In this document: positions 1-64,000 of the stretch, one piece after another
Layout: each line of letters begins with the position of its first letter
How positions within the stretch are numbered: position 1 is the stretch's first letter
From: Escherichia coli
GTDB lineage: Bacteria > Pseudomonadota > Gammaproteobacteria > Enterobacterales > Enterobacteriaceae
Assembly (NCBI RefSeq): GCF_003334255.1
Contig: NZ_QOWU01000012.1
Length of the DNA stretch: 64,000 nucleotides
Direction: 5' to 3' (one strand)
Notes under the pieces: model-generated
Told to the model about the DNA's origin: nothing
Database searches by the model: none
The model's input: only the letters and a program-made list of their open reading frames with translations
Translations under genes and position numbers: made by a program

Positions 1-8958: not shown

Positions 8959-10320
8959 TTAATATGCGCGCAGCGTCTGGAAAACCGAGGCCAAAAGACG
9001 TGCGTCTTTGATGCCCGGTTGCGACTCTACAGCAGAATTAAAATCAAGTCCGGCGCAGCCGGTTTGTGCCGCTTCCACGCAGTTATCTGCGCCTAAGCCC
9101 CCCGCCAGCAGAACGTTGCCAAGCGATTGACCATTTAATAGTGACCAGTCAAAACGTTGCCCGCTTCCACCCTGGCCGTTGTCTAAAACATATTTATCAA
9201 CGTGCTGAAACTCGCGGGCGGGCAGGGTTTCACCGACGCTTAATGCTTTCCAGATGGCAACATGTGCTGGCAGAGCTTCACGCAGCGTATCGATATACAG
9301 CTGTTCTTCATTACCATGCAGTTGCACTGCCGCCAGCGATAACACCTTAGCTTTGTCCACCACATCGGCAATATCGTGATTGCGGAACACGCCAACATAC
9401 TGCAACGGTGCCGCAGCCATCACTTCCTGCGCCTGTTCAACGTTGACGCAACGCGGTGATGTCGCAACAAAAATCAACCCACCGTAAATCGCGCCCGCGT
9501 CATAAGCTGCTTTAGCATCTTGCCCACGCGTCAGGCCACATACTTTATTCTCACCCAGCAACACCCGGCGCACGGCGGCGTGCAAATCGTCATGGGCCAT
9601 CAACGCCGAACCAATCAGAAAACCGTTAGCGAAGTGGCTTAACTCGCGCACCTGAGCGTAAGTATTGATGCCGGATTCGCTGATTACCGTCACGTTGTGC
9701 CCCAGTTTCGGCGCAAGCTCGCGGGTACGGTTGAGATCAATCGACAAATCACGCAGATCGCGGTTGTTGATGCCAACGACCTTTGCTCCCAATGCAATGG
9801 CGCGCTCCTGTTCCTCTTCATTACTGACTTCGGTCAGCACCCCCATCTCCAGACTGTGAGCGACGGCGGCAAGCTGGCGATATTGGTCGTCATCCAGTAC
9901 TGAAAGCATTAATAAGCAGGCATCGGCCTGGTAATAGCGCGCCAGATAGATCTGGTAAGGGTCGATAATGAAGTCTTTACATAAAATCGGCTGCGGGGCG
10001 ATTTGGCTGACGATGGGGAGGAAATTAAAGCTCCCCTGAAAATATTTCTCATCAGTCAGCACCGAAATTGCCGAAGCGTAATGTTTATAAATGGCGGCAA
10101 TGCGTGCTGGATCGAAATCATCACGGATCACGCCTTTTGACGGCGACGCTTTCTTGCACTCCAGAATAAACGCCGTGCGCGCACCCTGTAGCGCATCATA
10201 AAAATGTCGCGTGCTCGGCTGAACCTCATTCTGAAAACTGGCCAGCGGTTGCTGCTGTTTGCGGGCTTCTACCCAAATCGCCTTGTCTGCGACGATTTTC
10301 GCTAAAACGGTTTGCATCAT
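8959..10320 (-). CDS. trpC: Bifunctional indole-3-glycerol-phosphate synthase / phosphoribosylanthranilate isomerase (453 aa)
   Basis: 453-aa ORF between trpD and trpB, the length expected for fused TrpC(F). Confidence 0.95.
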
Positions 10321-11916
10321 TTACCCTCGTGCCGCCAGTGCGGTGACTCTGTCGTAAGCGGAACCACTGCGCAGTACCTCAAGAACGGTTTGCGCATTGG
10401 CTTGCAGATCTTCATGGCCATGCAGGCGCATTAACATGGCGACGTTCGCAGCGACGGCTGCTTCATGGGCGGCGTCGCCTTTACCTTGTAACAAACGTGT
10501 TAAAATGTCACGGTTTTCTTCCGGTGTTCCGCCTGCCAGTTGCTCCTGGTGGTAGGGTGTCAGGCCAAAGTCTTCTGCGGTGAGCTGATAGCTTTTAATT
10601 TCGCCGTCATGCAGTTCGGCAACGATTGTCGGCGCGTGTAATGAAACTTCATCCATCCCGCCGCTGTGCACCACCGCCGCGCGTTGATACCCCAGCACGC
10701 GCAAGGTTTCGGCAATCGGCAGCACCAGTTCCGGACTATAAACACCAATTAACGCCAGCGGCGGATGCGCCGGGTTAATCAATGGCCCCAGCACATTGAA
10801 CAGGGTGCGGGTTTTCAGTTGCTGGCGAACCGGCATCGCGTGGCGGAATCCGGTGTGATACTTCGGCGCAAAGAGGAAACATACACCTAACTCATCCAGC
10901 GCCTGGCGCGATTTATCGGCGTTCATATCAAGATTAATACCGAACGCCGCCAGCAGATCGGACGAACCAGATTTACTGGAGACGCTACGGTTGCCGTGTT
11001 TCGCCACTTTCAGCCCACAGGCCGCGGCGACAAACGCACTGGCGGTAGAAATATTGATACTGTTGCTGCCGTCACCGCCAGTACCGACGATATCAGCAAA
11101 CAGATAATCCGGGCGCGGGAACGGCGCTGCGTTTTCCAGTAGCGCGGTTGCTGCCCCGGCGATCTCGTTCGGGTGCTCACCGCGAATTTTCATGCTCACC
11201 AGCGCCGCCGCCAGTTGTTCCGGCTTCAGCTCGCCACGCACCACCGCTGAAAACAGCTGGTGGCTTTCTTGTTGGCTAAGCGTCTGCGCCTGATACAGTT
11301 TTTCCAGAATCGGTTGCAGCGTGTTGGCTGGCTCTAGTTTCTGCTGCGCCCAGGCCAGCGTTTGTTCCAGCAGGCGAGCGCCCTGGGTGGTGAGAATGGA
11401 TTCCGGATGGAACTGGAATCCACAAACGCGATCCGCATCGTGACGTACTGCCATCACCATGCCATTAAAATGGGCGTTGATGGTTAAACCGGCCGGAATG
11501 TTACTGCCAACCAGCGAGTGATAACGCGCCACCGGCAGCGGGTTTGTTAATCCGGCAAACATCGCCTGACCGTCATGTTCAATGCTGGAGGCTTTACCGT
11601 GGAGAATTTCGCCCGCCTGACCGACATAGCCCCCGTAAGCTTCGACAATCGCCTGATGTCCGAGGCAAATGCCAATAATGGGCAGCTTGCCACGCAAGCG
11701 GGTGAGGAGTTCCGGCATACAACCGGCTTCGCTCGGCACACCGGGGCCAGGAGAAAGCATCAGCACCGGATTGCTCATGGTCGCCAGGCGTTCAATTAAG
11801 GTTTGCGCCGGAATATGGTTGCGGTAAATCACCACGTTATGCCCATTGCTGCGCAACTGATCTGCCAGGTTGTACGTAAAAGAGTCGATATTATCGAGCA
11901 GCAGAATGTCAGCCAT
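10321..11916 (-). CDS. trpD: Anthranilate synthase component II (glutamine amidotransferase) fused to anthranilate phosphoribosyltransferase (531 aa)
   Basis: N-terminal GATase catalytic motif GICLGHQ; 531 aa; start overlaps the trpE stop. Confidence 0.95.
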
Positions 11917-13478
11917 CAGAAAGTCTCCTGTGCATGATGCGCGGTGGCAATAGCGCGCAGTACAGCGCGGGCTTTGTTACGGGTTTCGTCGGCTTCCGAC
12001 TGCGGAACAGAATCAAGGACTACACCAGCACCCGCTTGCACGGTGGCGATACCGTTTTCCACCAGCGCCGAGCGGATCACAATGCAGGTGTCGAGATCGC
12101 CATGCGCGGTGAAATAACCTACCGCGCCGCCGTAGCTGCCGCGGCGGCGACCTTCCGCCTCGGCAATTAACTGCATAGCGCGTACTTTCGGCGCACCGCT
12201 TAACGTCCCCATATTCATACAGGCGCGATAAGCGTGCAGGGCGTCAAGATCGTGACGCAGTTCGCCGACTACGCGAGAGACGAGGTGCATCACATAGGAA
12301 TAACGGTCAACTTTGGTGAGATCGGCGACGTAGCGGCTGCCGGGGGTGCAAATGCGTGCCAGATCATTACGGGCGAGATCAACCAGCATCAGATGTTCAG
12401 ACAGCTCTTTATGATCGGTACGCATTTCCAGTTCAATACGGCTGTCGAGATCTCTGTCCAGTGAACCATCGGCGCGACGACCGCGTGGGCGTGTTCCGGC
12501 AATCGGGTAGATCTCAATCTGGCGGCTGGTGGCATCATACTTGAGCGAGCTTTCCGGCGACGCGCCAAATAGGGTGAAATCATTATCCTGCATAAAAAAC
12601 ATGTACGGGCTGGGATTACTCTTTTTCAGCACGTAATAGGCCGCCAGCGGTGACGGGCAGGGCAGAGAGAAACGGCGAGATGGCACCACCTGGAAAATTT
12701 CTCCAGCGCGAATCGCTTTTTGCAACAAACGCACTACGCCACCGAACTCTTCATCGCTCTGATTACATTCACAACGCATATGCGGCACGGAAACCACTGG
12801 CAGCGGCGGCGCGGCTTCGGTCAGTTGCTGACGTAGTTCGTTCAGGCGAGCAGTGAGACGTTGTTTTTCTTCTTCATTCGGAGCAAACAGGCTGGCCTGA
12901 ATACGGGTGCTTTTTTTCTGATGGTCAATCACCATCAGCGTTTCAGCGAGATAAAAACAGAAATCAGGGCAGTTATTTTCCGCTGACAGTTGCGGTAAAT
13001 CTTCAAATCCCGCCACAAGGTCATAAGAGAACAGGCCGCCGAAGAACATGGCTTCTCGTTCTTCCTTCGGTACATTCAACAGATTCTGCAATAAACGGAA
13101 AGCGTCAAAAACCGAAAGGGAGCATAAGCGGGCGTCTTCATCCAGCAGTGGACTGACAGGGGGGAAGCGCAGCACACGGCAGTTTGGTGATTGTTCACTT
13201 TCCACACCCGCAGGCAGGGCGTTATCCAGTAGTGCCAGCAGGGCTTCGCCGTTGCCGGAAAGTGCCTGGATTGTGACAGTGTCACCTAAAGCTGTAATGC
13301 GCAGCGCACTGTCTACCAGCAGCAGGCTTTTTAAATCATCTTTGCTGTCGATATCTGCGGATTCCAGCAGCAGCGTTGCCGGACGATCCCCACACAACTG
13401 GTGAAAAAGCGCGGTGGGATTGTCGCGATAAGCGCCTTCGCAGGTTAGCAGTTCGAGAGTCGGTTTTTGTGTTTGCAT
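11916..13478 (-). CDS. trpE: Anthranilate synthase component I (520 aa)
   Basis: 520 aa starting [25 protein letters not shown]; first structural gene after the trp leader. Confidence 0.97.
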
Positions 13479-13499
13479 TGTTATTCTCTAATTTTGTTC

Positions 13500-13527
13500 A
13501 AAAAAAAGCCCGCTCATTAGGCGGGCT
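13500..13527 (-). terminator. trp attenuator (3:4 terminator hairpin with U-tract)
   Basis: Minus strand reads AGCCCGCCTAATGAGCGGGCTTTTTTTT between trpL and trpE. Confidence 0.9.
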
Positions 13528-13569
13528 GGGTATCTGATTGCTTTACGCATGGTGAATACACTGCCCGTT

Positions 13570-13614
13570 TCAGGAAGTGCGCCACCAACCTTTCAGTACG
13601 AAAATTGCTTTCAT
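13570..13614 (-). CDS. trpL: trp leader peptide, 14 aa, with tandem Trp codons
   Basis: Minus strand ATGAAAGCAATTTTCGTACTGAAAGGTTGGTGGCGCACTTCCTGA encodes [14 protein letters not shown]. Confidence 0.95.
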
Positions 13615-13640
13615 TGTCGATACCCTTTTTACGTGAACTT

Positions 13641-13680
13641 GCGTACTAGTTAACTAGTTCGATGATTAATTGTCAACAGC
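13641..13680 (-). promoter_or_regulatory. trp promoter with overlapping TrpR operator
   Basis: Minus strand TTGACA (13671-13676), 17-bp spacer, TTAACT (13648-13653); operator palindrome ACTAGTTAACTAGT across the -10. Confidence 0.9.
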
Positions 13681-13751
13681 TCATTTCAGAATATTTGCCA
13701 GAACCGTTATGATGTCGGCGCAAAAAACATTATCCAGAACGGGAGTGCGCC

Positions 13752-14633
13752 TTGAGCGACACGAATTATGCAGTGATTTACGACCTGCACAGCCATACCA
13801 CAGCTTCCGATGGCTGCCTGACGCCAGAAGCATTGGTGCACCGTGCAGTCGAGATGCGCGTCGGCACCCTGGCGATCACCGACCATGACACCACAGCTGC
13901 AATCGCGCCAGCAAGAGAGGAAATTTCACGTTCGGGACTGGCGTTGAATCTTATTCCCGGCGTGGAAATTTCCACGGTCTGGGAAAATCATGAAATTCAT
14001 ATTGTCGGGCTGAATATTGATATTACTCATCCGCTAATGTGTGAGTTCCTCGCGCAGCAGACAGAACGGCGCAATCAGCGGGCGCAGCTGATTGCCGAAA
14101 GACTTGAAAAAGCGCAAATACCTGGGGCGCTGGAAGGCGCACAACGACTGGCGCAGGGCGGCGCAGTGACGCGCGGTCATTTTGCGCGTTTCCTTGTTGA
14201 GTGCGGCAAAGCCAGTTCAATGGCGGATGTCTTTAAAAAGTATCTGGCGCGCGGGAAAACCGGATACGTTCCGCCACAGTGGTGTACAATAGAACAAGCT
14301 ATTGATGTCATTCATCATTCTGGCGGTAAGGCGGTGCTAGCTCATCCTGGGCGGTACAATCTTAGTGCTAAATGGCTGAAAAGATTGGTTGCGCATTTTG
14401 CCGAACACCACGGTGACGCGATGGAAGTCGCGCAGTGCCAGCAATCGCCCAATGAACGTACCCAGCTGGCGGCCCTTGCGCGTCAGCATCATTTATGGGC
14501 ATCACAAGGATCTGATTTTCATCAGCCATGCCCGTGGATCGAACTGGGTCGTAAACTCTGGCTGCCCGCAGGCGTTGAAGGCGTCTGGCAGCTATGGGAA
14601 CAGCCGCAGAACACCACAGAGAGGGAATTATGA
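13752..14633 (+). CDS. yciV: PHP-domain phosphoesterase (293 aa)
   Basis: N-terminal HSHTTASDG metal-binding motif typical of PHP domains; 293 aa. Confidence 0.85.
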   Translation: MSDTNYAVIYDLHSHTTASDGCLTPEALVHRAVEMRVGTLAITDHDTTAAIAPAREEISRSGLALNLIPGVEISTVWENHEIHIVGLNIDITHPLMCEFLAQQTERRNQRAQLIAERLEKAQIPGALEGAQRLAQGGAVTRGHFARFLVECGKASSMADVFKKYLARGKTGYVPPQWCTIEQAIDVIHHSGGKAVLAHPGRYNLSAKWLKRLVAHFAEHHGDAMEVAQCQQSPNERTQLAALARQHHLWASQGSDFHQPCPWIELGRKLWLPAGVEGVWQLWEQPQNTTEREL

Positions 14634-15250
14634 GCCAGTTTTTTTATATTCATCCTGATAACCCACAGCAACGTCTGATCAACCAGGCGGTGGAGATCGT
14701 GCGTAAAGGCGGGGTGATTGTTTATCCAACTGATTCCGGCTATGCGCTCGGCTGTAAAATTGAAGATAAAAACGCGATGGAGCGTATTTGTCGTATTCGC
14801 CAGCTGCCGGACGGTCACAACTTTACCCTGATGTGTCGCGATCTTTCTGAACTCTCGACCTATTCATTTGTTGATAACGTTGCGTTTCGTTTAATGAAAA
14901 ACAACACGCCGGGCAACTATACCTTCATCCTGAAGGGGACGAAGGAAGTGCCACGCCGTCTGTTGCAGGAAAAACGCAAAACCATCGGTATGCGTGTGCC
15001 TTCTAACCCTATCGCTCAGGCGTTACTTGAAGCATTGGGCGAACCGATGCTTTCCACTTCGCTAATGCTGCCAGGCAGCGAATTTACCGAATCGGACCCG
15101 GAAGAAATTAAAGATCGTCTGGAAAAACAGGTAGATTTGATTATTCACGGCGGCTATCTCGGGCAGAAACCGACAACGGTTATTGATCTTACCGATGATA
15201 CGCCGGTCGTGGTGCGTGAAGGCGTAGGTGATGTGAAGCCTTTCTTATAA
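14630..15250 (+). CDS. yciO: YrdC/Sua5-family protein YciO (206 aa)
   Basis: Start trimmed to MSQFFYIHP (206 aa); ATGA overlap with the yciV stop. Confidence 0.8.
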   Translation: MSQFFYIHPDNPQQRLINQAVEIVRKGGVIVYPTDSGYALGCKIEDKNAMERICRIRQLPDGHNFTLMCRDLSELSTYSFVDNVAFRLMKNNTPGNYTFILKGTKEVPRRLLQEKRKTIGMRVPSNPIAQALLEALGEPMLSTSLMLPGSEFTESDPEEIKDRLEKQVDLIIHGGYLGQKPTTVIDLTDDTPVVVREGVGDVKPFL

Positions 15251-15277
15251 CAAATTGCGTTCCACGGATGGAAGACT

Positions 15278-17173
15278 ATGGCAGGGAAGTTTCGCTGCAT
15301 TTTGCTGTTGATAGCAGGGCTGTTTGTATCATCTCTAAGTTATGCAGAAAACACGGAGATCCCTTCTTATGAAGAAGGGATCTCGCTCTTTGATGTTGAA
15401 GCCACTCTGCAACCAGATGGGGTGCTCGACATCAAAGAAAATATTCATTTTCAGGCGCGAAATCAGCAGATTAAGCACGGCTTTTATCGTGATTTACCAC
15501 GACTATGGATGCAGCCTGATGGGGACGCTGCACTGCTGAACTATCATATTGTTGGCGTCACCCGTGATGGTATTCCTGAACCCTGGCATCTTGACTGGCA
15601 TATCGGGTTAATGAGTATTGTCGTGGGCGATAAACAACGTTTCTTGCCTCAAGGCGACTATCATTATCAAATTCATTATCAGGTTAAAAATGCTTTCCTG
15701 CGTGAGGGGGATTCTGATCTGCTAATCTGGAACGTGACCGGTAACCACTGGCCGTTTGAAATTTATAAGACCCGTTTTTCTCTCCAGTTCTCTAATATTG
15801 CGGGTAATCCATTTAGCGAAATCGATCTCTTTACCGGAGAAGAGGGCGACACATATCGTAATGGCCGCATCCTTGAGGACGGAAGAATTGAATCCCGCGA
15901 TCCGTTTTATCGTGAAGATTTCACGGTCCTCTACCGCTGGCCTCACGCTTTACTTAGCAATGCCTCGGCTCCGCAAACGACGAATATTTTCAGCCATCTT
16001 CTTTTACCCTCCACGTCATCGTTGTTAATTTGGTTTCCGTGTCTGTTCCTGGTTTGTGGATGGTTATATCTCTGGAAGCGCAGGCCGCAATTTACGCCGG
16101 TAGATGTGATTGAAACCGATGTCATTCCGCCAGATTACACGCCCGGCATGTTACGTCTCGATGCGAAGCTAGTTTACGACGATAAAGGTTTTTGTGCCGA
16201 TATCGTAAATCTGATTGTGAAAGGAAAAATTCATCTGGAAGATCAGTCTGACAAGAACCAGCAAATCCTGATTCGTGTTAATGAAGGCGCGACCAGAAAT
16301 AATGCGGTATTACTGCCCGCAGAGCAGTTATTACTGGAAGCGTTATTTCGTAAAGGCGATAAGGTCGTTCTTACGGGGAGACGCAACAGAGTCTTACGCA
16401 GGGCATTTTTACGGATGCAGAAATTTTATCTGCCGCGTAAAAAGTCTTCGTTTTACCGGTCTGATACTTTTTTGCAATGGGGTGGACTGGCAATATTGGC
16501 GGTCATTCTTTACGGTAACTTGAGTCCTGTAGGCTGGGCAGGAATGAGTCTGGTGGGCGATATGTTTATTATGATCTGCTGGATTATTCCTTTTTTATTT
16601 TGTTCCCTTGAGCTTTTGTTTGCCCGCGATGATGACAAGCCTTGCGTTAATCGTGTAATCATCACTTTGTTTTTACCACTGATTTGTTCAGGCGTGGCCT
16701 TCTATTCTCTCTACATCAATGTCGGAGATGTATTCTTTTACTGGTATATGCCAGCGGGTTATTTTACCGCTGTTTGCCTGACCGGTTATCTCACTGGCAT
16801 GGGGTATATTTTTCTGCCAAAGTTTACCCAAACTGGACAGCAACGTTATGCCCACGGTGAAGCTATCGTTAACTATCTTGCGCGTAAAGAGGCAGCAACA
16901 CACAGTGGACGTCGGCGGAAAGGGGAAACACGGAAACTGGATTACGCGTTGCTAGGTTGGGCTATATCGGCAAATTTGGGGAGGGAATGGGCGTTACGCA
17001 TTGCCCCTTCGCTTTCTTCGGCGATTCGCGCTCCAGAGATTGCCCGTAACGGCGTTTTATTCTCATTACAGACGCACCTAAGTTGCGGGGCCAATACCAG
17101 TTTGTTGGGGCGAAGTTATTCCGGTGGTGGTGCTGGCGGCGGCGCGGGTGGCGGAGGCGGTGGTGGCTGGTAA
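15278..17173 (+). CDS. yciQ: DUF2207 membrane protein with Gly-rich C-terminus (631 aa)
   Basis: Signal-like N-terminus, predicted TM segments, C-terminal GGGAGGGAGGGGGGGW tail; 631 aa. Confidence 0.8.
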   Translation: MAGKFRCILLLIAGLFVSSLSYAENTEIPSYEEGISLFDVEATLQPDGVLDIKENIHFQARNQQIKHGFYRDLPRLWMQPDGDAALLNYHIVGVTRDGIPEPWHLDWHIGLMSIVVGDKQRFLPQGDYHYQIHYQVKNAFLREGDSDLLIWNVTGNHWPFEIYKTRFSLQFSNIAGNPFSEIDLFTGEEGDTYRNGRILEDGRIESRDPFYREDFTVLYRWPHALLSNASAPQTTNIFSHLLLPSTSSLLIWFPCLFLVCGWLYLWKRRPQFTPVDVIETDVIPPDYTPGMLRLDAKLVYDDKGFCADIVNLIVKGKIHLEDQSDKNQQILIRVNEGATRNNAVLLPAEQLLLEALFRKGDKVVLTGRRNRVLRRAFLRMQKFYLPRKKSSFYRSDTFLQWGGLAILAVILYGNLSPVGWAGMSLVGDMFIMICWIIPFLFCSLELLFARDDDKPCVNRVIITLFLPLICSGVAFYSLYINVGDVFFYWYMPAGYFTAVCLTGYLTGMGYIFLPKFTQTGQQRYAHGEAIVNYLARKEAATHSGRRRKGETRKLDYALLGWAISANLGREWALRIAPSLSSAIRAPEIARNGVLFSLQTHLSCGANTSLLGRSYSGGGAGGGAGGGGGGGW

Positions 17174-17383
17174 TTAAGCTGATGTTAATCGAAACAAGCT
17201 TTAACCATAAAGATAGTGTAGTATGTTGCGCCTCAAAGCCAGGCCGATAAACGTCGAGTCGTTTACTTAAGGCCTGAAGAGTTCAAACAGACTTTACTAT
17301 CAGTGAGTCAGATGTAAGTTCTGACTCACTGTTGCACAAAAGCATATCAGACGCCTGGGAAGGCGACACCAAAAGGAAGCTCT

Positions 17384-18259
17384 ATGAGCGAAAAGCTACA
17401 GAAAGTGCTGGCGCGTGCCGGCCACGGTTCTCGCCGTGAAATCGAATCTATTATTGAAGCCGGTCGTGTGAGTGTTGATGGCAAAATTGCTAAACTCGGC
17501 GATCGTGTTGAAGTTACCCCTGGATTGAAAATCCGTATCGATGGTCACCTGATTTCGGTACGTGAGTCCGCTGAACAAATTTGTCGCGTTCTGGCCTATT
17601 ACAAACCGGAAGGTGAGTTGTGTACCCGTAACGATCCGGAAGGACGTCCAACGGTGTTTGACCGTCTGCCAAAACTGCGTGGCGCACGCTGGATTGCCGT
17701 GGGTCGCTTGGACGTTAATACCTGTGGTCTGCTGCTGTTCACCACCGATGGTGAACTGGCAAACCGTTTAATGCACCCAAGCCGTGAAGTTGAACGTGAA
17801 TATGCCGTGCGTGTATTTGGTCAGGTTGACGACGCGAAACTGCGTGATTTGAGTCGTGGCGTGCAGTTGGAAGATGGTCCGGCAGCTTTTAAAACCATCA
17901 AGTTCAGCGGCGGCGAAGGGATCAACCAGTGGTACAACGTGACTCTGACCGAAGGCCGTAACCGTGAAGTTCGTCGTCTGTGGGAAGCGGTTGGTGTGCA
18001 GGTGAGCCGCCTGATCCGTGTTCGTTACGGTGATATCCCACTGCCAAAAGGTCTGCCACGCGGTGGCTGGACGGAGCTGGACCTCGCCCAGACTAACTAT
18101 CTGCGCGAACTGGTGGAGCTACCGCCAGAAACCAGCTCTAAAGTCGCTGTAGAAAAAGACCGTCGTCGCATGAAGGCGAATCAGATTCGTCGTGCGGTGA
18201 AACGTCACAGTCAGGTGAGCGGCGGTCGTCGTTCTGGCGGACGTAATAATAACGGTTAA
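17384..18259 (+). CDS. rluB: 23S rRNA pseudouridine synthase RluB (291 aa)
   Basis: N-terminal S4 domain followed by an RsuA-family synthase region; 291 aa. Confidence 0.9.
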
Positions 18260-18266
18260 TCAAAGT

Positions 18267-18293
18267 ATGCCGGACGTCATATCCGGCATTTTT
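18267..18293. terminator. Hairpin terminator between convergent rluB and btuR
   Basis: atgccgga-cgtcata-tccggcat followed by tttt. Confidence 0.7.
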
Positions 18294-18298
18294 ACAGA

Positions 18299-18889
18299 TT
18301 AATAATCGATCCCTATCTGCGCTTTTACACCGGCATCAAACGCATGTTTGACGGGGCGTAATTCACTTACCGTATCTGCCAGTTCAAGAATATCCCGATG
18401 ACAACCACGACCCGTGATAATCACCGTCTGTTGATGTGGACGTTCATTTAACGCCTGCACCACTTCTTCCAGTGGCAAATAGTCATACGCCACCATATAC
18501 GTCAGTTCATCAAGCAAAACCATATCCAGTGAGGAATCAGCAAGCATCCGCTTTGCATGTTGCCAGACTTCGCGGCAGGCGGCGGTATCAGACTCGCGGT
18601 TTTGTGTATCCCAGGTAAAGCCCGTTGCCATCACCTGAAACTCAACGCCATGTGGCTCCAGCAGATTGCGTTCGCCATTAGGCCAGGTGCCTTTAATAAA
18701 CTGCACGACGCCTACTTTTTTTCCGTGACCAACTGCGCGTGTTGCCGTACCAAATGCCGCGGTGGTTTTGCCTTTTCCATTGCCGGTAAAGACGATGATA
18801 ATACCGCGTTCATCCTGGGCCTGGGCCACACGAGCATCTACTTTTTCTTTCACTCGCTGCTGACGCTGTTGGTAGCGTTCATCACTCAT
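18299..18889 (-). CDS. btuR: Cob(I)yrinic acid a,c-diamide adenosyltransferase (196 aa)
   Basis: P-loop GNGKGKTTAAFG; 196 aa. Confidence 0.9.
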   Translation of the reverse strand: MSDERYQQRQQRVKEKVDARVAQAQDERGIIIVFTGNGKGKTTAAFGTATRAVGHGKKVGVVQFIKGTWPNGERNLLEPHGVEFQVMATGFTWDTQNRESDTAACREVWQHAKRMLADSSLDMVLLDELTYMVAYDYLPLEEVVQALNERPHQQTVIITGRGCHRDILELADTVSELRPVKHAFDAGVKAQIGIDY

Positions 18890-19644
18890 TGGGAAATTCC
18901 TGGTTTACGGCCCGGTTGGGCGTCAAAGGTCATGCCGGTTTTACGGCGGCTGTCATCGCCCATCAGCCAGAGGTAGAGCGGCATGATATCAGCGGGTGTT
19001 TTAAGTTTCTGTGGATCTTCGGTCGGGAAGGCGCTGGCACGCATTGCGGTGCGCGTACCGCCTGGGTTAATGCAGTTGACACGCAGGCGCTGCTGATATT
19101 CATCGGCCAGTACCTGCATCATCCCTTCGGTGGCAAATTTCGACGCTGCATATGCACCCCAGTTGGCTCGTCCCTGACGTCCAACGCTTGATGAAGTAAA
19201 GACCAGTGAACCGGCGTCCGATTTGAGTAATAAAGGAAGCAGTGCCTGGGTGAGCATAAAGGTGGCATTAACGTTGACCTGCATGACGTCCTGCCAGACC
19301 TGCGGATTTTGTTCGCTCATTGGGCAAACATCGCCGAGCAATCCGGCATTATGCAAAACACCATCCAGACGCGGATAATTAACGGCAATGCGCTGTGCCA
19401 GTTGTTGGCAATTTTCGGACGTGCAGGTCAGCAAATCGAGAATAAACCACTGTGGCTGACGCCCAGTTTCTTCGTTTATGTGGCTGGCTACCTGACGTAA
19501 TTTTTCTTCATTACGGCCCAACAGAATCACTGTCGCACCATAGCGTGCATACGTCATCGCGGCTTCACGACCAATACCATCGCTGGCTCCCGTCACCAGG
19601 ATAATGCGATCATTGAGTAAATCTTGTTTTGGCTGGTAATGCAT
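18886..19644 (-). CDS. yciK: Short-chain dehydrogenase/reductase YciK (252 aa)
   Basis: Rossmann motif TGASDGIG; overlaps the btuR start by 4 nt. Confidence 0.85.
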   Translation of the reverse strand: MHYQPKQDLLNDRIILVTGASDGIGREAAMTYARYGATVILLGRNEEKLRQVASHINEETGRQPQWFILDLLTCTSENCQQLAQRIAVNYPRLDGVLHNAGLLGDVCPMSEQNPQVWQDVMQVNVNATFMLTQALLPLLLKSDAGSLVFTSSSVGRQGRANWGAYAASKFATEGMMQVLADEYQQRLRVNCINPGGTRTAMRASAFPTEDPQKLKTPADIMPLYLWLMGDDSRRKTGMTFDAQPGRKPGISQ

Positions 19645-19863
19645 GGCTACTCCTCAACGACGTTGTCTGTCGCGCTGCCAGTGTACTTTATGACTTTGGG
19701 GCTTTATGCCTGAAACAGAAGGGCATTTCAATCAGCCTGGGGCGATAACACCGCAAAATGGATACTTTGTCATACTTTCGCTGCAATAACATCTCTGCGA
19801 GACGGCTTAACATGCCTGTTGTAAACTGTGAGCCAAAGCGTTGTTTAACCAAGGTGGGGACTC

Positions 19864-20913
19864 GTGGAATTGTTGTCTGAATATGGTTTGTTTTTGGCGA
19901 AAATCGTTACCGTTGTGCTAGCGATTGCGGCGATTGCCGCCATTATTGTCAATGTTGCTCAACGTAATAAACGCCAGCGTGGCGAGTTACGGGTCAACAA
20001 TCTCAGCGAACAGTATAAGGAGATGAAAGAAGAACTGGCCGCGGCGCTGATGGACTCACATCAGCAAAAACAGTGGCACAAAGCGCAGAAGAAAAAGCAT
20101 AAGCAAGAAGCGAAAGCAGCAAAAGCGAAAGCCAAACTGGGCGAGGTGGCAACTGACAGTAAACCCCGCGTCTGGGTGCTGGATTTTAAAGGCAGCATGG
20201 ACGCCCATGAAGTGAACTCGCTACGTGAAGAGATAACGGCTGTACTCGCAGCATTCAAACCGCAGGATCAGGTTGTGCTCCGTCTGGAAAGCCCTGGTGG
20301 CATGGTGCATGGTTACGGGCTGGCGGCTTCGCAACTGCAGCGTCTGCGCGATAAAAACATTCCTTTAACTGTTACGGTAGACAAAGTCGCTGCCAGCGGC
20401 GGTTACATGATGGCCTGTGTGGCGGACAAAATTGTTTCCGCACCGTTTGCTATTGTGGGTTCCATTGGCGTGGTGGCGCAAATGCCCAACTTTAACCGCT
20501 TCCTGAAAAGCAAAGATATTGATATCGAACTGCACACTGCCGGGCAGTATAAGCGCACGCTGACGTTGCTGGGTGAAAATACCGAAGAAGGGCGGGAGAA
20601 ATTCCGCGAAGAGTTGAACGAAACGCATCAGTTGTTTAAAGATTTTGTGAAGCGTATGCGTCCTTCTCTGGATATTGAACAGGTGGCAACGGGTGAACAC
20701 TGGTACGGACAACAGGCGGTAGAGAAAGGCCTGGTTGATGAAATCAACACCAGTGATGAAGTTATTCTTAGCCTGATGGAAGGCCGTGAAGTGGTCAATG
20801 TACGCTATATGCAGCGTAAACGACTCATTGACCGATTCACCGGCAGCGCGGCAGAGAGCGCCGATCGATTGTTGCTACGCTGGTGGCAGCGGGGTCAAAA
20901 GCCATTGATGTAA
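19864..20913 (+). CDS. sohB: S49-family periplasmic protease SohB (349 aa)
   Basis: 349 aa with N-terminal TM segment; position between yciK and yciN. Confidence 0.85.
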   Translation: MELLSEYGLFLAKIVTVVLAIAAIAAIIVNVAQRNKRQRGELRVNNLSEQYKEMKEELAAALMDSHQQKQWHKAQKKKHKQEAKAAKAKAKLGEVATDSKPRVWVLDFKGSMDAHEVNSLREEITAVLAAFKPQDQVVLRLESPGGMVHGYGLAASQLQRLRDKNIPLTVTVDKVAASGGYMMACVADKIVSAPFAIVGSIGVVAQMPNFNRFLKSKDIDIELHTAGQYKRTLTLLGENTEEGREKFREELNETHQLFKDFVKRMRPSLDIEQVATGEHWYGQQAVEKGLVDEINTSDEVILSLMEGREVVNVRYMQRKRLIDRFTGSAAESADRLLLRWWQRGQKPLM

Positions 20914-20948
20914 AAGACAAACGCGAGGCTAAGACCTCGCGTTTTGCT

Positions 20949-21200
20949 TTAATCAACCAGATGATATTTTTCTGAAAGCACATGGGCCAGGTGTTTGAAC
21001 ATATTAAACACCGCGGTGCTTTTGGCTGTTGGCAATCCTTGTTCATCTAAAAAGTAGTCGCCGGTAAATACCAGCACGCCATTACGCTGCGTGACGCCGG
21101 TGGCTTCAATCCCTGCGAGCGTATCCTCATGCTCACGAATGATTTTGTTGGCCTCTTTCAACAGCGTTTCGCGGTCGATGGGTTGTGTCTCTTTGTTCAT
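20949..21200 (-). CDS. yciN: DUF2498 protein YciN (83 aa)
   Basis: 83-aa ORF at the expected position upstream of topA. Confidence 0.75.
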
Positions 21201-21579
21201 TATTTACTCCTTAAACAAGGACATTAGTCTACGCCAGGCATGGCTTGCAGACAAATATACCACGCTGGTGGCAAGAGCGCCTTACTGGCAACTTTGGATT
21301 TTGCATGCTAATAAAGTTGCGTATCGGATTTTATCAGGTACAGTGTGACGCTTTCGTCAATCTGGCAATAGATTTGCTTGACATTCGACCAAAATTCCGT
21401 CGTGCTATAGCGCCTGTAGGCCAAGACCTGTTAACTCAGTCACCTGAATTTTCGTGAACAGAGTCACGACAAGGGGTTGATATCCGCAGAGAGCGAGTCC
21501 ATATCGGTAACTCGTTGCCAGTGGAAGGTTTATCAACGTGCGACGCATTCCTGGAAGAATCAAATTAGGTAAGGTGAAT

Positions 21580-24177
21580 ATGGGTAAAGCTCTTGTCATC
21601 GTTGAGTCCCCGGCAAAAGCCAAAACGATCAACAAGTATCTGGGTAGTGACTACGTGGTGAAATCCAGCGTCGGTCACATCCGCGATTTGCCGACCAGTG
21701 GCTCAGCTGCCAAAAAGAGTGCCGACTCTACCTCCACCAAGACGGCTAAAAAGCCTAAAAAGGATGAACGTGGCGCTCTCGTCAACCGTATGGGGGTTGA
21801 CCCGTGGCACAATTGGGAGGCGCACTATGAAGTGTTGCCTGGTAAAGAGAAGGTCGTCTCTGAACTGAAACAACTGGCTGAAAAAGCCGACCACATCTAT
21901 CTCGCAACCGACCTTGACCGCGAAGGGGAAGCCATTGCATGGCACCTGCGGGAAGTGATTGGGGGTGATGATGCGCGCTATAGCCGAGTGGTGTTTAACG
22001 AAATTACTAAAAACGCGATCCGCCAGGCATTTAACAAACCGGGTGAGCTGAATATTGATCGTGTTAATGCCCAGCAGGCGCGTCGCTTTATGGACCGCGT
22101 GGTGGGGTATATGGTTTCGCCGCTGCTATGGAAAAAGATCGCTCGTGGTCTGTCTGCCGGTCGTGTGCAGTCGGTGGCGGTTCGCCTGGTGGTCGAGCGT
22201 GAGCGTGAAATTAAAGCGTTCGTGCCGGAAGAGTTCTGGGAAGTCGATGCCAGCACGACCACGCCATCTGGTGAAGCGTTGGCGTTACAGGTGACTCATC
22301 AGAACGACAAACCGTTCCGTCCGGTCAACAAAGAACAAACTCAGGCTGCGGTAAGTCTGCTGGAAAAAGCGCGCTACAGCGTGCTGGAACGTGAAGACAA
22401 ACCGACAACCAGTAAACCTGGCGCTCCTTTTATTACCTCTACGCTGCAACAAGCTGCCAGCACCCGTCTTGGATTTGGCGTGAAAAAAACCATGATGATG
22501 GCGCAGCGTTTGTATGAAGCAGGCTATATCACTTACATGCGTACCGACTCCACTAACCTGAGTCAGGACGCGGTAAATATGGTTCGCGGTTATATCAGCG
22601 ATAATTTTGGTAAGAAATATCTGCCGGAAAGTCCGAATCAGTACGCTAGCAAAGAAAACTCACAGGAAGCGCACGAAGCGATTCGTCCTTCTGACGTCAA
22701 TGTGATGGCGGAATCGCTGAAGGATATGGAAGCAGATGCGCAGAAACTGTACCAGTTAATCTGGCGTCAGTTCGTTGCCTGCCAGATGACCCCAGCGAAA
22801 TATGACTCCACGACGCTGACCGTTGGTGCGGGCGATTTCCGCCTGAAAGCACGCGGTCGTATTTTGCGTTTTGATGGCTGGACAAAAGTGATGCCTGCGT
22901 TGCGTAAAGGCGATGAAGATCGCATCTTACCAGCAGTTAATAAAGGCGATGCTCTGACGCTCGTTGAACTTACACCAGCCCAGCACTTTACCAAGCCGCC
23001 AGCCCGTTTCAGTGAAGCATCGCTGGTTAAAGAGCTGGAAAAACGCGGTATCGGTCGTCCGTCTACCTATGCGTCGATCATTTCGACCATTCAGGATCGT
23101 GGCTACGTGCGAGTAGAAAATCGTCGTTTCTATGCGGAAAAAATGGGCGAAATCGTCACCGATCGCCTTGAAGAAAATTTCCGCGAGTTAATGAACTACG
23201 ACTTTACCGCGCAGATGGAAAACAGCCTCGACCAGGTGGCAAATCACGAAGCAGAGTGGAAAGCTGTACTGGATCACTTCTTCTCGGATTTCACCCAGCA
23301 GTTAGATAAAGCTGAAAAAGATCCGGAAGAGGGTGGTATGCGCCCGAACCAGATGGTTCTGACCAGCATTGACTGCCCGACTTGTGGTCGCAAAATGGGG
23401 ATTCGCACAGCGAGCACCGGGGTATTCCTTGGCTGTTCTGGCTATGCGCTGCCGCCGAAAGAGCGTTGCAAAACCACCATTAACCTGGTGCCGGAAAACG
23501 AAGTGCTGAACGTGCTGGAAGGCGAAGATGCTGAAACCAACGCGCTGCGCGCAAAACGTCGTTGCCCGAAATGCGGCACGGCGATGGACAGCTATCTCAT
23601 CGATCCGAAACGTAAGTTGCATGTCTGTGGTAATAACCCAACCTGCGACGGTTACGAGATCGAAGAGGGCGAATTCCGCATTAAAGGTTATGACGGCCCG
23701 ATCGTTGAGTGTGAAAAATGTGGCTCTGAAATGCACCTGAAAATGGGGCGTTTCGGTAAATACATGGCCTGCACCAACGAAGAGTGTAAAAACACACGTA
23801 AGATTTTACGTAACGGCGAAGTGGCACCACCGAAAGAAGATCCGGTGCCATTACCTGAGCTGCCGTGCGAAAAATCAGATGCTTATTTCGTGCTGCGTGA
23901 CGGTGCTGCCGGTGTGTTCCTGGCTGCCAACACTTTCCCGAAATCGCGTGAAACGCGTGCGCCACTGGTGGAAGAGCTTTATCGCTTCCGCGACCGTCTG
24001 CCGGAAAAACTGCGTTATCTGGCCGATGCGCCACAGCAGGATCCGGAAGGTAATAAGACCATGGTTCGCTTTAGCCGTAAAACCAAACAGCAATATGTCT
24101 CTTCGGAAAAAGACGGAAAGGCGACTGGCTGGTCAGCATTTTATGTTGATGGCAAATGGGTTGAAGGAAAAAAATAA
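21580..24177 (+). CDS. topA: DNA topoisomerase I (865 aa)
   Basis: Start trimmed to [17 protein letters not shown] (TOPRIM); C-terminal zinc ribbons CPTCGRKM and CPKCGTAM; 865 aa. Confidence 0.95.
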
Positions 24178-24208
24178 CCTTTAATTCTGTCAGGTTTTTA
24201 TAAACAAA

Positions 24209-24232
24209 GGGTCGCGAAAGCGGCCCTTTTTT
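24209..24232 (+). terminator. Rho-independent terminator after topA
   Basis: gggtcgc-gaaa-gcggccc hairpin (one G-U pair) followed by tttttt. Confidence 0.7.
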
Positions 24233-24362
24233 ATTGCATATTATTTTTTCTTCACACCTATACACTAAGGCTATAAATGATATAGTGGTTATAGTTAGCA
24301 CCTTTTTTATTATTAAATCGTATTAGTCACCCGCCAGGTGTGACGAAAAAACGATGTTCTGA

Positions 24363-25361
<999 letters not shown>

Positions 25362-25691
25362 TTTCTTGCGTTATTTTCGGCACCTTTTATGTAGCGAAGG
25401 TGCCGGAATATATTCTCTTTTGTTACTTATTTCTATACCGTGCACAATATTTTTATCCCTCATATTTATAGGGTAAATTACCTGTAAAGTAGTGTCTAAT
25501 TACCCGCCTCGCAAACTCCAGTTTTCAAATATCTATTTCAGGTCAAAAGATTGAATTATTCACTGGAGACGATTCGTAAATTCGCTGGATTTTTGACTAA
25601 AGTTTCTTTAGGATTTGTCTCATCGTATGATTAATTACACCAATCGTTCAACGTCTTGCTGATAAGTGATGGCGATTATATGAGGTTAGCA

Positions 25692-25820
25692 ATGCCTTCT
25701 GGAAATCAGGAACCCCGCCGCGATCCTGAATTAAAACGTAAAGCCTGGCTGGCGGTTTTTCTTGGTTCTGCACTTTTCTGGGTGGTTGTCGCACTGCTGA
25801 TTTGGAAAGTGTGGGGATAA
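25692..25820 (+). CDS. ymiA: Small membrane protein YmiA (42 aa)
   Basis: ATG at 25692; translation MPSGNQEPRRDPELKRKAWLAVFLGSALFWVVVALLIWKVWG*; not in the ORF track because under 60 aa. Confidence 0.55.
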   Translation: MPSGNQEPRRDPELKRKAWLAVFLGSALFWVVVALLIWKVWG

Positions 25821-25822
25821 CT

Positions 25823-25990
25823 ATGGTCGGTCAGGAGCAACTGGAGTCGTCACCATTATGCCAGCATAGTGACAATGAAACAGAAACGAAACGGGAATGT
25901 TCCGTCGTTATTCCAGACGACTGGCAACTAACATCGCAGCAGCAAGCCTTTATAGAACTGTTTGCTGAAGATGATCAGCCGAAACAATAA
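25823..25990 (+). CDS. yciX: Small protein YciX (55 aa from internal Met)
   Basis: Track ORF 25802..25990; trimmed to MVGQEQLESSPL...; directly follows ymiA. Confidence 0.5.
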   Translation: MVGQEQLESSPLCQHSDNETETKRECSVVIPDDWQLTSQQQAFIELFAEDDQPKQ

Positions 25991-26362
25991 TTATCATCAT
26001 TCTTATTACCCATTTTTAATGAATTAAAGGGCTTTTAATACACCGCAGCAATAACAGCTTGAGTTATCTCAACACAAAATAATAACCGTTAAGGGTGTAG
26101 CCTATGATCAACACAAATATGAAATATTGGTCCTGGATGGGCGCGTTTTCTCTGTCGATGCTCTTCTGGGCCGAACTCCTCTGGATCATTACTCACTGAT
26201 CCTTGACCCCGCTGCGGCGGGGTTGTCATTTGCTTTGCCACAAGGTTTCTCCTCTTTTATCAATTTGGGTTGTTATCAAATCGTTACGCGATGTTTGTGT
26301 TATCTTTAATATTCACCCTGAAGAGAATCAGGGCTTCGCAACCCTGTCATTAAGGAGGAGCT

Positions 26363-29038
26363 ATGTCGTCAACCCTACGAGAAGCCAGTAAGGACACGTT
26401 GCAGGCCAAAGATAAAACTTACCACTACTACAGCCTGCCGCTTGCTGCTAAATCACTGGGCGATATCACCCGTCTACCCAAGTCACTCAAAGTTTTGCTC
26501 GAAAACCTGCTGCGCTGGCAGGATGGTAACTCGGTTACCGAAGAGGATATCCACGCGCTGGCAGGATGGCTGAAAAATGCCCATGCTGACCGTGAAATTG
26601 CCTACCGCCCGGCAAGGGTGCTGATGCAGGACTTTACCGGCGTACCTGCCGTTGTTGATCTGGCGGCAATGCGCGAAGCGGTTAAACGCCTCGGCGGCGA
26701 TACTGCAAAGGTTAACCCGCTCTCACCGGTCGACCTGGTCATTGACCACTCGGTGACCGTCGATCGTTTTGGTGATGATGAGGCATTTGAAGAAAACGTA
26801 CGCCTGGAAATGGAGCGCAACCACGAACGTTATGTGTTCCTGAAATGGGGAAAGCAAGCGTTCAGTCGGTTTAGCGTCGTGCCGCCAGGCACAGGCATTT
26901 GCCATCAGGTTAACCTCGAATATCTCGGCAAAGCAGTGTGGAGTGAATTGCAGGACGGTGAATGGATTGCTTATCCGGATACACTCGTTGGTACTGACTC
27001 GCACACCACCATGATCAACGGCCTTGGCGTGCTGGGGTGGGGCGTTGGTGGGATCGAAGCAGAAGCCGCAATGTTAGGCCAGCCGGTTTCCATGCTTATC
27101 CCGGATGTAGTGGGCTTCAAACTTACCGGAAAATTACGTGAAGGTATTACCGCCACAGACCTGGTTCTCACTGTTACCCAAATGCTGCGCAAACATGGCG
27201 TGGTGGGGAAATTCGTCGAATTTTATGGTGATGGTCTGGATTCACTACCGTTGGCGGATCGCGCCACCATTGCCAATATGTCGCCAGAATATGGTGCCAC
27301 CTGTGGCTTCTTCCCAATCGATGCTGTAACCCTCGATTACATGCGTTTAAGCGGGCGCAGCGAAGATCAGGTCGAGTTGGTCGAAAAATATGCCAAAGCG
27401 CAGGGCATGTGGCGTAACCCGGGCGATGAACCAATTTTTACCAGTACGTTAGAACTGGATATGAATGACGTTGAAGCGAGCCTGGCAGGGCCTAAACGCC
27501 CACAGGATCGCGTTGCACTGCCCGATGTACCAAAAGCATTTGCCGCCAGTAACGAACTGGAAGTGAATGCCACGCATAAAGATCGCCAGCCGGTCGATTA
27601 TGTTATGAACGGACATCAGTATCAGTTACCTGATGGCGCTGTGGTCATTGCTGCGATAACCTCGTGCACCAACACCTCTAACCCAAGTGTGCTGATGGCC
27701 GCAGGCTTGCTGGCGAAAAAAGCCGTAACTCTGGGCCTCAAGCGGCAACCATGGGTCAAAGCGTCGCTGGCACCGGGTTCGAAAGTCGTTTCTGATTATC
27801 TGGCAAAAGCGAAACTGACACCGTATCTCGACGAACTGGGGTTTAACCTTGTGGGATACGGTTGTACCACCTGTATTGGTAACTCTGGGCCGCTGCCCGA
27901 TCCTATCGAAACGGCAATCAAAAAAGGCGATTTAACCGTCGGTGCGGTGCTGTCCGGCAACCGTAACTTTGAAGGCCGTATCCATCCGCTGGTTAAAACT
28001 AACTGGCTGGCCTCGCCGCCGCTGGTGGTTGCCTATGCGCTGGCGGGAAATATGAATATCAACCTGGCTTCTGAGCCTATCGGCCATGATCGCAAAGGCG
28101 ATCCGGTTTATCTGAAAGATATCTGGCCATCGGCACAAGAAATTGCCCGTGCGGTAGAACAAGTCTCCACAGAAATGTTCCGCAAAGAGTACGCAGAAGT
28201 TTTTGAAGGCACAGCAGAGTGGAAGGGAATTAACGTCACACGATCCGATACCTACGGTTGGCAGGAGGACTCAACCTATATTCGCTTATCGCCTTTCTTT
28301 GATGAAATGCAGGCAACACCAGCACCAGTGGAAGATATTCACGGTGCGCGGATCCTCGCAATGCTGGGGGATTCAGTCACCACTGACCATATCTCTCCGG
28401 CGGGCAGTATTAAGCCCGACAGCCCAGCGGGTCGATATCTACAAGGTCGGGGTGTTGAGCGAAAAGACTTTAACTCCTACGGTTCGCGGCGTGGTAACCA
28501 TGAAGTGATGATGCGCGGCACCTTCGCCAATATTCGCATCCGTAATGAAATGGTGCCTGGCGTTGAAGGGGGGATGACGCGGCATTTACCTGACAGCGAC
28601 GTAGTCTCTATTTATGATGCTGCGATGCGCTATAAGCAGGAGCAAACGCCGCTGGCGGTGATTGCCGGGAAAGAGTATGGATCAGGCTCCAGTCGTGACT
28701 GGGCGGCAAAAGGTCCGCGTCTGCTTGGTATTCGTGTGGTGATTGCCGAATCGTTTGAACGAATTCACCGTTCGAATTTAATTGGCATGGGCATCCTGCC
28801 GCTGGAATTTCCGCAAGGCGTAACGCGTAAAACGTTAGGGCTAACCGGGGAAGAGAAGATTGATATTGGCGATCTGCAAAACCTACAACCCGGCGCGACG
28901 GTTCCGGTGACGCTTACGCGCGCGGATGGTAGCCAGGAAGTCGTACCCTGCCGTTGTCGTATCGACACCGCGACGGAGTTGACCTACTACCAGAACGACG
29001 GCATTTTGCATTATGTCATTCGTAATATGTTGAAGTAA
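26363..29038 (+). CDS. acnA: Aconitate hydratase A (891 aa)
   Basis: Fe-S ligand motifs SCTNTSNP and [12 protein letters not shown]; 891 aa. Confidence 0.95.
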
Positions 29039-29101
29039 CAACTATTTGCTTGCCGGTTATTTTGCTTCCGGCAAGCAAATGAATTACACAATGCAAGAGG
29101 G

Positions 29102-29692
29102 TTATTTGTTCAGCAAATGGCCCATTTTCTCGGCTTTGGTATCGAGATAATGTTCGTTATTGGGGTTACGACCTACAATCAATGGTACGCGTTCAACAAT
29201 ATTAATCCCTGCTTCGGTCAGAATTTCGACTTTTTTCGGGTTATTGGTTAACAAGCGGACTTCATTGACGCCAAGGAGTTTGAACATATCAGCGCAAAGA
29301 GTGAAGTCGCGCTCATCAGCGGCGAAGCCTAACTGGTGGTTAGCCTCTACGGTATCGTAACCTTGATCCTGCAGTGCGTAAGCGCGGATTTTATTCAGCA
29401 GACCAATGTTACGACCTTCCTGACGGTGATACAGCAAAATACCACGGCCTTCCTCGGCAATTTGCGTCAATGCCGCTTCGAGCTGGAAGCCACAATCGCA
29501 GCGCAAGCTGAACAGGGCGTCACCGGTCAGACATTCGGAATGGACGCGCGCAAGTACCGGGGTATGCCCGGAAATATCGCCATAGACTAGCGCGACATGA
29601 TCGTGTCCGGTTGCCAGTTCTTCAAATCCCACCATCAGGAAATCGCCCCATGGGGTTGGCAGTTTGGCTTCTGCCACACGTTTAAGCTGCAT
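29102..29692 (-). CDS. ribA: GTP cyclohydrolase II (196 aa)
   Basis: Zinc-binding cysteine cluster [20 protein letters not shown]; start trimmed to [10 protein letters not shown]. Confidence 0.95.
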
Positions 29693-29861
29693 GAAATTCT
29701 CCAGATAATGCTGGTTCTGTATTGGCTTATTTTGCCATAACGAGAAGGGGTTCACCTAATCACGACGCGTCGATCGTTCACGGAATGGCACAAATCTGTC
29801 AATTTTTCCTGGAACTGGCGTTTTCAGTTATGATTGTGGGACTTATCAAAAAGGAGAGGCC

Positions 29862-30626
29862 ATGCGTTCGATTGCCAGACGTACCGCAGTGGGAGCTGCA
29901 CTATTGCTTGTCATGCCAGTAGCCGTATGGATTTCTGGCTGGCGTTGGCAACCTGGAGAACAAAGTTGGCTACTAAAAGCGGCTTTTTGGGTTACTGAAA
30001 CTGTCACCCAGCCCTGGGGCGTCATTACACATTTGATTTTATTCGGCTGGTTTCTCTGGTGTCTGCGTTTTCGCATTAAGGCTGCCTTTGTATTATTTGC
30101 CATTCTGGCGGCCGCAATCCTTGTGGGACAAGGCGTTAAATCCTGGATCAAAGACAAAGTCCAGGAACCACGACCTTTTGTTATCTGGCTGGAAAAAACA
30201 CATCATATTCCGGTTGATGAGTTCTACACTTTAAAGCGAGCAGAACGCGGAAATCTAGTGAAAGAACAGTTGGCTGAAGAGAAAAATATCCCACAATATT
30301 TGCGTTCACACTGGCAGAAAGAGACGGGGTTTGCCTTTCCTTCCGGTCACACGATGTTTGCTGCCAGTTGGGCACTGCTGGCCGTTGGTTTGCTGTGGCC
30401 GCGTCGGCGAACGTTAACCATTGCTATCTTGCTGGTCTGGGCAACGGGAGTCATGGGAAGCCGCCTGCTGCTCGGGATGCATTGGCCACGCGATCTGGTA
30501 GTAGCTACGTTGATTTCGTGGGCGCTGGTGGCGGTGGCAACGTGGCTTGCGCAACGAATTTGTGGGCCATTAACACCACCTGCGGAAGAAAATCGCGAAA
30601 TAGCGCAACGAGAACAAGAAAGTTAA
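29862..30626 (+). CDS. pgpB: Phosphatidylglycerophosphatase B, PAP2 family (254 aa)
   Basis: PAP2 motif PSGHT; multiple TM segments; 254 aa. Confidence 0.9.
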   Translation: MRSIARRTAVGAALLLVMPVAVWISGWRWQPGEQSWLLKAAFWVTETVTQPWGVITHLILFGWFLWCLRFRIKAAFVLFAILAAAILVGQGVKSWIKDKVQEPRPFVIWLEKTHHIPVDEFYTLKRAERGNLVKEQLAEEKNIPQYLRSHWQKETGFAFPSGHTMFAASWALLAVGLLWPRRRTLTIAILLVWATGVMGSRLLLGMHWPRDLVVATLISWALVAVATWLAQRICGPLTPPAEENREIAQREQES

Positions 30627-30774
30627 CGCTGGTTGATTTTCCGAATTTAGCCCTTAAATCATCAACAATGCGTGTGGATGCCATTTCGCAGACGGCGCGA
30701 AAATGGTACTTTAAAGGGCTATTGCGGTAAGTTGACCATAATTTATTCGCTCTAACCACATAACGGGAAGTAAT

Positions 30775-31083
30775 GTGAAATATTTACTCATTTTCTTACT
30801 GGTGTTAGCGATCTTCGTGATTTCGGTCACGTTGGGTGCGCAGAACGATCAACAGGTGACGTTTAATTATCTGTTAGCGCAAGGGGAGTACCGTATTTCC
30901 ACATTGCTGGCGGTATTGTTTGCTGCGGGGTTTGCTATCGGTTGGTTGATTTGTGGCCTGTTCTGGCTGCGAGTTCGTGTTTCCCTGGCGCGCGCTGAAC
31001 GTAAAATAAAGCGACTGGAAAACCAGCTTTCACCCGCGACTGACGTGGCTGTAGTGCCGCACTCGTCAGCGGCGAAGGAATAA
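30775..31083 (+). CDS. lapA: LPS assembly protein LapA / YciS (102 aa)
   Basis: 102-aa two-TM protein immediately upstream of lapB. Confidence 0.8.
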   Translation: MKYLLIFLLVLAIFVISVTLGAQNDQQVTFNYLLAQGEYRISTLLAVLFAAGFAIGWLICGLFWLRVRVSLARAERKIKRLENQLSPATDVAVVPHSSAAKE

Positions 31084-31089
31084 CTTTCT

Positions 31090-32259
31090 ATGCTGGAGTT
31101 GTTGTTTCTGCTTTTGCCTGTAGCCGCTGCCTATGGCTGGTATATGGGCCGCAGAAGTGCGCAACAAAACAAGCAAGATGAAGCCAACCGCTTGTCGCGT
31201 GATTACGTAGCGGGGGTTAACTTCCTGCTTAGTAATCAACAGGATAAAGCGGTAGACCTGTTTCTCGATATGCTTAAAGAGGATACAGGCACCGTTGAAG
31301 CCCACCTTACGCTCGGAAACCTGTTCCGTTCGCGTGGCGAAGTTGATCGCGCTATTCGCATCCATCAGACCCTAATGGAAAGCGCCTCGCTGACCTATGA
31401 ACAGCGTCTGTTGGCGATTCAACAACTGGGGCGTGATTACATGGCCGCCGGGTTATATGACCGCGCGGAAGACATGTTCAATCAGCTGACCGATGAAACT
31501 GACTTCCGCATTGGCGCGCTGCAACAGTTGCTACAAATCTACCAGGCTACCAGTGAGTGGCAGAAAGCAATTGATGTTGCCGAACGCCTGGTGAAGCTGG
31601 GTAAAGATAAACAGCGCGTCGAAATTGCCCATTTCTACTGTGAGTTAGCCCTGCAGCATATGGCCAGCGACGATCTCGATCGTGCCATGACCTTGCTAAA
31701 AAAAGGGGCGGCGGCAGATAAAAACAGCGCCCGCGTATCCATAATGATGGGACGCGTGTTTATGGCGAAAGGAGAATACGCCAAAGCCGTCGAAAGTCTG
31801 CAACGCGTGATATCCCAGGACAGAGAACTGGTCAGCGAAACGCTGGAAATGTTGCAAACCTGCTATCAGCAGTTGGGTAAAACTGCCGAATGGGCAGAAT
31901 TCCTGCAGCGTGCGGTGGAAGAGAACACCGGTGCCGATGCTGAATTGATGCTTGCTGATATCATCGAAGCGCGCGACGGTAGTGAGGCCGCACAGGTCTA
32001 TATTACGCGCCAGCTTCAGCGTCATCCGACCATGCGTGTGTTCCATAAGTTAATGGATTACCACTTAAATGAAGCGGAAGAAGGGCGTGCCAAAGAGAGC
32101 CTGATGGTGCTGCGTGACATGGTTGGCGAGAAGGTACGTAGTAAGCCTCGTTATCGTTGCCAGAAATGTGGTTTTACCGCATACACCCTCTACTGGCATT
32201 GTCCGTCTTGTCGGGCCTGGTCAACCATTAAACCGATTCGCGGTCTTGATGGCCTGTAA
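31090..32259 (+). CDS. lapB: LPS assembly protein LapB / YciM, TPR repeats plus rubredoxin-like domain (389 aa)
   Basis: C-terminal CQKCGF...CPSCRAW metal-binding motif; 389 aa. Confidence 0.9.
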   Translation: MLELLFLLLPVAAAYGWYMGRRSAQQNKQDEANRLSRDYVAGVNFLLSNQQDKAVDLFLDMLKEDTGTVEAHLTLGNLFRSRGEVDRAIRIHQTLMESASLTYEQRLLAIQQLGRDYMAAGLYDRAEDMFNQLTDETDFRIGALQQLLQIYQATSEWQKAIDVAERLVKLGKDKQRVEIAHFYCELALQHMASDDLDRAMTLLKKGAAADKNSARVSIMMGRVFMAKGEYAKAVESLQRVISQDRELVSETLEMLQTCYQQLGKTAEWAEFLQRAVEENTGADAELMLADIIEARDGSEAAQVYITRQLQRHPTMRVFHKLMDYHLNEAEEGRAKESLMVLRDMVGEKVRSKPRYRCQKCGFTAYTLYWHCPSCRAWSTIKPIRGLDGL

Positions 32260-32452
32260 TTTTTAAAAAAAATCCGACTTTAGTTACAACATACTAATTA
32301 TTAATGTTCCATTGTGCTCCGGCAACGACGGCGCAGAAAAAGCCTGCCAGGGGAGAAATCGCAACTGTTAATTTTTTATTTCCACGGGTAGAATGCTCGC
32401 CGTTTACCTGTTTCGCGCCACTTCCGGTGCCCATCATCAAGAAGGTCTGGTC

Positions 32453-33190
32453 ATGACGTTAACTGCTTCATCTTCTTCCCGCGCTGTTACGAATTCTCCT
32501 GTGGTTGTTGCCCTTGATTATCATAATCGTGATGACGCGCTGGCCTTTGTCGACAAGATCGACCCACGCGATTGTCGTCTGAAGGTCGGCAAAGAGATGT
32601 TTACATTGTTTGGGCCACAGTTTGTGCGCGAACTTCAACAGCGTGGTTTTGATATCTTTCTTGACCTGAAATTCCACGATATCCCCAACACTGCAGCGCA
32701 CGCTGTCGCTGCTGCAGCTGACTTAGGCGTGTGGATGGTGAATGTTCATGCCTCTGGTGGGGCGCGTATGATGACCGCAGCGCGTGAGGCACTGGTTCCG
32801 TTTGGCAAAGATGCACCGCTTTTGATTGCTGTGACAGTGTTGACCAGCATGGAAGCCAGCGACCTGGTCGATCTTGGCATGACACTGTCACCTGCAGATT
32901 ATGCAGAACGTCTGGCGGCACTGACGCAAAAATGTGGCCTTGATGGTGTGGTGTGTTCTGCTCAGGAAGCTGTGCGCTTTAAACAGGTATTCGGTCAGGA
33001 GTTCAAACTGGTTACGCCGGGCATTCGTCCGCAGGGGAGTGAAGCTGGTGACCAGCGCCGCATTATGACGCCAGAACAGGCGTTGTCGGCTGGTGTTGAT
33101 TATATGGTGATTGGTCGCCCGGTAACGCAATCGGTAGATCCAGCGCAGACGCTGAAAGCGATCAACGCCTCTTTACAGCGGAGTGCATGA
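32453..33190 (+). CDS. pyrF: Orotidine-5'-phosphate decarboxylase (245 aa)
   Basis: Start trimmed to [12 protein letters not shown]; active-site region [10 protein letters not shown]. Confidence 0.95.
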
Positions 33191-33516
33191 TGAGTGATTC
33201 CAACAGCCGTCTGGTCTACTCAACGGAAACCGGACGTATTGATGAGCCCAAAGCGGCCCCTGTACGCCCTAAAGGCGACGGTGTGGTGCGTATTCAGCGT
33301 CAGACCAGTGGACGTAAAGGTAAGGGCGTTTGCCTGATTACCGGTGTCGATCTCGATGATGCCGAACTGACAAAACTTGCAGCGGAACTGAAGAAAAAAT
33401 GCGGCTGCGGCGGAGCAGTTAAAGATGGAGTTATTGAAATCCAGGGCGATAAGCGTGATTTATTAAAATCACTACTTGAAGCGAAAGGGATGAAGGTAAA
33501 ACTCGCAGGCGGTTAA
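33187..33516 (+). CDS. yciH: SUI1/eIF1-like translation factor YciH
   Basis: ATGA overlap with the pyrF stop; about 109 aa. Confidence 0.85.
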
Positions 33517-33523
33517 CATAAAA

Positions 33524-33550
33524 AGCCACGGATATATCCGTGGCTTTCGA
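33524..33550. terminator. Bidirectional terminator between yciH and osmB
   Basis: agccacgga-tata-tccgtggct hairpin with flanking T-rich tracts on both strands. Confidence 0.65.
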
Positions 33551-33641
33551 ATATTTTACTGTGCGTATTATTCAGTTATTTCGTACTGAACAGAATCAAG
33601 CGTATTATAATTGCGAGTCGATAATCGACATTTATTTACGA

Positions 33642-33860
33642 TTATTTACCGACCTGGTGACCAATAACACCACCGACAGCTGCACCACCTAATGTACCCA
33701 ACGTACTGCCATCGGTCAGTACTGCACCGCCTAATGCCCCTGCACCCGCGCCGATTGCGGTGTTGCGGTCCCGTTTAGACCAGTTAGAACAGGCACTCAG
33801 AGACATTGCCAAAGTAATTGCCAGAACAGCCGCGGTCATTTTTTTGCTCGTTACAAACAT
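33642..33860 (-). CDS. osmB: Osmotically inducible lipoprotein B (72 aa)
   Basis: Lipobox LSAC and glycine-zipper region GAGAGALGGAVL. Confidence 0.9.
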   Translation of the reverse strand: MFVTSKKMTAAVLAITLAMSLSACSNWSKRDRNTAIGAGAGALGGAVLTDGSTLGTLGGAAVGGVIGHQVGK

Positions 33861-34128
33861 AATACTCTCTCCTGAATTTATGATTCACGGAAGTAAGCTC
33901 TCTATAACTATAATAGCTAAGAATAAGCCTGGTGAAATTATTCCGTGAAATCTGCTCGCGCGCAGGGTTATATCACGCAGGTGATAATGACTTCCTGTTA
34001 TATCGCTGATAATAATTTTATATCTTGAGAGTGTTAATAACAGGTAAATAGTCTTAATTATCAACCAGGAATCATCTTAGAGCGGATGATTTGCCAAACT
34101 GCAAATCATCCGTAGAGAAGGGAAATGG

Positions 34129-34878
34129 TTAAATGTCAACGACGTGAACGGTGAGTTTACTGTGCTCAAGATGCATCAGATCGCTGGCGCGTATTTTCGA
34201 ATCGGTAATCACGCGATTGAATCGCTCAACGGGACCGATGGAGTATGAATGTACAGCACCAAATTTCGAGCTGTCAGTCAGGACTATCGCTTCGCACTCT
34301 TTTTCCAGCACGGCATTGACCACATCGGTACGCATCATATCGCGACCGGTAAATCCAGTTTCAGGTTGCCAGCCATCAATACCAATAAATGCTTTGCTGA
34401 AATGCACCTGTTGGATGCACTGGCGTGTCAAAGGGCCAACCATACTTTCGCTTTTTTTCTGATACACGCCACCGAGCAAAATAACTTCACAAGGCGCGTC
34501 TTTCAGCAAATGCGCGATGTAGCTGCTGACCGTGATGATAGTGACATTTTTCTTCTGCTCGCCCAGAGTCCGGGCGAGTAGGGCATTGCTGCTGCCATTT
34601 TCGATAAAGATGGTTTCGCCCGGTTGAACCAGCGACGCGGCAAACTCGGCGAGTTCACGCTTCAGCGTATAGTTGCTCATCATACGGGTTTCGACGTCAT
34701 CACTATCAAGCGAAACAGCAAAGCCATGTGCACGGCGGAGGTAACTCAGTTTTTCGAGTGTGTTGAGATCCTGGCGAATGGTAACTTCAGAAACTCCAGT
34801 GGCTTTTGCCAGATCGGTTACGCTAACCTGACCCTGGTCAATGACCATCTGTAGAATAGTTTGTTGTCGGGAATTCAT
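34129..34878 (-). CDS. yciT: DeoR-family transcriptional regulator YciT (249 aa)
   Basis: N-terminal HTH followed by a DeoR sugar-binding-like C-terminal domain; 249 aa. Confidence 0.85.
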
Positions 34879-34967
34879 CGCTGTAATTCTTATAACGTTA
34901 TAATACTTAATAAAAAAATACTGACGCGCCGGGCATCCTCAAATAGGAAAACCTGAAGGCACGATTG

Positions 34968-35141
34968 TTAAATCTCCCACGGTGCCTTCGGGATGTCTGG
35001 CGTAGATTCAGCAACCTGGCGCAAGAGTTCTGCTTTAAGTATCTCGAGATTATGGATCGCAGAGTGGTAATCGCCTGCCACAAGGATATCTAACACAATA
35101 TCAATACGTTCGGCAACGCGCTGGGCATCAAATTCAGACAT
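34968..35141 (-). CDS. yciZ: Small protein YciZ (57 aa)
   Basis: Track ORF trimmed to [14 protein letters not shown]... Confidence 0.55.
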
Positions 35142-35288
35142 CAAGGACATCCTTATAGCAAAAGGGGGAAAATGAATAATGCAAAAATTGCCGCTAAAAG
35201 AGAAGTGTTTAACAGCAACGGCTAATTATCATCCAGGAATACGATATATAATGACGGGATATAGCGCTAAGTATATATATTCATCTAC

Positions 35289-37274
35289 TTATGCGCGCTT
35301 CAGATAGCGTTTATACCAGCGTTCGAAGGCGACGGCGGGCATCGGTTTGGCAAACAAAAATCCTTGCCGCTCATTGATCCCGTTCTTGGTTAAAAAAGCA
35401 TCTTCCTTTGCACTCTCTACACCTTCGGCGATCACCTGAAGATTCAATGCCTGGGCCACAGCGACGATCGCCCGGACCAGTGACTGCGAGACAGGTTGTT
35501 TGTGAATATCTCGAACAAAAACCTGGTCAAGTTTGATGGCATCGATCGGAAAGCGCGCCAGTTGCGAAAGTGAAGAGTAGCCGGTACCAAAATCATCCAG
35601 ATGCACTTGCGCACCTAGTTGGCTAAATTGTTGAATAACAGACAGTGCCAGTTCATCATTCTCAATCAGACAACTCTCTGTCAGTTCAACATCTATAGGG
35701 CAGTATTCAAAATTGAGTTCCTGGAGAACCTGTTTCAGGGCGGTGAAAATGGTTTGATCGGCGAGCTGACGTGCAGAAATATTTACCGCCACTCGCAGGT
35801 TTATGCCTTTATCCCGCCACTTTGCCACCTGGCGTACGACATCGAGAATCACCCAACGGCCTAAAGGCACAATTAGCCCTGACTCTTCGGCGTAGGAAAT
35901 GAAGTCCAACGGTGGAATCAACCCACGTTCAGGTGACTGCCAACGTACTAGTGCTTCCAGACTGCGCACTTCGCCACGCCAGGTGATTTTCGGTTGATAG
36001 TGAATAACCAACTGATCGTTTTCCAGTGCTTTACGCAAGTTGGTATCCAGCCAGAGATATTCAAATACCCGTTGATTCATTTCTGGGGTAAAAACGCAAA
36101 ATTGTCCTCGTCCGCCTTCCTTCGCTGTGTACATTGCTGTGTCGGCGTGACGAATAATAGCCGTGCTGTCTGAACCATGTTCGGGAGAGAGTGCAATACC
36201 TACTGAACAGCTGGTATAAACTTCAATTAAACCAATGCGAAAGGGGAGCCGTAAGCGGGTCAAAATTCGTGATGCCATTGCTTCCAGCGCGCTTTGTGAG
36301 GTGTTGGATGCCAGTACCAGAAACTCATCCCCACCTGGACGCGCCAACACCTGGTCATGTTCGAGACAGCTTAAAATAGCCAATGACACGTCGCGTAATA
36401 ACTGGTCACCAAACAAATGCCCATAGGCGTCGTTGACCTTTTTGAAATTATCCAAATCAAGATACACAACCCCAACTTTATTGTTATCTGCATGATTAAT
36501 AGCGTGATCGATTAAATCCTGCATTGCGTTACGATTCGGCAGTCCGGTGATACTGTCGGTATTTGCCAGAATACGCAGTCGCTCCTGAGCGCGGCGCTCT
36601 TCGGTAATGTCGGTGCCGGAACAGATTAAAAAAATCTCGTTTTTGCCACTGCCGCTGTGGACAAATTTATTGCGAAACAGAAACAGCCGCTGGCCTTTAC
36701 ATGTTGGTATCCACAGTTCGACTTCATATGCATTGCCGCTTCGAAAAAATACACGGTTATTGCGCCTGGATGCCGCAGCTTCACGACGGCTCATAAACAG
36801 TTTAAACACGCTTTGCCCAATGACGTCGTGTTCTTTCAACCCTGTGTAATCTTCACATAACCGATTGAAGCGTTGGATATTCCCCCGGCTGTCGAGAATC
36901 ACTATTGCGGAATGTGCTTCAGAAACTACCTGCTCAGCAAAGGAAAGCCCGTGTGATAAATCACGAGCAACCGCCGGTGTGTCATGCCATGCAGACGCGT
37001 TGCCAGCCCATTCCCGTTTATTGATTTTTCGTCCTACCAGATGCACAGAAAGATCGCTTTCATCGACGGTCAGACTCATCATCAGGCTGGAGGTGATGAC
37101 CGTCATTTCCCTGATGCGAGCAGCCTGTTCGGCAGATAACTGCAATGTACGATCAGGTTCTGTGGTTTCGGTGGTAGAAAAGCGCAAAACATCGCTGCTT
37201 TCCGTCAACCGCCAGTATGGATTGTGCGATCCGAGAAAGTTGTACAACGTTGTGGACTCCCTAACGGTTTTCAT
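35289..37274 (-). CDS. pdeR: c-di-GMP phosphodiesterase PdeR / Gmr, PAS-GGDEF-EAL (661 aa)
   Basis: GGDEF-like motif RPGGDEFLVL and EAL motif LEALVRW; 661 aa. Confidence 0.9.
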   Translation of the reverse strand: MKTVRESTTLYNFLGSHNPYWRLTESSDVLRFSTTETTEPDRTLQLSAEQAARIREMTVITSSLMMSLTVDESDLSVHLVGRKINKREWAGNASAWHDTPAVARDLSHGLSFAEQVVSEAHSAIVILDSRGNIQRFNRLCEDYTGLKEHDVIGQSVFKLFMSRREAAASRRNNRVFFRSGNAYEVELWIPTCKGQRLFLFRNKFVHSGSGKNEIFLICSGTDITEERRAQERLRILANTDSITGLPNRNAMQDLIDHAINHADNNKVGVVYLDLDNFKKVNDAYGHLFGDQLLRDVSLAILSCLEHDQVLARPGGDEFLVLASNTSQSALEAMASRILTRLRLPFRIGLIEVYTSCSVGIALSPEHGSDSTAIIRHADTAMYTAKEGGRGQFCVFTPEMNQRVFEYLWLDTNLRKALENDQLVIHYQPKITWRGEVRSLEALVRWQSPERGLIPPLDFISYAEESGLIVPLGRWVILDVVRQVAKWRDKGINLRVAVNISARQLADQTIFTALKQVLQELNFEYCPIDVELTESCLIENDELALSVIQQFSQLGAQVHLDDFGTGYSSLSQLARFPIDAIKLDQVFVRDIHKQPVSQSLVRAIVAVAQALNLQVIAEGVESAKEDAFLTKNGINERQGFLFAKPMPAVAFERWYKRYLKRA

Positions 37275-37509
37275 GATGCATATCCTCCGGTTAACAGCGG
37301 AGTCCGCGGTTAAATAAAAGGAACAACATGACTTACATGAAATTAACGGCGGCTAAACGCATTGTTTTTTTTATATATTTATTTGTAATCCAGTTTTGGA
37401 AAAACGCCAGTTTTCAAACGAAAGTCAGTTAAAAAATCTGCCTGGATATAACGAAGGTAGAGCGGGGAAATAAACGGCCCATCCATGAGGAATGGGCCGT
37501 GAAAGGAGA

Positions 37510-39444
37510 TTACGCGACCGGGCGCGCAATAATGCTGCGGGTTTCCATGCGGACTTCGGCAATAGTGACGTCAATAACGTCAGTCACTTTGTAAACCGTT
37601 TCACCTTTAATTTGTACAGTGCCGTTTTCCTGGCTGCAAACCAGTTCATCGCGCACAGCGTGTAAGAAAGGTGCCGGAATAAAGGCGATAGCGCCGTTAT
37701 CAACCAAACGAACACGCATGCCGCCACGGCTGATATCGACAATTTCCGCTGCGAAACGGGTGTCGGTCCCGGCTTTGTCTTTCAGGAAGCGTGCGTATAA
37801 CCAGTCACCAACATCACGTTCTGCCATCCGGTTGAGACGGCGACGCTCGGCCATTTGGACAGTGATTTCATCCTGTGGGCGCGTCGCAGTTTCGCCTTTG
37901 ATAACCGCTTTCAGCAGACGGTGGTTGATCATGTCGCCATATTTACGGATCGGCGAAGTCCAGGTGGCGTATGCTTCCAGACCGAGGCCAAAGTGAGGAC
38001 CGGGTTCAGTGCTAATTTCAGCAAATGACTGGAAGCGACGAATGCGGCTGTCGAGGAAACCAGTTGGTTGCGCGTCCAGTTCACGACGCAGTTTGCAGAA
38101 ACCGTCCAGCGTGAGCACTTCTTCGGCATCGACATGCAGACCGTGCGTTTTCAGCAACGCTGCCAGCGCGTCGGCATTCGCCGGATCAAAGCCCATATGC
38201 ACGTTATAGATGCCAAAACCGAGCTTATCGCGCAGTACGCGGGCCGCACAAATGTTAGCGGCAATCATCGCTTCTTCGACGATACGGTTGGCAATGCGAC
38301 GAGGCTCGGCGACGATATCCAGCACTTCACCTTTTTCACCGAGAATAAAGCGGTAATCCGGGCGATCTTTAAACACCAGTGCGTGGTTATGACGCCACTC
38401 GCCGCGGCGTTGGCAAATTTGCGCTAGCAAACGGACTTGTTCGGCAATTGCTTCACTTTCAGGCTGCCAGTCACCGGTATTTTCCAGCCAGTCAGAAACC
38501 TGGTCATACACCAGCTTTGCTTTGGATTCGATGGTGGCGGCAAAGAATTCGATATTATCTTCAATGGTGCCATCAGCGGAGAGCGTCATGCGGCATGCCA
38601 GTACCGGGCGGACTTCATTGGCGCGCAGTGAGCAGAGATCGTCAGAAAGCTCGCGAGGCAGCATAGGGATGTTGAAGCCAGGCAGATAGTTGGTGAATGC
38701 GCGAATTTTCGCGGCTTTGTCCAGCTTGCTGCCTTCAGCAATCCACGCGGTTGGATCGGCAATCGCCACAATCAGCTGAAGTTTGTCATCCGGCAACGCC
38801 TTAGCGAAAAGGGCGTCATCCATATCTTCTGTGCTGGCACTGTCGATGGTGACAAAATCCAGCGCGGTCAGATCTTCACGAACCAGACCTTCATCGAGCA
38901 TTTCGGTAGCGACGCCGTCTGGTGCTTCTTTTTCCAGATTATGGCGTGCAAGGGTAACCCACCACGGTACAAAGTGATCGTCACCAAAAGTGATGTATTG
39001 TGTCAGTTCTGCATAGAAAGAACGATCGCCTTTCAGCGGATGACGGCGCATTTCGGCAACCGCCCAGTCGCCTTCTTTAAACTCGTGGTTCAGGCCACGG
39101 GCTGCGCGGCAAGGAATGGCGTCTTTTAAGAGTGGATGATCAGGAACGATGGCCAGACGGTCATTTTTGCCCTGAACCTTACCCACGAAACGAGTCAGGA
39201 ACGGTTCAACCAGTTCTTCTGGCTCTGCGGATTCACGTTCTTTTTCACTGTGGATCACCGCGATAATTCGGTCGCCATGCATGACTTTTTTCATCTGCGG
39301 CGGCGGAATGAAATAACTTTTTTGCGCGTCGACTTCCAGGAAGCCAAAGCCTTTTTCTGTGGCTTTTACCACCCCTTCAGCGCGTGGCGTCTGGGAATGC
39401 AGTTGCTGTTTAAGCTGCGCTAGCAGCGGGTTGTCCTGAAACAT
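37510..39444 (-). CDS. rnb: Exoribonuclease II (644 aa)
   Basis: 644 aa with N-terminal cold-shock-like region, RNB catalytic core and C-terminal S1 domain. Confidence 0.95.
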
Positions 39445-39511
39445 AATTGTCTATTTTGGTGGCCATTAGAGCGGCTGACAGTTTTACGCGAATCTGTCTG
39501 ACGCGGCAAGG

Positions 39512-40639
39512 TTAATATGTCTCACCCAACGCGATTTTTAAGCGATTTATCCAGCCACACAGCCCGCTCCATACCAGCAGATTAATAATCTGCGTTGATG
39601 ATTTTTCGTGTTCGAGTAAAGGGCTGAACTGGGCGGCGCTAAAGCGATCGGGTGCTCGGGTCAGCCATTGTATCGCCTGAACGGTAGCGCGCTCAACAGA
39701 ATGACGGTCAGCCCATTGGTTAATTTCATTTTCGCCCTTGCGCATAAGGGTGCTGATTTTTTTATATTCATTTGATGAATCCATACAGGTGGCAAAACAA
39801 GCAGGACTGCCATTTATACGCGCGCATAACAACGCCGCAAGCTGATTATCCGGCTGTGTATTGCCCCGTGTGCTGTTTAACAACTTTTCGAGAAGGGAAA
39901 GTGAAATAGGGTGGAGAGAGAGTATTTCGGCCAGTTGGCAAAGTTCTGCAGTTGAACTTTTTGTGTGCTCTTCAGGTAGTTTTTCCACCTCATAGCTGCT
40001 TCGCCAGCGTAATGATTCATCAGCAAACAGTGACGCGTCGGCGTAGTTTTGTATCTCCAGCCCGGGTAACCAGCGTACCGGATGCCCGAGATAAGCCTGA
40101 AATGTCGCAATTGTCCGCGCCTGAAAGCCAATAAAACCAATGATTTGGCTAATGATCACACAGTCCCAGGCAGTAAGACCGACGTCATTCAGATGCTGGC
40201 GCGATCGGTTGTCGATAATAGAAGGCGAGCTAGCCAGTTGGCGGGCATATTGCGTGATTTGTGCCAACCGATGATTACTTTCCCTGGTGGAATCAGGCCC
40301 GGGGAGCGGCGTAAGTCGCGCCGAATAGTAGTTACATAACCGCTGGACGCCGCAAACCTGAGCAACCGTCAGGGCCGTCGACAAGCGTTCATAAGCGGTG
40401 AAGGTCTGTGAACGGGTCACGGTAAGCTGGTCAGGGAACAAATCCACTGCAAGAACACGCGCAGGGTCCAGCCATGAAAGGAAGGGGGCCAGCGTTTCTT
40501 TTTCAAGGATCACGTCGAGTAGAAAGGGATCGCTGACCTTTGCGGCTTCCGGGACCAGAGGCAGAACGTCATACTCCGTAGTACTGGATTGCGTTTCATG
40601 ATACCAGTGGCTTTTGCCGGTGATGTGGCGTTGTTCCAT
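39512..40639 (-). CDS. yciW: CMD-family (carboxymuconolactone decarboxylase-like) protein YciW (375 aa)
   Basis: Track ORF is 401 aa; trimmed to [12 protein letters not shown] for the expected 375 aa. Confidence 0.75.
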
Positions 40640-40782
40640 GGGCGCTCCTTGGTCGTAAAGGAAATCGTTATCCTGACGCAAGGCGGGAAGGGGAGAAAGA
40701 CGGATCGGCGATAACAAATATCAGAAAGGTATAACAGAGATAACGGGCGGCAGAACGCCGCCCATCTTTACCAACAGAACGA

Positions 40783-41571
40783 TTATTTCAGTTCGAGTTC
40801 GTTCATTGCAGCAATGCTGAAACCGCCGTCAACGTGGACCACTTCACCGGAGATACCGGCAGAGAGATCGGAGCACAGGAATGCCGCAGAGTTACCCACA
40901 TCTTCAATAGTAACGGTACGGCGAATCGGGGTAACGGCTTCGCAATGAGCCAGCATTTTGCGGAAGTCTTTGATACCGGAGGCCGCCAGAGTACGGATCG
41001 GACCAGCAGAGATGGCGTTAACACGCACACCTTCCGGACCCATCGCGTTCGCCATATAGCGCACGTTCGCTTCCAGAGACGCTTTTGCCAGACCCATAAC
41101 GTTGTAGTTCGGGATAGCGCGCTCAGCGCCAAGGTAGGAAAGGGTCAGCAGGGCAGAACCCGGATTCAGCATGGAGCGGCAAGCTTTTGCCATTGCAACG
41201 AAGCTGTAGGAGCTGATGTCGTGGGCAATTTTGAAGCCTTCACGGGTAACGGCGTTAACATAGTCACCATCCAGCTGATCGCCAGGTGCAAAACCAATAG
41301 AGTGTACGAAACCGTCAAATTTCGGCCAAACTTTCCCCAGTTCAGCGAACATGGTGTCGATGCTGGCATCTTCTGCAACATCGCACTGCAGAACGATGTC
41401 AGAACCCAATTGAGCGGCAAATTCTTCTACGCGGCCTTTCAGTTTGTCGTTCTGGTAGGTGAATGCCAGTTCAGCTCCTTCGCGGTGCATCGCCTGAGCG
41501 ATACCGTAGGCGATGGATAGTTTGCTGGCAACACCGGTTACCAGAATGCGCTTACCGGAAAGAAAACCCAT
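40783..41571 (-). CDS. fabI: Enoyl-ACP reductase, NADH-dependent (262 aa)
   Basis: [16 protein letters not shown]ossmann fold; Y..K catalytic dyad context [23 protein letters not shown]. Confidence 0.97.
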
Positions 41572-41714
41572 AGCTTTAATCCTTATTGTTGATGCTTGTT
41601 GTGCCTGAAAATCAGGCGATTCGTCGTTTTAGTAAACAGTACGAACAGATAAACGGTTATTATAATCAACCTGGCTGTGAGTAGCTATAGTTGCCAGGTC
41701 CGACCGGAGCAGGC

Positions 41715-41775
41715 TGCGGCAGGGGGGGCGCTTTTCCCCTCACCCTAACCCTCTCCCCAGAGGGGCGAGGGGACC
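41715..41775. repeat. GC-rich imperfect palindromic intergenic repeat
   Basis: cccctcaccctaaccctctcccc / aggggcgagggg inverted symmetry; G7 homopolymer at 41722-41728. Confidence 0.5.
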
Positions 41776-42186
41776 GTATTGTGCAAATATTGTTACCCCA
41801 GCAACAAACAGGCTCATACAGCCCCTAACCCTTTCATGGCGATGGCTGGGACGGTTCAGACCTTGCCGAATATTCTCCAGCACCGTCTCCTCATTACAAT
41901 CAATCTCGTTATTCCAGAAACGCAGCACGGTCCAGCCCTGCGACTCAAGCCAGCTAGTGCGCCTGGAATCATAGGCAACTGCTAAATCATGCTGCCCACC
42001 ATCCAGCTCAACGACTACACGCGCCGAGCAGCAAGCAAAATCGAGAATGTAGCTCCCCACTGGATGTTGACGGCGAAATTTGAAATCACTAAAACGTCGG
42101 CTGCGAAGATATCGCCAGAGCTTTCGTTCCTGCAAAGTGAGATTGCGTCTTAAATCACGCGCATTTGATTTAATTTTATCTATCAC
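41740..42186 (-). CDS. ycjD: DUF559 (very-short-patch-repair-like endonuclease fold) protein YcjD, ORF reads 148 aa here
   Basis: DUF559-like N-terminal 110 aa (LWRYLR...FKFRRQ...ELDGGQH...VLRFWNNE); C-terminal 30 aa run into the palindromic repeat. Confidence 0.65.
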   Translation of the reverse strand: MIDKIKSNARDLRRNLTLQERKLWRYLRSRRFSDFKFRRQHPVGSYILDFACCSARVVVELDGGQHDLAVAYDSRRTSWLESQGWTVLRFWNNEIDCNEETVLENIRQGLNRPSHRHERVRGCMSLFVAGVTIFAQYGPLAPLGRGLG

Positions 42187-42253
42187 CTCATTCTGACAAG
42201 ATTTAATCTTTTGTCAGAATGAGGTGAATAATCTGGAAGGAGGATTCAGAAAA

Positions 42254-43060
42254 TTAGCGATCTTTACGCCACGCATCCGCCGTCAATGCCTCGCCAAAAT
42301 GACCGGCAATCAGCCGTTTGGTGAGTTCATGCAGCGGCGATGCCAGCACATCCGCGGTGCTGCCTCGCTCGACAACCTCGCCCTGATGCATCACCAGCAC
42401 CTGGTCGCTAATGTGCTTCATCATTCCGATATGCTGGGTAACATAAATATACGAAATGCCCTGTTTTTCCTGTAATTCCAGCATCAGATTAATCAACTGC
42501 GAACGCATCGACATATCCAGTGAAGCGAGGGCTTCATCGGCAATAATGACTTTTGGGCGCAATATCAGCGCGCGCGCCAGACCCAGACGCTGTTTTTGTC
42601 CGGGTGCCAACATATGCGGATAGTAACTGACGTGATCCGGTAGCAGCCCAACCATACGCATCGTTTCAATAATCTGTTTGCGACGCTGTTCCGGTTCCAG
42701 GTCGGTGTTCAGGCGCAGTGGAAAATCCAGAATTTGCGAGATACGTTGACGGGGATTCAACGAGGTCGAAGGATCCTGAAAAATCATGCGAATACGCTGA
42801 CTGCGGAAGGAATAATCGCCAAAATGCAGTGGATGATCGTCAATCAATAACTCGCCGCTGGTAGGCTCTATCATTCCCGCCAGCATTTTTGCCAGCGTGG
42901 ATTTACCCGAACCATTCTCGCCAATAATCGCCAGTGTCTGGCCTTCACGTAGCGTAAAGCTCAAGGGTTTTACCGCTTCTACGGTCTGACGACGAAACCA
43001 GCCGGTCCGGTAGCGGAACGTTTTACTTAAATTACGCACTTCAAGCAGCGTTTCGATCAT
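42254..43060 (-). CDS. sapF: ABC transporter ATPase SapF (268 aa)
   Basis: Walker A GENGSGKST; last gene of sapABCDF. Confidence 0.9.
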   Translation of the reverse strand: MIETLLEVRNLSKTFRYRTGWFRRQTVEAVKPLSFTLREGQTLAIIGENGSGKSTLAKMLAGMIEPTSGELLIDDHPLHFGDYSFRSQRIRMIFQDPSTSLNPRQRISQILDFPLRLNTDLEPEQRRKQIIETMRMVGLLPDHVSYYPHMLAPGQKQRLGLARALILRPKVIIADEALASLDMSMRSQLINLMLELQEKQGISYIYVTQHIGMMKHISDQVLVMHQGEVVERGSTADVLASPLHELTKRLIAGHFGEALTADAWRKDR

Positions 43061-43061
43061 C

Positions 43062-44054
43062 TCACTCTTTCTCCATGTTCAGCGGGAAATGACAGGCATA
43101 GAGATGATTTTTCGCCCCCGTCAAACGTGGCGTCACAATGCATTCTCGTTGTGCATACGGGCAACGTGGCCCCAGACGACAACCAATCGGTAACTGTTCC
43201 AGCAGTGGGATAGCGCCGGGCAGCGTATTGAGGCGACTTTTATGCGGCATCGCGCTGCCGAAGTCTGGTATCGCGCGGATCAGCGCCTGGGTATAAGGAT
43301 GATGTGGCATCGTCACCAACTCCTTACTCGGCGCGGTTTCCACTGTTTGACCGCAGTAAAGCACGTTAATTTTATCCGCCCATTGGCTAAGCATTTGTAA
43401 GTCATGGCTGATAAGCAAAATAGTGGTATTGCTGTTTTGGTTGAGACGCGTCAGCAGGCGAAAGATTTGCGCCTGGGTTGTTGGCTCCATTGAGTTGGTC
43501 GGTTCGTCAGCAATCAGCAGACGCGGTTGATTCGCCAGTGCAATGGCTATCATCACTTTCTGACATTCACCTTCGGTCAACTCATAGGGAAAACTGCGCA
43601 TCGCATCTTTGTGATCTTTAATCCCCACGCGGTGCAGCAGTTCAATGGCACGGCGTTTGCGCCAGCCAAAACGCTGCCACCAACGGCCTTTATAGGTCCA
43701 GGCTGGGATGTTTTGCATCAACTGGCGGCCCACACGTTCTGAAGGGTCAAGACACGACTGCGGTTCCTGGAAAATCATCGACACGTTATGGCCAACCAGT
43801 TTGCGCCGTTCGCGTGCGGAGAGACGCAGCAAATCGATATCATCAAAACGCATACGGTCAGCAGTAACACGCCAGTTATCTTTATTCACCCCACAAATCG
43901 CTTTCGCAATCAAACTCTTGCCGGAACCGGATTCACCAACAAGACCGCGGATTTCACCTTCGGTTAAGGTCATACTTACCCGGTCGACGGCTTTAACCCA
44001 CTCATCACCGGTTTTAAATTCAATGGTCAGGTTACGAATATCGAGTAATGGCAT
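43062..44054 (-). CDS. sapD: ABC transporter ATPase SapD (330 aa)
   Basis: Walker [12 protein letters not shown] signature region present. Confidence 0.9.
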
Positions 44055-44944
44055 TATTCCACCCCCGCAATAATCGCACGACGAACGCCATCGCCAAGGA
44101 GGTTAACCAACAACACGCTAATCATAATTGCCGCACCTGGCAGCATGACAGTCCACGGGGCGACATAAATCAGTTCCAGCGCATCACCGAGCATCGCTCC
44201 CCATTCAGGCGAGGGGAGTTGTGCGCCGAGATCGAGAAAGCCCAGCGCGGCGATATCGAGAATTGCCATCGACAGTGCGCGGGTGATCTCGGTGACCAGC
44301 CCGGCGGTGATGTTTGGCATCACAGCAAACCAGAGAATATTCAGCGTTGATGCGCCATCCAGACGGGCGGCGATAACGTACTCTTTTTCCAGTTCGTCAT
44401 GCACCATGCTGTAAATCGAACGTACCATACGCGGCAGCAATGCCAGCCAGACAGCAAACATAGCGTGGGACAAACTCGGTCCGGCAAACGCTACAACGAT
44501 AATTGCCAACAGCAGCGAAGGGATCGCCAGTAAGGTATCCAGAATATGGTTAAGCACCGCTGAGCGGAGGCCGTGTGTCGCCCCGGCGAAGGTGCCCAGT
44601 ACCAGGCCACAGATCGTCGCGGCAAGCGTCACCACAAATGCGCCACCCACGGTTGGCGCAGCTCCGCTCAGTAAACGGCTTAAAACATCGCGTCCGAGGT
44701 CGTCAGTCCCCAGGAAGAAAGAAACTTCGCCATAGCGCGACCATGACGGCGGCAATAATTGATAACCGAGAAATTGCTGGTCGATGCCGTAAGGCGCAAA
44801 CCAGCCGCCAAAAATACACAGTACAGCCAGCCCCGCGCAGCCGTACAGGCCGACCATCGCAGAGGCGTCACTATAAAATTTGCGCCAGGCGGTACGCAGC
44901 GTGCCCGGCGGGCGCTTTTCGCTGTATACGCTATCGTAAGGCAT
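44054..44944 (-). CDS. sapC: ABC transporter permease SapC (296 aa)
   Basis: Multi-TM permease; overlapping start/stop with neighbours. Confidence 0.9.
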
Positions 44945-45896
44945 ACCATTCCTTATGTTTCAGAGGGTTAGCCATGGCACCCAAAATATCAGAAATCACG
45001 TTAACAATAATGACCAGTGAGCCACACACCATCACTCCGGCGGAAATGGCTGCGTAATCCTGCTGGCGGATGGCGTTAATTAACCAGCGCCCTAAACCCG
45101 GCCAGCTAAAAACCATTTCGGTGATCATCGCCAGCGTCAGCATGGTGGAAAACTGTAAGCCCAGGCGAGGAATAACCGGCGGTAACGCGTTATGCAGAAC
45201 GTGGCGACGCAAAATAGTAAAGCGCGACAAACCGCGGGTCGCCGCCGCTTTTACATAGTTCTGGTCATACACTTCGATAGTGCTGATACGCATCAGGCGG
45301 ATCACTTCAGTTGTTGGCGCAACCGACAGGGTGATCACGGGCAATATCATATGGCGGATTGCGCTCATGATCATTTCATCCCGCCATGGTGAGTCCGAAA
45401 GCCAGGCATCAATCAACGCAAAACCGGTAATCGGTTTCACTTCGTAGAGCAGATCGAAACGCCCTGAAACGGGCAACCAACCTAGCGTGAGTGAACAAAA
45501 CAGCGTCAACAGAAGCGCCAGCCAGAACACCGGGATTGAAAAGCCCAGTAAGGCGATGGCGTTGATCAAGTTATCCTGCCACTTATGGCGCGTAATCCCG
45601 GCAATCATCCCCACGGGGATGCCAACAATCAGCGCAAAACCGAAGGCGAGGATGCACAGTTCCATCGTCGCCGGGAAGACCTCTTTTAACTGTTCGGCAA
45701 TCGGTTGACCGTTAATGCTGGAAACACCAAAATCCCAGTGGATCAGGCCGTTAAACCAGAACACCCAGGCATTCCACAGTGACGCGCCTTGTAACGGCGC
45801 ATGAGGGGTGAAATAGCTCAAGCTGAAGCCAACGAAGGTCAGCAGGAACAAGGTGACAATCAATAACAAAATGCGGCGTAAGGTGAAGATAATCAT
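44931..45896 (-). CDS. sapB: ABC transporter permease SapB (321 aa)
   Basis: Multi-TM permease of the dipeptide/oligopeptide permease type. Confidence 0.9.
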
Positions 45897-47536
45897 GGTT
45901 TTTTCACCTCATCCTGTTTCTCGCGATACACCCCAGCAAAGGAGGCGTTACCAAACGGGCTAAGTACCAGACCTTTGATATCGTACCGATAGGCCTGCAA
46001 ACGCAATGACGACGCCAGCGGCAAAATGGGCAATTCCTGCGCCAGAATACTCTGCGCTTCGTCATAGGCTTCAATACGCGCCGCCAGCTGCTGCGAAGAG
46101 AGCGCCTTACGCAATACGCTGTCGAATTTCGGATCGCACCAGTGGGCGAGGTTGGTCTGCGAATGAATTGCCGCGCAGCTCAGTAACGGACGGAAGAAAC
46201 TGTCCGGGTCGTTACTGTCCGTCGCCCAACCGGATAACGTCAGATCATGGCTCATATCCATCAACCGCGCCTCCTGAAAGCGACCTTCTACCGGCACAAT
46301 CACCACTTTTACGCCAACCTGCGCCATATCCGCCTGAATCAGTTCGGCAGTTTTCAGTGGACTGGGGTTCCACGCCTGCGAACGTGTGGGCACCCACAGT
46401 TTCAGCGTTAAATTTTCCAGCCCCAACGACTTCAACTGTTCGCGCGATTTCGCCGGATTGTATTCAGTAATTTTAGCCTCGTTGTCATAGGCCCACGAGG
46501 CGCGCGGTAAAATAGAGGCCGCCGTTTCAGCCGTACCATAATAGATGGATTGCATCAGGCGCTGGTTATTAATCGCCAGTGCCAGCGCATGGCGGACAGC
46601 GGGATTATTTAGCGGCGGTTTGGCGGTGTTAAATGCCAGATAGGCGACGTTCATCCCAGGACGCAGCGTTAAACGCAAGCGCGGGTCGTCACGCAAAATG
46701 GATAGCTGGCTGGCAGCAGGCCAGGCCAGAACGTCGCATTCCCCGGTCAGGAGTTTCGACAGACGTCCGGTGCCGCCGGAGCCTAAATCCACCACTACCT
46801 GCGGCATTAACGGTTTACCGCGCCAGAAGTCATCATGACGTTGTAGGCGAATAAATTGCCCGGCGCGGTATTCCGACAACTGATACGGACCGGTGCCGAC
46901 CGGTTGACGGTCGAGTTGCTCCTGGCGATCTTCTTTCTCTAACTTCCGGGCATATTCTGCCGACATGACCGAAGCATAATGGGTTGCGAGGTGCCACAAA
47001 AAAGAAGCATCCGGCTGGGCGAGTCGGAACTCAACGGTATGATTATCCAGTTTGCGGACGCTTTTCACGTTATCGGCAAATTGCAGGCTGTCGAAGTAGG
47101 GGAAGTTGCTGCCGTTGACGTTATGCCACGGGTTGTTGCGGTCAAAAATTCGCTGGAAGGTAAACACCACATCGTCGGCATTCATTTTACGAGTGGGAGT
47201 AAACCAGTCGGTTTTTTGAAACGGAACATCGCGACGCAGGTGGAAGCGATAGGTCGCGCCGTTGTCGAGTACTTCCCAGCTTTCGGCAAGTTCCGGCATC
47301 AGGCGATAGGTATAGGGATCGACATCCAGCAGTCGATCATAAAACTGGGCGGCAAGGGTATCGACAATTAACCCACTGCTCGCTTTGGATGGGTTAAAGG
47401 TGTTGACTTGCCCGCTGACGCAATAGACAAAACCGCTGTCGCGGATATCAGCATGCGGGGGAGATTCAGGCGCGGCGATTGCCTGACCACTCACAAGTCC
47501 AGCAATCACCAAAAGAGACGATAATACCTGGCGCAT
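45893..47536 (-). CDS. sapA: Periplasmic substrate-binding protein SapA, family 5 (547 aa)
   Basis: Signal peptide [21 protein letters not shown]; 547 aa. Confidence 0.9.
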
Positions 47537-47784
47537 AATATTAAGGGATTTTATGTAAAGAGGCTATCTTACTAATATTTAATGACATTTGCCATTACCG
47601 TTTGTGTTCAGGGGTCGTAATGAGGGCCGTGTGGTTGGTCGTTGAACAGGTGACGTCGCCATCTGTTCAACATTCGTACCCGTGATTTCTCTATAACTAT
47701 AACTCACAGAACAACTTAGCGAGGAGCAGAGCGGTACGATCGTGAGAAACCCATTAAAGCACGCTGCAGTGCGTGTCATTGTTA

Positions 47785-47815
47785 GCCAGATGCGGCGTGA
47801 ACGCTTTATCCGGAC
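47785..47815. repeat. REP (repetitive extragenic palindrome) element
   Basis: gccagatgcggcgtgaacgctttatccggac matches the REP consensus shape GCCGGATGCGGCGTGAACGCCTTATCCGG. Confidence 0.6.
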
Positions 47816-47848
47816 AACGATACTGACCGATCGTCTGCAATTAAATCA

Positions 47849-48094
47849 TTACTCATTACCCCATTGATTCAAAAACTCTGCGATCTCATCAATGCGTACG
47901 GGATTAATCCCCGCTTCAGCAGCCATTTCATGTTGGGCTTCTTCGCTGATCTCTTCATTGTTCATCAAACGGGTGAGCAGTAACTGGAAGTAGTGGGCCA
48001 GCGGTGTGCGTTCAGCCTCTGCGACAGGCTCTGCGCATTCGGTCGCGTACTCATCGGCAATATCAAAATATTTTAGCGGGATATCGTGGTTCAT
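47849..48094 (-). CDS. ymjA: Small protein YmjA (81 aa)
   Basis: 81-aa ORF between sapA and puuP. Confidence 0.7.
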
Positions 48095-48227
48095 TATTTG
48101 CCCCTGGGGTTAATGCGCTAAGCATAAGGGCGGATGATAGCACTCGTGATCCGGGTCATACATCTTTTTATAGTTAATGGCGCGGCGCGTTACCCTCAGG
48201 CAGGATAATGCGCCGCGCATCCGACTA

Positions 48228-49613
48228 TTACGTTTCACTCACCGGCGTTCTGTCACCATCATACAACGGCACTTTGCGATAGCGGCGGATCAGATACCAT
48301 AAATATGCGCCGCCTAACGAAGCCCATACCAGACCGAGTGTCAGTGACGTTGACTCGAGGTTAACCCACAGCACACCCACCGTCAGCGCGCCAACCAGCG
48401 GCATCAGCAAATAGTGGAAGTGATCCTTCCAGCTTTTATTCATTCCTTTACGCCGCCAGAAATGATTAAACACCGACAGATTCACGAAGGTAAACGCCAC
48501 CAGAGCACCGAAGTTAATTAACGCTGTGGCGGTAACTAAATCGAAGAACAGCGCCGACAACGCGACAATCCCGACCATAATGACGTTGAGTGCCGGAGTC
48601 CGCCATTTTGGGTGCACATAGCCAAACACCCGCTCCGGAAACACATTGTCACGCCCCATCACATACAGCAGACGCGACACGCTGGCATGTGAAGCCAGGC
48701 CAGAGGCTAACGTGTTCACAAACGTGGTGCAGAGGAAAATCGACTGGAAGAGCTTGCCGCCGACGTACAGCGCAATTTCAGGCAGTGCGGCATCCGGATC
48801 TTTAAAGCGGCTGATATCGGGAAAGAACAGCTGCATAAAGAACGACGCCGCGATAAAGATAACGCCACCGTAGACCGCCGTCAGGAAGATGGCTTTCGGG
48901 ATCACGCGTGCGGCGTCCGGCGTCTCTTCCGAAAGCGTGGTCACCGCATCGAAACCGAGGAAGGAGAAACAGACAATCGTCGCCCCGGTAATAATCGGGA
49001 TCAGGTGCGCGTTCTCGCTGATAAACGGCTGAAGTGACCAGACGGTGCCAACGCCTTCTCCTTTATGCAGTCCCTGAACTACCAGGAAGATAAACACCAC
49101 CATGATGGAGATTTGCACCAGTACAAACAGGGTATTGAAGTTAGCGACCAGGTTGACGCTCTTCAGATTCGCGGCGGTTAAAATGGCGACGAAGGTTACC
49201 ACCCACACCCACGGCGGCACTTCCGGGAAGAGGGCGGAGAGATAGATTTTCGCCAACAAGACGTTAATCATCGGCAAAAAGAGATAATCCAGCAGCGATG
49301 ACCAGCCGACCATAAATCCGACGTGCGGGTTAATCGACTTTTGCGCGTAGGTATAGGCCGAACCGGCCTCCGGAAACTGGCGAACCAGTTTGCCGTAGCT
49401 GATAGCGGTAAACAGCACACCCGCCAGCGCCAGCAAATAGGACGCCGGAACGTGACCGTCGCTAATGCCGGAGACAATACCAAAAGTATCAAATACGGTC
49501 ATCGGCGTGAGATAGGCCAGACCCATCATCACCACCTGCCACAATTTCAGTGATTTTCGCAGACGGGTTTTGCCGGGTTGCGCAGCAATATTCAGTGGTG
49601 AATTAATAGCCAT
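48228..49613 (-). CDS. puuP: Putrescine importer, APC superfamily (461 aa)
   Basis: Track ORF trimmed to [15 protein letters not shown]; about 12 TM segments. Confidence 0.9.
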
Positions 49614-49915
49614 AATTGCTGCCTCCCCTGCGTAATAAGGTTTGCGGTCGTGTCGACCTGAAATCAAACCTGTTTAGCAAGGGAAGCAAAGGGGGCGGAG
49701 TCCAGTCAGTAGCAGGAGGGGCGCATACGCAGCCTCCCTCGCCATGCGGGGATTTAATCATCGGCATCATCTCATTTCCTCGTCACAGTCTTAATCGTTA
49801 ACGGAAGCCCGTTGCCGCCCGCGCTCCATAACGCGACATCCGGGAAATGTCTGGATTACCAGCAAATGTCAGGCCTGGCTCCGCTCAGGCCGATGAAACA
49901 ACCCCGCAAGGGGTA

Positions 49916-51334
49916 TTACGCGTTTTTCAACATCCACTCAATTTCTGTTTCTGTGATGAGGCGCTCAAACTGCAACAGCTCATCATTTTTACAGGCGTGA
50001 TAGACATGGCAGAAGCGTTCGCCTAAATAGCGGCGCAGGTGATCATTCTCGATAAACTCACCCAGGGCATCGCTCTGGCGAATCGGAAAGGGTAAGCCTT
50101 CCTGTTCCAGCCCGTTGCCTTCGACTTCTTCCTGCAACGGCAGCTCGTTATCAAGGCCATGCAAAATACCGGCAAAAATCGCTGCCATCACCAGATATGG
50201 GTTGGCATCGGCACCCGCCACGCGATATTCCACGCGGTGATTATGACGGTCGCCGCACGGAATACGCAGGGCGACGGTGCGGTTGTTATGGCCCCACGAC
50301 GCCTGCGTCGGCACATACATTCCCGGCTGGAAGCGGCGATACGAGTTCACGTTTGGTGCCAGCAACGCCATCGACGACGGCATCAGGTCAATCATCCCGG
50401 CGAGCATCTTTTTCAGCAGCGGCGAATCTTCGCCTTCCGCGTCAGAAAGCACGTTCTCGCCACGATTATTTTGCATACTGATATGGATATGCATTCCGCT
50501 GCCCGCGTGCTCTTCATACGGCTTCGCCATAAAAGTGGCGTGCATCTTATGCTTTTCTGCCATCAGACGCACCAGGCGTTTTAGTGCCAGCGCATCATCG
50601 CAGGCTTCCAGCACGTTATCAGTATGGTAAAGGTTGATTTCAAACTGACCCGGCGAGGCCTCAGCGACCGCGCCATCTGCCGGAATCAGCTGTAACTGCG
50701 CCAGTTCATCAATATCATTGAGCACGTCGGCGAAGTGGTTGAGGTTATCAACGGAGTAAACCTGGCTTTGTGTATTGCGGTCATCGGTGCCAGGCGCGCA
50801 GGGCGGTTGCAGATACCCTTCAGCGTCGCGCTGGCGATCCAGTAAATAGAACTCCAGCTCTACCGCTACGACCGGGAACAATCCGCGCTGGCGCAGCTGC
50901 TGCCACAGGCGGTTAAGAACGTTCCGCGGCTCAACGTCAAAGGGAGCGCCATCTTCATCGACCATGGTCAGGAGCATCTGACCGATAAACTCTGGATCGG
51001 CGGCAGAAGGAGTTAAGGAACCGAGAACAGGAACACAGGTACGATCCGGCTCGCCCATTTCCTGACCCAGACCTGCTTCTTCTACTACGTTGCCCAGAAT
51101 ATCCATTGCAAATACCGAGGCCGGGAAATAACACCCTTTCTCGAGCTTCTTCAGGCTTGAAACAGGAATACGCTTTCCACGGAAGCAACCATTTAAATCG
51201 GTAAGTAAAACATCAACATATTGCGTATTCGGGTAGCGCTCCAGGTAGCGTTTCACTTCCTGCGTAAAGGCGCTACCCCGCCTCTCTTCTGACTGCTGAA
51301 CAAAGTTCTCTACTTCAACGATATTGGTTTCCAT
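49916..51334 (-). CDS. puuA: Gamma-glutamylputrescine synthetase, glutamine-synthetase fold (472 aa)
   Basis: Start trimmed to METNIVEVENF; glutamine-synthetase-like catalytic domain. Confidence 0.9.
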   Translation of the reverse strand: METNIVEVENFVQQSEERRGSAFTQEVKRYLERYPNTQYVDVLLTDLNGCFRGKRIPVSSLKKLEKGCYFPASVFAMDILGNVVEEAGLGQEMGEPDRTCVPVLGSLTPSAADPEFIGQMLLTMVDEDGAPFDVEPRNVLNRLWQQLRQRGLFPVVAVELEFYLLDRQRDAEGYLQPPCAPGTDDRNTQSQVYSVDNLNHFADVLNDIDELAQLQLIPADGAVAEASPGQFEINLYHTDNVLEACDDALALKRLVRLMAEKHKMHATFMAKPYEEHAGSGMHIHISMQNNRGENVLSDAEGEDSPLLKKMLAGMIDLMPSSMALLAPNVNSYRRFQPGMYVPTQASWGHNNRTVALRIPCGDRHNHRVEYRVAGADANPYLVMAAIFAGILHGLDNELPLQEEVEGNGLEQEGLPFPIRQSDALGEFIENDHLRRYLGERFCHVYHACKNDELLQFERLITETEIEWMLKNA

Positions 51335-51545
51335 GATTCTTCGCCTTTGGTTTGTTTTCCGCTCGTTATCAAAGCGTAAAATATAATGACCACCATTCGA
51401 ATCTGTATGCAAACTAAATGTTTGTCAAATATTAAATTGAGTTTGCAAAAATGAAAACCCACTGCTAGATTGAAAAAATATTGAACATAAAGGTCATTTA
51501 AAGCGCAGTAATGGCGATAATTTAGTCCACTTTGTGAGATTGAGC
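51335..51545. promoter_or_regulatory. Divergent puuA / puuD promoter region (expected PuuR operator sites)
   Basis: AT-rich 211-bp intergenic region between divergently transcribed puuA and puuD; site positions not resolved. Confidence 0.4.
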
Positions 51546-52310
51546 ATGGAAAATATAATGAACAATCCGGTTATCGGTGTCGTAATGTGCAGGAACAGGC
51601 TTAAGGGTCATGCGACCCAGACTCTGCAAGAAAAGTACCTGAATGCCATCATCCATGCAGGCGGCTTGCCTATTGCGCTACCACATGCGCTGGCGGAACC
51701 GTCATTACTTGAACAACTTTTGCCGAAACTCGATGGCATTTATCTTCCTGGTAGTCCCAGCAATGTGCAGCCGCACCTATATGGTGAAAACGGCGATGAG
51801 CCTGACGCCGATCCCGGGCGTGATCTTCTGAGCATGGCGATAATTAATGCCGCACTCGAAAGGCGCATCCCCATTTTCGCCATCTGCCGGGGTTTACAAG
51901 AACTGGTGGTGGCAACCGGTGGTTCGTTGCATCGCAAGCTGTGCGAACAGCCTGAATTGCTGGAACATCGGGAAGATCCCGAACTGCCGGTGGAACAGCA
52001 ATATGCACCGTCGCATGAAGTTCAGGTTGAAGAGGGGGGATTACTGTCTGCGTTGTTACCTGAATGTAGCAACTTTTGGGTAAACTCTCTACATGGACAA
52101 GGGGCGAAGGTCGTTAGCCCACGGTTGCGTGTTGAAGCTCGCTCGCCGGATGGCTTAGTTGAGGCGGTTAGCGTCATCAATCATCCTTTTGCGCTGGGCG
52201 TACAGTGGCACCCGGAATGGAACAGTAGCGAGTACGCGCTTTCGCGTATATTGTTCGAGGGCTTTATCACCGCTTGTCAGCACCATATCGCTGAAAAACA
52301 GCGACTCTGA
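51546..52310 (+). CDS. puuD: Gamma-glutamyl-GABA hydrolase, class I glutamine amidotransferase-like (254 aa)
   Basis: Start trimmed to MENIMNNPVIGVV; catalytic Cys context AICRGLQ. Confidence 0.9.
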   Translation: MENIMNNPVIGVVMCRNRLKGHATQTLQEKYLNAIIHAGGLPIALPHALAEPSLLEQLLPKLDGIYLPGSPSNVQPHLYGENGDEPDADPGRDLLSMAIINAALERRIPIFAICRGLQELVVATGGSLHRKLCEQPELLEHREDPELPVEQQYAPSHEVQVEEGGLLSALLPECSNFWVNSLHGQGAKVVSPRLRVEARSPDGLVEAVSVINHPFALGVQWHPEWNSSEYALSRILFEGFITACQHHIAEKQRL

Positions 52311-52336
52311 CCACTACAGTTTAAGGAAATGCAAAT

Positions 52337-52894
52337 ATGAGTGATGAGGGACTGGCGCCAGGAAAACGCTTGTCGGAAATCCGCCAGCAGCAGGGGCTTT
52401 CACAACGTCGTGCCGCCGAACTCTCCGGGCTGACTCACAGTGCTATCAGTACGATAGAACAAGATAAAGTCAGCCCTGCCATCAGTACGCTGCAAAAGCT
52501 GCTGAAGGTGTATGGTCTGTCACTCTCGGAATTCTTTTCCGAGCCGGAAAAACCTGATGAGCCGCAGGTCGTCATTAATCAGGACGACTTAATTGAGATG
52601 GGTAGTCAGGGTGTGTCAATGAAGCTGGTTCATAACGGTAACCCGAATCGCACGCTGGCGATGATCTTTGAAACGTACCAGCCGGGCACAACCACTGGGG
52701 AAAGAATTAAGCATCAGGGTGAGGAAATAGGCACTGTACTGGAAGGTGAAATTGTTCTGACGATTAATGGTCAGGATTACCACCTCGTCGCGGGGCAAAG
52801 TTATGCCATTAATACCGGCATCCCGCACAGTTTCAGTAATACGTCGGCAGGTATTTGCCGAATTATCAGCGCCCATACGCCCACCACGTTTTAA
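52337..52894 (+). CDS. puuR: HTH (XRE) plus cupin repressor PuuR (185 aa)
   Basis: N-terminal HTH (LSQRRAAELSGLTHSAISTIEQ) and C-terminal cupin; 185 aa. Confidence 0.9.
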   Translation: MSDEGLAPGKRLSEIRQQQGLSQRRAAELSGLTHSAISTIEQDKVSPAISTLQKLLKVYGLSLSEFFSEPEKPDEPQVVINQDDLIEMGSQGVSMKLVHNGNPNRTLAMIFETYQPGTTTGERIKHQGEEIGTVLEGEIVLTINGQDYHLVAGQSYAINTGIPHSFSNTSAGICRIISAHTPTTF

Positions 52895-53168
52895 TCTTTT
52901 TGTTCTGTAAGCCGGGTAAGCGCAATGCGCCCGGCAATCTATACACAAAATCATTCAAGTTGCATCAAGGCGGCAAGTGAGCGAATCCCGATGAGCTTAC
53001 TCAGGTAAGTGATTCGGGGGAGCGAACGCAGCCAAGGCAGAGGCGGCTTGAAGGATGAAGTGTATATAAAGAATGTCGCCAGAAATAAACGGGCATACGG
53101 CCCGGGGATCTCTGCGCCCTGACGTTCACAAACTGCATATATCTGATAGACGTGAAACAGGAGTCATA

Positions 53169-54656
53169 ATGAATTTTCATCATCTGGCTTACTGGCAGGA
53201 TAAAGCGTTAAGTCTCGCCATTGAAAACCGCTTATTTATTAACGGTGAATATACTGCTGCGGCGGAAAATGAAACCTTTGAAACCGTTGATCCGGTCACC
53301 CAGGCACCGCTGGCGAAAATTGCCCGCGGCAAGAGCGTCGATATCGACCGTGCGATGAGCGCAGCACGCGGCGTATTTGAACGCGGCGACTGGTCACTCT
53401 CTTCTCCGGCTAAACGTAAAGCGGTACTGAATAAACTCGCCGATTTAATGGAAGCCCACGCCGAAGAGCTGGCACTGCTGGAAACTCTCGACACCGGCAA
53501 ACCGATTCGTCACAGTCTGCGTGATGATATTCCCGGCGCGGCGCGCGCCATTCGCTGGTACGCCGAAGCGATCGACAAAGTGTATGGCGAAGTGGCGACC
53601 ACCAGTAGCCATGAGCTGGCGATGATCGTGCGTGAACCGGTCGGCGTGATTGCCGCCATCGTGCCGTGGAACTTCCCGCTGTTGCTGACTTGCTGGAAAC
53701 TCGGCCCGGCGCTGGCGGCGGGAAACAGCGTGATTCTAAAACCGTCTGAAAAATCACCGCTCAGTGCGATTCGTCTCGCGGGGCTGGCGAAAGAAGCAGG
53801 CTTGCCGGATGGTGTGTTGAACGTGGTGACGGGTTTTGGTCATGAAGCCGGGCAGGCGCTGTCGCGTCATAACGATATCGACGCCATTGCCTTTACCGGT
53901 TCAACCCGTACCGGGAAACAGCTGCTGAAAGATGCGGGCGACAGCAACATGAAACGCGTCTGGCTGGAAGCGGGCGGCAAAAGCGCCAACATCGTTTTCG
54001 CTGACTGCCCGGATTTGCAACAGGCGGCAAGCGCCACCGCAGCAGGCATTTTCTACAACCAGGGACAGGTGTGCATCGCCGGAACGCGCCTGTTGCTGGA
54101 AGAGAGCATCGCCGATGAATTCTTAGCCCTGTTAAAACAGCAGGCGCAAAACTGGCAGCCGGGCCATCCACTTGATCCCGCAACCACCATGGGCACCTTA
54201 ATCGACTGCGCCCACGCCGACTCGGTCCATAGCTTTATTCGGGAAGGCGAAAGCAAAGGGCAACTGTTGTTGGATGGCCGTAACGCCGGGCTGGCTGCCG
54301 CCATCGGCCCGACCATCTTTGTGGATGTGGACCCGAATGCGTCCTTAAGTCGCGAAGAGATTTTCGGTCCGGTGCTGGTGGTCACGCGTTTCACATCAGA
54401 AGAACAGGCGCTACAGCTTGCCAACGACAGCCAGTACGGCCTTGGCGCGGCGGTATGGACGCGCGACCTCTCCCGCGCGCACCGCATGAGCCGACGCCTG
54501 AAAGCCGGTTCCGTCTTCGTCAATAACTACAACGACGGCGATATGACCGTGCCGTTTGGCGGCTATAAGCAGAGCGGCAACGGTCGCGACAAATCCCTGC
54601 ATGCCCTTGAAAAATTCACTGAACTGAAAACCATCTGGATAAGCCTGGAGGCCTGA
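53169..54656 (+). CDS. puuC: Gamma-glutamyl-gamma-aminobutyraldehyde dehydrogenase, ALDH family (495 aa)
   Basis: Start trimmed to MNFHHLAYWQDK; catalytic Cys region QGQVCIAGTR. Confidence 0.9.
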   Translation: MNFHHLAYWQDKALSLAIENRLFINGEYTAAAENETFETVDPVTQAPLAKIARGKSVDIDRAMSAARGVFERGDWSLSSPAKRKAVLNKLADLMEAHAEELALLETLDTGKPIRHSLRDDIPGAARAIRWYAEAIDKVYGEVATTSSHELAMIVREPVGVIAAIVPWNFPLLLTCWKLGPALAAGNSVILKPSEKSPLSAIRLAGLAKEAGLPDGVLNVVTGFGHEAGQALSRHNDIDAIAFTGSTRTGKQLLKDAGDSNMKRVWLEAGGKSANIVFADCPDLQQAASATAAGIFYNQGQVCIAGTRLLLEESIADEFLALLKQQAQNWQPGHPLDPATTMGTLIDCAHADSVHSFIREGESKGQLLLDGRNAGLAAAIGPTIFVDVDPNASLSREEIFGPVLVVTRFTSEEQALQLANDSQYGLGAAVWTRDLSRAHRMSRRLKAGSVFVNNYNDGDMTVPFGGYKQSGNGRDKSLHALEKFTELKTIWISLEA

Positions 54657-54657
54657 A

Positions 54658-55938
54658 ATGACCGAACATACCAGCAGTTACTACGCCGCCAGTGCGAATA
54701 AATATGCACCATTCGACACGCTGAATGAGTCAATCACCTGCGACGTTTGCGTGGTTGGCGGCGGCTATACCGGGCTCTCCTCCGCGCTGCATCTGGCGGA
54801 AGCGGGCTTTGACGTAGTGGTTCTCGAAGCCTCACGCATCGGCTTTGGCGCAAGCGGGCGCAATGGCGGACAGCTTGTGAACTCCTACAGCCGCGACATC
54901 GACGTGATCGAAAAAAGCTACGGCATGGACACCGCCCGTATGCTCGGCAGCATGATGTTCGAAGGTGGTGAGATCATCCGCGAACGTATCAAACGTTATC
55001 AGATTGACTGCGACTACCGCCCCGGCGGCCTGTTTGTGGCGATGAATGATAAACAGCTCGCCACACTTGAAGAGCAGAAAGAGAACTGGGAACGCTACGG
55101 CAATAAACAGCTGGAATTGCTGGACGCCAACGCCATTCGCCGTGAAGTAGCCAGCGATCGCTATACCGGTGCGCTGCTGGATCACAGCGGTGGGCATATT
55201 CATCCGCTAAACCTTGCCATTGGCGAAGCGGACGCCATCCGCCTCAACGGCGGGCGCGTGTATGAACTTTCTGCCGTGACGCAGATCCAGCACACCACGC
55301 CAGCCGTTGTGCGAACTGCCAAAGGTCAGGTGACGGCGAAGTATGTGATTGTCGCCGGGAATGCGTATCTGGGCGATAAAGTAGAGCCGGAACTGGCGAA
55401 ACGCAGCATGCCGTGCGGCACGCAGGTGATCACCACCGAACGGCTGTCGGAAGATTTAGCCCGTTCGCTGATCCCGAAAAACTACTGTGTGGAAGACTGT
55501 AACTATCTGCTTGATTACTACCGTCTTACCGCCGACAACCGCCTGCTGTACGGCGGCGGCGTGGTCTACGGCGCGCGCGACCCGGATGACGTTGAGCGCC
55601 TTGTGGTGCCGAAACTGCTGAAAACCTTCCCGCAGCTGAAGGGCGTGAAAATTGATTACCGCTGGACGGGCAACTTCCTGCTGACCCTGTCGCGTATGCC
55701 GCAGTTTGGTCGCCTCGATACCAACATCTATTACATGCAGGGCTACAGCGGCCACGGCGTGACCTGTACTCATCTAGCCGGACGTTTGATTGCCGAACTG
55801 CTGCGCGGCGACGCCGAACGTTTCGATGCCTTCGCCAATCTGCCGCATTACCCGTTCCCCGGCGGGCGCACGCTGCGTGTGCCGTTTACCGCGATGGGCG
55901 CGGCGTATTACAGCCTGCGCGATCGTCTGGGCGTTTAA
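54658..55938 (+). CDS. puuB: Gamma-glutamylputrescine oxidase, FAD-dependent (426 aa)
   Basis: FAD dinucleotide-binding motif VVGGGYTGLS. Confidence 0.9.
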   Translation: MTEHTSSYYAASANKYAPFDTLNESITCDVCVVGGGYTGLSSALHLAEAGFDVVVLEASRIGFGASGRNGGQLVNSYSRDIDVIEKSYGMDTARMLGSMMFEGGEIIRERIKRYQIDCDYRPGGLFVAMNDKQLATLEEQKENWERYGNKQLELLDANAIRREVASDRYTGALLDHSGGHIHPLNLAIGEADAIRLNGGRVYELSAVTQIQHTTPAVVRTAKGQVTAKYVIVAGNAYLGDKVEPELAKRSMPCGTQVITTERLSEDLARSLIPKNYCVEDCNYLLDYYRLTADNRLLYGGGVVYGARDPDDVERLVVPKLLKTFPQLKGVKIDYRWTGNFLLTLSRMPQFGRLDTNIYYMQGYSGHGVTCTHLAGRLIAELLRGDAERFDAFANLPHYPFPGGRTLRVPFTAMGAAYYSLRDRLGV

Positions 55939-55975
55939 TTTCCGATTAACCGTGAAGAGTTAAAAGGTGTGAAAC

Positions 55976-57241
55976 ATGAGCAACAATGAATTCCATCAGC
56001 GTCGTCTTTCTGCCACTCCGCGCGGGGTTGGCGTGATGTGTAACTTCTTCGCCCAGTCGGCTGAAAACGCCACGCTGAAGGATGTTGAGGGCAACGAGTA
56101 CATCGATTTCGCCGCAGGCATTGCGGTGCTGAATACCGGACATCGCCACCCTGATCTGGTCGCGGCGGTGGAGCAGCAACTGCAACAGTTTACCCACACC
56201 GCGTATCAGATTGTGCCGTATGAAAGCTACGTCACCCTGGCGGAGAAAATCAACGCCCTTGCCCCGGTGAGCGGGCAGGCCAAAACCGCGTTCTTCACCA
56301 CCGGTGCGGAAGCGGTGGAAAACGCGGTGAAAATTGCTCGCGCCCATACCGGACGCCCTGGCGTGATTGCGTTTAGCGGCGGCTTTCACGGTCGTACGTA
56401 TATGACCATGGCGCTGACCGGAAAAGTTGCGCCGTACAAAATCGGCTTCGGCCCGTTCCCTGGTTCGGTGTATCACGTACCTTATCCGTCAGATTTACAC
56501 GGCATTTCAACACAGGACTCCCTCGACGCCATCGAACGCTTGTTTAAATCAGACATCGAAGCGAAGCAGGTGGCGGCGATTATTTTCGAACCGGTGCAGG
56601 GCGAGGGCGGTTTCAACGTTGCGCCAAAAGAGCTGGTTGCCGCTATTCGCCGCCTGTGCGACGAGCACGGTATTGTGATGATTGCTGATGAAGTGCAAAG
56701 CGGCTTTGCGCGTACCGGTAAGCTGTTTGCCATGGATCATTACGCCGATAAGCCGGATTTAATGACGATGGCGAAAAGCCTCGCGGGCGGGATGCCGCTT
56801 TCGGGCGTGGTCGGTAACGCGAATATTATGGACGCACCCGCGCCGGGCGGGCTTGGCGGCACCTACGCCGGTAACCCGCTGGCGGTGGCTGCCGCGCACG
56901 CGGTGCTCAACATTATCGACAAAGAATCACTCTGCGAACGCGCGAATCAACTGGGACAGCGTCTGACAAACACGCTGATTGATGCCAAAGAAAGCGTTCC
57001 GGCCATCGCGGCGGTACGCGGTCTGGGGTCTATGATTGCGGCAGAGTTTAACGATCCGCAAACGGGCGAGCCGTCAGCGGCGATTGCACAGAAAATCCAG
57101 CAACGCGCGCTGGCGCAGGGGCTGCTCCTGCTGACCTGTGGCGCATACGGCAACGTGATTCGCTTCCTGTATCCGCTGACCATCCCGGATGCGCAATTCG
57201 ATGCGGCAATGAAAATTTTGCAGGATGCGCTGAGCGATTAA
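55976..57241 (+). CDS. puuE: 4-aminobutyrate aminotransferase, class III PLP enzyme (421 aa)
   Basis: Class-III aminotransferase architecture; 421 aa. Confidence 0.9.
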   Translation: MSNNEFHQRRLSATPRGVGVMCNFFAQSAENATLKDVEGNEYIDFAAGIAVLNTGHRHPDLVAAVEQQLQQFTHTAYQIVPYESYVTLAEKINALAPVSGQAKTAFFTTGAEAVENAVKIARAHTGRPGVIAFSGGFHGRTYMTMALTGKVAPYKIGFGPFPGSVYHVPYPSDLHGISTQDSLDAIERLFKSDIEAKQVAAIIFEPVQGEGGFNVAPKELVAAIRRLCDEHGIVMIADEVQSGFARTGKLFAMDHYADKPDLMTMAKSLAGGMPLSGVVGNANIMDAPAPGGLGGTYAGNPLAVAAAHAVLNIIDKESLCERANQLGQRLTNTLIDAKESVPAIAAVRGLGSMIAAEFNDPQTGEPSAAIAQKIQQRALAQGLLLLTCGAYGNVIRFLYPLTIPDAQFDAAMKILQDALSD

Positions 57242-57254
57242 TAGCCCAACGCAA

Positions 57255-57346
57255 TAATGTCTGATGCGCTGCGCTTATCAGGCCTGCAAACGACGTATTG
57301 ATTATGTATGCCGAATAAAGCATTCACGCCGCATCCGGCAAGTTGT
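57255..57346. repeat. Pair of REP elements (BIME-like) between puuE and pspF
   Basis: ctgatgcgctgcgcttatcaggcctgc and tgccgaataaagcattcacgccgcatccggca in opposite orientations. Confidence 0.7.
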
Positions 57347-57360
57347 ATTGCTCAACTTCG

Positions 57361-64000: not shown

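Follow-up and report, generated by a model that had tools for sequence, protein, structure and literature searches.

A K-12-identical trp promoter, operator, leader and attenuator in a 64-kb window of the Escherichia coli chromosome

The stretch of DNA analysed here (the window) comprises 64,000 nucleotides of contig NZ_QOWU01000012.1 from the Escherichia coli assembly GCF_003334255.1, and it carries on its minus strand what is almost certainly (probability about 0.98) the native E. coli control region of trpEDCBA, working by repression together with transcription attenuation. Ribosome-mediated attenuation of transcription, together with repression at an operator, has its type example in the trp operon. 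All of the control elements are present, intact and exactly identical to those of E. coli K-12, and the leader RNA has the capacity to form three mutually exclusive hairpins. The elements lie within 13500-13680 and every one of them is on the minus strand; the reverse complement of this interval reads as a trp leader and the plus strand does not. An earlier note on this DNA had placed them in the same interval without naming a strand, and its range holds for the elements themselves and not for the whole leader, which runs about 21-22 nt beyond 13500 to the trpE ATG at 13478 (+163). The order on the minus strand is GAGCTG, TTGACA, ATTAATCATCGAACTAG, TTAACT, AGTACGC and AAGTTCACGTAAAAAGGGTATCGACA, then the ATG of trpL and, further on beyond trpL, AGCCCGCCTAATGAGCGGGC and TTTTTTTT.

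The promoter named in the earlier note (TTGACA/TTAACT) was recovered as exact string matches on the minus strand, with the -35 hexamer TTGACA, the same as in K-12, at 13676..13671 and the -10 hexamer TTAACT at 13653..13648, separated by a 17-bp spacer. TTGACA-N17-TTAACT has a single occurrence in the 64-kb window and none in 100 dinucleotide-preserving shuffles, and TTAACT is taken to be the -10 element from what is established about the trp promoter of K-12. A generic sigma-70 scan of the window did not list the trp promoter, because the scan rule needs an A at position 2 of the -10 hexamer, where TTAACT has a T; the miss is a limit of the scan and no evidence against the promoter. A separate sigma-70-like site, TTCAGA-17-TATGAT, is present on the plus strand at 13685-13713. 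It stands back to back with the trp -35, the divergent gene rnm (trpH/yciV; TTG start at 13752) lies downstream of it, and it may be the rnm promoter.

The TrpR operator palindrome, which the earlier note had also reported, is CGAACTAGTTAACTAGTACG at 13661..13642 on the minus strand, a near-palindrome in which direct computation found 18 of 20 positions to be self-complementary. Its two CTAG motifs are 4 bp apart and it contains the -10 hexamer (13653..13648), which is the arrangement of a TrpR-repressed sigma-70 promoter. The operator pattern GNACTAGTTAACTAGTNC is found once in the 64-kb window and never in 100 dinucleotide-preserving shuffles, and the operator is unchanged in an alignment of six diverse E. 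coli strains. Transcription would start at the A of AAGUUCACG (13640, minus strand), 7 nt after the -10, a +1 position that we take from the literature on K-12 mapping. The trpR gene is absent from the 64-kb window; in K-12 it maps far from trp, elsewhere on the chromosome.

Downstream of the promoter, trpL reads ATG AAA GCA ATT TTC GTA CTG AAA GGT TGG TGG CGC ACT TCC TGA on the minus strand (13614..13570), an ORF of 14 codons and a stop that was matched as exact strings, is identical to K-12 b1265 and is annotated under the same name in other genomes. The 14-aa leader with tandem Trp codons that had been described is thus borne out, with UGG UGG at 13587..13582 (+54-59), AAGGG upstream of the AUG as ribosome-binding site and an in-frame stop directly ahead of segment 2. 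In transcript numbering, the trpL AUG is at +27, UGA at +69-71, the terminator at +114-134 and the trpE AUG at +163, giving a leader of 162 nt; these are the textbook values for K-12. The terminator scan found the stem-loop on the minus strand at 13527..13507, with seven pairs in the stem, six of them G-C, followed by T8 (U8 in the RNA, to +141) down to 13500, and this GC-rich intrinsic terminator with its U-tract stands before the first structural gene; the earlier note had listed the terminator hairpin with U-tract. The Trp_leader model of Rfam (RF00513) aligns over its full length (positions 1-100 of 100) with 13593..13500 on the minus strand, and the score of 93.1 bits (E = 1.1e-18) exceeds the gathering score of 41. 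Both helices of that model (1:2 and the terminator) are formed in the window sequence; the model starts within the leader ORF and excludes the promoter, the operator and the start of trpL.

Folding with ViennaRNA yielded the 1:2, 2:3 and 3:4 hairpins of the textbook model, in line with the check that the earlier note had proposed. Hairpin 1:2 (pause/anti-antiterminator; 13550..13587, minus strand), in which +54-70 pairs with +74-91, has a free energy of -17.5 kcal/mol in isolation (+50..+95) and is part of the minimum free energy (MFE) structure both of the free leader and of a +1..+92 snapshot. Hairpin 2:3 (antiterminator; 13522..13567, minus strand), in which +74-86 pairs with +107-119, is the MFE structure (-15.6 kcal/mol) when segment 1 is masked, as by a ribosome stalled on UGG, and the transcript ends at +122. 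Hairpin 3:4 (intrinsic terminator/attenuator; 13500..13527, minus strand) pairs +114-121 with +126-134, ahead of U8 to +141; it has -14.0 kcal/mol alone, is covered by the Rfam alignment and is the sole hairpin formed when segment 2 is masked, as by a ribosome at the stop codon. Hairpins 2:3 and 3:4 are mutually exclusive because both use +114-119, and the four segments together form the 1:2, 2:3 and 3:4 alternatives. Free +1..+141 RNA folds as 1:2 plus 3:4 at -46.9 kcal/mol (z = -3.7), and none of 200 shuffles was as stable.

The antiterminator was obtained from co-transcriptional snapshots and not from equilibrium folding of the whole +1..+141 RNA. In the complete +1..+141 RNA with segment 1 masked, equilibrium still favours the terminator (-20.3 vs -15.6 kcal/mol) and no antiterminator forms; antitermination must hence be decided kinetically, as the accepted attenuation model has it. 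In the full-leader MFE structure, GGGUAUC in the trpL ribosome-binding region (+16-22; 13619-13625, minus strand) pairs with GAUACCC (+107-113; 13528-13534, minus strand), enclosing hairpin 1:2. In the folding model, this pairing would sequester the trpL Shine-Dalgarno region once the transcript is complete. Shine-Dalgarno pairing of this kind has been proposed to restrict leader translation to one round.

Read by established knowledge of K-12, the control region would act at two levels. In repression, a tryptophan-bound TrpR dimer would bind the palindromic operator overlapping the -10 and RNA polymerase would be excluded from the promoter. In attenuation, polymerase that does initiate would make the 162-nt leader and would be expected to pause after hairpin 1:2 until a ribosome begins trpL. 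When charged tRNA-Trp is scarce, the ribosome would stall at the two UGG codons and cover segment 1, leaving segment 2 to form the antiterminator with segment 3 while segment 4 has yet to be made, and transcription would enter trpE. When tRNA-Trp is plentiful, the ribosome would reach UGA and cover segment 2, segment 3 would pair with segment 4, and hairpin 3:4 with its U-tract would cause termination near +140. TrpR binding, the transcription start, pausing, ribosome coupling and the point of termination are all presumed here to follow K-12 and, on the 100% identity with K-12, termination in vivo is likely to be tryptophan-dependent and coupled to leader translation. The his, phe, thr, leu and ilv leaders share this logic, in that each combines a short ORF rich in the regulatory codon with alternative hairpins and an intrinsic terminator. 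The trp leader differs from these attenuators in having only two regulatory codons and, in addition, a repressor at an operator that overlaps the promoter.

The terminated leader (+1 to about +140) may itself have a function, and the chances are about even that it is mainly the trans-acting small RNA rnTrpL, which would base-pair, assisted by Hfq, with dnaA and other mRNAs, the locus then being a dual-function sRNA gene with the peptide as a second product. The 140-nt E. coli rnTrpL is reported to be Hfq-dependent, to destabilise dnaA mRNA, to repress sanA and to activate mhpC (PMC12612679, a 2025 review that cites Li et al. 2021, RNA Biol 18:1324). The leader in the window is identical to that of K-12, and hence the abilities of the K-12 RNA would apply here. 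With rnTrpL described in E. coli and Sinorhizobium meliloti, sequence identity makes the terminated 140-nt leader of this locus the E. coli rnTrpL molecule (PMC12612679). Its role is already published and adds to attenuation without replacing it, the dnaA, sanA and mhpC genes lie outside the window, and the trans-acting role is probably best regarded as an extra function and not as a different element. Repression and attenuation of trpEDCBA are retained as the primary reading of the locus.

Comparison with other genomes gives the same picture. From inside trpE to inside rnm, the 320 bases at 13440-13760 are 100% identical to K-12 MG1655 (NC_000913.3), with no difference in the promoter, the operator, the leader ORF or any of the four pairing segments. 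The description of the region as essentially the textbook E. coli sequence was accordingly well founded, and the alignment that the earlier note had suggested revealed no mismatch in the leader ORF or terminator stem. The b1265 region of K-12 MG1655 (NC_000913.3, about 1322968-1323144) has the same bases and is oriented alike with respect to trpE and to the divergent gene rnm (trpH/yciV). The differences from K-12 that lie nearest are two SNPs within trpE (12147 and 13239), both silent. The control region was found in 5422 of 5426 complete E. coli genomes (421-base query, at least 95% identity), and the annotation in matched E. coli genomes gives trpL, "Trp leader region", trpE and rnm. Five strains spaced evenly along the identity ranking were aligned, and their few substitutions are confined to the trpE and rnm coding sequences, a single spacer position in the promoter and two positions in the loop of the terminator; none of these strains has a change in the hexamers, the operator, the leader ORF or any stem position.

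The operon that follows the control region is complete. On the minus strand are trpE (11916-13478, 520 aa), trpD (10321-11916, 531 aa), trpC (8959-10320, 453 aa), trpB (7754-8947, 397 aa) and trpA (6948-7754, 268 aa); the encoded TrpE, D, C, B and A proteins are identical to those of K-12 and their genes have no internal stops. Directly 3' of trpA is a GC-rich hairpin with a T-run, which we take to be the putative trp t terminator. When the whole window was compared with K-12 1300001-1400000 by local BLAST, positions 5072-64000 proved to be collinear with K-12 1314540-1373574. Identity over this part is about 99.9%, with 35 substitutions, and one 106-bp indel is its sole structural difference. 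The gene order, ompW', yciE, yciF, yciG, trpABCDE, trpL, rnm, yciO and onward, is that of K-12, and in both collinearity and gene content this part of the window is unrearranged core chromosome, which upholds the use of the trp region as an anchor in the earlier note.

Several further features were observed in the collinear part. Substitution at 6088 changes residue 72 of YciF from R in K-12 to H here, the only amino-acid difference among yciE, yciF, yciG, trpA-E, trpL and rnm. The segment missing relative to K-12 (106 bp; K-12 1351359-1351464) is flanked there by the direct repeat ATTCTCCAGCACCGTCTCC, and the junction in the window is at about 41890, within 41740-42186; as a consequence of its absence, the ycjD ORF has 148 aa vs 117 aa in K-12 and its C-terminus differs after ...EETVLENI. 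Nine substitutions vs K-12 are concentrated in 87 nt (56956-57042) of the 3' part of puuE, with a background elsewhere of about one SNP per 2-3 kb, and by its pattern this cluster looks like a small recombination patch. An Rfam match to the enterobacterial sRNA STnc180 (198 bits, gathering score 50) is located at 26031-26233 on the plus strand, in the cysB-acnA interval, and overlaps the place that the small ORF ymiC has in K-12.

At the other end of the collinear region, the earlier note had the core chromosome continuing unrearranged right up to an accessory segment. The collinearity holds; the control region does not itself adjoin that segment, since the junction is 8.4 kb from the attenuator and 1.9 kb beyond trpA, within ompW. 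Between the junction and the trp control region are the 3' ompW remnant, yciE, yciF, yciG and trpABCDE. The accessory DNA, window positions 1-5071, has no counterpart in K-12 1300001-1400000 and matches GenBank AF151091.1 (prophage P-EibA, from E. coli ECOR-9) at 99.9% identity. Judged by its bases, it is identified as the right arm of a P-EibA-type lambdoid prophage, and it carries on the plus strand (330-4337) the eaaA ORF for an S6/SPATE-like autotransporter of 1335 aa, named "S6 family peptidase" in RefSeq genomes. Prophage and host meet at 5071/5072, where the last 119 nt of ompW (5072-5190) remain. In another genome with the same arrangement, the remnant bears the annotation of a partial OmpW pseudogene, and lambdoid tail genes (J, lom and tail fibre) stand before it. 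Among 5426 complete E. coli genomes, just 48 have at least 80% of window 1-5190 covered. The ompW gene presumably formerly bore the name yciD. The known insertion sites of Stx phages include yciD according to one article (PMC8065619); a literature search on P-EibA, ECOR-9 and ompW yielded indirect citations only, namely this listing and the reference to Sandt et al. (2002).

Two rival readings concern the nearness of this prophage. The ompW prophage could influence how the far end of trp-yciGFE is expressed or terminated, or its excision could mobilise the adjacent trp genes, and this is considered very improbable. Transducing phages of phi80 and lambda are known to mobilise trp genes. Even if the ompW prophage affects distal trp-yciGFE, the control region would stay canonical. 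That the region is a chance or decayed look-alike, such as a pseudo-leader left by rearrangement beside the prophage and controlling no working trp operon, was raised solely for the prophage arm 8.4 kb away, found no support and is rejected as having a negligible likelihood, against 0 differences from K-12 in 320 nt, an intact trpEDCBA with K-12-identical proteins, K-12 collinearity from 5072 to 64000 and promoter and operator patterns that appear in 0 of 100 shuffles. The native trpEDCBA control region, acting by repression and attenuation, is the reading that stands, with nothing of substance speaking against it.

The trp control region is already known and nothing about it is novel, as the earlier note had also said; its sequence is the K-12 sequence and it teaches nothing new on trp regulation. 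Its value is that of a landmark, which places the window in the 28-min region of an E. coli chromosome that closely resembles that of K-12, shows the trp operon and its control to be untouched, and delimits the accessory DNA to window positions 1-5071.

Follow-up and report, generated by a model that had tools for sequence, protein, structure and literature searches.

Organization of the fabI-sapF interval

In the window, i.e., the whole stretch of 64,000 nucleotides analysed here, the ycjD gene is flanked by fabI on one side and by sapF on the other, and the three genes are encoded on the minus strand (Table 1). The ycjD frame comprises 148 codons, opens with the same GTG start that is annotated in K-12, and codes for a C-terminus that reads HERVRGCMSLFVAGVTIFAQYGPLAPLGRGLG before the stop. 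As the preliminary description of this DNA had stated, the 3' end of the frame enters a GC-rich palindromic repeat, the inverted arms of which occupy positions 41735-41745 and 41763-41773.

Table 1. Coordinates of the genes and sequence elements at the ycjD locus of the window
Feature	Position	Strand	Basis or remark
fabI	40783-41571	minus	flanks ycjD
BoxC / PIT / TMECO element CCCTCGCCCCTCTGGGGAGAGGGTTAGGGTGAGGGG	41736-41771	minus	exact pattern; Table 1, row 9 of PMC4666352
New TGA stop, in the final G block (GGGTGAGGG) of the TMECO	41740-41742	minus	ORF list, codon map
ycjD, short (106-bp-deleted) allele	41740-42186	minus	ORF list; sequence identical in NCTC86 and HS
Distal-unit spacer	41772-41821	minus	codon map, Kyte-Doolittle scan
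Decayed TMECO-like remnant CCCCTAACCCTTTCATGGCGATGGCTGGGA of the distal unit	41822-41851	plus	aligned to the K-12 proximal element
Residue of the distal, diverged ycjD 3'-end copy	41852-41867	minus	unit-to-unit alignment, codon map
DUF559 (PF04480) coding part, residues 4-110	41857-42177	minus	Pfam
Single remaining copy of the 23-bp direct repeat GAATATTCTCCAGCACCGTCTCC	41868-41890		two copies in K-12
sapF	42254-43060	minus	flanks ycjD

Examination of the palindrome shows that it belongs to a known repeat family. The TMECO consensus, CCCTCNCCC-N3-6-GGGNGAGGG-N3-GGGNGAGGG (PMC4666352), is matched exactly at 41737-41771 on the minus strand, with 0 matches in 100 shuffles, and the 36-nt element listed in Table 1 is identical to TMECO no. 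9, a copy of type A mm with TTA as its second loop, which occupies positions 1,351,204-1,351,239 in MG1655 (Table 1 in PMC4666352). Position 41736 of the window corresponds to MG1655 position 1,351,204, where fabI ends at 1,351,039 and ycjD extends over 1,351,407-1,351,760. The chromosomal position is therefore that of the published BoxC copy upstream of envM/fabI. In the version consulted, the curated MG1655 record has no repeat feature annotated at this site. A search for further copies of the repeat within the 64-kb window returned one copy only, and a 91-bp query around the element matched up to 29 places in a single E. coli genome (median 16; 5,426 genomes).

The BoxC / PIT / TMECO repeats of E. 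coli are also known as intrastrand-triplex repeats (Hoyne/Maher 2000). Bergler et al. first described the motif, as BoxC, in their 1992 envM (fabI) paper, and it was later treated as PIT elements (PMC4666352). For K-12, 33 BoxC copies of 51-59 bp have been counted (PMC5172473), and MG1655 carries 23 TMECO copies, described as always intergenic (Holder et al. 2015, PMC4666352). Formation of a purine-motif intrastrand triplex was demonstrated in vitro by CD and NMR on type A mm oligonucleotides and is unsupported in vivo (PMC4666352). In the same work, small intergenic deletions were found to be over-represented at TMECO loci when E. coli strains were compared, and replication slippage was suggested as their cause.

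At the other end of ycjD, a strong hairpin with 20 base pairs in all occupies positions 42183-42227, where sapF (stop at 42254) is followed by ycjD (start at 42186). As minus-strand RNA, it has a predicted folding energy of -29.9 kcal/mol (z = -6.06 versus shuffles), and both the GTG start of ycjD and the GAGG just upstream are paired within its 3' arm. In N96 the arms are apparently kept by means of changes on both sides, as judged by eye from the alignment. The hairpin could represent the terminator of the sap operon or a structure that occludes ycjD translation. At a permissive threshold, Rfam produced only sub-threshold matches of microRNA type for this hairpin, and none within the coordinates of the ycjD tail and repeat.

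A 106-bp deletion and its effect on the YcjD C-terminus

In the curated MG1655 record, ycjD (b1289; 1351407-1351760) is 354 nt long and codes for 117 amino acids, in agreement with the length of about 117 residues suggested in the preliminary description, and the 148-codon frame is absent from it. The translation of ycjD from a K-12 derivative ends in ENILQELNRRSPSP, followed by the stop. When the fabI-sapF interval of the window was aligned with that of K-12, 682 of 682 positions were identical and one gap of 106 bp, in columns 297-402, was present; substitutions and 1-nt indels were absent throughout.

The earlier proposal thus divides in two: the extension of the C-terminus and its fusion to the repeat are confirmed, and the frameshift or stop-loss by which it was to have arisen, together with the 1-nt indel sought near codon 117, gives way to the single 106-bp gap. 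A 1-nt frameshift or a point mutation in the stop codon would agree with an extension that is real, with a K-12 protein of 117 residues and with a difference of 106 nt, which is not a multiple of three; since the only difference in the K-12 alignment is a gap that removes the stop together with the last 11 codons, such an origin is ruled out and retains practically no probability.

In K-12, two perfect copies of GAATATTCTCCAGCACCGTCTCC flank the deleted segment, at interval positions 297 and 403 and hence with a spacing of 106 bp; the window contains only one of them. The observed pattern is that of a repeat-mediated deletion, namely two direct repeats in the parental allele, one of them kept, and exactly one interval lost. 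The breakpoint lies somewhere within the surviving 23-mer, which codes for codons 99-106 (EETVLENI). Codons 1-106 are untouched, and the last 11 native codons (LQELNRRSPSP) are removed along with their stop.

In place of the 11 native residues, the protein carries a 42-residue tail, RQGLNRPSHRHERVRGCMSLFVAGVTIFAQYGPLAPLGRGLG, which the codon map resolves into four segments. Codons 107-111 are derived from the duplicated copy of the ycjD 3' end, and read RQGLN(R) where the native sequence has LQELN(R). Codons 112-121 (PSHRHERVR) correspond to the decayed second repeat remnant, and codons 122-138 to spacer DNA, read as the hydrophobic segment GCMSLFVAGVTIFAQYG(P). Only codons 139/140-148 (PLAPLGRGLG) and the TGA are situated within the palindromic repeat, which consequently encodes about 10 codons and not the last 30 or so that had been attributed to it. 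In a Kyte-Doolittle scan with 11-residue windows the hydrophobicity reaches a peak of +2.19 at residues 123-135, and the hydrophobic stretch as a whole spans roughly 13-17 residues.

The remnant still contains the counterpart of the native ycjD stop, a TGA (caTGAa), but it is out of frame, because the two units differ by a net 1 nt before it. With the native stop lost and the distal TGA out of frame, the reading frame remains open for 42 codons, up to the TGA inside TMECO no. 9. The same 42-codon open frame is present in K-12 as non-coding DNA downstream of ycjD, so the tail was not shaped by selection for coding. Since a random frame has a chance of about 13%, (61/64)^42, of running for 42 codons without a stop, the open tail is unsurprising in itself.

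The extended frame also contains a weak, terminator-like hairpin whose tail is rich in T (GGGCTGTATGAGCCT GTTTGTTGCT; 41810-41824, minus strand). Its stem consists of only 5 bp, and 3 such terminator-like sites were found where 0.9 would be expected. More speculatively, should this site terminate ycjD transcripts, the mRNA of the short allele would have no in-frame stop.

The sequence features of the protein were compared with those of K-12 YcjD (b1289, P45736-type). The two share residues 1-106, the start, the fabI and sapF neighbours and a full-length DUF559 domain, and they differ in that K-12 YcjD ends in its native 11 residues and the window form in the new tail. Pfam assigns DUF559 (PF04480) to residues 4-110 of the 148-aa form (E = 2.9e-48, score 162.7, model positions 2-108 of 109) and to residues 4-111 of the 117-aa form (score 166.8, model positions 2-109), a difference of 4 bits. 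The domain is intact in the short allele, and residues 111-148 of the tail (38 residues) lie outside it. PGAP nevertheless classifies ycjD of NCTC86 and HS as a pseudogene ("incomplete; missing C-terminus"). The DUF559 match, however, extends to model position 108 of 109, and the replacement affects just 11 residues at the terminus or beyond the domain, so that any loss of function would be putative. The exact 148-aa product is already public (ABV05734.1, AQT99080.1) and occurs on 202 contigs, and the 117-aa form on at least 1,000 contigs. YcjD is listed in the PD-(D/E)XK / Vsr-like superfamily on the basis of a fold assignment (PMC1189080), and the literature consulted provided no biochemical data on its nuclease activity or function.

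It may be asked whether the tail represents a selected new C-terminus, e.g., a hydrophobic anchor or an interaction peptide, that has been kept in the HS/ST167 lineage. The intact DUF559 domain, the hydrophobic stretch and the persistence of the allele in a successful clinical lineage are in keeping with such a role. The tail is, however, built from repeat and spacer DNA, its open frame pre-exists as non-coding DNA in K-12, and a terminator-like site lies inside the extension; the gene is called a pseudogene by PGAP, the allele frequency is about 1%, and persistence is accounted for by hitch-hiking in clonal lineages. We therefore consider a functional tail very improbable. In our judgement, the 38 basic-then-hydrophobic residues beyond the domain probably have no selected function, and would be neutral or mildly harmful to the DUF559 protein.

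An older tandem duplication and the distribution of ycjD alleles

The two 23-mers of K-12 form part of a larger tandem duplication downstream of ycjD. Each duplicated unit comprises ~40 bp from the 3' end of ycjD, a GC-rich element of the BoxC/TMECO type and a spacer, and the period is 106-119 bp across the long alleles (119 bp in N96). Local alignment of one unit with the other gives scores of 65 in K-12 and 110 in N96, compared to 15-16 +/- 2.3 for 300 shuffles (15.2 +/- 2.3 in the K-12 control). Both units were found in every long allele examined, i.e., those of K-12, the B1-type strain 2013C-4225, Q65 and N96, the last of which shows 85.8% identity. In K-12, the units are only about 60-70% alike outside the 23 bp, with indels and one decayed element, and this divergence shows the duplication to be old. 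Owing to the extent of divergence and gapping between the units, Tandem Repeats Finder did not report an array for K-12, N96 or the window.

The distal remnant aligns to the K-12 proximal element, CCCCTCGCTCTTTCAGGGAGAGGGTGACC, with net indels, and at the position of the window's decayed remnant strain Q65 has a near-complete element. The 23-mers are identical (23/23) in the K-12-like phylogroup A allele and exhibit 3 mismatches in B1-type 2013C-4225, which suggests either that gene conversion once acted between the units in the A lineage or that the B1 copies diverged more rapidly. A perfect pair of 23-mers that exists only in the A background would explain why the deletion is seen only there.

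The distribution of the two forms was assessed among 5,426 complete E. coli genomes, 3,346 of which contain the ycjD interval. A 51-nt query specific for the deletion junction is matched at >=99% in 47 of the 5,426 (about 0.9%); K-12-type long alleles align to it at 92%, and B1-type alleles only partially. When the records are ranked by identity, the first ~40 represent the short form (HS, NCTC86, G1/2, G6/7, G8 and ST167/NDM strains), followed by the long form. The short form occurs only where the flanks are >=99.6% identical to K-12, and the long form in alleles at 99.4%, 95-97% and 85.8% identity. Over 24 kb around the site, strains G1/2, G6/7 and G8 share 100% identity with the window. The nesting of the short form within long-form diversity was judged from allele distribution and identity. 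The identity ranking, the count of 47 genomes and the restriction of perfect 23-mers to K-12-like alleles indicate that the short allele is probably a derived, rare deletion within phylogroup A.

The opposite polarity, in which the short form is ancestral and a 106-bp insertion or duplication gave rise to the K-12-type long form, is consistent with alleles that differ by the 106-bp segment alone, and the duplication must once have come from a single-unit state outwardly like the short allele. That ancestor should have retained an in-frame native stop, however, and the short allele is without one. The divergence of the K-12 units, the presence of the duplication in the B1-type, Q65 and 86%-identical N96 alleles, and the rarity of the short allele, on a background identical to K-12, are all at variance with this order of events, which we regard as very unlikely. 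Collapse of a short tandem duplication in the assembly, to which repeats in general are prone, has next to no likelihood: units so dissimilar outside the 23 bp are trivial to assemble, the 47 genomes with the allele are complete and include several independent HS and NCTC86 assemblies, and the contigs with the exact protein come from several sources. This explanation was rejected in view of the recurrence of the allele in independent assemblies.

Additional diversity is evident at the 3' end of the long alleles. The arrangement with the tandem duplication is the usual one in E. coli, represented by K-12, B1, ST69-type and the divergent N96 alleles, and in it the native ycjD stop sits within the proximal element. 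In N96 (locus positions 1846-1880) and Q65 (locus positions 473-507), a complete plus-strand TMECO overlaps the 3' end of ycjD together with its stop; this element is homologous to the K-12 segment missing from the window. The overlapped genes code for proteins of 120 or 121 residues ending in SPSPQPSP. The K-12 and B1 alleles bear a 12-nt deletion inside the overlapping TMECO and end in SPSP, at 117 residues. Such overlap means that TMECOs are not strictly intergenic and that they supply the C-terminus of YcjD. The locus thus exhibits at least three C-terminal variants of ycjD, all of which stem from changes in or around TMECO-type repeats.

These variants may be viewed in another manner, whereby the unit consisting of the ycjD 3' end and a TMECO is a recurrent recombination cassette that provides alternative C-termini of 117, 120/121 and 148 residues, all ending inside TMECO-type repeats, with the 148-aa form, including its basic-hydrophobic tail, functional and selected rather than decaying. 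We think it highly doubtful that the unit acts in this way.

The fabI-sapF site has been described previously as an either/or polymorphism between ycjD and an eefRABCD island, in which the ycjD ORF is conserved at 354 nt across phylogroups A, B1 and C and is 12 nt longer in ST69/ST182 (PMC12817139). Both of these forms were recovered here at the same site, and the 12-nt deletion inside the TMECO of K-12 and B1 corresponds to the ST69/ST182 difference. The passages of PMC12817139 consulted make no mention of the 106-bp-deleted form of 447 nt that is present in the window.

Other arrangements of the interval were also observed. In about 2,080 of the 5,426 genomes ycjD is missing from the fabI-sapF site, and eefRABCD, a TetR regulator with an RND efflux operon, takes its place. 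An example is O157:H7 strain 1130, in which the TetR regulator and RND pump occupy locus positions 2501-5123, at the same site as window positions 41572-42253. An IS1-like element interrupts the interval in ETEC6 (NZ_CP041627.1, 1404669-1406233), where the annotation gives ycjD as two pieces; this constitutes a separate, independent disruption of the gene.

Origin and meaning of the short allele

The short form is very probably a lineage-specific deletion allele of ycjD, produced by a repeat-to-repeat deletion (slippage or short-homology recombination) that collapsed an old duplication. The structure of the allele is seen directly, and we infer the molecular route from its product. The starting point would have been an ancestral long allele of the K-12-like phylogroup A type, with a tandem duplication that carries two perfect 23-mers 106 bp apart. 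The 23-mers would then have recombined, or the replisome would have slipped from one copy to the other, such that one 23-mer and the intervening sequence were lost as a single period of 106 bp. Codon 106 would thereby have been joined to the decayed distal copy, with loss of the native tail and its TGA. Judged by the product, RecA-independent slippage or short-homology recombination seems preferable to RecA-dependent unequal crossing-over.

The event may have been favoured by the structure-prone TMECO elements. A contribution of TMECO structure to the deletion is possible by analogy with the published association between these repeats and small deletions; a 23-bp direct repeat at a distance of 106 bp is, however, sufficient alone. 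Like the loci described by Holder et al. (2015), that of the window has a small deletion near a TMECO. Unlike the published MG1655 copies, which are described as intergenic, the element in the window contains the stop of the extended ycjD frame, and the end-points of the deletion are in duplicated ycjD sequence and not in the TMECO proper. Like other deletions between short direct repeats in bacteria, the present one kept one repeat and lost exactly one period; it differs in that the repeats are part of an older, diverged duplication rather than a chance occurrence, and is otherwise in no way unusual.

As a strain polymorphism, the short allele is ordinary; the repeat locus at which it lies is known to be unstable, and the allele had already been deposited publicly and flagged by a standard annotation pipeline. 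On its own it matters little, and it raises no new biological question. It does account for the differing annotation of one locus across E. coli records, whether as a protein of 117 or 148 residues or as a pseudogene, and may be of help to those who annotate HS, NCTC86 and ST167 genomes and to work on the fabI-sapF site, with its alternative ycjD and eefRABCD contents. The locus also provides a worked example of an intergenic region rich in BoxC/TMECO repeats in which a small structural variant rewrites the end of a neighbouring gene.
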